DNA of 64,000 nt, taken from the NCBI GenBank assembly GCA_963845755.1, contig CAWJTV010000011.1, positions 1 to 64,000 on the forward strand. Reading direction: 5' to 3'. Both the position numbers and the translations under genes were made by a program. Below are positions 1 through 64,000 of the stretch, one piece after another (positions within the stretch are counted from its first letter, which is position 1; the number at the start of each line of letters is the position of its first letter). Below the pieces are notes generated by a model. It did not search any database, was not told the origin of the DNA, and worked only from the letters and a program-made list of their open reading frames with translations. The stretch comes from an uncultured Planctomycetota bacterium. GTDB taxonomy: Bacteria > Planctomycetota > Planctomycetia > Isosphaerales > Isosphaeraceae.

Positions 1-72
1 GCTGTCGGGTGTTGCAGCGTAAGATCAGGAACGATCCTAACTCCTGACCCAATCATTGCCAAGAGGTTCGCC

Positions 73-1782
73 ATGACGATGCGCCGTCGACACTTCCTCG
101 CCGGATGCGGATCCGGGCTGGCAGGGCTGTTCGCTTCGACGGCCGGGCGGGGCCAGGAGCCCCGCGTCCGGCACGGGCGGGAGTTTGCCGCCGATCTCGT
201 CATCGTCGGAGGCGGCCTGGGCGGCTGTGCCGCGGCCCTGGCGGCCTTGCGGGTGGGCCGCACGGTCATCCTGACCGAGCCGACCGACTGGATCGGCGGC
301 CAGCTCACCGCGCAGGCCGTGCCGCCCGACGAGCATCCCTGGGTCGAACAGTTCGGCATCAACGCATCCTATCGCTCGTTGCGGCAGGGCATCCGCGACT
401 ATTACCGTCGCCATTATCCGATGACGGCCGAGGCGCGATTGGCCCGAGCCTTCAACCCCGGCAACGGAGGCGTCTCGAAGCTCTGCCACGAGCCCAGGGT
501 GGCGCTGGCCGCGTTGACGGCGATGCTGGCCCCCTCGGCATCGAGCGGCCGGCTCCTGACCCTGCTCGAGCACGAGCCGGTCCGCGCGGAGGCCCAGGGC
601 GACCGGGTCCGCGCCGTGGTGGTCCGCGACCGGAAGACCGGGCGGGAATGCACCCTGACCGCCCCCTATTTCCTCGACGCGACCGAGCTGGGCGACCTGT
701 TGCCGATGACCGGCACCGAGTACGTCATCGGCGCCGAGGCGCACGACCGAACCGGCGAGCCGCACGCGGCACCCGTCGCCCAGCCCGGCAACCAGCAGGG
801 GATCACCTGCTGCTTCGCGGTCGAGTATCGCGACGGCCAGGATCACACCATCGACCGGCCCGACGAATACGCCTTCTGGCGCGATCATGTTCCCACGATG
901 AAGCCGCCCTGGCCCGGCCGCCTCCTCGACCTGACCTATTGCAACCCGATCACGCTCGCGCCGGTGAACCGCGGGTTCGATCCGCGCGGGGCAGGGGAGG
1001 GACTGTGGCTCTACCGGCGAATCCTCGACCCCCGCAACTTCCAGCCCGGCGCCTATCCCGGCAGCACGGGGATCACCCTGGTCAACTGGCCGCAGAACGA
1101 CTACTGGCTCGGCCCGATGATCGGCCCCGGAGTCACGGCCGCCGACGCCGAAAAACACGTGGCGCGGGCCAAGCAGCTCAGCCTCTCGCTCCTGTACTGG
1201 CTCCAGACCGAATGTCCCCGCCCCGACGGCAAGGTCGGCTGGAAGGGATTGAAGCTCCGACCCGACCTGGTCGGCACCGAGGACGGACTGGCCAAGACGC
1301 CGTATATCCGCGAATCGCGCCGCATCGAGGCCGAGTTCACCGTTTTGGAGCAGCACGTGGGCACCGAGAGCCGCCGCGCCGAGTTGAAGCGGGAAGACGT
1401 CCAGGCCCAGGCATTCCCCGACAGCGTCGGCGTCGGCAGCTATCGAATCGACCTGCATCCCGGCACTAGCGGCGACAATTACATCGACATCAGCTCGCTG
1501 CCGTTCCAGATCCCGCTAGGCGCCTTGATCCCGCGCCGGGTCGAGAACCTGCTGCCGGCCTGCAAGAACCTGGGGACGACGCACATCACCAACGGCTGCT
1601 ACCGGCTCCATCCGGTCGAGTGGGCCATCGGCGAGGCCGCCGGGGCGCTCGCGGCATTCTGCCTCGAACACAACGAATCGCCCCGGTCGGTACGAAACAC
1701 GCCCAAACGCCTGGCCGCCTTCCAGGCCCGGCTGATGGCCCAGGGCGTCGAGATCGCCTGGCCGCGGATCACGCCGAGGTAG
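73..1782 (+). CDS. FAD-dependent oxidoreductase with Tat-like signal
   Basis: RRRHFL N-terminus, DLVIVGGGLGG Rossmann motif, PYIRESRRI, intact 569-aa ORF. Confidence 0.85.
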   Translation: MTMRRRHFLAGCGSGLAGLFASTAGRGQEPRVRHGREFAADLVIVGGGLGGCAAALAALRVGRTVILTEPTDWIGGQLTAQAVPPDEHPWVEQFGINASYRSLRQGIRDYYRRHYPMTAEARLARAFNPGNGGVSKLCHEPRVALAALTAMLAPSASSGRLLTLLEHEPVRAEAQGDRVRAVVVRDRKTGRECTLTAPYFLDATELGDLLPMTGTEYVIGAEAHDRTGEPHAAPVAQPGNQQGITCCFAVEYRDGQDHTIDRPDEYAFWRDHVPTMKPPWPGRLLDLTYCNPITLAPVNRGFDPRGAGEGLWLYRRILDPRNFQPGAYPGSTGITLVNWPQNDYWLGPMIGPGVTAADAEKHVARAKQLSLSLLYWLQTECPRPDGKVGWKGLKLRPDLVGTEDGLAKTPYIRESRRIEAEFTVLEQHVGTESRRAELKREDVQAQAFPDSVGVGSYRIDLHPGTSGDNYIDISSLPFQIPLGALIPRRVENLLPACKNLGTTHITNGCYRLHPVEWAIGEAAGALAAFCLEHNESPRSVRNTPKRLAAFQARLMAQGVEIAWPRITPR

Positions 1783-1882
1783 GTTGCTCTCGTACGGGGA
1801 TCGTCCGGCGTTGGTGGGGAAATCGATCCTGGATACAATGAGATGCGTGTCCTGGCCCGATCTTGCGTCGAGGAGCCCGACG

Positions 1883-2680
1883 ATGACCAGCCCGTTCCCC
1901 GGAATGGACCCTTTCCTGGAAGATCAGGGTTATTGGAAAGAGTTCCACACCGTATTCCTCACATGGACTCAAGACGCGCTCGGCGATCGTGTGCCGGACG
2001 CGTATGAAGTCCGGATCGAAGAACGATTGTCGCTGGTTTACGAGCCGGATCTCGACACCAAGCGCGACGTCTGGCCGGACGTCGGAATCCTTCGGTCAAC
2101 CGGAACAGCGGGAGCGAGCTCCCCGACCTCGGCTACGATGACTTTGGAACCGGTGGCCCTGGCCCTTCCCCGGCATCGACTGGAGGAAGTGTCCGAGGCT
2201 CGAATTGAGATTCGTCGGTTCCCGGATCGCGAATTGGTGACCGCCATCGAATTGCTCTCGCCAAGCAACAAAGAAGCTCCTGGTGAACCGATCTACTCCC
2301 AGAAGCGACTCGAGCTCATCCATCAACCCGTCCACCTGGTCGAGCTCGATCTCTTAATCCGCGGCAAGCGATTGGCCATGGAGGACGAATTGCCGAAAGG
2401 GCACTATTACGCGTTCGTTTCTCGCGCCGAGCGGCGATTCTTGTCGGATATCTACACCTGGTCGATCCGCGATCCTTTGCCGACGATCCCGATCCCTCTG
2501 ATGGCCCCTGACCCGGACATCCCACTCAACCTGGCGGAGGTCTTCAATACGGTCTACCAGCGGGCCCGTTACGCGCGCTCGATCGACTACACGGCGCCGC
2601 TCGATCTCCCGGTCAAACCCGAGGACCGCGCCTGGGCCGAAAAGATCGCGCGGGACTTCAATCCTCGAAAAGATCGGTGA
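1883..2680 (+). CDS. DUF4058 family protein
   Basis: Characteristic MTSPFPGMDPFLE start and IELLSPSNK motif; AGGAG RBS upstream. Confidence 0.85.
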   Translation: MTSPFPGMDPFLEDQGYWKEFHTVFLTWTQDALGDRVPDAYEVRIEERLSLVYEPDLDTKRDVWPDVGILRSTGTAGASSPTSATMTLEPVALALPRHRLEEVSEARIEIRRFPDRELVTAIELLSPSNKEAPGEPIYSQKRLELIHQPVHLVELDLLIRGKRLAMEDELPKGHYYAFVSRAERRFLSDIYTWSIRDPLPTIPIPLMAPDPDIPLNLAEVFNTVYQRARYARSIDYTAPLDLPVKPEDRAWAEKIARDFNPRKDR

Positions 2681-2970
2681 AGACGTTGGGCAAGCCGGCT
2701 CCAACCTTATCCAAATCGTTTCGACAAAAAGACTTAAGAATACGAATGACTCACCCGAGCGGAGGAATCGCGAATCAATCGAGTTGTCAAGGGCGCGCCG
2801 ACGACGGACAATGGTAGAGTGAGGTCGCGCGGATGGGGACGCGGCGGTCTTGGAATTCTCCGCGTCCTGTTCGTGTGCTCTGAAGACCCCGGGCTCCGGA
2901 ATTCGAAAGCTGGAGTTCGGAATCTGGAATTAGGAATCCCGGGTTCGGTTGGACTTGGGGTCCCGGAGGT

Positions 2971-3765
2971 TTGACTGTGAGTTCGAGCAATCCCGCATTT
3001 TCCCGCGACCTGTTCGCCGGCTACGAGCAAGTCTACGGTGCCTCCCGCACGCGGAGCACGACGACGACCGTGCAGGGGACGATCGGTAAGACGGCGATCC
3101 TGCTGGCGATCCTGTCCGCGACGGCGATCTGGTCGTGGAACGCGACGGGCGGCGGCACGCTCCCGCCGGCCTTGCTGGGCATCTCCGCGATCGGCGGCCT
3201 CGTCGTGGCCATGATCACGATGTTCAAGCCCACGGCCGCGCCCGTGACCGCACCGATCTATGCGGCGCTGGAGGGAATCTTCCTGGGCGCCTTGTCCCAG
3301 ATGGTCGAGATAGGGATTGGCAACCGGAAATTCCATGGTGTCCCCATGCACGGCATCGCCTTCCAGGCCGTGATCCTGACCTGCGGCGTGATGTTCGTGA
3401 TGCTGTTCGCCTACCAGACGCGGCTCATCCGCGTCACCGACAAGCTCCGGTCGGGCATCATCATGGCGACCGGGGCGCTTGGTTTGTTCTATCTCATCTC
3501 GATCCTGATGAGCCTGTTTGGCGCCCAGATGCCCTTGATTTTCAGCTCGTCCCCCATGGGGATCGGCTTCAGCCTGCTGGTGGTCGGGCTGGCGGCGTTC
3601 AACCTGCTGCTGGACTTCGACTTCATCGAGCAGGCCGCCTATCAGGGCGCCCCCAAGTACATGGAGTGGTACGGCGCCTTCGGCCTGATGGTCACGCTCA
3701 TCTGGCTCTACCTGGAAATCCTCCGACTCCTCATGAAGCTGGCCGCCTCGCAACGCGAGGAATAG
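2971..3765 (+). CDS. Bax inhibitor-1/YccA-like membrane protein
   Basis: SSNPAF start, multiple TM helices, LLLDFDFIE and PKYMEWYGAFGLMVTLIWLYLEILRLL motifs. Confidence 0.9.
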   Translation: MTVSSSNPAFSRDLFAGYEQVYGASRTRSTTTTVQGTIGKTAILLAILSATAIWSWNATGGGTLPPALLGISAIGGLVVAMITMFKPTAAPVTAPIYAALEGIFLGALSQMVEIGIGNRKFHGVPMHGIAFQAVILTCGVMFVMLFAYQTRLIRVTDKLRSGIIMATGALGLFYLISILMSLFGAQMPLIFSSSPMGIGFSLLVVGLAAFNLLLDFDFIEQAAYQGAPKYMEWYGAFGLMVTLIWLYLEILRLLMKLAASQREE

Positions 3766-3775
3766 CTCCTCACTG

Positions 3776-3840
3776 AGAAGGATGAAGGCCGAAGGATGAA
3801 TCAGACGATTTATGTCTGTCCCATTCATCCTTCATCCTTC
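3776..3840. repeat. Short 7-mer inverted repeat (GGATGAA/TTCATCC), possible bidirectional terminator
   Basis: gaaggatgaagg...gaaggatgaa versus ttcatccttcatccttc between convergent genes. Confidence 0.55.
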
Positions 3841-3842
3841 CA

Positions 3843-5093
3843 CTACTGGGGCGTCGTGCCACGGCCTTTCTTTCGGAACCACTGCTGGTAATGAGCGGCC
3901 TTGCGTGACGTGCCCATTTGACCGAGTGCGAGAGAATCCTCGGTCTTTTGGAGGTTGGCCCATTCACTGGCCACTTCCGCCGTCTGCGGGGCGGTCGAGA
4001 GGACGGCGCGGATCTGGCCGGATGCGCTGCACGCGGCGGCCAGGTCCTGCCGATCGATCGCCGCGATGACCTCCTTGCGGGCCCGGGCTGCCATCAACAA
4101 GGCCACCTGCTCGGCGACCGCCGGGTCGACCGGCATCTCGGACCACTGCCGGGCCGGGACAGCCGAGATGATCAGTGCGGCGCCCAGCGACCGCCGACCC
4201 GATTCCTCGCCCCGCGGTTGTTCCCAGTCGAGCCAGAACCGGCCGATCTCGGCCCGGTCGCGTTGCGGCGGCACCCTGAGCCGAACGAGAATCGAGATCG
4301 GCATCCCCATCACCAGGTTGGGGAGCTTCCGACGTCCCGACGGCTCGCGTTCCAGCTCGTTCATGACCTCCGCGACGACGACCCCGCCGTCGGTCTCGAT
4401 CCGCAGCCCCACATCCCGGCCGCTGGTCGCCATCAGGCCGTTCAGCTCCGTCTGGAAGATATCGGCCAACTGGACCGAACTCTCGACGTAGTAATAGTTG
4501 CCGTCGCCGGCATCGGCCATGGCTTCGAGCAGGTCCTCGTGGTAATCGTCGCCCACGCCGATGGTGCTGGTGCTGACCCGGCGGTCGGTCATTCCCTTGA
4601 CGTCGGCCCGGATCACGTTCGGGTCGGTCACCCCGACATTGGCCAGGCCGTCGGTCAAGAGCAGGACGCGGTTCAAGGCGTCCCAGTCGACGTGCTCGGC
4701 CACCTGCTGGGCCCCCGCGGTCCAACCGCCGTGCAAGGCCGTGCTCCCGCGCGGCAGGATTCCCCGAACCCGGGCGATCAGCCCCGGCTTATCGACGACC
4801 GGCGCGCTCGGCGCGATCGTCTCGATGTGATCGTCGTAAATCGTGACGCTCACGCGGTCGGTGGGAAGCAACTGGCTGATGGCGAAGCACGCCGCCTCGC
4901 AAGCCTGGCTCATCTTCCGGCCGGAGGCCATCGAGCCCGACCGGTCCAGCACAATCCCCAGATTGATCGGCGGCCGGAGGAAATGGATATCCGGGACCGG
5001 TGGGACAATCCGTACCAGCACATCCAGGAAGCACGATTCGTCCTGACAGACGGCCGGACGTGCGGCGATGATTTCCAGTTTTGGGGGCTGCAT
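3843..5093 (-). CDS. VWA domain protein
   Basis: VLDRSGSM MIDAS motif, LLLTDGLANVG, ADAGDGNYYY. Confidence 0.9.
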   Translation of the reverse strand: MQPPKLEIIAARPAVCQDESCFLDVLVRIVPPVPDIHFLRPPINLGIVLDRSGSMASGRKMSQACEAACFAISQLLPTDRVSVTIYDDHIETIAPSAPVVDKPGLIARVRGILPRGSTALHGGWTAGAQQVAEHVDWDALNRVLLLTDGLANVGVTDPNVIRADVKGMTDRRVSTSTIGVGDDYHEDLLEAMADAGDGNYYYVESSVQLADIFQTELNGLMATSGRDVGLRIETDGGVVVAEVMNELEREPSGRRKLPNLVMGMPISILVRLRVPPQRDRAEIGRFWLDWEQPRGEESGRRSLGAALIISAVPARQWSEMPVDPAVAEQVALLMAARARKEVIAAIDRQDLAAACSASGQIRAVLSTAPQTAEVASEWANLQKTEDSLALGQMGTSRKAAHYQQWFRKKGRGTTPQ

Positions 5094-5370
5094 GATTGTC
5101 GACATCCTCGGGAGATGAGCGGTTGTGCGACCCGCGACGCGAGGAGGAACGGCCCGCACGCCGGCCGATTCGCTCCCTGGATGAATACGCACGACCTATC
5201 CATAAACTAACGAGATGGGTCCCGGAAACACAATCTCTTTTGAGTCGATGGGTGGAGGAGTGGGCCGACGGCCGGTCCGACGGCACCGACGGCCGACTCG
5301 CCCCTTTGCGGTCCCCGGGCGCCCGGCTATAGTGGCAGGACCAGAGGCCCTGACATCCGGGAGAACGACG

Positions 5371-6534
5371 ATGAGTCATCGCAAGTTGCGCGTGGGGATG
5401 GTAGGCGGGGGCGGTCCGGCGAACTTCTTCGGGGCACCGCATCGGCGTGGGATCTTGATGGACAACTCGGCCGAGCTGACCGCCGGCGCGCTGCGGAGCA
5501 AGGCCGAGGATTCCCTCGCCGCGGCGCGCGAGCTGTTCATGCCCCGCGGCTATCCCGACTGGCAGACGATGATCCAGTCCGAGGCGGCGCTTCCCGAGTC
5601 GGAGCGGATCGACTACGTCACGATCGTCACGCCCAACGACGCCCATTTCGGCCCGGCGGACGCCGCCGCCGCCGCCGGGATCGGCGTCCTCTGCGAGAAG
5701 CCGCTGACCACCACGCTCGACGAGGCCCGCCGGCTCCATGCCACGGTCCGCTCCAAGGACACTCCTTTCGTCGTGGCCTACACCTACACCGGCTTCCCGA
5801 TGGTGATGATGGCCCGCGAGCTGGTGCACGATGGCGAGATCGGCGAGATCCGCAAGGTCGAGGCGTGGTATCCCCAGGGCTGGCTGGCCACGAAGCTCGA
5901 GGCCGACAACCAGAAGCAAGCGGCGTGGCGGGTCAACCCGTCCAAGGCGGGCGGCTCGGGCTGCGGCGGCGACATCGGCACGCATGCTTATGAATTCGTT
6001 CGTTTTGTCGCCGGCCTCTCGGCCATCAAGCTCCGCGCCCGGCTCAAGACATTCGTGCCCGGCCGGGCCCTCGACGACGATTTCACCGTCCTGGCCGACC
6101 TCAATAACGGCGTGATCGCCACCATCATGGCCTCGCAGGTCACCATCGGCGCCCAGAACGACAACGGATTCCGCGTCATCGGCACCACGGGGACCCTCGA
6201 ATGGTCGATCACCGACCACACGGTGCTGAAGCACTATGCCGGCGGCCAGCCGTTGCGACTCTATCGCCAGGGAGCCGAGTACGGCTACATCCCCGAGTCC
6301 GTCAAGCCGTACCTCCGGCTCCCCTCCGGGCACCCCGAAGGCTTCCACGAAGCCCTCGCCAATCTGCACCGGACCCTGGAATGGACCATCCGCGGCAATC
6401 GCGGCCAGAAGGCCCCCAAGCCGTTCGACCATCCCGGCATCGCCGACGGCGTCGCCGGCATGGCCTTCATCGAGGCCGCCGTCGCCAGCTCGAAGCAGGA
6501 TGGGGAGTGGGTGGAGGTTCCCAAGGTGGGCTAA
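5371..6534 (+). CDS. Gfo/Idh/MocA family oxidoreductase
   Basis: LRVGMVGGG, CEKP, GDIGTH, LPSGHPEGF motifs. Confidence 0.9.
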   Translation: MSHRKLRVGMVGGGGPANFFGAPHRRGILMDNSAELTAGALRSKAEDSLAAARELFMPRGYPDWQTMIQSEAALPESERIDYVTIVTPNDAHFGPADAAAAAGIGVLCEKPLTTTLDEARRLHATVRSKDTPFVVAYTYTGFPMVMMARELVHDGEIGEIRKVEAWYPQGWLATKLEADNQKQAAWRVNPSKAGGSGCGGDIGTHAYEFVRFVAGLSAIKLRARLKTFVPGRALDDDFTVLADLNNGVIATIMASQVTIGAQNDNGFRVIGTTGTLEWSITDHTVLKHYAGGQPLRLYRQGAEYGYIPESVKPYLRLPSGHPEGFHEALANLHRTLEWTIRGNRGQKAPKPFDHPGIADGVAGMAFIEAAVASSKQDGEWVEVPKVG

Positions 6535-6589
6535 GTTGCCTTGTCCTTCGGATCTGTCGGATCTGTCAGATTTGGAGGGAGAGGAATCC

Positions 6590-6659
6590 GATTAAGAGTA
6601 AGATGAGGAGTAAGACTAGGAAGAGGAGTAGGAGCAAGAGTAAGAGGAAGAGTAGGATC
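6590..6659. repeat. Left arm of 6-mer-based inverted repeat flanking the four-helix-bundle gene
   Basis: aagactaggaagaggagtaggagcaagag matches the reverse complement of 7421-7449 at 27/29. Confidence 0.75.
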
Positions 6660-6722
6660 TGATGCACGCCTCTGAGGCGGCCTGGTTGAATCGCCACAGA
6701 GGACCATCAGGAGTCGGAGTTC

Positions 6723-7127
6723 ATGAAGGTGACTGAGGAGACCTGGTTCGATCACGAAAGACTGGAGGTCTATTGCGAAGCCATCGCGCTCGTCGCATGG
6801 CTGTCGGGCGTCTTGGAGGGAGCCGTGCGCGTCGGTGAGGTCAAAGACCAGTTGGATCGCGCCTCCACGTCGATCCCACTGAATATTGCCGAAGGCAACG
6901 GCAAGTATTCCCCCAAGGATCGGTGCCGCTTCTTCGATATCGCCCACGGCTCCGCGCTGGAATGCGCCGCCAGGCTGGATATCCTCGTCGCCAAGGCGAA
7001 GCTAACCCTCGACGACATTCGCCCCGGCAAGGAGCGTCTCCAGAGAATCGTGCGGATGCTCATGGGATTGATCAAACGAAACTCGACACGCGACTATGAC
7101 AAACACCAGCCGGCGGACACGGTCTGA
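6723..7127 (+). CDS. Four helix bundle protein (23S rRNA IVP/Avd-like)
   Basis: FDHERLEVY, DQLDRASTSIPLNIAEG, RFFDIAHGSALEC motifs. Confidence 0.92.
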   Translation: MKVTEETWFDHERLEVYCEAIALVAWLSGVLEGAVRVGEVKDQLDRASTSIPLNIAEGNGKYSPKDRCRFFDIAHGSALECAARLDILVAKAKLTLDDIRPGKERLQRIVRMLMGLIKRNSTRDYDKHQPADTV

Positions 7128-7139
7128 GACCGACTAATC

Positions 7140-7422
7140 CTAACGCGGCCTTCGGCCGCAACCCCATCGGGATTTCCGATTCGCGATTCCGGATTCCCGA
7201 AGGGGAATGATCCGGGAATCCGGAATCTCGAATCCGGAATTCGGAATCCCCAGAGGCGCACGGCGCAGGGAGCCTACGGAGGACGACTCGAACGCGGCCT
7301 TCGGCCGCAACCCAATCGCGATTCCCGATTCCCGAAGGGGAATGATCCGGGAATCCGGAATCTCGAATCCGGAATTCGGAATCCCCAGAGGCGCATGCGC
7401 AGGGAGCCTACGGAGGACGACT
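7140..7422. repeat. Two tandem copies of a structured repeat element (ctaacgcggccttcggccgcaacc...GGAATCC 7-mers)
   Basis: Units start at 7140 and 7289; same family as 41597-41967. Confidence 0.85.
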
Positions 7423-7460
7423 CTTGCTCTTACTCCTCTTCCTAATCTTCATCTTAATCT
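7421..7460. repeat. Right arm of inverted repeat flanking the four-helix-bundle gene
   Basis: ctcttgctcttactcctcttcctaatcttcatcttaatct is complementary to the 6590-6659 arm. Confidence 0.75.
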
Positions 7461-7524
7461 GAATTCGAAATCATTGAGTTTTCGGCACAGCACGCGAATA
7501 GGACAAAGGCAGAGGAGCCCACCC

Positions 7525-8004
7525 GTGAAAGACCCCTTGGTCCGATTCAGCGTCGCGATCGGCGGCGAGCTCCTCCACAAGTTCGACCAGTACCGTGAGC
7601 TGCACCGCTATCCGAATCGGAGCGAAGCCGTGCGCGGCTTGATGCGCGGCGCCCTGATCGAAGAGGTGATCACCCAGGACGAGAGCGAGGCGATGGGGGT
7701 CGTCACGTTGATCTACGACCACCATGTCTCGCGGATCGCCCGCCGGCTAACCGACTTGCAGCACCATCACCTCGACCGAGTCGTCACGACGACCCACGTC
7801 CACCTCGACGAGCACCGATGCCTGGAAGTGATCCTGCTCCGCGGCCCGGCGCAGCAGATCCGCGAGCTGGCCAACAACCTGATCGGCACCAAGGGCGTCG
7901 AGACCGGCCGCCTCGTCCTCGCCAACGCCAAGCCCGTCCCCGGCCGCAACGGCGAAGGTCCTACGCACCCTCATCACGACCACGATCATCCTCATCACGA
8001 ATGA
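7525..8004 (+). CDS. nikR: Nickel-responsive transcriptional regulator with His-rich tail
   Basis: VRFSVAI RHH domain, NRSEAVR, YDHH, THVHLDEHRCLEVI; GTG start after GAGGAG. Confidence 0.92.
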   Translation: MKDPLVRFSVAIGGELLHKFDQYRELHRYPNRSEAVRGLMRGALIEEVITQDESEAMGVVTLIYDHHVSRIARRLTDLQHHHLDRVVTTTHVHLDEHRCLEVILLRGPAQQIRELANNLIGTKGVETGRLVLANAKPVPGRNGEGPTHPHHDHDHPHHE

Positions 8005-8184
8005 AGCGGCCAAGCCGTAGCACAGGGACACGCGCCGACCCATTCATTCCTCACGAAACCCGATCTCCGGCCAGGATGCGTGCGGTCTCAGGAGGGAGCG
8101 CCGGTGCTCGAGAAAGAGTCATCGTTCGAGTCTCCGACGCGCCCCGCAGTGCGACCGAATCTCCTGGGAAGAAGACGCGCGACT

Positions 8185-11100
8185 TCACGGCCCCGAGATC
8201 AACCACACCCGGACCTTCCGCCGCTCCTGGTGGAACGTCAAGGACGTCTGCTTCGAGACGTTCTCCAGCAGGCGTCTGAGCAGCTCGCGACCCGACTCGG
8301 TGTCCGAGGCCATCTCGTTCATCGTGTCAACGAGATGGTCGCGCCACTGGACCTTCTCATCGGGATGATCCGGTCTCGTCGATGACCAGGCAGCTCGACG
8401 CGGTTGCCCAGCCAGTCCAGCATCTCCCTCAGCGAGCCCGAGCCACCTCCGCCTTCGTTGGAGGGGAACGACCCCGTGCCCAGGTGGACGAACCGCTCGT
8501 TCGGCAGGTCGCCCAGCGGGTGAAATTGATACCGGCCCGCGGCGACGATGACCTCCCGCTCGATCTCGCGCGAGGTGAAGTGGATGGGCATCTTCAGCTC
8601 ATCGGCGAGGATCGTCTCCAGCGCCTTCAACTGATCGGTCGGTCGAGGCACCTGGGCGAACGATCCAGTCGCCCGGTACGGGCCGATTCAGGAGATCGGC
8701 GGGCCCGTCGAACTCGCCGCGCCGAAGCTTGAGGACGAAGTCGAGGACATCCTGCAAGCGACTGATCCCCATGCCCCCCCAGTGACGCAATCGCCCGTCC
8801 CAGCGAAAGATCTCGCTACGCTGCGGATCCGGCCGCCCGCCGCGCGAGGTGTAGAACAAATAGTCGGACCGCTCGGGAGGATACGGTGGCCCGACGCGTT
8901 TGAGGATCTGGCCGTCGGCGAGTGCGTACTTCTGATCGAACCGCAGGCGCCAGGCGGGGAGCTTCGCCTTGACGCCCATCCGCGCCTCCAGCTCGCGCTC
9001 GAGGGTCCAGGGGGAATCCACGCCCTCGAGGACCTTGCCGTCGGGGCCGATGAGCAGGTTGACGGGCTGAAGGCCGCCAGCCCTGGCGACTCGTCCTGGA
9101 CGCCGAAGGCGGCGTGGGTCGCGCCGGGGCCCTTGGCGTCGGTCCCCTCGATCGGCGTCGGCCCGCCGCCATCGAGGGCGATCCGGAAGGGCAAGGCGCG
9201 ATTGCCCCAATCCTCGCGGCGAAGGGCGTGGGCCTGCCAATCCTCGACCGAGGCGACGCCCCAGTCGCGCTGGATGGCGATGATGACCAATCCCTGGTCG
9301 GCGAACTTCTCGTGCAGCGCCATGAGCTCGGACATCTGGAACTCGCTCTGCAGAGTTCCAGAAATGGAGCAAGACGAATTTCCCGCGGAGGTCGGCCAGC
9401 TTGACCGGAGGCCCGCCGGCCCAGGCCTGGATCGCGCGGAACTCGGGCGCGGGCTGGCCGATCAACTGCTTCCACAGGTCGAGCGGAGGCTCGGGCCGGG
9501 CCACGACGTCTGGCAGCGAGTGCGCGGGGCGCGAACTCTTCGGGTGCGGGCTCGAGCCGGAAGATCCGCACGGTGCCGTTGCCCAGCGCCGCCGCGAAGT
9601 GCCGGCTGTCGGGCGCGACGGCGATATCGCGGATCGCGAACTGGCCCGCCTCGCAGACCCGGATCGTCTCCCGAAGCGTGCCGTTACGCGGGTCCCAGAC
9701 CTGGGCGAGGCCGTCGCGGCCGACGCCCAGCAGCGTGCGGCCGTCGGGGCTGAAGGCCAGGTGATCGGCCCACTGGTCGAGGCGGTAGAGCGGCCGCTCT
9801 TCGGCCAGGCCCCAGAGGACGACGACAGGCTTTCCCTTCTCTTCGTCCGGATAGTTCCAGCCCGCCAGCGCGAGGACCCGACCGTCAGGGCTCAGGGCGG
9901 TCACGCCGCAGTCTGAGATGGCAAGAGCCCATCTTCGATCGTTCGCTCGATCTTCTCTTGCTGGAGATCCCAGACGAGCAGCCGGCGCTTCCGCGGCGAC
10001 CGGCTCCGACTCGCCCGCGAAGATCAGCTTCTTGCTATCGGGCGTGAACAGGTACGACCCGTCGCCCGACTTCGAACTGGGCTTTCGGCTTGCCGGTGGC
10101 CCGATCCCAGACCGTGAGCCCGCCTCCTCCTCGCCGCGACAAGCGTCTCGGCCGCGACCCAGCGGCCGTCCGGGCTGAAGCGGACCCTCTGCCCCAGGTC
10201 GCCCTCGCCCTTCCAGGTTCGGAGACGCCTGCCGGAAGGGAGTTCCCAGAGGACCAATTCGGGTGTGAACCCAATCGAAGCCAGCGACTTGCCGTCGGGG
10301 CTGAACGCGACCGACTGGACGTAGGTTGTGTGACCTTCCAAAGTCATTCGCTCGCGGCGAGTGGCGAGGTCCCAGAGCTTGACCGTGCGGTCGGAGCTGC
10401 CCGTGGCCAGGGTCGTCCCGTCGGGGCTGAACGCGACCGACTCGATGGCGCCGCCGTGTCCTGTCAGGCTGGGTGTCTTCTCCCGACCGGTGGCGATATC
10501 CCAGAGCTTGATCGTCAGGCCGGTGGTCGCGATCGTCGCGCCGTCAGGGCTCACCGCGATGGCGTTCATTCCGACGGGCTGCTTGGGCGAGGACCACACC
10601 TCCTTGCCCGTGGCCACGTCGATCATCCGGGCCGCGAAGCCCAGCGACAAGGCCAGGTGGCGGCCATCGGGGGCGAATGCCAGCGCCTCGGCGCCGAGGC
10701 CATTCGGCTCGGGGGAACGTGGTGTCGGATCGTCCAGGTCGTCGTATCCCAGAGGACCAATCCCTGCTCGTGGCCCGCCGCGGCGAGCGTCGCTCCATCC
10801 GGGCTGAAGGCGACGGCTTCTCCACGCGCTCGCGGAGTGGCTCCAGAGTCTTGGTCGAGTCGGCCGGTGGCGACCTCCCAGACGTGGATCTTGCCGTCCT
10901 CGCCGCCGGAGACGAGGGTCCGGCCGTCGGGGCTGAAGGCCAGCCCGCCGACCGATCGGCCATGTTCGCCGAGCCGTTTCATGTGGACGCGCTGACGGCC
11001 GGCGGAGATGTCCCAGAGTCCGGATCTCGTCGTCGGCCGAGGCGACGAGCTTGCCGTCGGGGCTGATCGCTACGGCGGAGATGAAGTTCCGATGGCCCTT

Positions 11101-12666
11101 GAGCGTGAGCCGCTCCTTGCCGGTGGCGACGTCCCAGACCTTCACCAGGTGGTCGTTGCTGCCCGAGACCAGGGTCTGACCGTCCCGGCTGATGGCCAGC
11201 TCATCGACCCTGTCGGTATGCCCGCGGAGGACGCGCTGCTGCTCGCCGGTGCGCGGATCCCAGAAAGCGATCTCGTGATTGCCGGCGCTGATCAAGCTGC
11301 GGCCGTCGGGCGTGAAGACCAGGCTGCCGACATATTCCATCATCTTCAAGCGGCTGTCGCCCAGGATCGCCACCAGGCTGGGCGAGGCATCGGCGGGATC
11401 GACGGCGCCGGCGACCTTCAACTCGTAGGCCGGGATCTGGTCGCGGCGGAGGGCGGCCAGCGGCGAGGCCGTCGGACCGTCGGCCGCGGTCGCCGGCCCG
11501 GTCAGCCCGAATCCCAGGGCGATCATCAGACCCAGTGCCACGGCCGCGGCGAGCCATCGGGCGGCGGTCGGGGCTGGCTCATGAGGGACGCCCAGCAGCC
11601 GGAGGATCCGCCGGCGCAACAGACTCCCGCGTGAGCCGGCGGCCATCGCCAGCCCCGGCGCGCGGCCGCGCAGGGACTCCATGGCCGTCAAGGCCCTGGC
11701 GTAGACGAACCGGTCGCCGCACAGGGAAACCGCCAGATCGTCGCAGCACTCCTCACGCTCGCGGCGAATCGCTCGCGATAGCCACCAGACCGCCGGATGA
11801 TAGAAGAGCAAGGTCTCGATCACCACCTGGAGGAAGTTGATGACGTGATCGAACCGCTTGACGTGCGCCAGCTCATGCGCCAGGATCGCTTCGATCTGCT
11901 CGGCAGAGAGGCCCGTACACGCCCGAGCCGGCAGCAAGACGACCGGCTTGAGCCAGCCGATGACCGTCGGGACCTCGGCCAGGGCCGACTCCAGCAGGCC
12001 CACCACCCGATCGATCCGCATCCTCCGAGCCAGGTCGTCCAGCCGCGTCCTCAGATCGCCGCCGACGGGACGGACCCCAACGCGTTTCAACCGCTCGATG
12101 GCGACCCAGCCGAGCAGCAGCCGCATCGAGAGCAGGCACACCCCCAGCACCCAGCCGGCGGCCACCCAGGCCAGGTGCCCTTCCAACCAGGTGCGCGAAT
12201 CAACCCAGGTCGCACGCATACGCAGGAACCACGGCGACGCACGGTCCCGCACCGGCAGCCGGTCGGGCGGGGAGACGTGCGCGGGCCCGGGCCCGACGGG
12301 GACGTGGCTCGCCTGCGGCGCGTCGGATGCCGCAGGCGACTCGCCCGGCGCAGGTTCGGCCGGTATCGCGATACTCGGTTCGCGCGCCGATCGATCGGCC
12401 ACGACCGCGAACCCGCCCGAGTCCGCACGGCGATCGGACCCGGCCGGGATGAGTGCGCAGGTCGCCAAGGGGCAGGCCGCCAGCATACCCAGCAGGATCA
12501 CCTCGGCCAGGTATCGCGCGCCGGGCGAGGCCCGCCGCATGGCGGCCAGCAGCAGCCAGGCGACGACGCCGACAACCAGCCCCTCCCAGAGGAAGTGCAG
12601 ATGGGCCCGGGCCAATCGCTCGGCCGTGGGACTCTCCAGCAACCGGGCCAGCATGGTCATTTTCAT
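8185..12666 (-). CDS. BlaR1/MecR1-like M56 peptidase fused to WD40 repeats and a TlpA-like domain (several frameshifts)
   Basis: LAHELAHVKRFD HExxH and REECCDD; many GH...WD repeats; KLADLRGKFVLLHFW; stitched from ORFs 10024-13059, 10623-10982, 8816-9904, 8599-9504, 8688-9335, 8319-8651; manual continuation to TGA at 8185. Confidence 0.75.
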
Positions 12667-13052
12667 CGCGACCTCCCTTCCAGCTCGTCGATCAATCGGC
12701 GCAGCTCGTCGAGTTCTTCCGGAGAGGCTTTCTTGTGCTCCAACGCGTGGAAGAGCAGGCCGCGGGTCGAGCCGTCGAACGCCCGTTCGAGAAGGTCGCC
12801 GGCCAGTTGCCGCAGGATCATGCGCGGCTGGTGGCGGTGGCGATAGATATGCGGCTCCTTGCGCGTGTCGCGGCGGACCAGCCCCTTGTCGCTCATGATC
12901 TGCATCATCTTCAGCACGGTGGTGTAGCCGACGGGACGCTGCGCTTCCAGCACCTCCAGGACATGCCGCACCGTGCTCGGCCCCCGGTCCCAGAGCACTT
13001 TGAGGATCGCCAGCTCCATGTCCGATGGCCGTCCCGTCGCGGGTCGTCCCAT
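12663..13052 (-). CDS. BlaI/MecI/CopY family repressor
   Basis: ELAILKVLWDRGPSTV, YTTVLKMMQIMSDKGLV; overlaps the M56 start. Confidence 0.92.
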   Translation of the reverse strand: MGRPATGRPSDMELAILKVLWDRGPSTVRHVLEVLEAQRPVGYTTVLKMMQIMSDKGLVRRDTRKEPHIYRHRHQPRMILRQLAGDLLERAFDGSTRGLLFHALEHKKASPEELDELRRLIDELEGRSR

Positions 13053-13151
13053 CCCCCACCCTCCGCGCTACAAGTCGTGTGCCGCAGGACCGCGACCGAC
13101 AGAGAGCAGTATGGCCCCGGTCCTTGTTGGCATTAGGTCCCGTTGAATTGT

Positions 13152-13204
13152 CTTACGAATTCGTTCGTAAGGGCGATTGGAGCAAGTCCGCGTATGGTTG
13201 TCAA
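13152..13204 (-). promoter_or_regulatory. blaI promoter and palindromic operator
   Basis: Minus-strand TTGACA at 13204-13199, 17-bp spacer, TCCAAT; CTTACGAA-N4-TTCGTAAG at 13152-13171. Confidence 0.7.
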
Positions 13205-13325
13205 GGAAAGAGATCGTGTTATGGCGACCGCAGGTGCCGGGGGCCAGAGCGCGTAACGCTTGGATTGAGCACGCGCCCGTCGCGTGCGATCGCACCCGCC
13301 GCAGTCGGGGAGGACGACGTCCGGG

Positions 13326-13518
13326 GGCGGCCCGCGGGGCCGCAGGAGCCAAGCCCCGGGTGAAACCCGGGGTCCGCGGCAAGCCAGCCCCCATCTCCGG
13401 CGGCCTGAAGGGCCGCAGGAGACTTCCGGCACCCCTACAGGGTGCACGAGGAAGGCGCGGGGTGCACGAATCCCAGGGTTTCACCCTGGGCTGGGTTGCT
13501 GCGGCCCTTCAGGCCGCT
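13326..13518. repeat. REP-like multi-hairpin palindromic element
   Basis: ccccgggtgaaacccgggg / cccagggtttcaccctggg and gcggcctgaagggccgc / gcggcccttcaggccgc. Confidence 0.75.
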
Positions 13519-13528
13519 GCGCTCGAGA

Positions 13529-14017
13529 TCACCGCCGATCGTCCGCGGCCTTACCGATGCTCAGCGCCTCCGCCTCGTCGGCGTAGATGTCGAACACCCG
13601 TTCCAGGCGGCAGATGCGCAGCATGTCCCTGAGCAGCGGCTCGACTCCGAACAAGCCCAGACGACCTTGTGCCCGCTCGACTCGCAGATACAGGCCGGCC
13701 AGCGTGGCAAGCACGGCGCTCGAGATGTACCGGATGCCGCCGAAATTCAGTAGGAGTCGGGTAGACCCCTCCTCGACCAGGCGGTGGAGCTGCGTGCGGA
13801 GCTGCCGGATGGCGCCCTCCTCGAAGAGCACTTCCGCGTTCACCACGTTGACCACCCTCAATCCGGCGACGTCCCGGACTTTGATGTAGGGGAGCCCGTC
13901 CCGAACGATCGAAGGGGATGCCCCTGGGTCCGATCCTCCGGTCGCCGAGGTGACTCCCCCATCGAACGAAGAAACAATCAATGCATTGATGGCTGAATTC
14001 TCCGCCATGACAGTCAC
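13529..14017 (-). CDS. STAS domain anti-sigma factor antagonist
   Basis: LLLNFGGIRYISSAVLATL with phospho-Ser; RLERVFDIYADEAEAL; start uncertain. Confidence 0.85.
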   Translation of the reverse strand: MTVMAENSAINALIVSSFDGGVTSATGGSDPGASPSIVRDGLPYIKVRDVAGLRVVNVVNAEVLFEEGAIRQLRTQLHRLVEEGSTRLLLNFGGIRYISSAVLATLAGLYLRVERAQGRLGLFGVEPLLRDMLRICRLERVFDIYADEAEALSIGKAADDRR

Positions 14018-14020
14018 CCT

Positions 14021-14674
14021 TCAATTGGAGTTTGGCGTAACATCGATCGGTTGCATAAACTCCGACAAGCGTCCCACTCGGGCGCTCCACGACAGCGGCT
14101 CTCCGGAGCCGGCGAGTTCCCGACGAATCCGGCGAGCCTCGGTCGTCGTCTCGAGCACGAACAGTTCGCGCTCTTTCACGCGCAGGGCCCTCTCAACCGT
14201 CTCGATCTGTTCGTTGACACGTTTCATCTCAGGAGCGATGGAGGCAAGGGCATCATCCGCCCAGGGTGCCGCGCCCTCGTTCGGGAAGCGTTGCGGTAAA
14301 TCGCGGTCCGATTCCTGCTCGTGCTCCCCTCCGTCGCAGAGCCCACCGGTGATGAACACCGAACGTCCGCGGCGACCCGGACCTGGTCCCTCAACCCGGT
14401 GCGGAAAGGAACGGAGTTTCAGGTCCTGGACCCGCGTCACCAGCGCGTTGCGCCGCGTCCGCATTCGACTTACCAGATCACGCTCCTCAGCGAGTTGCCG
14501 GGACAGCGAGGCGATATCATGTCGGATCATCGCATCCCCGACCGACTTCCGGATGGCGACCAGGGACTCGGCCAGCCTCCGGAAGACGAATTCCGGGCCG
14601 ATCGCGAGGCCCAGGACACCGACGACAACAGATGCATGCATGAACCCCAGCCACAGTCGTTTCGACGCGGACAT
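14021..14674 (-). CDS. Hypothetical protein (N-terminal TM, coiled coil)
   Basis: 217-aa ORF with GGGAGG RBS, 3 bp upstream of the STAS ORF. Confidence 0.5.
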   Translation of the reverse strand: MSASKRLWLGFMHASVVVGVLGLAIGPEFVFRRLAESLVAIRKSVGDAMIRHDIASLSRQLAEERDLVSRMRTRRNALVTRVQDLKLRSFPHRVEGPGPGRRGRSVFITGGLCDGGEHEQESDRDLPQRFPNEGAAPWADDALASIAPEMKRVNEQIETVERALRVKERELFVLETTTEARRIRRELAGSGEPLSWSARVGRLSEFMQPIDVTPNSN

Positions 14675-14895
14675 GATGAACCTCCCGGCTGAAGAGGGAG
14701 CGGAAGCAGCCTGCCCGCCCCGGCTCCTCGGGCGAATGACAATTCCGGGCTGCTTCGCCTCTGGGCATAGGACTCTGTCATGGAATACGCCGACTGCGTT
14801 TCAGGTTTCGGAGGCGATTCCCCTGAAACGCCTCGTCGTAGAACTAGGTGATGGGCGATAATCCTGAGTGCCAGTGGAGGGTCGAGAGGTGACAG

Positions 14896-15502
14896 ATGTT
14901 GAGTAACTCCGGACAGGATGACCTTGACCTGATCCTTCGATTCCGAGTGGGCGATCAGACCGTTCTGGAAGACCTCCTACGCATCCTCGTGCCCTCGGTC
15001 CGCATCGCGCTGCGCAGGAAGTTCTCCGGGCAACTGGACTATCACGAGATCGAGGACATCATCATCGTGGGGTTTCGCAAGTTGTGGGGCGCCCATTCGA
15101 CCTACGATCCGGCGAAATCCCGGCTCAAGGTGTTCTTCTTCAAGATCGCCTACCATGAGGCGGTCGAACGCGCTGAGCGCAAGACGCATCGAGCCGGAGA
15201 TGCGCCTGGTCCCGCTTGGCGACCGGGTCGACTACTGCATTGCGAACCCGCCGGCCAACTCCGACGGAGATGCCGACAGCGACGCCCCGCGCTCCAAGCT
15301 GATGACCGACCTGGACACGTGCTTGAAGCTCCTGAACGATCGCGAACGGAAAATCCTTCTGGCCGACGCCCACAGCCACAGTGGTGTCGCAAGCTCCCAG
15401 ATGCTGGCCCAAGAACTTGGGATGTCCGAGAGCGGGGTCCGCGTGAATCGGATGCGTGGCCTGGACAAGCTCCGAAGGCTCCTCGGGAAGCTGGGGCATT
15501 GA
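14896..15502 (+). CDS. ECF sigma-70 factor (frameshift near 15180)
   Basis: Region 2 (EDII...YDPAKSRLKVFF) in ORF 14896; region 4 (LAQELGMSESGVRVNRMRGLDKLR) in ORF 15155. Confidence 0.8.
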
Positions 15503-15503
15503 C

Positions 15504-18302
15504 ATGATGCGCGGCGAAGACCGGCCAAATCCGTACGAGAATCCATCGGAGGCAGACAGCCCATCCGAGATGCTTTCTCGCGACCTTGCCTCGATCACGC
15601 CGCTTCCGGAGAGCGTCTGCGAAGAGCCGCTCTCGGAAGGGAGCGTCCAGCGACTCCTGAAGCGCATCGCCGAATCCGGAGCGGGATTGTCGGGGGACGC
15701 GACCGGCTCGCCGCTGTCGGGTACTCCTGCGCGATTCGATGATACGGGCCACCCGACGGGGTGTGAGACTCAAACGGAGGCAGCAGACTCGCCCGAGACG
15801 TTCACTCGCGACCCCGCCTCGAGCTGGCCGCATACCGAAGCCGCCCACCAGGAGCCGGCGCTTGACAGCGAGGGCCCAGCAACTCCGGGAGCTCATCGCC
15901 CGCCGCAAACAAGGAATGTCCGAGAACGCGACCGCCCCGCGGGACGACTCGCCGGAGCGGGCCGATCGACCCGCGGACGTGTGGGGTCGATCTCAGAACA
16001 CCGGGAGCGGCCCGGGCCGCTATCGCGTCCTCCGGCTGCACGGCGAAGGCGGACTCGGCAAGGTCTTCGTAGCCCTGGATGCGGACCTGCACCGCGAGGT
16101 CGCCCTGAAGACGGTCCGGTCGCGTCACCTCGATTCCCGGGAGAGCCAACGCCGCTTCCTCCAGGAGGCCGAGATCACGGCCGGTTTGGAGCACCCGGGA
16201 ATCGTGCCCATCTACGGCCTCGGCTCCGACGAGCACGGGCCGCCCCTTCTACGCCATGCGATTGATCAAGGGCTCTACCCTCAAGGAGGCGATTGATCGG
16301 TTCCACGAGGGCCACGGCGCCGGCTCGTCGGCCCGCACCTCGGGCAAGCAGAAGCTCGAGCTCTTGAAATTGCTGGAACGGTTCATCGCCGTCTGCAACA
16401 CGGTCGCCTACGCGCACAGCCGAGGCATCCTCCATCGCGACCTCAAGCCCTCGAACGTCATGCTCGGCGCCTACGGCGAGACCCTCATCCTCGACTGGGG
16501 CCTGGCCAAGCCCATGGATCGATCCCGGATCGCCCCGGATCCCGAGGATCGAGCCCTCGCCCCGTGGACCCACGACGATGCGCTCTCGACGGCAGTGGGG
16601 GGAATCCTGGGAACGCCCGCCTACATGAGCCCCGAGCAGGCGGCCGGGCGAGGGGATCAGCTTGGCCCGGCGAGCGACGTCTACAGCCTCGGCGCGACAT
16701 TCTATACCCTGCTGACCGGCCGAGCTCCGTTCGAGGGAAGTCGCGTCGAGGAAATCTTGAACCGAGTCTGTGAAGGCACTTATGTGCTACCAACGCGCGT
16801 CAATCCGCGGATCCCGCGGCCGCTCGAGATGATCTGCCTGAAGGCGATGTCCCGACGGCCCGAGGTGCGATACCCATCGGCCAGGGAGTTGGCCGAGGAT
16901 ATCGAGCGCTGGATCGCCGGTGAGCCGGTCACGGCATGGCCTGAGAGCCTTCTCCAGCGATTCGGGCGGTGGAGCAGGCACCATCGGTCGGCGATCATTG
17001 CGGCGCTGAGTGTGTTGGTCTCATCGGCGGTGGCCCTCGCCGCATTCTCCGCCCTGAAGATCAGCGACGAGGAACACCGCAGGATTGCGGGGATATGGGC
17101 ACTCACCGAGGAGAACTTCGCACGAGCCGAGGATCGACTGGGCGCCGTCTATCGGTCACTTGGCCGGACGGATGAGTCCGCGGCACACCATGAGGGTGCA
17201 CGCGACGCCTGGCAGCACCTCTCCGCCAGGTATCCGGCGGTCGAGAAATACCGCCGCGGCCTGGATGAATCCCGTCGGCGACTCGATTCCCTGTTGACCC
17301 GTCCGGTTGCCGGAGGGTCCGGCCTCGATGGCCCGGATCATCGGGACAACCTGGCCCGGAGCTACGACCGCCTCGGCGTCGCGCAGGGCGAGACGGGGGA
17401 CCACCAGGGGGCGGCCGAGTCGTTCCGCCGGGCGATCGCGATCTATACCGAGCTGTCGTCCGCCCGACCCAAGGCCCCGGAGTACCTTCACGGCCTGGCC
17501 GCGTGCTACACCAACCTCGGCCTCGTGCAGAACCAGGCGGGGGACCGCCGAGAAGCGGCCGAGTCCTACGAGCGGGCGATCCGGATTGGCACCGACCTGC
17601 TAGCGGCACGCGCCGACGACCCGGAGTGCCTGAACCTCCTGGCCAGGAGCTACCACCGCCACGGCGTCGTGCAGAACGAGCTCGGGAATCCGAGGGGCGC
17701 CGAGGTCTCGGCCCGCAAAGCCGTCGCGATCGCGACGAAGCTAACCGACTCCGATCCGGCCGCGACCGACTACGCGAGCCTGCTCGGCGACGCGTTCGAT
17801 ACTTTCGGAGCGGCCCTGGCGGCCCAGGGCGAGCACGTCGAGGCGGAACGGGCGTATCGCCTGGCCATCGATCGGCAGCGGATCGCCTTGGCGTACAGCC
17901 CCGGCGTGACCGAGTTCCGGCTGAGACTCAGCTCGCACTATTCCAGCCTGGCCCGAACGTTGCGAGCCGGGGGCCAGGTCGACGAGGCGGCCCAGGCCGC
18001 GCGCGCAGCGACGGGCCTTGTGGGAAAACCACTCCGGCGAACCGAAGAATCCCCGCGAACTTTACAAGGTGGCCTGCGACCTGGCCCTGTGCATATCGAT
18101 CGCCCCCGACGAGGCCAGTAAGCAGGCCCTGGCCGCCGAGGCCATCACGACCCTGCGCACCGCGATCGCCGCCGGCTGGTCTGACGCGGCGCAGACCAGC
18201 CGCGACCCCGACCTGAACCCACTCCGCCATCGCGACGACTTCCGCCGCCTTCTGGACGAGATGTTCGACCGGACCTTCCCGTCCGATCCGTTCCGACGGT
18301 AA
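15504..18302 (+). CDS. Ser/Thr protein kinase with TPR repeats (frameshifted)
   Basis: GEGGLGKV, VALK, HPGIVP, HRDLKPSN, DWGLAK, GTPAYMSPE; TPRs; C-terminal FPSDPF. Confidence 0.85.
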
Positions 18303-18430
18303 AACCGGGGCTCAGAACGAGGGTAGCTCGCACATCTCGATGCTCAGGTCGGGGGGCCGTCCTCATCCGCCCGAAAGCCCACGGTCAGCCTGCGGAGGGA
18401 TATCCGGAGGATCGGCCCGCTCAACGTCGA

Positions 18431-19378
18431 TCAGAACTGGTCGGCTCCGAGGACTTCACCCCCGGCGCGGGTGGAGAGGGAGCTGAAGACCCCGGCGTCG
18501 ATTGTCTCCTTGAGGAACCGCACCGACCCATCGCAGAACACAAAGTTGCAACCCCCGGGGTGCAAGCTCCAGAAGTTGTTGACCGCGGCCGATTTGCTGT
18601 TGGGGACGACGCGCCACATGTAGCCTCCGGGCGGCGTCGGCCCCGTGTGGGCAAGGACCATTGCGTACGACGGGCGGCATTCTTCGTAGTCCCTCGTGGG
18701 CTTGGTGCAGAACACGGCCGAGGGGACGACACCGACCCACGTTGCGTCGGAGATGGTTCGCGACCGCTCACCCGCCATCATGGTCAGACTCGACCCGTCA
18801 ACGAGATCGCGCAGCCCGACACGACTGTTCCGGAAGAGCACGCCATTGTTATCGGACGGCCAGTCCGCGACCTGCAACTGCCCGGCCGAAGCGACGTACT
18901 GGCCGGGCGACAGGTCGTTGACCAGGCTCTTGCCGGAGCTGTCGCTCAGCGTAATTGGTCCGGCTCCGACGGAACTCGGACAGAGGTAGACGGACAGGTT
19001 CATCGTCCGGACCGTTTGCGAGCCAGGGTCGGTGATCGGCAGGCTGAAGTTGGTCGCATCGTAGAGCGCGGTCTGTTCGATGAACGGGAGGACCATTGTC
19101 CCCCAGCCCCAGCCTGGTCCAAACTCGAGATCGGCGGGTGGCTTGCCCGGCGCCAGGCTGAAATAACCCGGCGGGAAGTTCCCCAGGGCGCCTTCGTAAT
19201 TGTGCATTGCCAGGCCGATCTGCTTCAGATGGTTCGTGCATTGCACCCGACGAGCCGCCTCGCGCGCGGCCTGAACGGCCGGCAGCAAGAGGGCGATCAG
19301 GATGGCGATGATCGTCATCACCACCAGCAATTCGATCAATGTGATGCCGCGCCGGCGCGGCCGTTGAGACGGGTTCAT
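18431..19378 (-). CDS. DUF1559 prepilin-type protein
   Basis: GITLIELLVV, LLLPAVQAAREAARR, HPGGCNFVFCDGSV. Confidence 0.95.
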   Translation of the reverse strand: MNPSQRPRRRGITLIELLVVMTIIAILIALLLPAVQAAREAARRVQCTNHLKQIGLAMHNYEGALGNFPPGYFSLAPGKPPADLEFGPGWGWGTMVLPFIEQTALYDATNFSLPITDPGSQTVRTMNLSVYLCPSSVGAGPITLSDSSGKSLVNDLSPGQYVASAGQLQVADWPSDNNGVLFRNSRVGLRDLVDGSSLTMMAGERSRTISDATWVGVVPSAVFCTKPTRDYEECRPSYAMVLAHTGPTPPGGYMWRVVPNSKSAAVNNFWSLHPGGCNFVFCDGSVRFLKETIDAGVFSSLSTRAGGEVLGADQF

Positions 19379-19484
19379 GGGTTCGCTCCTGTGATGAAAA
19401 CCGATGGATCAATGTGCGTGACGATCCGGGGCAGCGTGGCCGTCAAGGCCGCGCGCCGGGACTTTGCCGCTCATGGGTCCGTGG

Positions 19485-19871
19485 TCAAAACAGGAAGCGC
19501 TGGAGCCAGGTGAGTCGCATGGCTGCCGTCACCGGCCCGCCCGCCGGGGACCGGCGTTGCCCGATTAAGGCGATCGGTGGATCCTGAACCAGGAAGGCTA
19601 GCGCCGGGATCAGGCTGTCAAGAGAGGGCAACAGGCCGTCGTAAGGGGTGTCGGCCAGGAGGGGTAGCGACAGGATCAAGCTATCGGAAGGGTCCGCCAG
19701 GTTGAATGAAGGGATGGGCCCCGGATGGAAGTCCGCCCCGAGCAACCCGTCGTGGGCGACTCCGCACGCCGCGTCGAGCCGTACCGGCCGTTCCTCGGCC
19801 GCACCCGCCTTGTTCAAGGCGAGGCCGATGAGGAGAATGACCAGAGTCAGGGACGCTTGAATCCATCGCAT
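19485..19871 (-). CDS. Hypothetical secreted protein
   Basis: Signal peptide; C-terminal RLTWLQRFLF typical of small ORFs upstream of DUF1559 genes. Confidence 0.5.
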   Translation of the reverse strand: MRWIQASLTLVILLIGLALNKAGAAEERPVRLDAACGVAHDGLLGADFHPGPIPSFNLADPSDSLILSLPLLADTPYDGLLPSLDSLIPALAFLVQDPPIALIGQRRSPAGGPVTAAMRLTWLQRFLF

Positions 19872-19936
19872 GGTCCGATCCTACCCGACGCCGTCAGGAT
19901 CCACCAGAGGGTTTCGTCGGTCTCGCGGCCCCGAGG

Positions 19937-20437
19937 TCACGACGCGGGTGCCTTGGCCAGGTATCGAAAGGCCGTCCGCCGGCTGACGCCCAGCGCCGTG
20001 GCGATCTCCTCCACCGTGAGGCCGCGGCTAGAGCCTCTTATCACTTGCCGTTGTTCCGGTCCGTAGACCGCTTTCGGGCGGGCGCCCGACGCCGGCACGC
20101 CGTCGTTGCCGGCCAGGCCGTTGGTCGCGCCGGGATCGCCGGTCGGCGTCGAGGCCGCGACGGATCGGCCCGGCCCGGCGTCGAGGATCGCCTCGATCCG
20201 CGCGGCGTGCTCGGGGAAGCGCGAGGCGTACTCTTCCAGTCCGGGCTCCTCGCCGGCCCGCCGGCGCAGCTCGCACTTGACGCGGAGCAATTCGACCAGC
20301 AGTGCCGCCGGCCGGTGTTCCTCGACCTCGGCGAGATAATCCTCGATCCGCGGCCGAGGTCCCTGCTTCCAGACGCGTTCGAAGCGGTCAGCGGCGTCGT
20401 TGATCCACGTCCAGTCCGACGAGGGAATGTCCGTCAT
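19937..20437 (-). CDS. Truncated kinase N-terminal domain fused to a short HTH-like tail
   Basis: WINDAADRFERVWKQGPRPRIEDYL...EEYASRFPEH is the N-terminus of planctomycete ECF-associated kinases; tail TVEEIATALGVSRRTAFRYL; GGAGG RBS. Confidence 0.6.
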   Translation of the reverse strand: MTDIPSSDWTWINDAADRFERVWKQGPRPRIEDYLAEVEEHRPAALLVELLRVKCELRRRAGEEPGLEEYASRFPEHAARIEAILDAGPGRSVAASTPTGDPGATNGLAGNDGVPASGARPKAVYGPEQRQVIRGSSRGLTVEEIATALGVSRRTAFRYLAKAPAS

Positions 20438-20500
20438 CGCTGCCTCCGATACCTCTCAGGAATGGGCCAGTCATCGTACGTTTGGGCGACTCTGGGTTCT

Positions 20501-20716
20501 CTTGTGCAACCCCGTTGGGGTAGGGAACATAGGTGTCACCCCTAACCCAGGGTGCGCCTTCGGCGACCCTGGGCTGTGTTCTGGAACCCCTTCGGGGTAC
20601 GGCAACGCCCTGCCCTTACGCCAACGGCGTTATACACCAGAGCCCAGGGTCGCCGAAGGCGCACCCTGGGTTCACGACTCAACCCCTCCGGTCCCTACGC
20701 TGAAGGCGTTGCACAA
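20501..20716. repeat. REP-like palindromic element (family shared with 38769-39037)
   Basis: cccagggtgcgccttcggcgaccctggg and its inverse; aaccccgttggggt; tacgccaacggcgtt. Confidence 0.8.
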
Positions 20717-20792
20717 TGGCCACCAAAATCATCTCCGCCGTGGTCAGGACACCCGCGCCGAACCATTCGGGAACGGATTCCCGCCTCATTCC

Positions 20793-22067
20793 TCATCGCT
20801 TGCCGCTGTTCCGGTCCGTACGACGCTTTCGGGCCGGCGCCTGAGGTGTCTCGCGAAGCTGCACCTCGGGGTCCTGGGCGAGCTCCCTGAGTAACGTCTC
20901 GACCGCGCGGTCCATGTCCTCGCCGCGGACGTCCTTGTATCGGATCACTCCGCGGTGGTCGAGGACGTAGGTTGTCGGCCAGGCGCGGACGCCGTATCGC
21001 GTCGCGATCGGACCGCTCGTGCCCCCCCCGTCCCACCAGGAGCGCCAGGTGATCCGCTCTTTTTCCATCGCAGTGTGCAACTCATCGAGATTCTTATCGC
21101 TATTGATCCCCAGCAGGGCGAATGGCATTCCGCGCAGGCGATTCACGAGCGACCGCTCGTGCGGGTACATGGCCCGGCACGGCCCTCACCAATGCCCCCA
21201 GAAATCGAGGACCACCACCCGACCGCGGTAGTCGCTGAGCTGCATCGTCTGGCCGTTGGTGTCGCGGCCCGTGATCTCAGGCGCGAGCATGGCGATCTCC
21301 AGGCCGATCGGGAGCGACTCCGAGCCAACCGTCCGGCGCATCCGGCCGGCCTTCGGGCGGAGCCGGGCCAGGCCGGTGCGGGCGAGGTCGGCGTACGTCT
21401 TCCGCCCGGCGACCTTGACGTCGCCGTAGTCCTGGGCCAGTCGTTCGTAGAGCTTGACGGCCTCTTCTCGGCTCGACTCGACGGGGTCCTTGGTCGATTC
21501 GTCGGCCTCTTTCTTCTCATCCTTCGAGCGCGCGGGTTGGGAGGCCCGGGCACCGGTCGCCGCGGGGGCCTTCGCCATCAAGTGGCTCGCCAGGCTATAG
21601 CAAGCCTGGGCGCGAACCTCTCGGTGCGGGCTGTTCTCCAGGGCCGTGCGCAGCAGCGTTTCCGCCGCCGGAGAACGCGACGTCCTCAGTTCTTGTAAGA
21701 CCGGGCTCAACCGCTGGTCTTTCACATGATTCTTGCCGAGCAGCTCCAGGGCTTCCTCGGCCTCGCGCCCTTGAGGATTGTGAGTCTTGACCCAGGCCAG
21801 CGCCTCGAAGGCCGCGGCGTCGACCGGGTCGGTCTTCGCTAATTCCAGGAAACGACGGGCATACTCCTCGACATTGGGCCGGGCGCGTCCGCTCGACGCT
21901 GCTCCGCGCCGGTCGTCGCCGTGCGGAGGGACGTGAAGTAGGAGTGCTGCGCGGTCTGATACTCGCGCGCCAGGGCGCGATACTGCCGCGAAAGGCGCGG
22001 ACTCCTCGGCGGCGACCACGGCTCCCACGGCCGCAATCATCGCCACCGCGAACAGGTAACGCTTCAT
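20793..22067 (-). CDS. Secreted TlpA-like redoxin, putative selenoprotein (UxxC)
   Basis: LSDYRGRVVVLDFWGHW-TGA-GPCRAMYPHERSLV continues in frame to WPTTYVLD; compensating frameshifts near 21890-21990. Confidence 0.85.
21144..21161 (-). promoter_or_regulatory. Putative bacterial SECIS hairpin
   Basis: CACGAGCG-GT-CGCTCGTG perfect inverted repeat starting 24 nt after the UGA at 21186-21188. Confidence 0.7.
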
Positions 22068-22137
22068 CGGACCGGTCCTCCTCTCCATCAGAATCGCCAG
22101 GCGATTCCCCCGATGAATCCGTCCGGATGGACTGATC

Positions 22138-22758
22138 TCAGGCTGTGCCATCGTCGTACGACATCCACTTGCTGCGGATCCGTCCCAGCCGCCGCTCGAT
22201 CGAGCGATCGGTGCAGCCGTACCGATCGGCGATCTCGTGGTTGGTGTAACCTTCCAGCCGTAAGAGCGCGATCTCGCGCAGCTCCGGATCGGCCAGCGCC
22301 TCTAACCGACGCTCCAGCGCCTCGTTGAGCACGGCCGCTTCGTCCGCTGACGGACCGGACGCTTCCATCTGTTCGAGCGCCCAGTGAGTCGACTCCGCCT
22401 CCTCGCTGCCCGCGATCGTCTGCTCGCGGGACACGTCGCGGCGGTCCCTCCCATGCTTCTTGGCTGTGTTCCGCGCCTTGCGCAGCGTGATCGTCACCAG
22501 CAGGTTCCAGAGCGCATCCCGGTCCGACAGGTCGAACTCGCCCCGCTGCTGCCGCAGGCAGAAGCTCTTGTACATGCTCTGGACCACATCCTCCTCGTCC
22601 TCGCGCGTGCGAATCCGCTGGTTCAGGTTGTTGCGGGCGAGTTCCAGGAGGTCGCGGAAATATCGCCGCCAGATCAAGAGCGCGGCCTGTTCGCGCTCGG
22701 CCGGGTCCTCGGAACGCAGGAGCTGGATCAATCCCGTAACCGAACCGTGGCGAACCAT
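22138..22758 (-). CDS. ECF-type sigma factor (planctomycete kinase-associated)
   Basis: GSVTGLI, DEEDVVQS, LWNLLVTIT, LEGYTNHEIA...RSIERRL. Confidence 0.9.
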   Translation of the reverse strand: MVRHGSVTGLIQLLRSEDPAEREQAALLIWRRYFRDLLELARNNLNQRIRTREDEEDVVQSMYKSFCLRQQRGEFDLSDRDALWNLLVTITLRKARNTAKKHGRDRRDVSREQTIAGSEEAESTHWALEQMEASGPSADEAAVLNEALERRLEALADPELREIALLRLEGYTNHEIADRYGCTDRSIERRLGRIRSKWMSYDDGTA

Positions 22759-23052
22759 GGCGCACAACCCTCGATCTCGAAGTCAGTCCTGGCGAGTCTC
22801 GACGGGCGCACTGGCCCTCTCCTCGTATTCCATCAACACGACACCCGCCAACCCGACAGCCGATCGTCGAATTATCTCAGAAGTGAGACGGGAGATTAAT
22901 CCCCAGAAATCTGCCACGTGAAGAAATCCTGTCGGCTTGGATGGGCGGACGTTGATCGTCTCCCCGGTCGCCAGCCAGAAGGGTCGCGACACTTGACCAG
23001 GCGGGGACCCGGGCCGACTCCCGAACATCCTTCCAGGAGAGGATCGCTTCCG

Positions 23053-23967
23053 ATGATGACACTCGAAATCAACCCGCCGCGGCACGATCGGCACGAACCC
23101 CAGCGCAGACCAGTCGTCTCTCGGAACCTGGTCCTCGTGGCGAGCGAACCTTCTCGGGGTCCTGACAGTGCGGGCCCGGGCCGGAGCGGTGCCGGCGGGA
23201 GCCGATCGCAATCGACGATCGCCGGACCGAACGGTTTGGATTGCACGCGGGTCGCGGCCCATACCATGGTCGGATCGGCGGCATGGTGTCGTCGTCGGTC
23301 TGGGCAGCCCCGGGTCAGCCCCCGGTCTGAGGATCCCGTCGGTGCCGCGCCGAGCCGCTTATCGGGCCTGCCCGAGGACTTCGCCGGGATCCGGGACGTG
23401 ATGGACCAGGAGGCGACCGGCTGGGAGGACCGCGACGCCATCGCCGGGGCGATCGTCGCGCTCCGGGCCGCCGACGCCGTGATCGTCGGCCCGCTGACTC
23501 CGGACGATGCCAACGCACCGGGCCTGCTGCCGCACCTCGTCGACCTGACCGGCCGGGCCTATCGTGCCCTGCGCCCACCGCGGGAGCTGATCGTCCACCC
23601 GGCCTTCGCGCAGGTCGCCCGGCAGTTCCCGTTCATCCAGATGAGCCGCCAGGAAGCTCGCTCCCTGGGGGCCGGCGCCAGCGATCTCGGCATCCTGGCG
23701 CAGAGCCTCCGCCGCCTCCAGGGCGACGCGGGCGAGTTCGCGATCACGGACTTCCGCCGTCGCGGGCTGCTCTGGGCCGATAATGCCTGGTGGGAGATCG
23801 AGCCGATCGGGGACGTCGATGAATCGGTCGCCGGGGCCGTCTTCTGCGTGGCGTGGGTCGTGGCGCGGCGGTTCCGCCGGGCCGATGCAGCCAAGGCGCT
23901 GGCCTACGCCCACGCCGTGACGGCCACCGCCGTGAATTCGGTCCGGACCCGGTTTCGGTCGGGGTGA
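23053..23967 (+). CDS. Degenerate PfkB/ribokinase-fold protein
   Basis: C-terminal pattern FIQMSRQEARSL, AITDFRRRG, DVDESVAGAVF, ALAYAHAVTATAV. Confidence 0.5.
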   Translation: MMTLEINPPRHDRHEPQRRPVVSRNLVLVASEPSRGPDSAGPGRSGAGGSRSQSTIAGPNGLDCTRVAAHTMVGSAAWCRRRSGQPRVSPRSEDPVGAAPSRLSGLPEDFAGIRDVMDQEATGWEDRDAIAGAIVALRAADAVIVGPLTPDDANAPGLLPHLVDLTGRAYRALRPPRELIVHPAFAQVARQFPFIQMSRQEARSLGAGASDLGILAQSLRRLQGDAGEFAITDFRRRGLLWADNAWWEIEPIGDVDESVAGAVFCVAWVVARRFRRADAAKALAYAHAVTATAVNSVRTRFRSG

Positions 23968-24508
23968 GGCCGGGCGCGTCTGGTTCGAGGCTAATCACAC
24001 GCGTCGCAAAGTTTCCGTGAATTTTTAAGTCTCAGCCACATCCAGGGTTGCGCCGAGGAAATGCGCGAATTCCCCCATAAGTGCATTAACGGATTTCAAA
24101 ACCTGTGTTATACTATTATTAGGGACTATGCGCACGCACATTCCGGGAATCGTCTTGGTCTACACGTCTTGGCATTTCTTGACCCCGGACTGCGGAGTAA
24201 CGACCAGAGTTCCAGCCGAAACCGCGCCGAAAAGTTGCCGACGCGTGCCAGCCACGGCCGCCGGACTTCCGCCCGAAGTACCGGGGGCAACAGACATTAT
24301 GTCACGAGTGGGGGACTGGGCCGAGTATGGCGCAGTGCCAGGGCCAGAGGTGCGCTACGAGTCTCGACAATCTGGCTTCCATGAGGCGGCCCGAGGATTT
24401 TCATCAGTGGCGATTGGCGTCTCGAGTTCATCCGATGGTGGAGCAGGATCTCTCATGGAAGACGATCCTGATTCCCGAAGTGGGATGAGTGCAACGGCTT
24501 CCCGGCAG

Positions 24509-25681
24509 TCACGCCCGATCATCCAGCAGCCAGAGGGCGATCGGCAGCGCGTTGTGGAACGGCGGATCGGTGCGCGAGGATTCCATCGCGGCGCCCACGC
24601 GGTGCGCGCGGTCGAGCTCGGGCGCCTCGACGAGGCGCGGCAGGCCGCAGAACTCGCGGGTCTCGGCCTCGACGCGAACGGCCGTCGAGTCCGGCGCGGG
24701 CCGGTAGAGCCGGAACGTCTCACCCGCTTGCCCATCGGGTCCCGTCGCGGTGATCGTCACGCCCATCACGCGGGGTTCGGGCCAGGGGTCCGCGTGCGCC
24801 GGCCGGGTCGAGATCCGGACGGAGATGGTCCCCCGCGGCCCGAGGAACTCGGCGTGCAACGTGGTCTCCGACGAGGAGGTGCTTCGTTCCGGCCGGCCCT
24901 GGGGCTTCCAGCCGAGCTGGCCGGCCAGCCAGGCTGCCAGCCAGATGGCGATGCGCGGCGTCCGGTCCGGCTCGCGTGCGAGGGCCTCGATGTGGACCGA
25001 GTCGATCCGGTCCAGGGCCCCGACCGCGCAGGTTGGGTCGAAGCACTGCGCGACCAGCTCGCGCCAACGGGTCAGGCCGAACCAGACGGTGTCGCGACTG
25101 AACGGGCAGACGGCCGGATCCAGGCCCAGACGGACCGCCTCGAGCTCGGCGCCGGGGTCGGGCAGGTCGAGGATCAGGCGCGAGCATTCGTCGGCCAGGG
25201 CGCGGAACAACTCCTCGTTCGACCGCGGGTCGCCGGTCCACCAGAGGACCACGGGCAGTTCGGCCTCGAGCAAGGGCCGCACGGCGCCGGGGACCAGGTC
25301 GATCGCCGCGGGACCGGCCCGGAGCACGATCCGCTCGGAGCACACCTGCGGCAGGCCCGGGGCGGGCAGGTGGCACAGTGCCGAGACCTCGGCCGCGATC
25401 CGACGCTGGGGATCGTCCGACCCGAGCACCACGATCGCCCGGCAGGGGAATCGCGTCGTGACCGTCTCCAGCACCTCGCCCAGCGATTGGGCGTCGCCGT
25501 CGAGTCGCTCGACCACCAGGTTCGCCAGCGCGATCCGCGTGACGTGCGAGCTCTCCGGATCCGGGCCGTCGAGCGGCTCGGCCGCCGGCCCCCAGAGCTT
25601 CGTCAGCTCGGTCTCGATCTCATGGAGCGCGACGGGTATCCCCTGGCCACCGAGGAACGAATCGGTCGTCGAGTCAGGCAT
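24509..25681 (-). CDS. opcA: Glucose-6-phosphate dehydrogenase assembly protein OpcA
   Basis: IETELTKLW, PCRAIVV, VCSERIVL, LPVVLWW, WLAGQLGW. Confidence 0.85.
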   Translation of the reverse strand: MPDSTTDSFLGGQGIPVALHEIETELTKLWGPAAEPLDGPDPESSHVTRIALANLVVERLDGDAQSLGEVLETVTTRFPCRAIVVLGSDDPQRRIAAEVSALCHLPAPGLPQVCSERIVLRAGPAAIDLVPGAVRPLLEAELPVVLWWTGDPRSNEELFRALADECSRLILDLPDPGAELEAVRLGLDPAVCPFSRDTVWFGLTRWRELVAQCFDPTCAVGALDRIDSVHIEALAREPDRTPRIAIWLAAWLAGQLGWKPQGRPERSTSSSETTLHAEFLGPRGTISVRISTRPAHADPWPEPRVMGVTITATGPDGQAGETFRLYRPAPDSTAVRVEAETREFCGLPRLVEAPELDRAHRVGAAMESSRTDPPFHNALPIALWLLDDRA

Positions 25682-25841
25682 CGCTGGGGCCTCCCACTTT
25701 CCCGGATCCCCGCCGCGCGATCTCGCGTCATCCGCACGCGCCGGCTCGACGGGGTTTTCTCGGGAGACCACCAGGATACACTAAAGAGAGTCTCGCTGTA
25801 CCCGGGCGACTGGAATCTCGGGGAGGAGTGCCGAGCCGGGC

Positions 25842-26441
25842 ATGAAGATCACATTTCCTTGCACCCGTTGCGGGAGGTCGCTCAAGGCCAGAGAGAATGC
25901 CGTGGGCCGCACGAGGAAGTGCCCGGTTTGCGCGACCCGCGTGACCTGTCCCGAGCCGGTCTCCGCGGCCCAGCTCGTGGATGCCGATGTCGTGTCAACG
26001 GCGCCGGCCGCCGACGGGCCCCGAGTGAACCCCTACGCAAACCTCGAGGACAGCGGCGCCTATGATGTCGTCGGCGCGGGTACGGGCGCGGATTCCCCGG
26101 TCGAAGCGCGCCGACCTTGTCCCATGTGCGGGGAGACGATCCTGGCATCGGCGGTCAAGTGCCGCTTTTGCGGTGAGGTCCTCGACCCGGCGCTCAAGAA
26201 GGGCAAGAGGTCGCGGAGACGGTTCTCGCGACGCGGCTCCGATTCCCATCCGGCCGCGGCTCGCGACGTGGGCCTTGGCATCCTCCTGGCGGTCCTGGGG
26301 ATCGGCCTGACGGCCTTCTCGTACGCGAGTGCCACCGCGAACAGCAAGGGCCAGGCGGGATTCTGGGTCTATTACGGACTGATCGGGGGCGGGATCGTCG
26401 GGATCATCCGGGGGATCTACGGCATGGTGCGATGGGGCTAG
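25842..26441 (+). CDS. Zinc-ribbon membrane protein
   Basis: CTRC/CPVC and CPMC/CRFC pairs; two C-terminal TM helices. Confidence 0.8.
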   Translation: MKITFPCTRCGRSLKARENAVGRTRKCPVCATRVTCPEPVSAAQLVDADVVSTAPAADGPRVNPYANLEDSGAYDVVGAGTGADSPVEARRPCPMCGETILASAVKCRFCGEVLDPALKKGKRSRRRFSRRGSDSHPAAARDVGLGILLAVLGIGLTAFSYASATANSKGQAGFWVYYGLIGGGIVGIIRGIYGMVRWG

Positions 26442-26544
26442 AATCGGCCCCACGCTCGGGACAGGCCCGCGATCCTGTTCCGGACGGGGAGAGATCCGGG
26501 TATGTTGGAGCAGGATCCAGGAAAACGGGGAGGGTAGCGAGTTC

Positions 26545-27246
26545 ATGCCTGCCGTCGTCTCGTGTCAGTGCGGAGCCCGGGTTCGGGTTCCCGAATCCCC
26601 CACCGGACTGGCGGTCCGCTGCCCGCGGTGTAAGGCCGAGCTGGCCGTGCCGGGCGCCGGACCGATCGTGACATCCGCGCTGGCCGACCCGCAGGGCCTG
26701 GGGGCGACCTGCCCGATCTGCCAGACGGCGATCGGTCGCGACGAGGCGGTCATCACGTGCCCGGTGTGCGACCAGGTGCATCATCGCGAATGCTGGAGCG
26801 ACGTCGGCGGCTGCGCGACCTATGGCTGCGAGAACGCGCCCAAGGGCGAGAAGGCCACGCCGGCGGAGACGCCGCTCTCGGCCTGGGGCGATACCAAGAA
26901 GTGCCCGGCCTGCGGGGAGACGATCAAGGCGATCGCCCTGCGATGCCGCTACTGCGGAACCGATTTCGACACGGTCGATCCACTGAGCCTCAAGGACCTG
27001 CGCGGCCGGGTCGTCAAGGAGGAGCGGCTCCAGGCGACGCGGAGCACCGTGGTCGCGCTGTTCATCCTGAGCCTGCTGGGCTGCCTGGCCCCCATCCTGG
27101 CGATCGTCGCCCCGTGCTATATCCTGCCCAAACGGGCGACGGTGGCCCGGGCCGGGCCCGTCTACCTGATCATGGGCTATTCCGCGATCGGGATTTCGGC
27201 CGTAGAATCGATCTTGTTGCCGTTGTTCTGGCTGTTCTCGCAGTGA
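26545..27246 (+). CDS. Membrane-anchored prokaryotic RING finger protein flanked by Zn ribbons
   Basis: CPICQTAIGRDEAVITCPVCDQVHHRECWSDVGGCATYGC (Prok-RING_1 pattern); C-terminal TMs. Confidence 0.85.
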   Translation: MPAVVSCQCGARVRVPESPTGLAVRCPRCKAELAVPGAGPIVTSALADPQGLGATCPICQTAIGRDEAVITCPVCDQVHHRECWSDVGGCATYGCENAPKGEKATPAETPLSAWGDTKKCPACGETIKAIALRCRYCGTDFDTVDPLSLKDLRGRVVKEERLQATRSTVVALFILSLLGCLAPILAIVAPCYILPKRATVARAGPVYLIMGYSAIGISAVESILLPLFWLFSQ

Positions 27247-27330
27247 TGGTCCGAATTTCATCAACCAGGTCCACAGGAGCGCGGTCGCTCCCCATGGCTC
27301 GAGGCCGGGGAATCTGCCGCGACGAAAGCG

Positions 27331-28639
27331 TTGAGCGCGTCGGCCGGGAGATCGCTGTTGGCCTCGGTACGCGAGGCGGGCACGGCATGTCCTCACTGTA
27401 TGACCGAGGTCGTGGCGGGCGATCCGGTCGTCATCTGCCAGGCATGCGGGACGGTGCATCACCAGAGATGTTGGGACGAGCGGTCGGGGTGCGGCTCGTA
27501 CTCCTGCGCCCCGGCGCGGCGACCCGAGATCGCGGCGGACCCGACCGAACCCGTCCTCCTGATCAGCCAGGCGGAGATCGAACGCGCCATCCCGCTCAGC
27601 GCAGGTGCGCTCCCACTCCGCGCAACCCCGCCCGAGAGCCGGACCTGGAACCCGGCCGTTCCCTCGCCAGCGAGTCGGACGCCGGCCAAGCCCCGGGTCA
27701 GCCGGTTCGCGATCGCCTCGCTGATCTGCGCCCTGGTGGGAATCTTCCCATTCGGCATCGTCACGGGCTTGATTGCCGTCGTGCTGGCCCTGGTGGCGAT
27801 GAGTCAGATCCGCACCCAGGCCCAACGCGGGGTCTGGGTTGCCGCCTCCGGCTTCCTGATGGGGATCGTCGTCTTCGTGGGCTGGGCCGTCGTCCTGGTG
27901 TGGTTCGCCTCGAATCCCGGGCTCACCACCGAGTTTCTCTACTCCGAGCCGCCCCCCGACCTCGCGATGATCCAGGAGCTCGAGCCGCCCCTCCAGCGCG
28001 CCATGCGGGCCAACGTCCTCATCGAGCGGAACGTCGGGATGGCCCTCCTCGGCGGCAAGGCGATCGGATCGGGGGTGATCCTCCGCATCGACCGGGGCCA
28101 GGCCGTGATCGTGACTAACCGCCATGTGGTCGACCCCGCTTTCCCGTCCCGCAACGACAATGCCGCCGAGCGGCTCTCGCAGGTCGGCCGCCTGACCGTC
28201 CGCATGCTCGGCCAGCCCGACTGCGAGGGGCAAGTCGTCTGGATGGCCCCCGGCCAGGTCGACCTGGCCTTGGTCCGCGCCGCCTGCACCCCCACGACCG
28301 GCGCAGGCCGCCTTCTGGCAGAAGGCCCGTCCCATGAAAGTCGGCCAGATCGTCTTTGCCATCGGCAATCCCCACCAGCTTGGCTGGACCCAGACCCAGG
28401 GCGTGATCTCCCAGTTCCGGATCCGGCCCATCGACGATCGCCGGATCCGCGTCATCCAGACCCAGGCGGCCATCAATCAGGGCAACAGCGGCGGCGGCCT
28501 CTACGACCAGGAGGGTTACTGCCTCGGCATCAATACCTGGACCGCCGACAAGCGGATCACCGAGGGGATCGGCTTCGCCATCGTGCTCGACACCCTCCTC
28601 GACCTGTCGCCGGCGCCGCTGGAGATTTCCAAGGAATAA
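27331..28639 (+). CDS. Prok-RING + DUF4190 TM + trypsin-like serine protease fusion (frameshift near 28310)
   Basis: CPHC...CQACGTVHHQRCWDERSGCGSYSC; FAIASLICAL; triad VTNRHVV / DLALV / INQGNSGGGL; true start may be ATG 27246. Confidence 0.82.
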
Positions 28640-28684
28640 TCCTCCCCTTCGTGGGGGAAGGGAAACACGAGGGCCCATGCGACG

Positions 28685-29419
28685 ATGAGCACCGTTCGGC
28701 TGCGTCGGCTCCAGGCGGACTACGACCGGCTGCGGGAGTACGTCAACCGGCACCCCCGGTTGCAACTGATCCAGGCCGAAGGGACGCCGCCGGAGCGCTA
28801 TCAACTGGAGTACCGGATCCGCAGCTTGCGGCAGAAAGACGACGACCTCTCGCTGGTCAAGAGCCACATGGTCGAGATCGCGCTGCCGCTGAACTATCCG
28901 CGGCTGCCGCCGCAGTGCCGGATGCTCACGCCGATCTTCCATCCCAACATCGCCCCCCATGCGATCTGCATCGGCGACCACTGGAGTCCGGGCGAGCCGC
29001 TCTGGTCGATCGTGGCGCGGATCGGGGAGATGATCGCCTACCAGAGCTACAACACCAAGAGCCCGCTCAACGGCGAGGCCGCGCGCTGGGTCGACCAGCA
29101 TCTCGGCGAGCTGCCGCTGGACCCGGTGAGCATGATGCCCGACGATGCAGGAACCGGCGCCGCGACGTTGCCCTCGACCAGTCCCCCGCGTCCGGAACCG
29201 CCGCCCGCGCCCCGCATCGTCCCGCCGCCACCCCCCGTGCCCCCGCCCGCGCCCGCATCGCCGGCCGCCGCCGCGGTCGGACCGGCGCCTCCCGCTCCGG
29301 AAGCCGATCGCCATTTCGCGTGCCCCCAATGCGGCTCGATCGCCCGATGGCGTCCCGAGCTGGTCGGGAAGCAGTTGCGCTGTCCGCGGTGCCACACGGT
29401 GTTCCGATGCCCGGGATGA
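28685..29419 (+). CDS. Ubiquitin-conjugating enzyme E2 (UBC fold) with Pro-rich linker and C-terminal Zn ribbon
   Basis: RLRRLQADY helix 1, LPLNYPRLPP, TPIFHPNIAPHAIC, WSP, SPLNGEAA. Confidence 0.92.
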   Translation: MSTVRLRRLQADYDRLREYVNRHPRLQLIQAEGTPPERYQLEYRIRSLRQKDDDLSLVKSHMVEIALPLNYPRLPPQCRMLTPIFHPNIAPHAICIGDHWSPGEPLWSIVARIGEMIAYQSYNTKSPLNGEAARWVDQHLGELPLDPVSMMPDDAGTGAATLPSTSPPRPEPPPAPRIVPPPPPVPPPAPASPAAAAVGPAPPAPEADRHFACPQCGSIARWRPELVGKQLRCPRCHTVFRCPG

Positions 29420-29904
29420 GGAATGCCATGGGACCGGACCCGTCGAACACGATCGAGAGCGAGCCACCCGACGCCGCACCGAGCCGGGCCCGCCGCCATC
29501 GCGAAGTGCTGGCGGTCGCCTGCGCGGTCGTGATCCTCGCCTTCCTGTTCGTGGAGGTCTCCGGCGGCCGGGTCGCCGTGCGCGGGTTGACCGGCTACCC
29601 CCTCCCTGAAAGCTGCCTGTCGCGGACCTGGTTCGGACTGAAGTGCCCCGGCTGCGGTCTGACCCGCTCGATCGTCCACCTGGCGGAAGGGGACTGGCGG
29701 GCCTCCTGGCGGAGCCACCGGCTCGGTGGTCTCATGGCGGCGGTGATCGTGTTTCAGATCCCCTATCGTCTGATGGCCCTGCGCAGGCCCGATCGACACC
29801 TGATCCCGGATCGCTGGCTGGCCGTCTTCGGGTATGTGCTGATCGGGCTCTTGATCGGGAACTGGTTGATGGATGTGGTGGGCGGCCAGGTCGGCTCGGC
29901 TTGA
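29416..29904 (+). CDS. DUF2752 membrane protein
   Basis: CLSRTWFGLKCPGCGLTRS...GDWRASW; ATGA overlap with the E2 stop. Confidence 0.85.
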   Translation: MRNAMGPDPSNTIESEPPDAAPSRARRHREVLAVACAVVILAFLFVEVSGGRVAVRGLTGYPLPESCLSRTWFGLKCPGCGLTRSIVHLAEGDWRASWRSHRLGGLMAAVIVFQIPYRLMALRRPDRHLIPDRWLAVFGYVLIGLLIGNWLMDVVGGQVGSA

Positions 29905-30015
29905 TGGTCCAGGCTCGGCCGGTTAGCCCTGCGGATCGGGCTTTGGGGCTGACCGTGGGATCGTCGTCACTTAGACTATGCAAGGTGGGTTCTGACTTGC
30001 GAGGCCAGAGAGGGC

Positions 30016-30309
30016 GTGGACATGCTGAGGTACAAGGCAGGCTACAAGTTTGTCGAAGGCGGGGTGCACGCCCAAGTGCTGGACTTCCCCGCGGCCATCA
30101 CTTGCGGCGGCGATCTGGCGGAAGCCCGACAATTGCTCGCCGTGGCGTTGATCGACGTGGCGGAGACCGCGTTGGAGTTGGGACAGCCCCTGCCGATCCC
30201 CGATCCGCTGGTCAACGATGTGGAGATGGACATCGAGGAGCCGATCTATCTCCACCTCAGAGCAAGCTCCGCGGTCGAAGAGGTACCAGCGGGGGTGGTT
30301 GCACCGTGA
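30016..30309 (+). CDS. hicB: HicB-like antitoxin
   Basis: LDFPAAITCGGDLAEARQLL...GQPLPIP. Confidence 0.8.
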   Translation: MDMLRYKAGYKFVEGGVHAQVLDFPAAITCGGDLAEARQLLAVALIDVAETALELGQPLPIPDPLVNDVEMDIEEPIYLHLRASSAVEEVPAGVVAP

Positions 30310-30491
30310 AGCGGACAGACCTTCTCCGCCATCTGCTCGCGCACGGTGGTCGGTTGCTGCGTGAGGGCCGAGGACACTCGGTGTGGGTCAACCCGGCGAA
30401 CGGACAGCAGGGCTCGATCCCGCGTCACCGGTAGATCAACGACTATACCGCTCGCGGGATCTGTCGCCAGTTGGGCGTTCCCGAGCCATGA
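30306..30491 (+). pseudogene. hicA: HicA toxin with internal amber stop
   Basis: VKRTDLLRHL...REGRGHSVWVNP...IPRHR*INDYTARGICRQLGVP; TAG at 30432-30434. Confidence 0.8.
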
Positions 30492-30620
30492 AGCGAGGCG
30501 AAGCCGTGCCTTGGCGGGCGTTGTCTCCAAGGGTGTGATCTCGCTATAGTGACACCGCGAGACTCCGACGCGAGAGGATCCCGGCCGGAACTGCCGGCGT
30601 TGAACCCAGGGGCTTAGACG

Positions 30621-32177
30621 ATGCCCGAATTGAACCCCTCCACTGAGACCAACCCCTTGCGGCAGGCGTTGCCGCGGACGCAGGTGCCCGAGCCCTGCGC
30701 CGTGGTGCTCTTCGGCGCCACGGGGGACCTGGCACATCGCAAGTTGGTCCCGGCGCTGTTCCAGCTCGCGCGGGCCGGTCATTTGCCGTCGGAGTGCGCG
30801 ATCGTCGGGTTCGCCCGCCGCGACTGGACCGACGCGCAGCTCCGCGACGAGTACGAGAAGACCCTGGCCAAGGAGGGGGATACTCCCGAATTCCGCGCGG
30901 CCTGGAATCCGTTCGCCAGCCGGCTGTTCTTCGCGTCCGGGACCTTCGACGACCCGGAGGGATACCGGAACCTCAAGGCCACCCTGGAGGAGCTCGACCG
31001 CACGCACGGGACCCGGGGTAACCGCGTCTACTACCTGGCGGTCTCGCCCGAATACTTCGCGACGATCATCAATCGGCTGGGCGAGGCGGGCCTGATCTAC
31101 CCCTGGCAGCAGCAGAACCCCTGGAGCCGGGTGGTCATCGAGAAACCCTTCGGTCATGACCTCGCCAGCGCCCGCCAGTTGAACCTCGACGTCTCGCACG
31201 TGCTCGACGAGTGCCAGGTCTTTCGCATCGACCACTACCTCGGCAAGGAGACGGTGCAGAACATCCTGGCGCTGCGGTTCGGCAACACCATCTATGAGCC
31301 AATCTGGGATCGTCGATATGTCCACTCGGTGCAGGTGACGGTCGCCGAGGAGGTCGGCATGGCCGGCGGCCGGGGCGCGTATTACGACACCGCCGGCACG
31401 ATCCGCGACATGGTGCAGAACCACATGATGCAACTGCTCTGCCTGGTGGCGATGGAGCCCCCGGTGAACCTCTCGGCCGACGCGGTGCGCAACGAGAAGG
31501 TCAAGGTACTCCAGGCCCTGCCGCACTGGCGGCCCGAGGAGGTCGATCGCAACGTCGTCCGCGCCCAGTACACCGCCGGCTCGATCCAGGGATCTGATGT
31601 CCCCGGCTACCTCCAGGAGAAAGGCGTCAACCCCCAGTCGAGGACGGACACGTTCGTCGCGATCCGGCTGGAGCTGAACAACTGGCGGTGGGCCGGCGTG
31701 CCGTTCTTCCTCCGCACCGGCAAGCGGCTCCCCAAGCGCGCGACCGAGATCGCCATCCAGTTCCGACGGCCGCCCACGGGCCTGTTCGAGCCCGAGGGGG
31801 ACGGCCAGTGCGTGGCCAACCAGCTCGTGCTGCGGATCCAGCCCAACGAGGGGGCCAGCCTGGCGTTCCAGGCCAAGATCCCCGGCTCGCGGCGCCGGCT
31901 CCAGGAAGTGCGCATGGATTTTCGCTATGGCGCGGCCTTCGCCGTCCCGCCGCCGGAAGCCTACGAGCGGCTGCTCCTCGACGTCATGCTCGGCGACCAG
32001 TCGCTCTATACCCGCACCGATGAAGTCGACAGCGCCTGGCAGTTCATCACGTCGATCCTGGACGCCTGGAATCGGCCCGAGGCGCCGCCGCCGGCCACCT
32101 ACGTCGCCGGGAGCTGGGGACCTCCGGAAGCCGATGCGCTGATCGTCCAGGATGGCGCCCGATGGCGCAGGCCGTGA
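30621..32177 (+). CDS. zwf: Glucose-6-phosphate 1-dehydrogenase
   Basis: GATGDLA, EKPFG, RIDHYLGKE, RDMVQNH. Confidence 0.97.
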   Translation: MPELNPSTETNPLRQALPRTQVPEPCAVVLFGATGDLAHRKLVPALFQLARAGHLPSECAIVGFARRDWTDAQLRDEYEKTLAKEGDTPEFRAAWNPFASRLFFASGTFDDPEGYRNLKATLEELDRTHGTRGNRVYYLAVSPEYFATIINRLGEAGLIYPWQQQNPWSRVVIEKPFGHDLASARQLNLDVSHVLDECQVFRIDHYLGKETVQNILALRFGNTIYEPIWDRRYVHSVQVTVAEEVGMAGGRGAYYDTAGTIRDMVQNHMMQLLCLVAMEPPVNLSADAVRNEKVKVLQALPHWRPEEVDRNVVRAQYTAGSIQGSDVPGYLQEKGVNPQSRTDTFVAIRLELNNWRWAGVPFFLRTGKRLPKRATEIAIQFRRPPTGLFEPEGDGQCVANQLVLRIQPNEGASLAFQAKIPGSRRRLQEVRMDFRYGAAFAVPPPEAYERLLLDVMLGDQSLYTRTDEVDSAWQFITSILDAWNRPEAPPPATYVAGSWGPPEADALIVQDGARWRRP

Positions 32178-32244
32178 GATCGCGACTCGGCTTGGCGGTC
32201 GAGAGGAATTCGGCTAGGCTGATAGGAACAGGAGAAGACCCATC

Positions 32245-32556
32245 ATGACCATCCATCTACCAGAGGCCCTGGAGAGCTTCCTCCACGCTCGGGTCAGCCG
32301 TGGCGCGTACCCATCGATCGATGAGGCGGTCGCCGACGCCGTGCGGCGGCTCATGCGGGACGTCGCAGCAACCGAACCCGGCGAGGGCCTCTCCGCGCCG
32401 GAAACGGGGACAAGCCCAGCGCATAAGCCGATCTGGGAGGAATTTGAGGAAATATCCCGCACCATACCTCCCGAGGTTTGGGACGACTTGCCTACAGACC
32501 TGTCCGAGCAGCATGACCACTACATCTATGGAGGTCCAAAGCGGGCGACGGAATGA
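32245..32556 (+). CDS. Ribbon-helix-helix antitoxin (VapB-like)
   Basis: MTIHLP...GAYPSIDEAV; LPTDLSEQHDHYIYG tail; ATGA overlap with the PIN gene. Confidence 0.75.
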   Translation: MTIHLPEALESFLHARVSRGAYPSIDEAVADAVRRLMRDVAATEPGEGLSAPETGTSPAHKPIWEEFEEISRTIPPEVWDDLPTDLSEQHDHYIYGGPKRATE

Positions 32557-32956
32557 AGCGATATTTCGCCGACTCCCTTTACTGGATCGCGATCGCCAAC
32601 CCGAAGGATCAGTGGCATGTCCAGGCGATCGGTTGTGCACGGTTGCTGAAGTCCGCTGAGATCGTCACTACGGAGGAAGTGCTCAACGAGTTCCTCGCTG
32701 CCTTCCGGTACAATGTCCAACTCCGCACGACCGGGGTTCGTTATCTCGAGACGATCTTGGCCAATCCTCTCGTGACGGTGATCTCCCAGTCCCATTGGTC
32801 GTTCCGGGCCGGCTTCGCCCTCTACCGAAACCGCCCGGACAAGCAATACAGTTTGACCGACTGTATCTCCATGGAAACGATGCGCAGGAAGGCATCACAG
32901 AGATCCTCACGCATGACATCCATTTCACTCAGGAAGGATTTATCATCCTGCTTTAG
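32553..32956 (+). CDS. vapC: PIN-domain toxin (frameshift near 32885)
   Basis: YFADSLYWIA, KDQWH, YSLTDCIS, then GITEILTHDIHFTQEGF in the next frame. Confidence 0.85.
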
Positions 32957-33027
32957 CGACGAGGCCGTGCGATGTTCGACTTCTACGTCCGCAAAGGGAG
33001 TTCCCTGTCACTGCGAATGAGCGGGCT

Positions 33028-33674
33028 ATGAGCCTGTCGAACACCCCAACCGATATCCCTTCGCCCGAACCAACGGCAGATCTGCGTCCGCGCCGGTGGC
33101 GATCCTCGCTCAAGACCACGCGGGCCTGCTCCTTCTCGTCCTCCTGATCGCGGGCCTGTTCGGGGTCTGGAACGAATGGAAGCGACGCAACGCCGTCAAC
33201 GAGTTGATCGGCCGGCTCTCCTCGAGCCGGATCCAACTCATGCCGACACTCGCCGCGGCCGAGCCGTTCTGGCTCTACCACAGGAAGCGAATTGTCGCCG
33301 TTGGGGCGTTCGGCCCGCAGGTCCGGCGAATCCGTGACTTGCATGCCGAACCGATTGCCGTCGAGGTTCTGGTTCGGGCCATCTTGAATGACCCTGACGA
33401 TCAAATACGAGTTGAGAGCGTGTTGAGCCTCGGCGAGATCGCACGCCCCGATCAACGACTCCCCGAAATCCTCGCCGCGGTGCAGGAACTCGCCCGCAAC
33501 GACCCGGGGGTGCAAGGTGTGGCCGAGCTCGCCATCAGGCGGCTTCGCTCGAGCCGGCAACACGTCGAAAGTCGCGCCCGGCTGCTGCCTCAACTGGACC
33601 CCGAAGCGCGTGAGCGATTCCTGGAGAAGGAGGTCGCCGATGAGGCCCGCGAGGTCCGTTGGTGGCTGCAATGA
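33028..33674 (+). CDS. Membrane-anchored HEAT-repeat-like protein
   Basis: TM helix, LNDPDDQIRVESVLSLGEI; start uncertain (ATG 33028 needs a frameshift, else GTG 33096). Confidence 0.55.
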
Positions 33675-33704
33675 GTCCCGCAGCCCAGGATGTCCAGAAA
33701 CCCC

Positions 33705-34144
33705 TCAGTCCTCCTCCCGCCTCCGCCGTCCAGAGCCACGCAGCACCAGCAGGAAGAAGATGATCGCCAGCGTGCCGAAAATCCCGGTGAACTGGTTATT
33801 CTGATCCAGGTAGAAGACCAGGAGCAAGAAGAGTGAGACGACCAGCCCGGTAATGAAGACCAGGCGCAGGCGCCGACGGCGGTCGAGGGCGCGGACTCGA
33901 CGATCGAGGATCGATCCGAGTCGAGGGATTCCTCAGGGACGTCCGCGATCGTCTCGATGCTCTCGTCGTGTCCATGAACCCGGCGCCGGGTCGCCGGATG
34001 ACCGAACAGCACTTCCGGCGGCAGCGACGGATATCCGCACGCCGGACAGCGCAGCCAGCCTTCCCAGGCTCCATGCTGGGCCTCGAGCTCGGCCTTGCAG
34101 CGCGGGCAGGAATACGCCACGAAGTAAATCACCTGCGAATCCAC
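33705..34144 (-). CDS. Zinc-ribbon protein with two C-terminal TMs (frameshift)
   Basis: CPRC...CPAC; shifted frame gives LVFITGLVVSLFLLLVFYLD...IFFLLVLR. Confidence 0.65.
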
Positions 34145-34314
34145 GGTGCGGCCCCCGTTGAGATCTGGGATCTTGGATTGAGTGTCAGCTTATCCGAAGT
34201 CCAATTCAAATCCCAAATCGAAAATCCAAAATCCCGCCGGCCCCTTTCGACTCGACGATCCGGCACGTAGGATGGGGATCGATCTTGCGGGGTGAAAACG
34301 ACGCCGGTAAGAAC

Positions 34315-34373
34315 GTCGGTCAGGCTTTCCAGCCTGACCTTTCGGACGAGTCAGGCTGGAAAGCCTGACCGAC
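34315..34373. repeat. REP-like double hairpin
   Basis: gtcaggctttccagcctgac ... gtcaggctggaaagcctgac. Confidence 0.8.
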
Positions 34374-34386
34374 ATACGGAACGCCC

Positions 34387-34878
34387 ATGGCCATCGTCAT
34401 TCGACCCTATCGCGAGCCCGATCGGCAGGCCGTGCGAGACCTGACCATCGCGGCGTTCGAGGGCGTCTCGATCGACCACAACATCGACCTGAGGCTCGGC
34501 CCGATCACCGGACGGGACTGGCGTTGGCGGAAGTCGCGCGACGTCGACCGCGACATCGATCTGCTGGGTGCCGATCTCGCCGTGGCCGAAGACGATCAGA
34601 GCGGCGCGGTGGTCGGCTACGTCACCATGCAGTGCGACGATGAAACGCTTATCGGCTGGATCCACAATCTGGTGGTCGGCTCGGGTGTGCGGGGCCAGGG
34701 GTTGGGCCGGCAGCTCATCGAGCATGCCCTGAACCATTTCCGCGCCGCCGGCATGACGGTGGCCAAGATCGAGACCCTCGAGCAGAATGCGATCGGCCGG
34801 CACCTCTATCCGGCGCTCGGGTTCCTCGAGATCGCGCGACAGATCCACTACGCCATGCCCCTGACCGAGACGGACTAA
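34387..34878 (+). CDS. GNAT N-acetyltransferase
   Basis: NLVVGSGVRGQGLGRQL, LYPALGF. Confidence 0.9.
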   Translation: MAIVIRPYREPDRQAVRDLTIAAFEGVSIDHNIDLRLGPITGRDWRWRKSRDVDRDIDLLGADLAVAEDDQSGAVVGYVTMQCDDETLIGWIHNLVVGSGVRGQGLGRQLIEHALNHFRAAGMTVAKIETLEQNAIGRHLYPALGFLEIARQIHYAMPLTETD

Positions 34879-34885
34879 CCCACCG

Positions 34886-36479
34886 ATGAGCCCGGCCACG
34901 AGCCCCATTGAGACCGATGCCGGCTCAGCCGTCGTGCCGCACCGGCTGGAGATGCGGCACATCGCCAAGAGCTTCGGGGGCGTGCGCGCTGCGAGACGTG
35001 TCGCTGGTCGCGCCGGCCGGCGAGGTCCACTCGATCTGCGGCGAGAACGGGGCGGGCAAGAGCACGCTGATGAAGATCCTCGCCGGCGCGATCGCCGAAT
35101 ACGACGGCGCGATCGTCCTGGACGGCCGCCCGGTCTGGTTCTCCGGACCGCGCAGGCCGAGGATGCCGGCATCCGGATCATCTACCAGGAGCTCAACCTC
35201 GTCCCGCAGCTCACCGTGGCCGACAACATCTTCCTCGGCCGGGAGACGACGCGCGGGGGCCGGCTCGGCTGGCTGGATGAACGCGCGATGGAAGCCCGGA
35301 CGCGCCGGCTCTTCGACCGCCTGGGCGCCCCGATCGCGCCGCGGACCCGCGTCGGCGACCTGCGGATCGGCGACCAGCAGATGGTCGAGATCGCCAAGGC
35401 GCTGGCGTTCGAAGCCTCGATCGTGATCATGGACGAGCCCACCTCGGCCCTGTCGGACTCGGAGGTTGCCCGGCTCTTCCGCGTCATCGACGACCTCCGG
35501 CGGGCCGGAACCACGGTGCTGTACATCAGCCACAAGATGAACGAGGTCTTCACGCTGTCCGACCGCGTGACCGTGCTCCGCGACGGCCAGCTCGTCGCGT
35601 CGTCGTCGCGGGCGGACACCACGCCCGACCAGGTCGTGCGCTGGATGGTCGGCCGCGAGATCGCCGCGCTGAACTACCAGCCCCACCCGATCCAGCCCCG
35701 GGCGACTCTCGAGGTGGCGGACCTCTCGTTGCCCAGCCCGACGGGGAGCGGCCGGCCCAGCCTGCGCGGCATCACGTTCTCGGTCCGGGCCGGCGAGGTG
35801 CTGGGCGTCGCCGGCCTGCTCGGCGCCGGCCGCACCGAGCTCCTCGAAGCGATCTACGGCGCCAGCCCGTCGCCACCGGGAGGCACACTCCAGTTGGAAG
35901 GCCGGCCGGTCCGCTTCAGCCACCCCGACCAGGCCATCCGCGCCGGCATCGCGATGGTCACCGAGGATCGCAAGACCCTCGGCCTCTTCGACCGGATGAC
36001 CGTCGCCGAGAACATCACGCTCCGCCGTCTCTCCGACCTGACTTTCGGCGCGCTGCCGCTGGTCGACCCCCGCGCCGCACCGGGCGGTCGAGTGGTCGAT
36101 CAAGGAGCTGGCGATCAAGACGGCCGGCGGCGATGCCCCGGTGACGAGCCTCTCCGGCGGCAACCAGCAGAAGTGCATCCTCGCCCGATGGCTTCTGATC
36201 GAGCCCCGGCTGCTCCTGCTCGACGAGCCGACGCGCGGCATCGACGTCGGCGCCAAGTCCGAGATCTACCAACTGATCCGCCGCCTGGCCGGACAGGGCC
36301 GTGCCATCATGATGACGTCCAGCGAGCTGCCCGAGCTACTGGCCGTCGCCGACCGGATCATCGTCCTCTGCGAGGGGCGAATCACGGCGGAGATCCCCCG
36401 CGCCGAGGCCACGGAGGAGGCCATCATGCACGCCGCGACCCGGTTCCTCGACCGGGCTAAGCCGGGAGTGGCCGACTAA
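34886..36479 (+). CDS. Sugar ABC transporter ATP-binding protein, RbsA-like (frameshifted)
   Basis: [38 protein letters not shown] across three frames. Confidence 0.88.
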
Positions 36480-37164
36480 CGCTGACGTCTGGTTTCGCCC
36501 GCGGGACAGTCAGTAGGCCACGTCGTGACGAGGCAATTACGGATGCTGTCGGTTGCGGCGGCTCGGCGTTTGTTCCAGGAACCCAAACCGGCGGAATCGT
36601 CGAGCCTGGGGCATCAGACCAAAAACGATGGGACGGTTTCTCTTGCCTCCGTTCTTCGAGACCCGGAGGCCGACCGAAATCCCCAGGGACCAAGGCGTTC
36701 CGTCGCTCCTCAGGACTCTCTGGCTGAGGAGATGTCGTGGGGGCCCGTTCCCGGGGGGTCACGTCACGGGACCGCTTCGACGCTGGCACGAATCATGCTA
36801 CGAGTCCGTGGGGAAGACGGCCCCCATGCCTTCAAGCCGGGTGTCCCGTGGCGAATCTTGCGAGAGCGCTTAACGCTGGGATGAAGATCGCCGGACGGAG
36901 CCGGCTCCTAAAAGAAGTACTTGGACCGGCGGGAACGGCTCCAGGTGCTCGGACAAAACGAAGAAATCCTCCTGTTCTTGAAAGTTCTCGATGAGCACCT
37001 CTTCGCGGTCCCGGCACCCCGATCCTCTCCCCGTGGGGGCGAGGGCGACGGATCGAATCCCCTTCTCCCCTCGTCGAGAAGGTACCCGCAGGGCGGATGA
37101 GAACGTGGGCCGCCGGCAGCCACAGGATCGGATGGAGGCGATCGCATCGGAGGCCAACGGGACC

Positions 37165-38673
37165 ATGAGCCAGGAAACGACCAAGGGGGATGAATGGCGA
37201 GCACCTCCCGAGCTGTACGAGCAACTGGACACCGTCCCTCCTGAGGCGCGGGCGGCGATCGTGCTGGGCATTATCGAGGCGCATCCCGAAAGGCGCCTCA
37301 TCCTGCCGGCCCGTAATGGCATAAGGCCCATGCTGGATGGCATCACTCTCGCGCATCCCGCGGTCGCGCCTCCAAGGGGAGAGACTCCCGAAATCACTCC
37401 GCGTCGGAACGGCGTACGGTCGGGTCTGGACCTCCGCGGGGCTGACCTACGTGGGGCGTCTCTCCGCGATGCCGATCTCCACGGCGCCGACCTGGAAGAG
37501 GCGGATCTTCGGGACGCCGACCTGAGGAGGGCGGATCTCCGCGGGGCAAGCTTGCGGCTGGCCGACTTGAGGGGTAGCTGTCTGGCCGAAGCCCACGTGG
37601 AGGGAGCCAACCTGGCGGGGGCCGACCTTCGTGCCGCGTTCCTCGAAGGGGCTGACCTCCGGGATACCGACCTGGCGAACGCCCGCCTGGAGGGGGCGAA
37701 CCTGGGCGATGCCGACCTGCGGGGGGCTATGCTCGAGGAAGCGAACCTCGACGGCTCGAGCGTCCGCTTCGCCAGGCTCCGGCGGGCCTCGAAGGGGCCA
37801 GCATTCGACGCGCCGACCTGCGCGGCGCCGACTTGGCGGGCGCCGACCTGCGCGGCGCCGACCTCGAGGACTCGGAACTCGAAGAGGCCGGTCTTCGCGG
37901 CTCGAAGCTCGTCGGGGCGACTCTCCGGACTTGCATCCTCCGGGAGGCCGACCTGACGGAGGCCGACCTGACGGAGGCCGACCTGCGCGGCGCCCTCTTG
38001 AAGGGGGCGAACCTCCGGGATGCCGTCCTTCGCGACGTCAGGCTCCAGGGGTCAACCTCTCCCAGAGCGAGATCGCCCACATCCACCTGGGTGGGGCCAA
38101 GCTGGACGACACGCAACTCCGGTTGAAACAGCTCGATGGGGCGATCGGCGAGGAGCGGGCCGGCGACTTCGAGCGGGCGGCGCAGGGCTACCTGGCCCTC
38201 GAGCGGAACTTCGAGGGCCTCGGCGACAAGGACGCCGCCAGTTGGGCCTACCGACGCAGGCGACGCATGCAGAAGCGCAGGCGCGGCCCGAGCGGCCCGG
38301 TCGGGCGGCGTGGCGACGGTCGGCCGGATGCGAGTATGCCAGCGATCAACTGGTCGAGTGGATGTGGACTACGGCGAGGCACCGAGTCCTCGGCTCGCTC
38401 GCCGTGGTTTACGTGGTCTTCACCCTGATCTACATCCTGGCGGGGAGCGTCGTCCGCGAGGTTGAGATGGCGGGAGAGGCCGTCCGGATGATCACGCGCC
38501 ATCCGGCCAAGGTGGCGGTCTTCAGCCTCCTGGTCATGACGTCGGGGAGCCCGGAAGGCGGCCTGGCGCCGCGGGGCGACCCGACTCTGTTTCTCATGGG
38601 CGTCCAGACCTTTCTGGGCATCGCCTTGACCGGCCTGCTGGGCTTCGTACTCGGCAACCGGATCCGCCGCTGA
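37165..38673 (+). CDS. Pentapeptide-repeat protein with C-terminal 2-TM channel-like domain (frameshifted)
   Basis: Long A(D/N)LxG repeats; FSLLVMTS pore-like segment between TM helices. Confidence 0.75.
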
Positions 38674-38768
38674 TTCGCCACGGAGAACAACCCTCCTTCG
38701 CTTCTCGGGGGTTTTCGACGCTCCTCGCCGAACGCCACCGGGTTCCTGGAGCCACCCGTGAGGATTGG

Positions 38769-39037
38769 GTTGCGATCCTTACGCCGAAGGCGTTGCACAA
38801 CACAGCCCAGGGTCGCCGCAGGCGCACCCTGGGTACCGCGGGGAGACTCCACCATCGTGTCCTTACGCCGAAGGCGTTACACAACACAGCCCAGGGTCGC
38901 AAAGGGCAGCTCGGGGACGATGGGGCGGACTCGGTTATGGAACCCCGTTGGGGTACGGGTGTTCTGAGGGCGGATCGCTTCCCAGGGTGTCGCTTGCGGC
39001 GACCCTGGGCTGTGCTATCTAACGCCTTCGGCGTAGG
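38769..39037. repeat. REP-like palindromic cluster
   Basis: Repeated tacgccgaaggcgtt, acagcccagggtcgc and inverse copies; same family as 20501-20716. Confidence 0.8.
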
Positions 39038-39088
39038 GAACAGTCTCGAACCGAGGTAGTGATGAGCGAGGAGTGTCGTGTTTTCCGT

Positions 39089-41289
<2,201 letters not shown>

Positions 41290-41596
41290 TGGGGCCTCCA
41301 TCGCGGTTCATGGGATCGGAGAGGAGTTCATCGACTGACATAACCCTGCCCGAGGGCAACAGCAATGATTCGCGACAGGTTGGCCGCAGGTTCGCAGGTT
41401 TCGGACCCCGGCCCATCGACATCGAGAACGAGTGCGTCATCCGCCTGGAGTCTCTACCCCAAAAGCCTCGGAAGGTCGGAAGAGTCGAGCCTGGGACGTG
41501 TGCTCCAGGACGATGGGATCGTTCCTCTCTCCCACCGCTCTTGGGGCTCCGGCGGCCGACAGAAGTCCCCAGGGACAAAGCCGTTCTGTCTCCCCC

Positions 41597-41967
41597 CTAA
41601 CGCGGCCTTCGGCCGCAACCCAATCGAGATTCCCGATTCCCGAAGGGGAATCGATTGGGAATCCCGATTCGAGATTCCCGATTCCCGAAGGGGAATGATT
41701 CGAGAATCCGGAATCTCGAATCCGGAATTCGGAATCCCGAGAGGCGCCCAGGTGGGCAGGGGATTCTGCCGGAGGAAAACTCTAACGCGGCCTCGGCCGA
41801 AACCCAATCGAGATTCCCGATTCCCAAAGGGGAATCAATTCGGATTCCCGATTCGAGATTCCCGATTCCCGAAGGGGAATGATTTGAGAATCCGGAATCG
41901 CGAATCCGGAATTCGGAATCCCCAGAAGGCGCGCACAGCAAGGGATCCTCCCGGAGGAAAACTCTAA
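41597..41967. repeat. Two tandem CTAA-bounded structured repeat units (185 and 182 bp)
   Basis: CTAA at 41597, 41782, 41964; same family as 7140-7422. Confidence 0.85.
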
Positions 41968-42505
41968 GGGCTCTCCGGCCGGCGAAATCGAGGCGGGCCC
42001 GGTTCCTGGAGCTCGCGCCCAGCTACTAACTCTGACCTCATTCGGGGCTCTCACCCCTTTCGGAACCGACTCTGACAAACCCGCGGTAAGGCTCCTCGCT
42101 CGATGGGAACGGAGAAAGATCCATGCCTGCGTGGGTCTTCCGTGGATCGAGACGAAGAAAGAAGACACTCCTGCAAGTCAGGTTGGGAAGAGATCCAAGA
42201 AGAGAGCCTCGGTTTGATCGCGCACTGCCTGACGCTCGATGCATGGCTCCTGATCGATGATCTCCGTGTCTCCGTGGAGGGCCGTCCGCGTCTTGTCCGA
42301 AATCTCTTGCTGCTCGCACTCTCTTGCTCGTGAAGCGTCCAATCGTGTATTGGCGTATGTGGCTCGGGCTGGCGGGAACCTTCTTGTTCTTCGCAATCTC
42401 GATCGCCATGATGATGCACAACGCGTGCTGCCGGCAAGGTGCCGGGTTTCTTCTGCAGCCAGAACGATCAATCGGTAGAGGTGCTCTTATCAGCGGGGGA
42501 CAACC

Positions 42506-43732
42506 ATGCGACAACGACTCTTTCTTTGTGTCTTTCAGCCTGGGCGCTGCCCGGCCGGCTGGGCGGCCGAGTTCCCGGCGTTCCGGGCTCAAGAGCTCGA
42601 TCCCAACGTCGGCAAGGTCTGTTACGCGGTGACGACCGCCGACGTCAATGGCGACGGTAAGCTCGACGTCGTGGCCGTGACCGAGGACGCAGTCGTCTGG
42701 TTCGCCAACCCGGGGTGGGAGAAGCACAACATCATCAAGGCGCACCGAGCTAGACAACGTCTGCATCCAGCCCCACGACATCGACGGCGACGGCAAGGTC
42801 GACTTCGCCCTCGGCGCCGGGTGGCAGTCCGCCGAATACCAAGATCGGCGGCACGCTCCAGTGGCTCCGCCGCTCGGACGACGTCGATAAGCCCTGGCAG
42901 GTCTCCCGATCGGCGCCGAGCCGACTTGCACCGGATCCGCTGGGAAAGGTCCTGGGCAACGGGAAGAAGCAACTGATCGTCGCCCCACTCCAGGGGCGGG
43001 GAACGAAGGGGCCGGACTGGGGTAACGGGAATGGGGTGCGGGTCCTCGTCTACAGCGTCCCCGAGAAACCCGCCCGAGACCCCTGGCCTTCCGAGGTCGC
43101 CGACCGCTCGCTGCACACGGTTCACAACCTCCAGGCGATCGACTTTGACGGCGACGGCAAGGACGAGATCGTCCTGGCCGCGCTGGGAGGGGGTCTACTT
43201 GCTCGACCGCGACTCGGGCGGCCACTGGTCGAAGACCCAGCTCGGCACCGGGAACCAGGAGTCGAAGCCAAACAAAGGTTCGAGCGAGGTCAAGGTCGGC
43301 CGCCTGGCCGACGGCCGCCGCTACATCGCCACGATCGAGCCCTGGCACGGATTTCAGGTCGTCGTCTACACCCCGCCGCGCCGGTCGGGCCCGGAGGGTG
43401 CGCTCTGGGAGCGCCAGGTCGTCGATGAGCCCGTGCAGTGGGGCCACGCCGTCTGGTGCGCCGACCTCGACGGCGACGGCGACCAAGAGCTGATCATCGG
43501 CCAGCGCGAGAACAAGTCCGGATCAAACGCGTGCCGAGGGGCCCGGCGTGTTCGTCTACGACCCCAAGCCGGCTCGACCCCACTCGCTTTCACCCGCCAC
43601 ATCATCGAGGACGGCGGCGTCGGCTGCGAGGACGCCGTGGCCGCCGACCTCGACGGCGACGGCCGCCTCGATCTCATCGCCGGGGGCCGCGCCACACATA
43701 ACGTCCGGATCTACTGGAATCGCCAGCAATAA
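42506..43732 (+). CDS. FG-GAP/VCBS repeat secreted protein (frameshifted)
   Basis: Multiple D(V/L)(N/D)GDG motifs, IEPWHG, GRATHNVRIYWN. Confidence 0.8.
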
Positions 43733-43754
43733 TGCGGGCGGAATGTGTCCGACA

Positions 43755-43865
43755 TCAAAGCCAGCGGTCTATGTCGTTTCGCTTGCCGACGTTCACAATC
43801 AAGACGGCGACGCTCTCCCTAACGTTCTCAAGTATGCTCACTACTCTGCCGATGTCGAATATCAT
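43755..43865 (-). pseudogene. Decayed RelE/ParE-like 3' remnant
   Basis: VAVLIVNVGKRNDIDRWL* aligns with VVVVVDVGNRRDIYRSP* of the relE at 46503. Confidence 0.5.
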
Positions 43866-43921
43866 GGGAGCGTATTCGAGAGTCCTCGCGGATCACCACC
43901 ACTCGAAGAAGGCGACCCACC

Positions 43922-44190
43922 CTCGTTCCCACGCTCGGAGGCTGTGATTTTTTGATCGCGACGCTGTCTATTGAGCCCCGAATCGCCGTTGATCGTCCTG
44001 AGCATCGATTCGGGGCTCATTAGGGGCACCGAAATCGTGTACAGTTGATCCGATCTGACAGTCGTCGTACAAAAAAATCACAGCCTCTCGGCGTGGGAAT
44101 GCCGTCTTCGACGCTCGGCGTCGCGGCCCTCGCCCCGCCTGGGGACGCGGAGCGTCCCGCACGGCATTCCCATGCGGAGCGTGGGAACGA
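43922..44190. repeat. REP element (ctcgttcccacgc family) interrupted by a MITE
   Basis: Ends ctcgttcccacgctc / gagcgtgggaacgag; uninterrupted relative at 54046-54144. Confidence 0.8.
43938..44087. mobile_element. 150-bp MITE with 16-bp TIRs and 3-bp TSD
   Basis: GAGGCTGTGATTTTTT ... AAAAAATCACAGCCTC flanked by TCG/TCG. Confidence 0.8.
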
Positions 44191-44263
44191 GGGGAATGAG
44201 ATCGGGCGGAGGCCATCGCCTCCGCCCTTCCGCCAGAATCCTTCGACGTCTTGACGATCTCGG

Positions 44264-46012
44264 TTATTTCGGGCGTTCGCGGCCCGCCGTATCCAGTCTC
44301 CTGAGGATCAGCTCAAGCTTCTCCTCCAGCCTTTGCACCCGTTGCTCCAGCGTCTGAACGGGCGTCATGCCGCTGCCGGCCATAACTCCGCCGCCTGACG
44401 TCGGCGTCATGCCCCTCATGCCGGCCATAACTCCGCCGCCTGACGTCGTGGACGGTACCACGGGAGCGGGGGTCGGGAGCAACAGCGGCCGCTCGACGGG
44501 CGTCGGGCTCGCGGGCGTCGCGCTGGCGGGCGCCGGCGCCGGCGACCACTGGATCACCTCGCCACCCGCCCGCGTGATGATGGCCGGCAAGACACTTGCC
44601 TCTTCCAAAGCCAGCAAGCGGACCGAGCCGTCGACTATTCCGATTTGGTAGCCGTCCGTGCCGCGGTGATCCAGCGCCGGCAGGGGGCGCCCCGGGACGA
44701 ACGGGAGTTCGCCCGGCTTCGTCCAGGGGGTGGCCTCGTCGGCGACGGCGACCAGGAGGGTATTCGACGTGCCGTCGGTGATGTCCTCAATGCGGACGCC
44801 CTGCGAGCCTTCGAAGATGGCCCCCTTGCCCCCGAACCCTCGGATGCGGGTCAGCCCAGAGGGCGCGGGGGAGGCGGGTGTCTCGAAGACGGCCGGCATC
44901 CGGGCTGCCAATGCCTTGTTGTGCGGGCTGTCCCAGGGCTCGTCCTGGCGGAACTGCCGATAAAGCTCGTTCTCTTCGAGGTAGGGGAGCAAAGCCACCC
45001 GCCAACTCAGGGTCGGCAGGCCGTCGGGCCCGTAAGTCGCCATGGGGGGGAGGTGGACGTTGGTAGACACGTAGTTGTGGAATGCCAGCCCGATCTGTTT
45101 GAGATTGTCGGCCTGCACCTGCCGCCGATCCTGCGACCGCTCGACCGGGATCCGGGGAAAGCTGCCGGGCCCCTGCGCCCGGGACGGCGTCATCCAGGTC
45201 GCGGCCACCATCCCGGCGAGGGCGAGACCGCCGGCGAGAAGGGAAACCGTCATTGTCGATTTCGAGAACATGCTCAGGGTAGCTCCTCGAGTCAGGGTGG
45301 TGACACCGGGCGCGGTCGCCGACGAGACGATCGCCCCGAGAGTCGCGCGGATCAGGGTCGGGTGGAGCGGGGCTGTGTAACCCTCGCTCGCCGACAGGGC
45401 GGCCAGGGCAAGGGACGGGGAGACTCCCCGGCCGATCAACCGATCGCGGAGGGACTGCCGGCCGCGGGCCAGGCGGCTCTTCACCGTCCCGACCGGGCAG
45501 CCGAGCCGGTGGGCCGCTTCCTCCGCCGAGGCCCCTTCGAGCAGGCACAGGACCAGGACATCGCGGTGCCGGGACGGCAGTCGCCCCAGTTCGGCGTCGA
45601 GGATCGGCATCACGTCCGACCACTCGGCCTCCCGCCGCTCGCGGGCGGGATATTCGGTCAAAGGCTCGTGCCGATGGCGGGCCGCCCGCGTCCGGGCCTT
45701 CCTGGCGACGCGTGTTGCCACGCCGTAAAGCCAGGGGCCGAGCCGATCGGGGGCGCGGACCTGTGCGGCTTTGCGTGCCAGGACGAGGAAGGTCGCCTGG
45801 AAGGCATCGTCGGCGTCGTGCGGGCTGGCCAGGATCCGTCGGCAGACGCCCAGGACCATGGGCCCGTGGCGGGCCACCAACGCCTCGAACGCCGAATCGT
45901 CGCCCTCGGCGACAAATTGTTCGAGAAGGGCGCCGTCCCCCGAAGGAGCTACTCCGCACCGGAACAGTCGATCCAGGTCCCGAAAAACCGAAGAGTTGCG
46001 GACACCACGCAT
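44264..46012 (-). CDS. ECF sigma-70 factor fused to TM and DUF1559-like domain
   Basis: AFEALVARHGPMVLGVC, DAFQATFLVL, GTVKSRLARGR; NLKQIGLAFHNY, LSWRVALLPYLE, ITDGTSNT. Confidence 0.92.
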   Translation of the reverse strand: MRGVRNSSVFRDLDRLFRCGVAPSGDGALLEQFVAEGDDSAFEALVARHGPMVLGVCRRILASPHDADDAFQATFLVLARKAAQVRAPDRLGPWLYGVATRVARKARTRAARHRHEPLTEYPARERREAEWSDVMPILDAELGRLPSRHRDVLVLCLLEGASAEEAAHRLGCPVGTVKSRLARGRQSLRDRLIGRGVSPSLALAALSASEGYTAPLHPTLIRATLGAIVSSATAPGVTTLTRGATLSMFSKSTMTVSLLAGGLALAGMVAATWMTPSRAQGPGSFPRIPVERSQDRRQVQADNLKQIGLAFHNYVSTNVHLPPMATYGPDGLPTLSWRVALLPYLEENELYRQFRQDEPWDSPHNKALAARMPAVFETPASPAPSGLTRIRGFGGKGAIFEGSQGVRIEDITDGTSNTLLVAVADEATPWTKPGELPFVPGRPLPALDHRGTDGYQIGIVDGSVRLLALEEASVLPAIITRAGGEVIQWSPAPAPASATPASPTPVERPLLLPTPAPVVPSTTSGGGVMAGMRGMTPTSGGGVMAGSGMTPVQTLEQRVQRLEEKLELILRRLDTAGRERPK

Positions 46013-46274
46013 GCGCTACGCCCTCCGTCTCGTGCTGCTACAAGAATACTGCCCCTGAGACGTGATTCGGGTCCATCCGTCGCGAGATTGTCCCAGGATC
46101 GACAATCCGTGTCCGGCGAGCCAGGCTCTCCGCTTCGTTTCCTCGTCACGAGTCGTCGGTACGCGAGTCGGTCGCGCACGGGACGGGCCCGATTCGCCGG
46201 GGTACGGGACTCGACTGGAACGAGGAGGATGAGTCGATCATCGGTCAGCGCGATCCGACCAAGACGGGCTCGAC

Positions 46275-46480
46275 CGTGCCGCGCGGTCCCGGCGTCTTCG
46301 TCTTCGCCCCCAAGCCGAACCCGACCTTTCTGGCCTTCGAACGCCACACCATCGACGACGGCGGCATGGCCCGCGAGGACGCCCTGGCCGCCGACCGCGA
46401 CGGCGATGGTCGATCCGACCTCATCGCCGGAGGACGGGCCACGCATAACGTGAAGATTCATTCGAAATCGCCAACAATAA
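46275..46480 (+). pseudogene. Orphan diverged copy of the FG-GAP gene 3' end
   Basis: PRGPGVFVFAPKP...IDDGGMAREDALAADRDGDGRSDLIAGGRATHNVKI matches 43530-43732. Confidence 0.8.
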
Positions 46481-46502
46481 TGCGGGCGGAATGTGTCCGA
46501 CA

Positions 46503-46808
46503 TCAGGGCGAACGGTAGATGTCGCGGCGATTGCCGACGTCAACAACTACGACAACGAGGCGCTGAGCCTCGACTTTATAGATGACGCGGTAGTCGCTCA
46601 CCCGGATCCGGTAGAGATCAACCTCGCCCTGAAGGTTCTTCGATCCGGGAGGATGCCGGTCGTCGGCCAATCCGAGGATCGCAGCATCAACGCGCCTCAG
46701 GTCGGCCTTCGGGAGCGATGCCAGTCCACGCTCGGCAGCACGGGTGAACTGAATCTCATATCGTCTTGGCTCGGGGCTGGGCTCGCTTTCGTTTCGCCTT
46801 CGGCTCAT
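46503..46808 (-). CDS. relE: RelE/ParE family toxin
   Basis: YEIQFTRAA, YRIRVSDYRVIY, VGNRRDIY; start uncertain. Confidence 0.88.
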   Translation of the reverse strand: MSRRRNESEPSPEPRRYEIQFTRAAERGLASLPKADLRRVDAAILGLADDRHPPGSKNLQGEVDLYRIRVSDYRVIYKVEAQRLVVVVVDVGNRRDIYRSP

Positions 46809-47070
46809 CATCGAGTCCCAGTCTGCGGCGGACGACCGCGTAGGGGATACGGTCCTCGGATTCGGCCAGGGCGGTGCGTGCGGCCTCCACATCGAGGCGA
46901 TCCTCAACCTCCTCGATCAACCGCTCGAGCAATTTCAAGTCCTCGAGCGGGACGATGGCCGCGACATCCTTTCCCCTCCGGTGGATGATGATCCGCTCCC
47001 CCTGGTACTCCGCGCGGTTCAGGATCTCGGCCAGCGACTGTCGAAGCTCGACCACATTCAGGCGCATCAT
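46756..47070 (-). CDS. Phd/YefM family antitoxin
   Basis: ELRQSLAEILNRAEYQGERIIIHRRGKDVAAIV. Confidence 0.88.
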   Translation of the reverse strand: MMRLNVVELRQSLAEILNRAEYQGERIIIHRRGKDVAAIVPLEDLKLLERLIEEVEDRLDVEAARTALAESEDRIPYAVVRRRLGLDDEPKAKRKRAQPRAKTI

Positions 47071-47204
47071 TCGGCCGGCTCCCCATCGACTTCCCAGGGC
47101 CCCGCGCATCATTGACCTCAAGATCATCATGTACATGATGAACACTGCCGTCAAGCTCGTTGTCGCGGCTCATCTGGAACAGGACTGGAATTGCTGGCAG
47201 ACGC

Positions 47205-50200
47205 TCACCGCCCATCCCCGCTCAAGACGAAGGCGGCCCACAGGGCGGGATCGCTCCGTGCGGCACGGGCATTCGATGGTGAGCTCGGCCCGCCCTCCGG
47301 CAGCTTCACCGCCGTCTCGCCGGGCCCGCGATCCTTCGCCAGCTCCGCTTGGCGCTTCGCCACCAGCCCCGGGTCGTTCAACACGGCGAGCTGCGCCTGA
47401 CGCAGCGCCTCCAGCTTGGGCAGCTTCTTGTCCCACAGGTTGGTGTAGAACTGCTCCATCAGCACGGTGGTGGCGTCGTCGTCCACCTTCCACAGGCTGG
47501 CGACGACGGCGCGGGCCCCCGCCGCCTGGAAGCGCGCTGGAGGCCCATCACCCCCTGACCGCTCTCCAGCGCGCCCAGGCCGGTCTCGCAGGCGGAGAGG
47601 ACGACCAGCTCGGTACCCCGCAGATCCAGGGCCTGCACCTCCTCGGCCGTCAGGATGCCGTCCTCGCGCAGCGGGGCGTCGGCGGACGCATCGGGCAGGC
47701 CGGCGCCCGGGTCGCGGCCGCCGCCGGCCAGCACGACCCCCGACCGCAACAGCGGCATCAGGGCGAAATCCACATCATCATCCCCCGACTTGGTGGCTGT
47801 CAGGGGCAGGGCGAACGGATCCTCGCGACGGACCTCGGCGCGGAGGGCCGCGATCCGAGCGGGGGATTCGAAGAAGCCGTGCGTCCCCAGGTGCACCGCC
47901 CGCCAGTGGCCACCGTCGAGCCGCCGCTTGATCGCGGCCTCGGTCGGCTCGGCCTTGGTCAGCAGCTCGGCCGGCTGGCCGGCGAAGGCGGCGTGGAACA
48001 GTTCGCGGGCGCGCCGGGCCTCTGGGCCGGTCCCCGGCAGCGGCCAGAAGCCGGACCGCTGTGCGACCCCGGATAGGCCCACCGGGGACCGTGCGGACGG
48101 TCCGGGCTGGCCCGGGTCGGCCTGGAAGTCAACGTCACCGACTGCCAGCAGCCCGCGCCCGGCCGGTCCTTGTGGGTCGGCCAGAGACTCGATGGCCGAG
48201 CGACCCGAAGCGACGTAGCCGATGGCCAGGTCCTCGATCAGGTACGAGCCGGGTTTGCACCCGGGCAGGGCCGCGAACGGGAGGAATGAGAGGCTCCCGT
48301 CCGGGGCGATCAGGACGATGCGAGCGTCGCCCAGATGGGGCCGCAGCGGTTCCCAGACGAGCCGGCCCAGCTCGTCGGCCGCCGTCTGCAAGTCACCGGC
48401 CTGGCGAGCATCGAGGGCGCGCCGCCAGGACCGAAGCGTCTCGTCGATTGCTCGAGCCTGGCCCAGGGGGACAAGGGCCACCGGCCGGCCGCGACGCACG
48501 ACGAACGCCAGGTGGCGCCGCTCCCTCTGAACCCGCCCCTTTCCACCCTGGGGCGGGCTGAAATGGGTGTATTCGAGGAAGTCAACCAGGGCCGTATCGG
48601 CGGGCAGGGCCGCGGCCACCTCGTCAGGTTCCCGCCGTTCCGCTTGCTTCTGTCCGCGGTAACTAGCGCTCTGGCGGGCCAGGTCCGCCTCGAGGTCTTC
48701 TTTGGCTTCACGCAGCTTGTGGAGCTGCTGACGCCAGGCTTCGCCCTGACCCGCGGGCGGTGGGCGAAATGCCACGTTGGCGAGCTGGCTGCGGACCCGG
48801 GCGAGTCGAGCCAGGGATGGCGCCAATTCGGGCTGGTCACGGGCCAGCCGAGCCTCGACATGCCGAGCTTCCGCCGCACCTTTCCAGTCGAGGACTTGAC
48901 GGTAGAGATCCGCAGGCTTGGCGCCCGTGCGTCGGCCGACGTTGAGATAGGCGTCCAGTGCCCTTCGCCGATCTTGGTACAGCCGGAGCTGTTGGCGTTC
49001 GCCGAGGACCGAGGAGGTACCCTGCGTAAAGCGGGAGATGACCGCCAGCGCCTCGATGAACAGGGGCTCAGCACGGGCGAAGTCGCCCATGTTGTGGTAC
49101 AGCCCGGCCAAGTTGTAGAGGGACTTGGCGTAGTCAGGGTGGTTCGCGCCCAAGGCCTTCCTACCGATCGCCAGCGCCTCGCGGAGCATCGGCTCGGCGC
49201 GGGCGGGGTCGCCCATCTCCAGGTACAGCCCGGCCAGATTGTTGAGGGACGTGGCGTAGTAGGGGTGGTCCGCGCCCACCGCCTTCTTCCAAATGGCCAC
49301 CGCCTGGCGGTAAATCGGCTCGGCGCGGGCGTGGTCGCCCTTGGCATGGTACAGCATGGCCAGGTTATTGAGGGCCGTGGCGTTGTCGAGGTGGTCCGCG
49401 CCCAACGCCTTCTTCATGCTCGCCAGCGCCTCGCGGAGCATCGGCTCGGCGCGGGCGTGGTCACCCATGGCCCAGTACAGCCCGGCCAGGTTGTTGAGCG
49501 AAAGGGCGTAGTCGGGGTGGTCCGCGCCCAACGCCTTCTTCCGGATCGCCAGCGCCTCGCGGAGCATCGGCTCGGCGCGGGCATAATCCCCCATGGTCCC
49601 GTACAGCAGGGCCAGGTTGTTGAGGCCCGCGGCGTAGCCGGGGTGGTCCGCGCCCAACGCGTTCTTCTTGATCGCCAGCGCCTCGCGGTGCATCGGCTCG
49701 GCGCGGACAAAGTCGCCCATCTCGCGGTACAGCCCGGCCAGGTTATTGAGGCCCGCGGCGTAGGCGGGGTGGTCCGCGCCCAGTGCCTCCTTCCGGATCG
49801 CCAGCGCCTCGCGGAACATCGGCTCGGCACGGGCGTAGTCGCCCATGAGGTCGTACAGCCCGGCCAGGTTATTGAGGGACGTGGCGTAGTCGGGGTGGTC
49901 CGTGCCCAGCGCCTGCTTCGTGATCGCTAGCGACTCGCGGAGCATCGGCTCGGCGCGAGCATGATTCCCCGAGGCCTGGTACAACTCGGCCAGGTTGTTG
50001 AGGACCGTGGCGTAGTCGGGGTGGTCCTGACCTAGCAATTCGCCCCGGATCTCCATGGCCTCGCGGCACTGAGCGATTCCCTCCGCATACTTCCCCTCTC
50101 TCCGAAGTGCGTGCTGAAGCCGGTTCAGTCGATCCGCGTGCTGGAGCCACTGCCGATGGCCATCAGAAGCGCTGCCCGCCGATCAAGATCGGCCAGCGCC

Positions 50201-50637
50201 CGGCGCGCGTCACCGATCCGCCAATCCTTCCGGTCCGGTTGCCGCTCGCGGATGGAGAGCACTTCCGCGAGGGCTTTCCTGGCCGCCGCCCTGTCCTTAC
50301 CCAACTCGTGCAATCTCGCCAGGTACTCGAGTGAGCCCACGACGTCCTCGTGCAACTCGCCCAGCACCTCCCGCTCGATGGCCAGCTTCATTCCGAACGC
50401 AGTCATCGTTTCCTCAAGATTGCCGGCCTCAGCCAGCTTGGTAGCCTCCTCGTTGTACCGGTCGCGTTCCGCGAGCCGGCGGGCCTTTTCAGTCTCGGAG
50501 AGCTTTGATGCGGGGACAGCTCCGGGAGGTTGGCGCCGGACCCACGCAGTCACCGCGCCGGAAACGATCAAAGTGACCAGAACGGTCGCAAGAGGGGCCG
50601 TCAGAATCTGGTGCCCGAACGAACGAGAATGAATCAT
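47205..50637 (-). CDS. TPR + CHAT (caspase-like) protein (frameshifted)
   Basis: About eight HPDYATSLNNLA TPRs; VHLGTHGFF His and VVLSACETGLG Cys; WAAFVLSG end. Confidence 0.88.
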
Positions 50638-50691
50638 CGGCCGGCCTTTCCCAGAAAGGACAGATCCTTCCCCCTTGCTACGCACAGAGCC

Positions 50692-52580
50692 TCATTCACC
50701 CCGGTAGGCGAACCGTGCTGTCTGGATCACATCGAACTGCCCCTGGGTCCTCATACGCTCCATCAGTTGCAGCAGCGGATCATCGAGCTTGTCCGCCTCC
50801 TCGCCGATCCCGCGTACCAGGCCCGCCCGGAGCGACTCAATCGGCTGGCCCTCGTCCAGGCCCCGCGTGGCAAACACCAGCTCGGGACGAAGCGGCGAAG
50901 GGGGCATCGGGCCGACCAGGCCGGCCAGGTCCGTTCCCGGAGGCAGCGGCGTGCGGCGCGCCAGCAGCAGCACCGTCTCCAACCCTCCGGGGCCTTCCAT
51001 GGGGAGCCCGTAGTCCAGCGCCTCCGGGCTATGCACGGTCTCCCGCGCCGAACCTCCCGACGGCTGGCTACCAAACTTGCCGTCGTCGCGCGGGTAGAGC
51101 AGACTCACTCTCCCCTGGCTGTCGAGCCACATCAGGTATACATAAGCCGTCTGGTTCATGCGGGCTTCGAGGTGAACGCGTTCGCCGGCAAGGAGCGGTC
51201 GCGCGCGGGCTCGCCAACCTTCAATTCCCGCTCGACATTGTCCGTCTTCGACCGGACCCGGACGATCAGCTCGCCCGCCAGTGACGGGCGAGGAATCACG
51301 ATGGGAGGGACCGGCGGTGGGACGGGGATCGGCGGGGGCGGGATCAGGGCGTAAACCAGCCCTCCGAGGAGGACCGATGCCACCACGCCGGCGGCCAGCG
51401 CCAGGATCTTCGGACGCTTGACGAAGCGAACCAGCGCCTTCTGCAACGCCTCGGCCGAGGGGTAGCGGTCGGCCGGATCGGCGGCCATGGCCTTGAGGCA
51501 GATGCCCCGCAGGTCGCGCGAGACCTTGGGATCGTCGAGGGCCTTGCGGTCGAAGTCGCAGCGGCGGGCGCGGTCCATCGATTCGCGCCAGTTTCGGCCC
51601 GGGAACGGGGCCTCGCCGGTCAGCAGGTCGTAGAGCACGGCCCCAAGGGCGAAGACGTCGCTGCGCGGGCCGACTTTATCTTGTTCCTCGGGCGATTCGA
51701 TCCGGGCTTGCTCGGGGGGCATGAAGGCAAACGTGCCGCCGGGCTGGCCCGGGTCGTCGCAATAGGCATGACATAGCCGCGCCATGCCGAAGTCGATCAA
51801 TCGCGGCTCGCCCGACTCATCGACCAGGATGTTCTTCGGCTTGATGTCCCGGTGGAAGACCCCTTGGCGGTGCGCATAGTCGGCCGCCCCGGCGACCTTC
51901 GCCAGCAGGGCCGCGGCCCGGCGCGGCTTCAAACGCCCCTCGCGGGCGACCTGATCGAGCGTCCGGCCGCGGATGTACTCCATCACCAGGTAGGGCCGGT
52001 CATCGTGGAAATCGGAATCGAAGACGCGGACCAGGTTGGGATGGTCCAGATGCGCCAGGATCCTCCCCTCCTCGATGATCTCGCAGCGGCCGTCCGGCCG
52101 GACCGGCTTAAGCGCGAGCTTGAGGACCAGCTCCAGGGCCAGCCCCGGGTGGACGACCCGGTAGACCTCCGCCTGCCCGGTGGGCGGAAATCGGCCGATG
52201 ACCAGGTACTTGCCGATCGCGGCCGGCAGCGGCGCCTCCCGGGAGGTCGAACCGTCCTCCTCGGTACCGCGATCGTGCCCGGAGATCGAACCTGGATCGC
52301 CCGCCCGGTTGGCCGAATCCCAGGGCGCAGTTGCGCCGGGGTCATCGACCTGGCCATTCGTGTCGGCCGGAGGGGAGATCGGCTCGCTCATGGTCGAAGG
52401 GGAAAGGGGCGTCCTCTGCCCATTCTCTCGGAGCACCGCCACCTCGGCCAGGAGACGATCGCGCCGGGTCTGACAGCGCGCGCAGCCAGCGACGTGCTCG
52501 GACACCGCGGGCGGGACGACCTCGCCCATGGCCAGTGCCAGCAGTTCGGTCTCATCGGGGCAAGCCAGAGTCGATGTCAT
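50692..52580 (-). CDS. Ser/Thr kinase with N-terminal Zn-finger anti-sigma motif and C-terminal DUF4384-like domain (frameshift near 51170)
   Basis: HVAGCARC, HRDIKPKN, DFGMA, GGTFAFMPPE; AYVYLMWLDSQGRVSLLYP. Confidence 0.85.
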
Positions 52581-53167
52581 CGATCAGGTCCTCGTCGAAT
52601 TCCTGGCAGACGGCGCGGACTTGCGTCAGGACGCGGCTCGAGTTCGCGAAGACGGCGTTGGGCTCGAGACCCAGCTCCCGGCCGACCTCGATACCGGAGC
52701 GATTCCGCAAGAGCCGCTGCTCGAAACAGGCCCAGACTCGCCTCGACGTCCGCGCGTGGACCCGTTTCAGCGCGAGTTCCAGGATCCTCCTGCGATGGAA
52801 GAGAATCCAATCTTCCTCCATTTGCAGGTTCTCCGCGTCGGTTGCGCGGAGCATCCGGTCAACCCAGTTGTCGGTGGCCTTCCGCTCGCTGGCCAGCCGC
52901 CGCGCCCGATCGACGACTGCGTGATGTGCCACGCTGAACAGCCAGCACCGGAACCGGCTCTTCTCCCGATCGTAGGTGTGGATCTTGTCCAGCAGCTTCA
53001 CGAAGATATCCTGGACGACGTCCTGGGCTTCGAACTCCTGCAAACCTTGCTTGAGCAGGAAAGCGAAGAGCATCGGCCGGTAAATGGCGTCGAACTCACG
53101 CCATCGTTCGGGGTCCTTCCGGCAAGCCCCGACGATGACGGAATGCGCGAGTGTCCGTATTCGACAT
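52552..53167 (-). CDS. ECF sigma-70 factor
   Basis: WREFDAIYRPM, AQDVVQDIF, RFRCWL; probable start MSNTDTR with a frameshift. Confidence 0.85.
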
Positions 53168-53335
53168 GGTCTGATGTACGGCATTGACGTGCGCAGTGAT
53201 GACCGTCCTCGGCCACTCCCTCCTCGAAGAGGATACGCCGGAACGGGGGCTCGGAGCCAGTAGGTGCTCCGATCGGCCGTGGCCCGCGTCGAATGCGGTT
53301 CCCCCTCGACGTCACCACGTGACAGGTCGGCGATC

Positions 53336-53659
53336 TCATCGTGCTCCTTCCCTTCGCACGTTGCCCAGCCGGTCCTCGACTTGCTGCCGGAGTGCGTCAA
53401 CCCAGGGGGTCAGAGCCCTCAGCCTCCGCGCGTGGATTTTCTGCTGGAGTCGAGCGACCTGATCGCACAGATTGCGGAGATCCTCGGCGATGTCTTCCGG
53501 CCCCGCCTGAGACAGGGCGACTGGCTGTGCATTGGTTTTCAGTGCATGGTACGACCGGTGGGCCAGTTCGCGGACTTTCCGGCTGAGCTTGCCCGCGTCC
53601 GACCAGGTGCTATCCTCGCTCGTACCGTCATGCAATTCCTGGGGTTGGGTGTTTGTCAT
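53336..53659 (-). CDS. Hypothetical small helical protein
   Basis: 107-aa ORF heading the sigma/kinase/CHAT operon. Confidence 0.5.
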   Translation of the reverse strand: MTNTQPQELHDGTSEDSTWSDAGKLSRKVRELAHRSYHALKTNAQPVALSQAGPEDIAEDLRNLCDQVARLQQKIHARRLRALTPWVDALRQQVEDRLGNVRREGAR

Positions 53660-53829
53660 CGTTGATTCTTCCGGGTTTCAACGGCGTAATGTCTCCGGGT
53701 TGAATCGAGTCCTCGCCCTCCACTTCATAAGAGTGATACGCACGACTCCCGAGAACTTTCCGAAGAACCGTTCATCCGGATCCTGCGCGCCGGTCTTGAA
53801 AGCGGCCCTTCGGGGCATGGAGGTGCCCT

Positions 53830-53932
53830 GCGCCGGGCGCGAGTCTCCTGACCCCGCCCCTGTGCAAGACCGAAGGTCTCCAACCCCGACCCCAGAGGGC
53901 GACCTCCGGTCCGCCAGACGGCGGGGTCTGGA
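53830..53932. repeat. REP-like element (gacctccggtccgccagacggcgg family)
   Basis: Core shared with 55855-55930. Confidence 0.6.
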
Positions 53933-54045
53933 AATCTCAGCGGTGAACATCTTCGGAGGCGGCAAGCGTCTTGTGACTGAAGGACTTGAAGGGTTCAGAC
54001 AGAAATAAAGTCGGCAAGGATGAGACTGTTGTAACGACACCGGGT

Positions 54046-54144
54046 CTCGTTCCCACGCTCTGGGAATGCCGTCCTGGCCGCTCTGCGGCCCCGGCGACGC
54101 GGAGCGTCGCACCCGGACGTTCCCACGCAGAGCATGGGAACGAG
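54046..54144. repeat. REP element (ctcgttcccacgc family)
   Basis: Terminal inverted repeats ctcgttccca / tgggaacgag. Confidence 0.75.
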
Positions 54145-54290
54145 AATTCCCTGGCGTCAGGAAGAGACCCTCCCTCTTGAGCCCGGTTCCGTGGCTACAG
54201 TCTCCAAGTTTTCCTCAGTGTCGCTGGGATTCTTCGATCCGGGATTGGTTTGACGACGCGATTCTTGCCCGGCGACTTCGCCCGATTCCT

Positions 54291-54411
54291 ACCGCAGAGA
54301 TCGCAGAGACAACGCGGAGAACCCCCGCGATTGTGCAACGCGAAGGCCCATCACCAGAACGTTTCTCCTCTTCTCCGTGTTCCACTCTGCGGTCTCCGCG
54401 GTCTCTGCGGT
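54291..54411. repeat. 9-mer-based inverted repeat (cgcagaga / tctctgcg)
   Basis: accgcagagatcgcagaga ... ctctgcggtctccgcggtctctgcggt. Confidence 0.65.
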
Positions 54412-54721
54412 GGGTTTGACGACTTGATTCCTGCCCGATGACTTGGTGCGATTGTGGGTGACCAGCGGCGTCGTCAAGTTGAACGCGATCATCGAGCCAA
54501 CCGGCGCCCGCTCGATCAATCTCATGACTTGCCACTGCGCCAAGGGTTCGAGGGCCTGTCTGGGGACGGTGACCGGCCCAGACTTGTTGAGCTTTTCGAG
54601 CTCGGGTCGCGCGATGGAGCCCGACGGATGCGGTCGCCTGTTCCCTCGCGCGTGAAGGGCCTATGATAGAGAAGGACTCCAGCAATCCGATCCGTGCCCA
54701 TTCACCATCCCGGGGCAAACC

Positions 54722-55021
54722 ATGAGCATCAGCGAAACGACGGAAGAACCGGCACTGCCGGACGAGCCGGTAATGGAGCGGTCTCTCCTGGCGGATCTCA
54801 AAGTGCCATCGATGATCCAGAAGGCGCTGGACAAACATCGGCGTGACCTGCCCGAGCTGATGAAGACGCACGCCGATCAATGGGTGGCCTACCACGGCGA
54901 CCAGCGGCTGGGATTCGGCCGGTCGAAGCGGAAGCTTTACCGCAAGTATCTCGACCGCGGCCTGAGCATCGATGAGCTGATGGTCCTCGGCGTCGAACCG
55001 ATGCTAGACGATGAACTTTGA
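54722..55021 (+). CDS. DUF5678-like small protein
   Basis: DLPELMKTHADQWVAYHGDQRLGFG pattern. Confidence 0.6.
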   Translation: MSISETTEEPALPDEPVMERSLLADLKVPSMIQKALDKHRRDLPELMKTHADQWVAYHGDQRLGFGRSKRKLYRKYLDRGLSIDELMVLGVEPMLDDEL

Positions 55022-55078
55022 TTCGACCCGAGCGAGTGGGACGATGTGTGATCGGCACTCTCCGAGAGGAGGATCCAT

Positions 55079-55612
55079 GTGACGACCCTCCTGCGAGACC
55101 TTCCTTACTTCGACTCCAGGACTGTCGTCGTGGTTCGGAATCGAGAAGTGCCGGTCAAGCCGCAACAAATCGTGGTCTGGGTGAGCCTGGCGGAGATCGA
55201 GCAGAGCGAACTCGTGTCCGGCACGCCTCGTTTTCCCGCCATCCTGGATACGGGCTTCTCGCACAACTTCGGCATCCGAGAGGAACACCTCGATCAATGG
55301 GCCGGCATGCGACCGGGGTACTTCCGGAAGATCGGCGATGTCCGCGTCAACAATGTCGCCGCTTGGCTCCATCAAGCCGATATCTGGTTGCACCGGAACC
55401 GACCGGGGAAGCGCGATGAGATGAGGGATGATCGGCCGTTCTGCCTGGAGCTGAATCAAGGCATCGTGGTCTACCCGGCGGAGTCCCCCAATGCCCCACG
55501 CCTGCCGGTGCTGGGCCTTCGCGGGCTGAAATGGGCGCGGCTCCGGCTCGCGATCGACTGCGAGCATCGCCGCGTCGGGCTCCGCACGCCGCGGCGGTTC
55601 TGGTTCCTCTGA
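55079..55612 (+). CDS. Retropepsin-like (clan AA) aspartic protease
   Basis: AILDTGFS and PVLGLRGL motifs; GGAGG RBS. Confidence 0.7.
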   Translation: MTTLLRDLPYFDSRTVVVVRNREVPVKPQQIVVWVSLAEIEQSELVSGTPRFPAILDTGFSHNFGIREEHLDQWAGMRPGYFRKIGDVRVNNVAAWLHQADIWLHRNRPGKRDEMRDDRPFCLELNQGIVVYPAESPNAPRLPVLGLRGLKWARLRLAIDCEHRRVGLRTPRRFWFL

Positions 55613-55699
55613 AAGGCCGTTGACCGCGACTCTCATCATTGCGGCGTCGGCAGTGAACGTCCGGCCGAGGGAGACCACCGATGCCGTCAGAAGTATTTC

Positions 55700-55822
55700 G
55701 AACTCATTCAAAGGCAGAAGTCAGCGAAGGAGGAGCCGTCCTTTGAGAGGAAGTCGCGGGCGAGCGAGCGAGCGGCCGGGTCGGGCCGGCGGCCGAGGGT
55801 GAGGAGATCGGCGGCGCTCGAT
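55700..55822 (-). pseudogene. Orphan diverged copy of the DUF1553 gene 3' end
   Basis: LLTLGRRPDPAARSLARDFLSKDGSSFADFCL versus LLTLGRRPDPDERALARDFLSKDNSSFADFCL at 61831-61963. Confidence 0.8.
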
Positions 55823-56036
55823 CCTGGCACCCGGCCGACCGAATGTCTCCACTCCCACCCCGCCCCGACGGGAGACCTCCGGTCCGCCAGACGGCGGCGA
55901 CCCTTCGGGTGCCCGGAGACCCGCGCCGAATGGAGCCGGGGCTTGCACAGCCGGCCAGCATCGGCAGCAACGACACTCCCGACGCCGGAATCTGCCCAAG
56001 GGCTGCGGTGCGCGTCCTTCGCGTCCTGGAGGGATA

Positions 56037-59000
56037 TCAATGTGCGAACGGGTCGGCCGGGAAGACCTGGTCGAGCTCGATCGTCTCGGCCTCGCTCAGG
56101 AAGGCCTGTGACTCCGGATTTCCGGCCAACGGCGGATTCTTCATCAATTCGTGCAGCCGTCCCAGGGTGTCGCGGGCCTGACCGGACAGCCCCAGGCGGT
56201 GCTGGGCCAAGGCCAGGAAGGCCAGGTCGCCAGGTTCTTGCCCCTTGTTCAGGTCGTTTGACCGTGTCAGGGTTGCCAGCGCCTCGGCCATGAGCCCGCA
56301 GCGGTACTGGGCCGCGCCCAGGGTATTGAGGTAAGAGCCGTTCTCAGGCCCGAGCCGGCAAGCGGCCCTGGCCAGGCGCAGGCCGCGCTGGTAATTCGCT
56401 TCCGGTCGCCCGGGGTCGCGAACCAGAGCCCAACCGGCATCGTTGCACTCCTCAGCGGATTCGGACCAGGTCCCGGCCAGTTTCAGGCAGGCGGCCTGGA
56501 TCTCCGGATCGGCCGCCGGTCGGGCCTGGAGGGCGGCGAGTACGTCGTCGCGGAGGAGCAAGCGATCAAACAGGGGCGCGACGATCGCCTTGGCTCGATG
56601 TCGCGTCCGATCCGATGGCGGGAGGAGGTTGAGGTAGAACCGGGCCGCGAAGTCGTCATTGGCCGCTCGGGCCGCTTCGTAACCTTCCCGGTAGCGCTCA
56701 TAGTTCGGTTGCATCAGCAGCCTGCGATAGGAAAGCTCTTCCTCGTCCGGTTGCAGCGGGATCAGTTCGACGCGGTCGCGGATCACGTGGGCGATCCACC
56801 GGCCGTCCGGGCTGATCGGGCCGGGAAGGGGTGCGGGCGGAATCGGTTCGCCATTCAATTCGTGGCCCGTCCGCGCCTCCCAGACCTTCACTGTCTTGTC
56901 AAAACTCCTCGCGACGATCCGCGTACCGTCCGGGCTGTACGACACGAAAGGCTCCTCGCCCGAATGCCCCTGGAGTACGAGCAGGAGCGTTCCCGACCGC
57001 GTGTCCCATACTCTTATCTTCCGGTCCCAACCGCCGGTGACGATGTGCGTGCCGTCCGGGCTGAACGCCGCGCTCCTCACCGGTCCTGCATCCGCGTACA
57101 GCTCGAACAAGGCCACCCCCGTCCGTGCGTCCCAAACCTTGGCCGTCTGGTCCTCGCTGCCGGTGACCACCCGAGTGCCGTCCGGGCTGAAGGTCGCGCT
57201 CGACACCTCGCCCGTATGCCCTTTGAGTTCGAGCGGGGCCTTACCCGTCCGCGCGTCCCAGACCTTCGCCGTCCGCTCAACGCTACTGGTGAGGATTCGG
57301 GTGCCGTCGGGGCTGAACGATGCGCTCATCACCCTGTCGGTTTGGCCTTTCAGTTGGAGGAGGGGCGTTCCGGTCCGCGCGTCCCACACCCTCGTTGTCT
57401 GGTCGAAACTGCCGGTGACGATGCGCAAGCCGTCCGGGCTGAACGCCGCGCTCCAGACATCGCCCGTGTGCCCTCTCAGGTCGAGCAGCGCCGTCCCCGA
57501 CCGCGCGTCCCACACCCTCGCGAGTTGGTCATCACCTCCGGTGACTATGCGAGTACCATCGGGGCTGAACGCCGCGCTCCTTATCGGGTTTGTGTGCCCT
57601 TTGAGGTCGAGCAGGAGCGCCCCCGAGTGCGCGTCCCACACCTTCGCCTCCCCGGAACTCGCGAACACTCCGCCGCCGGTGACGATGCGCGTGCCGTCTG
57701 GCCCGAACGACGCGCAATCCACATAGCCTGTGTGCCCTTTGAGGTCGAGCAGGAGCGCCCCCGAGCGCGCGTCCCACACCTTCGCCCCCGTGCCCTTTTG
57801 GTCCCAACCGCCGGTGAGGATCCGTGTGCCGTCTGGGCTAAACGACACGCTCATCACCGCGCCCGTATGCCCTTTCAGTTCGAACACGATCGCCCCCGAC
57901 CGCGCGTCCCACACCTTCGCCTCTCCGGGTCGGTCCGTGACCGATCCGGCGCCGGTGATAATGCGCGTGCCGTCCGGGCTGAACGCCGCGGTCGTCACCC
58001 TGTCGGTGTGGCCTTTCAGATCCAGCAGGGTGGTCCCCGTCCGCGCGTCCCAGACCTTCGCTTGTTCGTCCTCACTTCCGGTGATGATGCGCGTGCCGTC
58101 CGGGCTGAACGCCGCACTCGACACCCAGCCAGTATGTCCTTTCAGCTCCAGCACTGGCATCCCCGTCCGCGCGTCCCAGACCTTCGCCGTCTGGTCAAGA
58201 CTTCCGGTGATGATGCGCGCCCCGTCCGGACTGAACGCCGCGCTCCTTACCTGGCCCGTGTGTCCCTTGAACTCCAGCAAGAGCGTCCCCGTTCGCGCAT
58301 CCCAAACCATGGCCTCTCCGGAGCCGTGCACCAACACTCCGCAACCGGTGAGGATCCGCGTCCCGTCGGGGCTGAACGCCACACTCCAAACCGAGCCCGC
58401 ATGCGCCTTTCAGGTCGAGCTTGAGCGTTCCCGTTCGCGCGTCCCAGACCTTTGTCCTTCCGTCATTACCACCGGTAATGATGCGCGTACTGTCGGGGCT
58501 GAACGCGACGCTTGACACTAACCCCTCATGCCCTTTCAGCTCGAGCAGGGTCCTCCCGGTCCGTGCGTCCCAGACCTTCGCCGTCCCGTCTCGACTACCG
58601 GTGACGATCCGGGAGCCGTCCGGGCTGAACGCCGCGCTCGATCAGCGCGCCCGTAACGCCACCGAGTTCGAACAGGGTGGTCCCCGTCCGCGCGTCCCAG
58701 ACCTTGGCCGACTGGTCATCGCTACTGGTGAGGATGCGGGTGCTGTCCGGGCTGAACGCCGCGCTCTCCACGCTCTCAGTGTGGCCCCTCAGCTCGAGCA
58801 GGGTCGTCCCGGTGGTCGCGTCCCACACCCTCGCCGTCTGGTCGTCGCTGCCGGTGACGATCCGGGAACCGTCGGGGCTGAACGCCGCGCTTATCACCCC
58901 GCTCGTGTGGCCCCTCAGCTCGAGCAGGGTCGTCCCCGTGGTTGCGTCCCACACCCTCGCCGTCTGGTCGTCGCTGCCGGTGAGGATGCGGGTGCCGTCC

Positions 59001-60698
59001 GGGCTGAACGCCGCGCTCCAAACCGCGCCCGTGTGGCCGTAGAGGGTGAACAGGCCGCCGCGAGTGAGTCGCTTCAAGTAGTGCCACTCCCAGCCTCGCT
59101 GGCCCCGGGGCACGTTATCCAGCCGTTCAGTAGCCAGGACGACGTCGCGATCTTCGTAGGCGGCACTGGCCAGGACCATATCGCTGACGCCCAGCCGATA
59201 CTTGAGTTCGTCGGCGCGGGCATAGGCGACCTTCGTAGCCGCATCGCGTTCCTTGACGCGCTCGGCCTCGGCGGCCCGTGACCGTTCAGCCCGGATCAAC
59301 CCCCAGGTCGTTCCCAGGATGCCACCCAGGAGCGCCAGGACCACCAGGCTGGCGGCGACCACCGCGCCGCGATGCTTCCGCACGAACTTCCGCATCCGGT
59401 ACGCCCGGCTCGGCGGGGCGGCCTGCACTGGCTCGTACGCCAGGTGACGCAAGACGTCGGCCGCGAAACCGTTGGCCGTCTCGTAGCGACGCGTGCGGTC
59501 CTTCTCGAGCGCCTTCATCACGATCCAGTCGAGGTCACCCCGCAACGCCCGCTTCAATTGCTCCGGCTCGATGTCGCGGCTGGCCGCGATGCTCGGCAGG
59601 GCCTCCGCCGTGCTCACCTTGGTGCTCGGCCGGGGCGGGTCGACCTCCCGCACCATCCGCAGCATCTCCAGGAACGCCCCCCGCTGGAACTGCTTCGCGT
59701 CGATCGGCGGCGAACCGGCCAGCAGCTCGTACAGGATCACCCCGAGCGCATAGACGTCGGTCCGGGTGTCGATGTCCATCGACGAGGGGTCCGCCTGCTC
59801 CGGCGACATGTACGCGGGCGTGCCTACGATCGCCCCGGCGTCCGCCAGGCTCTGGTCGGTGAGCTTGATTTCCGTCGCCTTGGCGACTCCGAAGTCGATG
59901 ACCTTGGGGGTGGGCCGGCCGTCCACCTCGGTGACCAGGACGTTGCCGGGCTTCAGGTCGCGGTGGATGATCCCCTTCTGATGGGCGTGTTGCACCGCCT
60001 GGCAAACGGAGACGAACAGCTCCAGCCGGGCCCGCACAGGGAGCCGATGGCGGTCGCAGTAATCGGTGATCGGCACCCCGCTCACCAGCTCCATCACGAA
60101 GAACGGCTGGCCGGCCGCGGTGGTGCCGCCGTCGTAGACGCGGGCGATGTTGGGGTGGTCCATCAAGGCCAGCGCCTGTCGCTCGGCATCGAACCGGGCC
60201 AGCACCGCCCGCGAGTCCATGCCGACCTTGATCACCTTCAGCGCCACCGGCCGCTTGACCGGCTCGGTTTGGCCCGCCCGGTAGACGGTGCCCATCCCTC
60301 CTTCGCCGAGGAGGTCGAGCAGCGTGTAGCGGCCGGCGATAACCTGGCCCGCGACGGATCCGTCTGGGCGGTCGGCCGGCGCTGGGCCCGCGATCGTGGT
60401 GATCGGGCCGTCCGGTCGCTGTTTCTCGGTCACAAGTTGCGATAGGGGAAGCGTTTCCGAAATAGAGGCACGGGTCGCCTCTTCGGTTTCGGGTGCGGTG
60501 GTTTCGGACAGGACGCAGGAGTCTGGCTCCAGGAACCGGCCGGCCCCGTCGTGGGCGGCCAGCAGCGCCTCGACCCGCCGGCGGAGGCGCGGCGTCATCC
60601 CCACAGGCGCTCTCCAGGTAGGCAGCCCGGGCGGCCAGGTCGGTCCGTTCGAGGGCTTCGGTGAAGATGGTCATCAAATTGGGGTCGTTGTCGGGCAT
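56037..60698 (-). CDS. Ser/Thr kinase with WD40 repeats and C-terminal TPR (frameshifted)
   Basis: GEGGMGTV, HRDLKPGN, DFGVAK; more than 14 GHT...FSPDG...VWD repeats; FPADPF end. Confidence 0.9.
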
Positions 60699-60725
60699 CG
60701 GTTCACCTCCAAAGCGGATTCCCTG

Positions 60726-60795
60726 ACAGCCCCTCGCGAAACGGGGACAGGCAACTCGAAGACTCGGAGCCAGTCCCCGTTTCGCGAGGGGCTGT
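60726..60795. repeat. 70-bp hairpin / mini-MITE with perfect 23-bp arms
   Basis: acagcccctcgcgaaacggggac ... gtccccgtttcgcgaggggctgt. Confidence 0.75.
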
Positions 60796-60851
60796 TACCC
60801 AATGCCCCGTTCAGCCCGGGAGTGCGCCAAAGAATCCGAAGAATCCTCGGA

Positions 60852-61400
60852 TTACCCGCCGCCGAGCGCGTCGGCGAGCCAGGCTCGGGCGAACGCCCAG
60901 TGGCGGTCGGCGGTCCGGCGAGGGAGGCCCAGGGCTTCGGCCGCGTCACCCAGCGTCATCCCGGCGAAGAACCGCACCTTCACCAGTTCGGCGGCTACGG
61001 GGAACTCCTTCGCCAGTCGGTCGAGGGCGTCGTCGAGCTCGAGGAGGTCGTTGTCGGTGGCGACGGCCGGGCCGGTGAGTCGGTCGAGATCGACCGGGTT
61101 TCGTCGGCCACCCCGTTTCAGCCGGGTGCGGTCCCGGGCGTGGTTGACCAGCACACGCCGCATCGCCTCGGCCGCGGCGGCGAAAAAGTGCGACTTGCCG
61201 TCGAAGTGCTGGTCCCCGACCAACCTCAGGTACGCCTCATGGACCAGGGCGGTGGCGTCGAGGGTGTGCCCGGGTCGCTCCGCGGCCATCCGCGCGGCCG
61301 CGAGCCTCCGCAGCTCGTCGTAGACCAGCGGGAGTAATTCGTCCGCCGCACGACGATCGCCGGCTGCGGCGGCCTCGAGGAGGTGGGTGATCTCGGACAT
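60852..61400 (-). CDS. ECF sigma factor, planctomycete TIGR02999-like
   Basis: ELLPLVYDELRRLA, TLDATALVHEAYLRL, FFAAAAEAMRRVL, WAFARAWL. Confidence 0.93.
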   Translation of the reverse strand: MSEITHLLEAAAAGDRRAADELLPLVYDELRRLAAARMAAERPGHTLDATALVHEAYLRLVGDQHFDGKSHFFAAAAEAMRRVLVNHARDRTRLKRGGRRNPVDLDRLTGPAVATDNDLLELDDALDRLAKEFPVAAELVKVRFFAGMTLGDAAEALGLPRRTADRHWAFARAWLADALGGG

Positions 61401-61520
61401 GGAAGCGAGCCTCCCGGTTGTCTCGCAACGGAAAATCGAGGCGTTTCCGCACGCCGCCACCGGACAGCGTCTTGACCAGGATTTCATGGCGACGGCGATG
61501 GTGTGGCCGGGCAGTTCCAG

Positions 61521-61613
61521 TTATATTAAAATATATTTATATTAAAATATCATATATGACTACCACGCCAATGCACTAGTGCACGGCCGCTCCACCTGTT
61601 ATTCACCTGTTAT
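61521..61613. promoter_or_regulatory. AT-rich regulatory region with direct repeats
   Basis: ttatattaaaatat x2, tgcactagtgca palindrome, cacctgttat x2. Confidence 0.45.
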
Positions 61614-61814
61614 CAAGTGGACGGCTCTCGAGAGTTTCCCGCTCGGCGTGGTGCCCTCGCCGCACCAGCGCCGGGTATGCGCTGCTCCTTCGCGAAGCGC
61701 TCTCGCCGATCACCCCAACGTGCCGACGAGAGTATAAGAGCCTCCCCGTCCATCAAGGAACTGAGGAACCGGCCGCGAATCGTCGCAATCCCGCACCATG
61801 TTGTGGCAAAGTCT

Positions 61815-63988
61815 CTAATCGACATAGACAAACTCATTCAAATTGAGCAAGGCGAGGCAGAAGTCGGCGAAGGAGGAGTTGTCCTTGGAGAGGAAGTCGC
61901 GGGCAAGCGCCCGCTCGTCCGGATCGGGCCGGCGTCCGAGGGTGAGGAGATAGGCGCGTTCGACCTTGGCATCGAGCCCCGAACCGGCCTCGCGCTCGGC
62001 CCGCCCGGCGAGGGCATGCGCCGCTTCCGAAGAGAGCGGGCTATTGAGCAGGCTCAGCGCCTGCGGCGCGATCGTGGTGACGGGGCGCTTCGGACAGCTC
62101 GCATTCGTATCGGGACGATCGAACGCTTCGAAGAAAGGATACCGCAGGTTGCGCCGGATGAAGACATAAAGGCTGCGGCGTTTCTGGTCTTCGACCCTGG
62201 CGGAAACCGGCCAGATCGCGCCCTTGCTCGAGAGCTTGGTCAGCTCGGGGGGCAGGGGAGGGAACACGCCCGGCCCATCCAGGGCCGGATTCAACCGGCC
62301 CGAGGCGGCGAGCAAGGCATCGCGAATCGCCTCGCCATCGAGTCGTTAACGATTCTGTCGGGCGAGCCAGAGGTTGTCCGGGTCGGCCTCGCGCGCGGCC
62401 GTCGGCCGCGACGATTGGCGATACGTGGCGCTCGTAACGATCAGCCGGTGCATGGCCTTGAGGCTCCAGCCCCGAGCGACCAATTCGGTCGCCAGCCAGT
62501 CGAGCAACTCGGGATGGCTGGGCTCGTCGCCCATCCGGCCGAAGTCGCTGGACGTGCCCACCAGCCCACGGCCGAAATGCCCTTGCCAGAGCCGGTTGAT
62601 CATCACTCGAGTGGTCAGCGGGTGGTCGGGACGCGTCAGCCAATCGGCCAGCGCCTTGCGTCGCCCGGTCGTCTCGGGCGTCGGGGTGATCGACGGGGTC
62701 GCCGACGACAGAACCGCCGGGAACGCCGGCTCGACGGCCGGTCCTCGCGCGGTGTACTCGCCTCGTTTCAGAAAATACGTCGGCGGTGGCCGATGTCCAG
62801 ACTCATCGATCCCGCGCGGTCGGTAGGGGCGATGGTGAGGCCTTCTTCAACTGCTCCAGTCGCGCGAGCAATCGCTGCCGCTCAGCTCTGGCAGCTCCAT
62901 CCATCAGCCCCGGCCAATCCTTGGCCTTGATCCGCCCGTCGCGGCTGAGGATGTCGTAGACCATCGTGACTTCGGCCGGACTGCGCTCGGTCTCCGGTTT
63001 GTTGTAGGCCAGGACGGCCTCGTCGAGCGAGCCCATCGGCAAGCCCGGCGCCCGCTTGTCGCGGACGGGTTTTTCGATGCGAAGGATCCTCGCCTGGACC
63101 GTCGCCATCTCGGCTCGCCAGGCGGCGACGACCGTCTCGTAAGCCTTTCTTCGCGCGGTCGAGGCCAGCGGATAATCGTTGCGGAACCGGGCGGGCGTGA
63201 AGAACGCCTGGAGCCGGTAGAAATCCGCCTGGCGGATCGGGTCGAACTTGTGATCGTGGCAGCGCGCGCAACCGATCGTCAGGCCGAGGAAGACCAGGCC
63301 CGTCGTTTCCGTGATGTCGTTCAAGGCGTTCTGCCGCCTCAGACCCTGGTCGTTCAGGTCGACCATATCCGGATAGCAGCGATTGAAGCCGGTCGCGATG
63401 AAGGCATTGGGATCGTCGGGCGCGACCTCGTCGCCGGCCAGTTGGAACCGGACGAACTGATCGTACGGCAAGTCACGGTTCATCGCGGACACGACCCAGT
63501 CGCGGTATCGCCACGCGTTCGGCCGCGCCTGGTCGAACTCGAAGCCATCGGTGTCGGCATAACGCGCCAGGTCGAGCCAGTGCTGCGCCCAGCGCTCTCC
63601 GTACTGGGGGCTGGCCAGCAGGCGGTCGACGACCTTCTCATAAGCATCCGCCGAGCGATCGTTCTGGAAGCTTCCGATCTCGTCGGGCGTTGGCGGCAAG
63701 CCAGTCAGGTCGAAGCTCAGGCGCCGGAGCAGTGTCGGCGCGATCGGCTTTGGGAGAAGGCGAGAGGCCATTGGACTCGAGGACCGACAGGATGAACGCG
63801 TCGATGGGATTACGGACCCATCGGCTTTCCTCAACGACAGGCGGTTCGGTTCGCCGGGGAGACCGGAATGCCCAGTGGTCCTGCTCCTCGGCCGTGATCG
63901 GCTTGTCGGGGAGTCGCGTGTCGTCGGCCACCGCCAGGGCCACGAATCCCAGGACGATCGCCACCGAGCGGCCAGAACTACGCAGCAT
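61815..63988 (-). CDS. DUF1549/DUF1553 domain protein (frameshifted)
   Basis: HWAF, NPIDAF, YGERWAQHWLDLARYADT, CARCHDHKFDP, NRLWQGHFGRG, PSHPELLDWLA, LLNLNEFVYVD. Confidence 0.92.
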
Positions 63989-64000
63989 GGATCGCATCCT

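Follow-up and report, generated by a model that had tools for sequence, protein, structure and literature searches.

The five genes at 25842-29904 of the window (the whole 64-kb stretch of DNA that was analysed) probably constitute the E2/E3 half of a membrane-associated conjugation system for a ubiquitin-like protein (Ubl), the other half of which would have been moved by genome rearrangement and now lies on another contig of the same genome, C36. By sequence comparison, the cluster is not an orphan and matches the distal half of an operon that is conserved in related loci.

An earlier reading of this DNA, made from the sequence only, had described five co-oriented, closely spaced genes, and five ORFs were indeed found on the + strand (Table 1). 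The stop codon of the E2 gene (29417-29419) overlaps the start codon of the DUF2752 gene (29416-29418), in agreement with the ATGA coupling noted in that reading. All five Pfam families proposed there (UQ_con, Prok-RING_1, Trypsin_2, DUF4190, and DUF2752) were found in the HMM scan, and the interpretation of the genes as a ubiquitin-type E2 and RING module was supported. Hydropathy analysis predicted transmembrane (TM) segments in all partners of the E2, consistent with the claimed membrane anchoring, and none in the E2 itself. Chance does not account for this arrangement: related planctomycete loci repeat the gene order.

Table 1. Coordinates of the E2/RING gene cluster in the window.
Feature	Position	Strand	Basis
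Gene 1, Zn-ribbon-TM protein, 199 aa	25842..26441	+	ORF
Gene 2, Zn-ribbon/RING/Zn-ribbon-TM protein, 233 aa	26545..27246	+	ORF and Pfam
Gene 3, RING-TM-protease, two frames as assembled	27331..28639	+	ORFs and Pfam
Shift from frame 1 to frame 2 within gene 3	approx. 28298..28305	+	Three-frame translation and orthologues
Gene 4, E2 with C-terminal Zn-ribbon	28685..29419	+	ORF and Pfam
Gene 5, DUF2752 membrane protein	29416..29904	+	ORF and Pfam

Judged by its sequence, gene 4 is a classical (UQ_con) E2, for which thioester chemistry is predicted. The UQ_con match had an E value of 4.7e-11 (42.9 bits vs a cut-off of 27), and a profile of 71 E2 orthologues aligned over positions 1-154 to Rad6/UBE2B (1jas_A, E 2.4e-9). 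The UBC domain (about 28685-29134) is followed by a Pro-rich linker and a type A Zn-ribbon (about 29309-29416). The codon of the putative catalytic Cys95 lies at 28967-28969, and H86, P87, N88, and C95, as well as all four Cys of the ribbon, were invariant in 71/71 sequences; an orphan relative in genome G032 has Tyr in place of the catalytic Cys. Gene 5 matched DUF2752 with an E value of 1.5e-16 (60.7 bits vs a cut-off of 27), and its residues P63, C67, C77, C80, G81, L82, R84, Q114, P116, and Y117 were invariant in 57 sequences. DUF2752 was located at most 2 kb downstream of the E2 in 67/74 related loci. The catalytic and metal-binding residues are all intact in the window copies.

Gene 1 encodes an N-terminal type A Zn-ribbon, a type B Zn-ribbon at about residues 92-114, and one TM segment toward the C-terminus (residues 138-166 by hydropathy); related loci also keep this gene upstream of gene 2. 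Its N-terminal ribbon was homologous to the C-terminal ribbon of the E2 (hhalign 98.9%, E 1.2e-17), and the homology linked the E2 C-terminus with the N-termini of both gene 1 and gene 2 (98.9, 97.9, and 97.9%). In Pfam, the matches of genes 1, 2, and 4 to Zn-ribbon families were all under the curated cut-offs. Gene 2 carries, in order, a type A Zn-ribbon, a RING (26701-26832), a type B Zn-ribbon, and two TM segments, and its Prok-RING_1 match reached an E value of 1.2e-11 (44.8 bits vs a cut-off of 29.1). The RING residues C56, C59, C72, C75, H80, C83, C90, and C95 were invariant in 59/59 orthologues, as was W84, and the C4HC3 ligands were also invariant in 62 RING segments, the gene 3 RINGs among them. 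Gene 2 kept its place in the recurring gene order in 61/71 related loci. It is predicted to be a membrane-anchored E3.

The structural model of the RING (pLDDT 76) gave no Foldseek match at E <= 0.001, and the top rows were PHD fingers with E values of 0.036 (Pygo2) or worse. With VIA, the same model matched mostly RING E3 domains, many of them solved with E2s, and the best match was the RING of HRD1 (Z 5.2, rmsd 2.0, 48 residues aligned). These structural matches were weak and did not separate RING from PHD. The RING sequence profile showed weak PHD and RING-H2 matches, and its matches to solved RINGs were not significant. Modelling of the E2-RING complex, a check suggested by the earlier reading, was performed for the gene 2 RING with E2 residues 1-152, RING residues 46-112, and two Zn, together with three controls. 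The complex scored 0.67 (0.63, 0.67, and 0.69 in the runs) vs 0.01 for the best of the three controls; the mark set for the tool is attained by 116/157 solved complexes and by 2/215 mismatched pairs. The partners had a pLDDT of at least 74, and at least 80% of the contacts were common to the runs. The modelled interface comprised residues 2-15, 72-74, and 99-105 of the E2 and the first loop and the W84-containing helix of the RING. In this model, the RING is predicted to sit on the canonical helix-1/L4/L7 face of the E2. The result favors the proposed pairing, but the score may arise because the pair resembles E2-RING complexes already solved from eukaryotes, and not because its two members bind each other.

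Gene 3 comprises a RING (27376-27492), a DUF4190/TM region (27709-27891), and a serine protease domain (28066-28639). In Pfam, Prok-RING_1 was matched with an E value of 7.6e-10 (39.0 bits vs a cut-off of 29.1) and DUF4190 with 39.5 bits (cut-off 35), whereas Trypsin_2 scored 37.8 bits in the 3' piece and 20.1 in the 5' piece (cut-off 27.6); no PDZ domain was found. A model of the orthologue at locus L039 (pLDDT 83.5) was most similar in Foldseek to DegS without PDZ (2r3u_A, E 1e-15, TMt 0.80), and the top matches of the protease were DegS, DegP, and DegQ. NCBIfam returned the DegP model (E 4.5e-30) and the DegS model (E 8.2e-23), all far under the cut-offs, and the equivalog-level score was not reached (104.9 vs 416 bits). 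The domain is an HtrA/DegS-like protease with a chymotrypsin fold and a predicted His-Asp-Ser triad, without PDZ. H260, D306, S382, and the RING ligands were at least 90% conserved among orthologues. The topology is ambiguous: there are Lys/Arg-rich loops before and between the TM helices and an acidic stretch after the last one, and the modelled helices of 12, 22, and 33 residues are compatible with a cytoplasmic protease too.

The earlier reading had treated gene 3 as a single gene, and the frame change was unremarked there. Frame 1 (27331 to about 28300) encodes the RING, the TM segments, and two members of the protease triad (His and Asp); frame 2 (to 28639) encodes the remainder, including the Ser motif, which leaves the triad divided between the frames. 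Comparison of the three translated frames with two intact orthologues bracketed the shift between '...CTPTT' and 'AQAAFWQKA...'. Because 19/63 conserved test genes (28,675 aligned residues) were split across frames in the same assembly, the frame change is probably an artefact of assembly. At a rate of about one break in every 3-4 kb of coding sequence, error alone would be expected to produce one break in the 4-kb cluster. No read sets bridged the frame-change site. Across 80 related loci, gene 3 was frame-split in 10, all of them among the 20 isolate records with the prefix 'MFD', and in none of the other 60. In 54 loci, the orthologue was one uninterrupted ORF of 417-472 aa, and gene 3 was directly upstream of the E2 in 68/78 related loci.

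The claimed absence of an E1, a Ubl, and a JAB from the 64 kb was borne out: the ThiF family search and tblastn with the Ubl, E1, and JAB of a relative found none in the window, and all matches were on other contigs. In the remainder of the genome, which the earlier reading had proposed to search, contig C36 carries one co-oriented run of genes for a YukD-like Ubl, an E1 of the ThiF type, a JAB peptidase with a membrane anchor, an FHA protein with multiple TM segments, and a gene 1 paralogue that is a further Zn-ribbon-TM protein. These genes were 80, 70, 40, 61, and 52% identical, respectively, to genes of a relative (G009, locus L034) that directly precede its E2/RING module, demonstrating physical linkage in that genome. 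The C36 orthologues of Ubl, E1, and JAB are consistent with the suggestion that these components act in trans, and the window genes are inferred from this orthology to function together with the C36 genes. A non-canonical E2 working without an E1 is not needed. The five functions (Ubl, E1, E2, JAB, and RING) do not occur together in the window and are complete at the genome level only with C36.

The conserved order is Ubl(YukD-like)-E1-JAB-TM/FHA-ZnR-RING-RING/protease-E2-DUF2752. Linkage was counted in 80 related loci, 48 of which had at least 8.5 kb upstream of the E2, and the full set (Ubl, E1, JAB, FHA, and genes 1-3) was upstream on the same strand in 38/48 planctomycete loci. The ten-gene order was kept across records of Isosphaeraceae, Planctomycetaceae, Pirellulales, Thermoguttaceae, and Phycisphaerales. 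A split form was found in 4/48 loci (L039, L043, L045, and L052). The split is shared by five related species, which retain both halves: the E1 orthologue was kept in 5/5 genomes searched (those of the four loci and of L041; 78-91% identity), in 4 of them on the same contig at a distance of 19-28 kb. The split arrangement occurred with an intact gene 3 (436-471 aa) in L039, L041, L042, and L048. The two-locus split is particular to the genome studied here and a few relatives. The Ubl C-terminus is Ala-Gly, not Gly-Gly; most of 40 Ubl ORFs contained the motif ...LRLQPEITAG, followed by a stop (L066, L069, L074, and L075) or by a variable tail, and a few lacked it, among them L049, L079, and L081, whose assemblies contain frame breaks. 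Contig C34 of the genome studied here encodes a second Ubl-E2-E1-JAB system of a different kind. Both this system and the larger operon were absent from the earlier reading. No flanking family was conserved in more than 12/80 related loci, the recurrent ones being zwf/opcA, and no substrate, kinase, unfoldase, or other role-indicating conserved neighbour was found in the flanks of the 80 loci.

We infer the following biochemical steps, topology, substrates, and physiological role. JAB would trim the variable Ubl tail and expose the conserved ...LRLQPEITAG end, and the Ubl would be adenylated by the E1 and then handed to Cys95 of the E2. The cytosolic RINGs of genes 2 and 3 would bind the helix-1/loop-4/loop-7 face of the E2 and act as membrane-tethered E3s, the Ubl being discharged onto targets at the inner membrane face. 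The Zn-ribbon that the E2 shares with genes 1 and 2 would probably serve to dock all three at one site, and the FHA protein may recruit phosphorylated partners. In gene 3, the RING would be joined via TM helices to the DegS-like protease domain, which is most likely periplasm-facing, so that the system may respond to the envelope state. Of the two roles suggested by the earlier reading, envelope sensing is indirectly supported by the DegS-like fold of the protease domain. For ERAD-like quality control there is no direct support: the operon showed neither an unfoldase nor a proteasome gene, and no flanking family was conserved in more than 12/80 loci.

A different biological role, compatible with the same biochemistry, would be that of an anti-phage or conflict system, in which the Ubl tags an invader protein or arms a protease effector, as in Bil, CBASS-Cap2, and Bub. 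All three bacterial E1/E2 families described as characterised in the available text of PMC11601603 conjugate proteins, two of them (CBASS and Bil) in phage defence, and conflict systems contain Ubl/E1/E2/RING/JAB sets according to the accessible part of PMC7159879. The distribution is patchy, the window-type E2 being present in 5/40 relatives and in 26/401 sampled Planctomycetota genomes, the present one included (E <= 1e-40), and the trypsin-like domain could be an effector. However, PADLOC gave no match for the E2 (including its E2, Cap2, and Bil models), DUF2752, Ubl, FHA protein, or C36 Zn-ribbon protein; genes 1 and 2 returned chance-level unrelated rows (E 0.005-0.007), and the E1 (E1-E2 1.6e-14, BilD 1.7e-7) and JAB (3.2e-5) matched at the generic family level only. 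The claim that the genes are not of the soluble anti-phage type thus holds in that they do not belong to the catalogued CBASS Cap2 or Bil systems. The ten-gene order kept from Isosphaeraceae to Phycisphaerales, the absence of a recurrent flanking family other than zwf/opcA, and the non-enzymatic parts, all membrane proteins and not nuclease-type or pore-type effectors, also argue against a conflict role, which we regard as unlikely.

Two further explanations concern the integrity of the cluster and the nature of its RINGs. If the cluster were a decaying remnant, without function since its separation from E1, Ubl, and JAB, gene 3 would carry a genuine, inactivating frameshift; the frame change, the location of the halves on separate contigs, and a genome of the same genus (G001), in which the window E2 query returned only the other E2 type, fit this idea. 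The frequency of split test genes, the confinement of gene 3 splits to 'MFD' records, the intact gene 3 and conserved E1 of other split-form species, and the intact catalytic and metal-binding residues of the window copy make it highly improbable. Alternatively, the RING-like domains may not be E3s and may serve as peptide- or lipid-binding treble-clef modules for a membrane protease, with the E2 working independently of them or through a different partner. PHD fingers, which were also the top Foldseek matches, have the same C4HC3 ligand pattern, the profile matches to solved RINGs were not significant, and one of the RINGs occurs in a fusion with a protease. Other prokaryotic treble-clef domains were reportedly proposed by Burroughs et al. 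in 2011 as partners of membrane peptidases. Against this, both domains exceeded the Prok-RING_1 cut-off, the VIA list was mostly RING E3s headed by HRD1, the RING contacted the canonical face of the E2 in the complex model, and a RING gene was directly upstream of the E2 in 68/78 loci; there is little chance that this alternative is correct.

Compared with known systems, the E2/E3 module and its C36 half most resemble the prokaryotic YukD-like Ubl/E1/E2/JAB/RING operons that Burroughs, Iyer and Aravind (2011, Mol Biosyst 7:2261) are said to have predicted, in work that is reportedly also the source of Pfam Prok-RING_1. The component set (YukD-like Ubl, ThiF E1, UQ_con-type E2, JAB, and Prok-RING_1) matches. 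A 2014 review, in the part available, names Planctomycetes as carriers of "related", "uncharacterized" operons, citing that work (PMC4197634). This kind of operon is already known, having been predicted in Planctomycetes in 2011, and is uncharacterised. The same review, in the available part of PMC4197634, describes an operon-like cluster of Caldiarchaeum subterraneum that unites five core functions (Nunoura et al. 2011). The ubiquitin/E1/E2/RING/Rpn11 cluster of that organism resembles the planctomycete system in its five core functions, classical E2, and small RING. Its proteins are reportedly soluble and the system is archaeal. The planctomycete system differs in its YukD-like Ubl with an Ala-Gly end, its pair of RING proteins, the TM anchors of JAB and of each RING, and the presence of an FHA protein, DUF2752, and a fused protease. 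Bil, type II CBASS (Cap2), and Bub are bacterial E1/E2/Ubl/peptidase operons that conjugate proteins, and no RING component is mentioned for them in the available text of PMC11601603; in contrast, the system described here has RINGs, a eukaryote-type UQ_con E2, and accessory proteins that are all membrane-bound. HRD1 and PA-TM-RING ligases such as RNF13, which was also among the VIA matches, likewise combine a cytosolic RING, a membrane anchor, and another domain across the membrane. The parallel with these eukaryotic membrane RING E3s would be one of analogy only: the domain here is small with a low Z, the order is reversed relative to PA-TM-RING, and no homology was shown for the membrane or luminal parts. 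Gene 3 resembles DegS/HtrA in its protease fold, catalytic triad, and membrane anchor N-terminal to the protease, and differs from them in having no PDZ and in carrying an N-terminal RING and a DUF4190 TM region.

All five Pfam families proposed for the cluster in the sequence-only reading (UQ_con, Prok-RING_1, Trypsin_2, DUF4190, and DUF2752) were recovered in an HMM scan, with the Zn-ribbon families scoring below the cut-offs. The start of the DUF2752 gene overlaps the stop of the E2 gene as ATGA, which agrees with the claimed coupling of the two genes. The cluster, in a window with a G+C content of ~67%, is flanked by an OpcA gene and a glucose-6-phosphate dehydrogenase gene, and the dehydrogenase neighbor recurs downstream in eight related loci. 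The small ORF that follows the DUF2752 gene and the next ORF were read as a putative HicB/HicA-like pair. On the opposite strand, 3 kb upstream of the cluster, is a gene for an ECF sigma factor, which was not seen as a conserved neighbor across the related loci. In a promoter scan of 25500-30400, no sigma-70-like site was found, and the six terminator-like sites in this interval are all on the − strand. Gene 3 and the E2 gene are 45 bases apart, and a G+C-rich inverted repeat in this gap was scored by the terminator scan solely as a − strand terminator-like site.

Positions of the cluster genes, their surroundings, and related genes elsewhere. Positions without a prefix are those of the window; L011 and L012 are loci on contig C34 and L038 a locus on contig C36 of the source genome, L036 is a locus of the relative G032, and L044 and L046 are related E2 loci.
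Feature	Position	Strand	Match or remark
ECF sigma factor gene	22138-22767	−	Sigma70_ECF, E 3.4e-23
OpcA gene	24509-25771	−	flanks cluster on upstream side
Gene 1	25842-26441	+	ORF; Zn-ribbon families below Pfam cut-offs
Gene 2	26545-27246	+	ORF; Pfam Prok-RING_1, E 1.2e-11; Zn-ribbon families below cut-offs
Gene 3	27331-28639	+	Pfam Prok-RING_1 (E 7.6e-10), DUF4190, Trypsin_2; spread over two frames
Inverted repeat	28641-28661		7-9 pairs
Gene 4 (E2)	28685-29419	+	Pfam UQ_con, E 4.7e-11; Zn-ribbon families below cut-offs
Gene 5	29416-29904	+	Pfam DUF2752, E 1.5e-16
Small ORF	30016-30309		between DUF2752 and dehydrogenase genes; no Pfam match
Glucose-6-phosphate dehydrogenase gene	30621-32177	+	flanks cluster downstream
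Ubl and E1 in one open frame	L038:6700-8448	+	contig C36
C34 YukD-like Ubl	L011:10321-10620	−
C34 E2	L011:9297-10340	−
C34 ThiF E1	L011:7890-9212	−
C34 JAB	L011:6485-8095	−
C34 M48 peptidase	L011:5058-6182	−
Third Prok-RING_1 gene	L012:7122-8021	+	contig C34; 299 aa, RING C-terminal, E 7.4e-9
Orphan E2-Zn-ribbon relative	L036:7865-8665	−	40% identity; Tyr replaces catalytic Cys
Run-on Ubl ORF	L044:2067-2753
Run-on Ubl ORF	L046:2860-3561

A profile of 71 E2 orthologues aligned over the whole UBC domain to Rad6/UBE2B (1jas_A, E 2.4e-9) and also to 121 further solved E2 sequences. Residues H86, P87, N88, and C95 and the four cysteines of the C-terminal Zn-ribbon are invariant in these orthologues, and no TM segment was predicted in the E2. 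In the gene 2 RING, C56, C59, C72, C75, H80, C83, C90, C95, and W84 are invariant in 59 sequences, and the same nine positions stay invariant when three gene 3 RINGs are added. Because Foldseek with the whole gene 3 model matched the protease domain alone, the RING was modeled separately (pLDDT 76). With this model, VIA-align returned mostly RING E3 domains, the best being the HRD1 RING (Z 5.2, rmsd 2.0 over 48 residues; all Z values were low for such a search), and Foldseek returned no match at E <= 0.001, its top rows being PHD fingers. The gene 2 profile searched against solved structures gave PHD, C1, and RING-H2 rows only, all of them non-significant. Judged from the model, the assigned fold class is probably right, but structure does not separate RING from PHD.

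A complex of E2 residues 1-152, gene 2 RING residues 46-112, and two Zn was then modeled. The RING was placed on the E2 with a score of 0.67 (runs 0.63, 0.67, and 0.69) versus 0.01 for the best of three controls, with a partner pLDDT of at least 74 and at least 80% of the contacts common to the runs. When the tool was calibrated, with other alignments than those used here and no riding ligand, 116 of 157 solved complexes reached the mark, as did 2 of 215 mismatched pairs. The predicted contacts comprise E2 residues 2-15, 72-74, and 99-105, which form the canonical helix-1/L4/L7 face, and RING residues 57-61, 80-88, 91-94, and 98-101. The passing score of the model may be due to likeness to solved eukaryotic complexes.

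In the sequence-only reading, the E1, Ubl, and JAB partners would act in trans or else the E2 would work non-canonically. Five ThiF-family loci were found in the source genome, none of them on the contig of the window. In the relative G009 (locus L034), four genes on the same strand lead into the orthologous module; they encode a YukD-like Ubl, a ThiF E1, a JAB peptidase that has a TM helix, and a multi-TM protein with an FHA domain at its C-terminal end. The best tblastn matches of these proteins in the source genome form one co-oriented run on contig C36 (identities of 80% for the Ubl, 70% for the E1, 40% for the JAB, and 61% for the TM/FHA protein), which is followed by a gene 1 paralogue (52% identity); YukD, ThiF, JAB, and FHA were confirmed there by Pfam. 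Because this run consists of the best matches of module-linked genes, the three partners are present in trans, and sequence comparison identifies them as orthologues of genes physically linked to the E2/RING module elsewhere. These results support the core of the sequence-only reading, namely an E2 with RING E3s at the membrane and an E1 in trans. On C36, a single open frame covers the Ubl and the E1, without a stop from ...EITAG to the E1, and an in-frame TTG at L038 7255 could start the E1 separately. A Ubl-E1 fusion precursor is possible; the single frame may also be an artifact because of the frameshift rate of the assembly.

Related loci were sought by a pattern scan of one genome per species, based on five aligned E2s of the window type. 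This yielded 204 tblastn-confirmed stretches, of which the best 80 were kept for comparison. These best 80 are all titled Planctomycetota (Isosphaeraceae, Planctomycetaceae, Pirellulales, Thermoguttaceae, and Phycisphaerales). Nine query families were placed on them by tblastn and counted, and the common order was Ubl, (gene-1-like), E1, JAB, TM/FHA, gene 1, gene 2, gene 3, E2, DUF2752. Upstream content was counted in the 48 loci whose sequence extends 8.5 kb or more upstream of the E2. All seven upstream families are present on the same strand in 38 of them; four show the split form seen in the window (L039, L043, L045, and L052), four have the E2 without genes 1-3 (L056, L062, L063, and L083), one lacks only Ubl and E1, at the stretch edge (L040), and one lacks FHA, gene 1, and gene 2 (L078). 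Where there was room for them, gene 3 lies directly upstream of the E2 in 68 of 78 loci and gene 2 holds its upstream place in 61 of 71, and DUF2752 lies within 2 kb downstream of the E2 in 67 of 74. The remaining flanking families each occur in at most 12 of the 80 loci, and the recurrent ones are the zwf/opcA neighbors of close relatives; none of them adds a kinase, an unfoldase, or a proteasome gene to the system. Among cultured carriers, the chromosome of Lacipirellula limnantheis I41 (L085) carries all ten genes, and Aeoliella straminimaris ICT_H6.2 (L107) has FHA to DUF2752 before its contig ends. The Ubl ORF of some loci (L044 and L046) continues into a Zn-ribbon/TM protein like that of gene 1 (228-233 aa); other loci have a separate gene-1-like ORF between Ubl and E1. 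The run-on ORFs may be Ubl-fusion precursors, and both records come from assemblies with frame breaks.

The C36 E1 was used as a query on the genomes of five split-form loci (L039, L043, L045, L052, and L041). All five keep an E1 orthologue (78-91% identity). Four carry it at a distance of 19-28 kb from the E2 module on a shared contig, and in three of those four it is oriented opposite to the module. This shows that the halves of the operon can part in a genome with both retained, and this retention after separation argues against decay. In a sample of 400 further Planctomycetota genomes, evenly drawn and at least 85% complete, the window-type E2 was detected at E <= 1e-40 in 25 (26 of 401 including the source genome). 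The operon is widespread in the phylum yet patchy.

Frame 1 of gene 3 encodes the RING, the TM region, and the protease residues His and Asp, and frame 2 takes over from about 28300 to the stop at 28639; single-frame orthologues (L034 and L037) bracket the shift to about 28298-28305. To gauge assembly quality, 103 intact ORFs of at least 250 aa from 260 kb of the relative G021 were used as queries, and the 63 whose best match in the source genome had at least 45% identity were scored. Over 28,675 aligned residues, 19 of these 63 conserved genes are broken into pieces in different frames that are colinear and abut. At this rate a break occurs about every 3-4 kb of coding sequence, so that assembly error by itself would be expected to cause one in this cluster of 4 kb. 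The same caveat applies to every apparent pseudogene or fusion in the genome. A gene 3 split across frames is seen in 10 of the 80 related loci, all within the 20 records with an 'MFD' isolate prefix, and in none of the 60 others; L039, L041, L042, and L048 each have gene 3 as one ORF, 436-471 aa long. Programmed frameshifting was considered and dropped, since the orthologues are single-frame and the assembly is full of such breaks. In public sequencing runs the share of sampled words was at most 0.16, and short contigs from four runs included one that stops at 28298 and none that bridges 28298-28305. The break in gene 3 is probably, if unproven, an assembly artifact.

One Zn-ribbon type is common to the C terminus of the E2 and the N termini of genes 1 and 2 (hhalign 98.9%, 97.9%, and 97.9%), and a second type, recognized by eye and by sequence cross-matches, is common to genes 1 and 2. 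The model of the L039 gene 3 orthologue (pLDDT 83.5) matched DegS without its PDZ domain (2r3u_A, E 1e-15, TMt 0.80), as well as DegP and DegQ, in Foldseek; the NCBIfam DegP and DegS models matched the protease far below their cut-offs, and no PDZ domain was found in gene 3. Lys/Arg-rich stretches precede the TM region and lie between the helices, and an acidic stretch follows the last helix. HtrA proteases are usually extracytoplasmic. This usual location and the charged stretches favor a periplasmic protease domain; the modeled helices, of 12, 22, and 33 residues, do not settle the topology. Most of 40 Ubl ORFs contain the conserved motif ...LRLQPEITAG. In L066, L069, L074, and L075 the ORF stops right after the motif, and the other motif-bearing ORFs go on into a variable tail; the motif is absent from a few, including L049, L079, and L081, whose assemblies have frame breaks. 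As read from these ORFs, the pattern is that expected for a peptidase-matured modifier. In DUF2752, P63, C67, C77, C80, G81, L82, R84, Q114, P116, and Y117 are invariant in 57 sequences.

The source genome also carries a second UQ_con gene on contig C34, within a second, different Ubl system (L011:5058-10620, − strand). The E2 type of this system occurs in 22 of 24 same-family relatives and is far commoner than the window type, found in 5 of 40 relatives searched. The third Prok-RING_1 gene lies ~24 kb from the C34 system. The orphan E2 relative in G032 is surrounded by unrelated genes, read as putative molybdenum-cofactor and sugar-isomerase-like genes. This weak-match, cysteine-less type was found in all four genomes of the genus of G032 within the phylum sample, and it accounts for 4 of the 25 sampled genomes with a window-type E2.

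The proposed mechanism builds on the domain identities, the conserved catalytic and ligand residues, the ten-gene order, the half in trans, and the modeled canonical E2-RING interface. The Ubl would be matured by the JAB, activated by the E1, and then charged onto Cys95 of the E2, with the RINGs of genes 2 and 3 acting as membrane-tethered E3s. The common Zn-ribbon would co-localize the E2 with genes 1 and 2, the cytosolic RING of gene 3 would be joined to a probably periplasmic DegS-like domain, and the FHA protein may recruit phosphorylated partners. With modest confidence, a role at the membrane or envelope is favored over phage defense. PADLOC gave no match for the E2, Ubl, DUF2752, FHA protein, or C36 Zn-ribbon protein, and only unrelated rows for genes 1 and 2 (E 0.005-0.007). 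A bolder but unlikely reading makes gene 3 a transmembrane signaling E3 and Ubl tagging a means of envelope homeostasis: by sensing or cleaving an envelope signal, the periplasmic DegS-like domain would switch on the cytosolic RING, and the Zn-ribbon-docked E2 would then transfer the YukD-like Ubl to proteins of the membrane or of envelope biogenesis, perhaps to phospho-proteins that the FHA partner holds. If true, eukaryotic membrane RING ligases would have a bacterial counterpart in gene 3, and ubiquitin-type tagging would serve envelope homeostasis, not phage defense or proteasomal degradation.

In the abstract of Burroughs et al. 2011, prokaryotic RING E3s are said to act with E1s, E2s, JAB peptidases, and YukD-like Ubls. 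Operons that combine an E2 of eukaryote type with RING E3s, E1, Ubl, and JAB were predicted in bacteria in 2011, and in the literature covered none has an experimental study. Their kind is already known; the cluster in the window is half of a larger operon of this kind and is not near-unique. Passages of a 2014 review describe operons related to the Caldiarchaeum ubiquitin/E1/E2/RING/Rpn11 cluster in Actinobacteria, Planctomycetes, and Acidobacteria and, citing Burroughs et al. 2011, call them uncharacterized and sporadic (PMC4197634). Parts of a 2020 paper from the same group place complete Ubl/E1/E2/RING/JAB sets inside conflict systems (PMC7159879). A full-text literature search, with most subscription journals outside it, found no experimental study or description of the ten-gene planctomycete operon. 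The present analysis adds the definition of a strongly conserved, ten-gene, membrane-bound form across Planctomycetota, with separable halves that are both retained, a testable E2-RING interface, a testable mature Ubl end (...EITAG), and cultured carriers. If the proposal is true, there would be RING-dependent ubiquitin-type tagging at a bacterial membrane, with a bearing on the origin of the eukaryotic ubiquitin system and its membrane ligases. In the passages of a 2024 preprint that treat them, CBASS-Cap2, Bil, and Bub are listed as the families for which protein conjugation in bacteria has been shown (PMC11601603).

Follow-up and report, generated by a model that had tools for sequence, protein, structure and literature searches.

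A likely active HPN-type E2 in a split, mostly membrane-anchored bacterial operon for ubiquitin-like conjugation

The window analysed here, a 64-kb stretch of a contig from an uncultured Planctomycetota bacterium (Isosphaeraceae), holds a cluster of plus-strand genes (Table 1) with opcA upstream on the opposite strand. A promoter and terminator scan of 25500-30700 found neither on the plus strand inside the cluster, and the ATG of the DUF2752 gene overlaps the stop codon of the E2 gene (ATGA). The protein encoded at 25842 has weak zinc-ribbon matches only in Pfam (Zn_Ribbon_1 E 3.2e-4, below cut-off). Its neighbour, encoded at 26545, matches Prok-RING_1 (PF14446) with 44.8 bits (cut-off 29.1), and the columns of its RING ligands C56, C59, C72, C75, H80, C83, C90 and C95 are invariant in a 47-sequence alignment; Foldseek with its AF2 model (pLDDT 85.9) gave no match at E <= 0.001, the best rows being eukaryotic RING domains (7ojx_A, E 0.048). 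Pfam places another Prok-RING_1 (39 bits) at residues 16-54 of the protein encoded at 27331. There are only three Prok-RING_1 matches in the genome (14.27 Mb), two of them directly upstream of the E2 gene. A sequence-only reading of this DNA had noted the Zn ribbons of the upstream genes but had missed both of these RING fingers.

The frame of the 27331 gene is broken near 28300-28305, with DUF4190 and the N-terminal half of Trypsin_2 in frame 1 and the C-terminal half of Trypsin_2 in frame 2 from 28334. The window is two bases (GC) short relative to contigs that come for the most part from relatives 88-95% alike and leave room for a real frameshift in this strain; the orthologue in related locus L009 is a single frame. 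Elsewhere in the window, an ABC ATPase gene can be read through only with three changes of frame, and for this reason indels look like assembly errors.

Table 1. Features of the E2 cluster in the window
Feature	Coordinates	Strand	Basis or remark
Zn-ribbon / Zn-ribbon / TM protein, 199 aa, first gene of the window half-operon	25842..26441	+	ORF
N-terminal Zn ribbon, C4HC3 Prok-RING_1 (residues ~53-96), second ribbon, C-terminal TM helices	26545..27246	+	Pfam; candidate E3
Prok-RING_1 + DUF4190 (TM) + trypsin-like serine protease, frame broken	27331..28639	+	Pfam
E2 ORF	28685-29419	+	244 aa
UBC (E2) catalytic core, residues 1-150	28685..29134	+	Pfam UQ_con, PDB alignment, AF2
Pro/Ala-rich linker, residues about 151-208	29135..29308	+	translation; AF2 pLDDT 66-82
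C-terminal four-Cys Zn ribbon (Cys213, Cys216, Cys233, Cys236), then stop	29309..29419	+	
DUF2752 membrane protein	29416..29904	+	Pfam PF10825 60.7 bits, cut-off 27

The nucleotide sequence of the E2 gene encodes HPN as His86-Pro87-Asn88 (codons CAT CCC AAC at 28940-28948) and Cys95 as TGC at 28967-28969, where the sequence-only reading had put them; its YPRLPP (residues 71-76) and WSPG (residues 100-103) are present too. Pfam UQ_con (PF00179) matches residues 62-137 (42.9 bits, cut-off 27, E 4.7e-11). The top PDB match by phmmer is Rad6B/UBE2B (1jas, E 1.3e-6), in an alignment where the two HPN motifs coincide, Cys95 meets the catalytic Cys of Rad6B (in 'gsICld'), and YPRLPP and WSP fall on YPNKPP and WSP. 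The comparison of a predicted structure with UbcH5, which had been suggested from the sequence, gave a UBC fold: for the AF2 model (pLDDT 90 overall, about 97 over core residues 1-150), the best match by VIA-align is UBE2S (7ahf_A, Z 14.1, rmsd 3.0 A over 132 residues), eukaryotic E2-fold chains make up all of the top 50 VIA rows, and Foldseek returns Ubc13 (E 1e-7) and UbcH5c (E 1.2e-7). HPN and Cys95 are present in 81/81 sequences (the window plus 80 related loci), and among 150 representatives in 148 and 145, respectively. None of the E2, RING, ribbon and DUF2752 proteins is covered by an NCBIfam model. By sequence match, modelled fold and the aligned catalytic Cys and HPN, the window gene encodes a genuine UBC-fold E2. 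That fold, the invariant HPN and aligned Cys, and the occurrence elsewhere in the genome of a cognate Ubl with its E1 and JAB (below) make it likely that the enzyme is catalytically active; what had been proposed from the sequence is well supported here by conservation and model.

The 80 related loci come from Planctomycetota, Riflebacteria, Verrucomicrobia, Sumerlaeota, Victivallales and Anaeromyxobacter. The order RING-ribbon-TM, RING-TM-trypsin protease, E2 is shared by 74-76 of them, with the RING-ribbon-TM gene in 76, the N part of the RING-TM-trypsin gene in 75 and its C part in 74. A relative of the 25842 gene lies upstream of E2 in 48/80, and DUF2752 is found beside E2 in 62/80 (60 downstream, two upstream). 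Of the 58 related loci whose 6-kb flank is complete, 36 have JAB upstream, with Ubl, E1 and JAB contiguous with the E2 cluster, and where intact operons were read whole (loci L066 and L046), the first half consists of a YukD-like Ubl, E1, JAB and TM-FHA. In 12/12 cases examined, the Ubl either has 2-33 residues beyond its QPEITAG or continues into E1. The operon has zwf/opcA as neighbours in 11-13 Isosphaeraceae-like loci. The E2 family is patchy, matching 44 of the 301 sampled genomes of the phylum at E <= 1e-5 (5/15 in family f2), which marks the system as dispensable. A search of sequencing runs returned no RNA run, and none with more than 0.12 of the sampled words.

Ubl, E1 and JAB are absent from the window cluster (Pfam, 64-kb window). 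Another contig of the genome, C36, carries at 264.9-269.7 kb a Ubl, E1, JAB, TM-FHA and ZnR-TM gene set without an E2. The C36 Ubl is 66% identical to the L066 Ubl, the C36 E1 is 58% identical to the L046 E1, and the ZnR-TM gene that ends this half-operon matches the 25842 protein at 47% identity (118 aa). The two operon halves lie apart, both kept, in 5/5 related genomes. The operon is thus in two pieces, with Ubl/E1/JAB/FHA on C36 and RING/RING-protease/E2/DUF2752 in the window, and is a split member of its type, not a different system. The pairing of the C36 half with the window is taken from synteny in other genomes. A second operon (Ubl-E2'-E1'-JAB'), on contig C34, has a Ubl, E1' and JAB' of the same families, its E2' being 33% identical to the window E2; this operon could cross-talk with the window E2.

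The sequence-only reading held that the E2 retains the loops by which UbcH5-type enzymes contact RING domains, and this is true of their scaffolds: YPxxPP (Y71 in 80/81, P72 and P76 in 81/81) and W-S/A-P/A-G (W100 in 81/81) are kept, position 102 being Ala in 61/81 and Pro in 19/81, such that WSP becomes W-[S/A]-A in most relatives. A key contact residue differs. The canonical UbcH5 RING contacts are Phe62 in loop 4 and Ser-Pro-Ala in loop 7, with Phe62 the key position; its equivalent in the window E2 is Arg73, a position held by Arg in 76/81 orthologues and Lys in 4/81, and canonical RING docking is therefore not assured. Complex prediction with E2 residues 1-152 and the RING of the 26545 protein (residues 46-106) gave 0.53 against 0.00 for the best control. 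The pairing gains weak support from this. Of 157 solved complexes, 116 attain the mark, as do two of 215 mismatched pairs; those attaining it with 0.60 or less are only 18 of the 157 solved complexes and both of the mismatches that passed. Contacts agreed by at least 87% between runs, with partner pLDDT of at least 77. E2-RING complexes have been solved many times, so that the pass may reflect likeness to these. The Prok-RING_1 proteins encoded at 26545 and 27331 are the likely E3 partners of the E2.

The E2 linker (~58 residues) is variable in length and sequence among orthologues. The motif of the tail that follows, C213-P-Q-C216 ... C233-P-R-C236, is modelled by AF2 as four short strands (pLDDT about 90), with a weak match to Pfam Zn_ribbon_4 over residues 212-241 (E 0.056). 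Tails differ among the 81 E2s: 47 have a single terminal ribbon, others an array of ~25 Cys, and five lack Cys after residue 150. An HMM of the ribbon, built from those 47 and run over 199,538 six-frame ORFs of the genome, found 25 copies in 21 ORFs, mostly N-terminal on unrelated membrane proteins (nine top-scoring non-operon ORFs with a near-start ribbon were examined). The N-terminal ribbon of the 26545 protein scored E 5.1e-6 (rank 15) and that of the 25842 protein E 0.85 (rank 35), with 13 non-operon rows scoring better; the similarity proposed earlier between the tail and the ribbons of both neighbours holds for the former only. The ribbon is on both the E2 and the RING protein in 40/44 versus 1/20, a co-occurrence that tracks phylogeny. 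Recruitment of the E2 through shared Zn-ribbon modules, also proposed from the sequence, remains a guess: the ribbon is of a generic family, so recruitment specific to the operon is unproven. The generic tail ribbon probably helps to keep the E2, itself soluble, at the membrane complex. A bolder idea, to which we give little credence, would make the MJ0042-like ribbon an address label, and the E2/RING/trypsin machinery a proteasome-free, ERAD-like tag-and-cleave system for ribbon-bearing membrane proteins. It draws on the ribbon common to the E2 tail, the RING protein and the ribbon-TM proteins.

We are fairly confident that the window encodes a catalytically competent E2 of a conserved, mostly membrane-anchored bacterial Ubl conjugation operon, split here between C36 and the window. 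Reassembled, the operon would read: YukD-like Ubl, ThiF-type E1, JAB/MPN+ peptidase with TM, TM-FHA, Zn-ribbon-TM(s), Prok-RING-ribbon-TM, Prok-RING-TM-trypsin, E2, DUF2752. Onto the observed fold, motifs, conservation, synteny and full set of partners, we would place the following chemistry. The JAB peptidase would trim the Ubl precursor after ...QPEITAG, and the C36 E1 would adenylate the Ubl and pass it on as a thioester to Cys95 of the window E2, whose HPN Asn88 would stabilise the oxyanion. The charged E2 may then be received by the C4HC3 RING fingers of the two membrane proteins whose genes immediately precede its own, and would discharge the Ubl onto target lysines on the cytoplasmic side of the membrane.

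The same parts might serve in phage defence or another conflict, in the manner of Bil or type II CBASS, with Ubl conjugation activating an effector, the RING-fused trypsin-like protease; housekeeping turnover of, or signalling by, membrane proteins would then not be their task. The patchy distribution and the presence of FHA and protease components would suit such a role, and parts of one study describe other bacterial E1/E2/Ubl/JAB operons acting in phage defence (10.1101/2024.11.21.623966); however, none of the E2 (E <= 0.001), RING, ribbon, DUF2752 and FHA proteins matches a family in PADLOC 2.0.0, where E1 and JAB have only generic ThiF/JAB matches, the zwf/opcA surroundings of the Isosphaeraceae-like loci are not an obvious defence island, and a stable gene order extends over several phyla. 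We see a defence role as rather unlikely. A different partner for the E2 is also conceivable: the E1' of C34 might charge it with the C34 Ubl in place of the C36 half, or the E2 might serve both. The YukD-like Ubl, E1 and JAB on C34 are of the same families, and the third Prok-RING_1 of the genome is ~24 kb from the C34 operon. This operon nevertheless has an E2' of its own, as the C36 half does not, and in intact operons elsewhere the E2 type travels with E1/Ubl of the C36 type (57-58%/66% identity, versus 42%/44% for C34); we consider charging from C34 quite improbable.

Doubts about the E2 itself carry still less weight. The split of the operon and the frameshifted protease gene could point to a decaying remnant or to a non-catalytic, UEV-like docking module. 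Against this stand an invariant HPN and Cys95, an E2 ORF unbroken over its full length with 77-83% identity to close relatives, the retention of both separated halves in all five related genomes, and indels with the look of assembly errors; a dead or docking-only E2 is very improbable. A recent transfer of a eukaryotic E2 into the bacterium is hardly credible: every best match, in PDB and by fold, is a eukaryotic E2, as such a transfer would predict, but identity to these is only 16-27%, and the gene lies within a bacterial operon conserved across several phyla.

In Mol Biosyst in 2011, Burroughs, Iyer and Aravind reportedly made a computational prediction of prokaryotic Ubl/E1/E2/JAB/Prok-RING operons, which is said to be the source of Pfam Prok-RING_1. 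The operon described here shares with that type the HPN-type E2, ThiF-type E1, YukD-like Ubl, JAB and membrane-anchored Prok-RING_1, the E2 adjoins Prok-RING_1 genes (75-76/80 loci), and the difference is its being in two pieces in this genome. The locus is a further case of the operon type predicted in 2011 and not a new kind. PMC4197634, citing the 2011 paper, lists planctomycetes among the carriers of such operons; the passages found of Iyer et al. 2006 (PMC1779556) do not cover this operon type. The Ub/E1/E2/small RING/Rpn11 operon of Caldiarchaeum subterraneum, in the passages found of PMC5654768 and PMC6043591, is soluble, uses true ubiquitin and has been reconstituted in vitro. Judged by those passages, the two cascades are alike in being compact and prokaryotic, in their eukaryote-like E2 and RING E3, and in a JAMM peptidase that processes, or here would process, a precursor extended at its C-terminus, and the planctomycete side, known here from genes alone, differs in its YukD-like modifier, its membrane-anchored E3s, JAB and FHA, and its one RING-protease fusion.

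The window E2 resembles eukaryotic class I E2s (UBE2S, UbcH5/UBE2D, Rad6/UBE2A/B) in its UBC fold, its HPN, the place of its catalytic Cys and its YPxxPP and WSP scaffolds. It differs from them in a loop after the catalytic Cys that is three residues shorter, the lack of the last helix (model helices end at residue 138), the Arg at the UbcH5 Phe62 position, an invariant Cys78 and the added C-terminal Zn ribbon. The window RINGs share membrane anchoring and the C4HC3 ligand order with membrane C4HC3 RING E3s, the type of eukaryotic RING-CH ligases such as MARCH and Doa10. Bacterial Ubl conjugation, as in CBASS, Bil and Bub, is an active field. The E1/E2/Ubl/JAB conjugation logic is common to our operon and to Bil, type II CBASS (Cap2) and Bub as parts of 10.1101/2024.11.21.623966 present them, whereas the window E2 is HPN-type and BilB, in a passage of PMC11354881, has a CEHH motif. 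Further differences from these systems are the RING E3s and membrane partners, and an E2 outside the PADLOC models.

In their parts, RING-containing HPN-type operons are the closest to the eukaryotic E1-E2-RING cascade. To our knowledge they have been known since 2011 from comparative genomics only, and our literature search found no experimental study of RING-containing HPN-type bacterial Ubl operons. The picture of the origin of eukaryotic ubiquitination is unchanged by this locus. What the locus adds is (i) an E2 family with variable Zn-binding tails, (ii) a candidate E3 fused to a protease, (iii) a Ubl that comes as a precursor or fused to E1, and (iv) an operon that, judged from its genes, may work split in two, which matters wherever such systems are scored by gene neighbourhood alone.

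The HPN motif, Cys95, YPRLPP and WSPG loops, Pro/Ala linker and C-terminal CxxC pair that the sequence-only reading saw in the E2 gene all lie where it placed them (see table). They are real motifs beyond chance, because Pfam matches UQ_con to residues 62-137 (42.9 bits, cut-off 27) and phmmer aligns HPN with HPN, Cys95 with the active-site Cys, YPRLPP with YPNKPP and WSP with WSP of human Rad6B (1jas, E 1.3e-6), the top of 273 distinct PDB chains at E <= 1; relative to Rad6B, three residues are missing from the loop that follows the Cys. A protein search that scored 8000 candidates gave 2100 homologues at E <= 0.001, many of equal length and some titled 'ubiquitin-conjugating enzyme E2 [Isosphaeraceae bacterium]' or 'ubiquitin-protein ligase', and an exhaustive search of representatives gave 1722 at E <= 0.001 and 179 at E <= 1e-30. 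HPN is kept in 148 of the 150 best representatives and Cys95 in 145 (otherwise His in two, Gly in one, a gap in two); aligned to the Rad6B Cys and invariant among the related loci, Cys95 is neither displaced nor unconserved. The reading of the loops as RING-binding is half right: they retain their scaffold (Tyr71, Pro72, Pro76, Trp100), but Arg73 occupies the position of UbcH5 Phe62, a canonical RING contact, and residue 102 is mostly Ala. Another Cys, Cys78 (28916-28918, PPQC78R), in the strand preceding the HPN loop, is present in 81/81 orthologues and 135/150 representatives, whereas Rad6B has Val there.

Features of the E2 gene, its neighbours and two further loci of the same genome (on contigs C34 and C36). 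Occurrence is counted over 80 related loci from a scan of one genome per species (tblastn with the window's neighbours; same strand and fixed order unless stated) or, for residues, over the first 160 residues of 81 E2s (the window's and those of the 80 loci).
Feature	Location	Strand	Description	Occurrence
Ribbon-TM gene	25842-26441		two ribbons and TM helices	48/80
RING-ribbon-TM gene	26545-27246		Prok-RING_1 (44.8 bits, cut-off 29.1) flanked by two ribbons, then TM helices	76/80
RING-TM-protease gene	27331 onward		second Prok-RING_1 (39 bits), DUF4190 (TM), trypsin-like protease (Pfam)	N part 75/80; C part 74/80
E2 ORF	28685-29419	+	244 residues	
E2 loop YPRLPP	residues 71-76		read from translation	Tyr71 80/81; Pro72, Pro76 each 81/81; Arg73 76/81 (Lys in 4)
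E2 His86-Pro87-Asn88	28940-28948	+	codons CAT CCC AAC	each 81/81
E2 Cys95	28967-28969	+	codon TGC	81/81
E2 loop WSPG	residues 100-103		read from translation	Trp100 81/81; position 101 Ser 40/81, Ala 36/81; position 102 Ala 61/81, Pro 19/81
E2 Pro/Ala-rich stretch	about residues 151-208		precedes ribbon	
E2 tail ribbon			Cys213-x2-Cys216 ... Cys233-x2-Cys236	
DUF2752 gene	29416-29904		Pfam; ATG overlaps E2 stop codon (ATGA)	62/80 (5' of E2 in 2)
Cognate half	C36:264912-269674	+	Ubl, E1, JAB, TM-FHA, ribbon-TM	
Separate operon	C34:594-599 kb (L008 6485-10620)	minus	YukD-like Ubl (ends VVAG+SI), E2', ThiF E1', JAB'	

An AlphaFold2 model, from an alignment of 63 sequences picked out of 270 by length and a match start near residue 1, has mean pLDDT 90 and pTM 0.65, with the core (1-150) near 97, the linker at 66-82 and the ribbon at about 90. 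Superposition agrees with a eukaryotic-type E2 fold: Foldseek gave at least 400 PDB matches at E <= 0.001, with Ubc13, UbcH5c and Rad6B on top at about 1e-7, and the best 50 VIA-align matches, covering model residues 1-147, are all eukaryotic E2-fold chains at 16-27% identity (UBE2S, 7ahf_A: Z 14.1, rmsd 3.0 A, 132 residues). With its last helix stopping at residue 138, the model seems to lack the final helix usual in E2s. The gene encodes a real and probably active E2 of a known type of bacterial ubiquitin-like system.

The 80 loci belong to Planctomycetota (Isosphaeraceae, Planctomycetaceae, Pirellulales, Thermoguttaceae, Phycisphaerae, Brocadiia) and to Riflebacteria/Ozemobacteraceae, Verrucomicrobia, Sumerlaeota, Victivallales and Anaeromyxobacter; in the window's own phylum the E2 family is patchy, occurring in 44/301 sampled genomes and 23/190 high-quality ones (E <= 1e-5). 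Two of these loci, L066 and L046, give the order YukD-like Ubl, ThiF E1, JAB with TM, TM-FHA, [ribbon-TM], RING-ribbon-TM, RING-TM-trypsin, E2, [ribbon-RING-ribbon-TM], DUF2752, and Pfam confirms every operon domain of L066. Within 6-kb flanks, some 4-6 kb upstream of the E2, JAB occurs in at least 37 loci, E1 in at least 31 and Ubl in at least 11; where the full flank is available, JAB lies upstream in 36/58 and none was found in 22/58. The E2, RING proteins, ribbon protein, DUF2752 and FHA protein have no PADLOC match, and E1 and JAB match only the generic E1-E2, BilD and JAB models of that set. Passages in the literature describe Caldiarchaeum-like operons in Actinobacteria, Planctomycetes and Acidobacteria, citing Burroughs, Iyer and Aravind 2011 (PMC4197634), Planctomycetes E2 homologues, credited to Arcas et al. 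2013 in PMC8382908, sporadic bacterial E2/E3 homologues with some complete operons (Hennell James et al., PMC5654768), and, in a 2024 review, homologues of the human E2 catalytic domain in Riflebacteria and a few other phyla (PMC11354881). Full-text literature searches found no experimental work on the Ubl-E1-JAB-RING-E2 operon type.

In the window, where GC is 0.61-0.70, opcA lies upstream of the cluster on the opposite strand, and a small gene pair followed by a putative zwf ORF (named by reading its translation) lies 3' of it. The pair (30016-30440, between DUF2752 and zwf) presumably encodes a HicB-like antitoxin and a HicA-like toxin. The 45-nt gap between protease and E2 holds a 7-9 bp G+C-rich inverted repeat (28641-28665) scored as terminator-like on the minus strand only. 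The protease gene shifts from frame 1 to frame 2 near 28300-28305 (region 28290-28340), where the window reads GGCGCAGG and is two bases (GC) short of the orthologues. Either an assembly error or a genuine slip within a short GC repeat could account for this; the protease orthologue of L009, a related locus, is one uninterrupted frame, two contigs of relatives from sequencing run X5 have two extra, frame-restoring bases at 28300 or 28303, and an ABC-transporter ATPase gene (34886-36480) has three frame changes (near 34990, 35150 and 36090), which suggests that the assembly of the window holds many indel errors. Together these make assembly indels the simpler reading.

The 14.27-Mb genome has UQ_con at two places and ThiF at five, and two of its other loci carry Ubl and E1 genes. 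The C34 operon has its own HPN-type E2', which lacks a ribbon and is 33% identical to the window E2, and its JAB' carries a coiled coil and TM. The C36 Ubl is 66% identical to that of L066 vs 44% for C34, and its E1 58% identical to that of L046 vs 42%. The C36 ribbon-TM gene is 47% identical to the window's 25842 gene, so a ribbon-TM paralogue borders both halves; in several relatives two or three copies stand in tandem, which suggests that the operon broke between duplicates. Cognate Ubl/E1 occur in the genomes of 5/5 close relatives (pieces 77-92% identical); judging by contig numbers, in four of the five they share the E2's contig, at a distance of 10-28 kb. Kept but apart, they point to a split common to the lineage, with both halves retained. 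The Ubls of 11 loci and C36 share ...QPEITAG (12/12), followed by 2-33 extra residues or an in-frame run into E1 (L046, L067, C36). A peptidase would be needed to free the Ubl Gly from this extension; for the Caldiarchaeum operon, PMC6043591 gives Rpn11 as the peptidase shown to do so. In C36 (L089 3700-5448), Ubl and E1 form one 582-aa open frame with about 45 residues joining them after QPEITAG; this fusion may have arisen in assembly, since a stop codon parts them in close relatives.

The sequence-only reading rightly took the 25842 and 26545 genes for ribbon proteins but missed Prok-RING_1 in the 26545 and 27331 genes, two of only three such places in the genome; the third is at C34:621874, about 24 kb from the C34 operon. 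In 47 aligned RINGs of the 26545 type (69 available), all eight ligands (C56 C59 C72 C75 H80 C83 C90 C95) are invariant, as is Trp84. For the 26545 protein modelled in full (pLDDT 85.9), there is no Foldseek match at E <= 0.001; its top matches are eukaryotic RING domains (7ojx_A, E 0.048; RNF165, RNF13, RNF38). Complex prediction for E2 residues 1-152 and RING residues 46-106 scored 0.53 (best control 0.00), past a mark reached by 116/157 solved complexes and 2/215 mismatched pairs, and within the passing range up to 0.60 that holds 18 of those solved complexes and both mismatches. At least 87% of contacts were shared between runs, with partner pLDDT at least 77. The prediction weakly supports E2-RING pairing; the pass may reflect mere likeness, since many E2-RING complexes are already solved.

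The E2 tail is variable. A single terminal CxxC...CxxC ribbon behind a Pro/Ala linker ends 47/81 E2s, mostly planctomycete. In about 20/81, those of Riflebacteria and others, the tail is an array of about 25 Cys, and three of these are also ribbon-ended. Five lack Cys past residue 150; two of them measure 155 aa, and a contig edge truncates at least one of the remaining three. In loci L054, L056 and L058-L088 (E2 at about 6001-6900), a ~140-aa C-terminal array with 24-50 Cys replaces the ribbon; no Pfam family was found for that of the L066 E2. An HMM of the 47 ribbons, searched over 199,538 six-frame ORFs of the genome, gave 25 domain matches in 21 ORFs at E < 0.01. The proposed likeness to the neighbours' ribbons holds for the 26545 protein (rank 15, E 5.1e-6, behind the C36 ribbon-TM protein at rank 14, E 3.8e-6) but is at most weak for the 25842 protein (rank 35, E 0.85 genome-wide). 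Outside the operon, the higher-scoring ribbons mostly sit close to the coding start of unrelated proteins, most with TM segments, so by sequence the ribbon is a promiscuous module and not a signature of the E2 operon. The Pfam families matched would make it MJ0042-like. Among 68/80 loci with a complete RING-ribbon-TM ORF passing filters, 40/44 with a ribbon-ended E2 also have a ribbon at the N-terminus of the RING protein, vs 1/20 with a Cys-array-only E2, a pattern that is not independent evidence because it follows phylogeny; recruitment of the E2 through shared Zn ribbons is unproven. The particular points of this locus are its split operon and the variable Zn-binding tails of the E2s.
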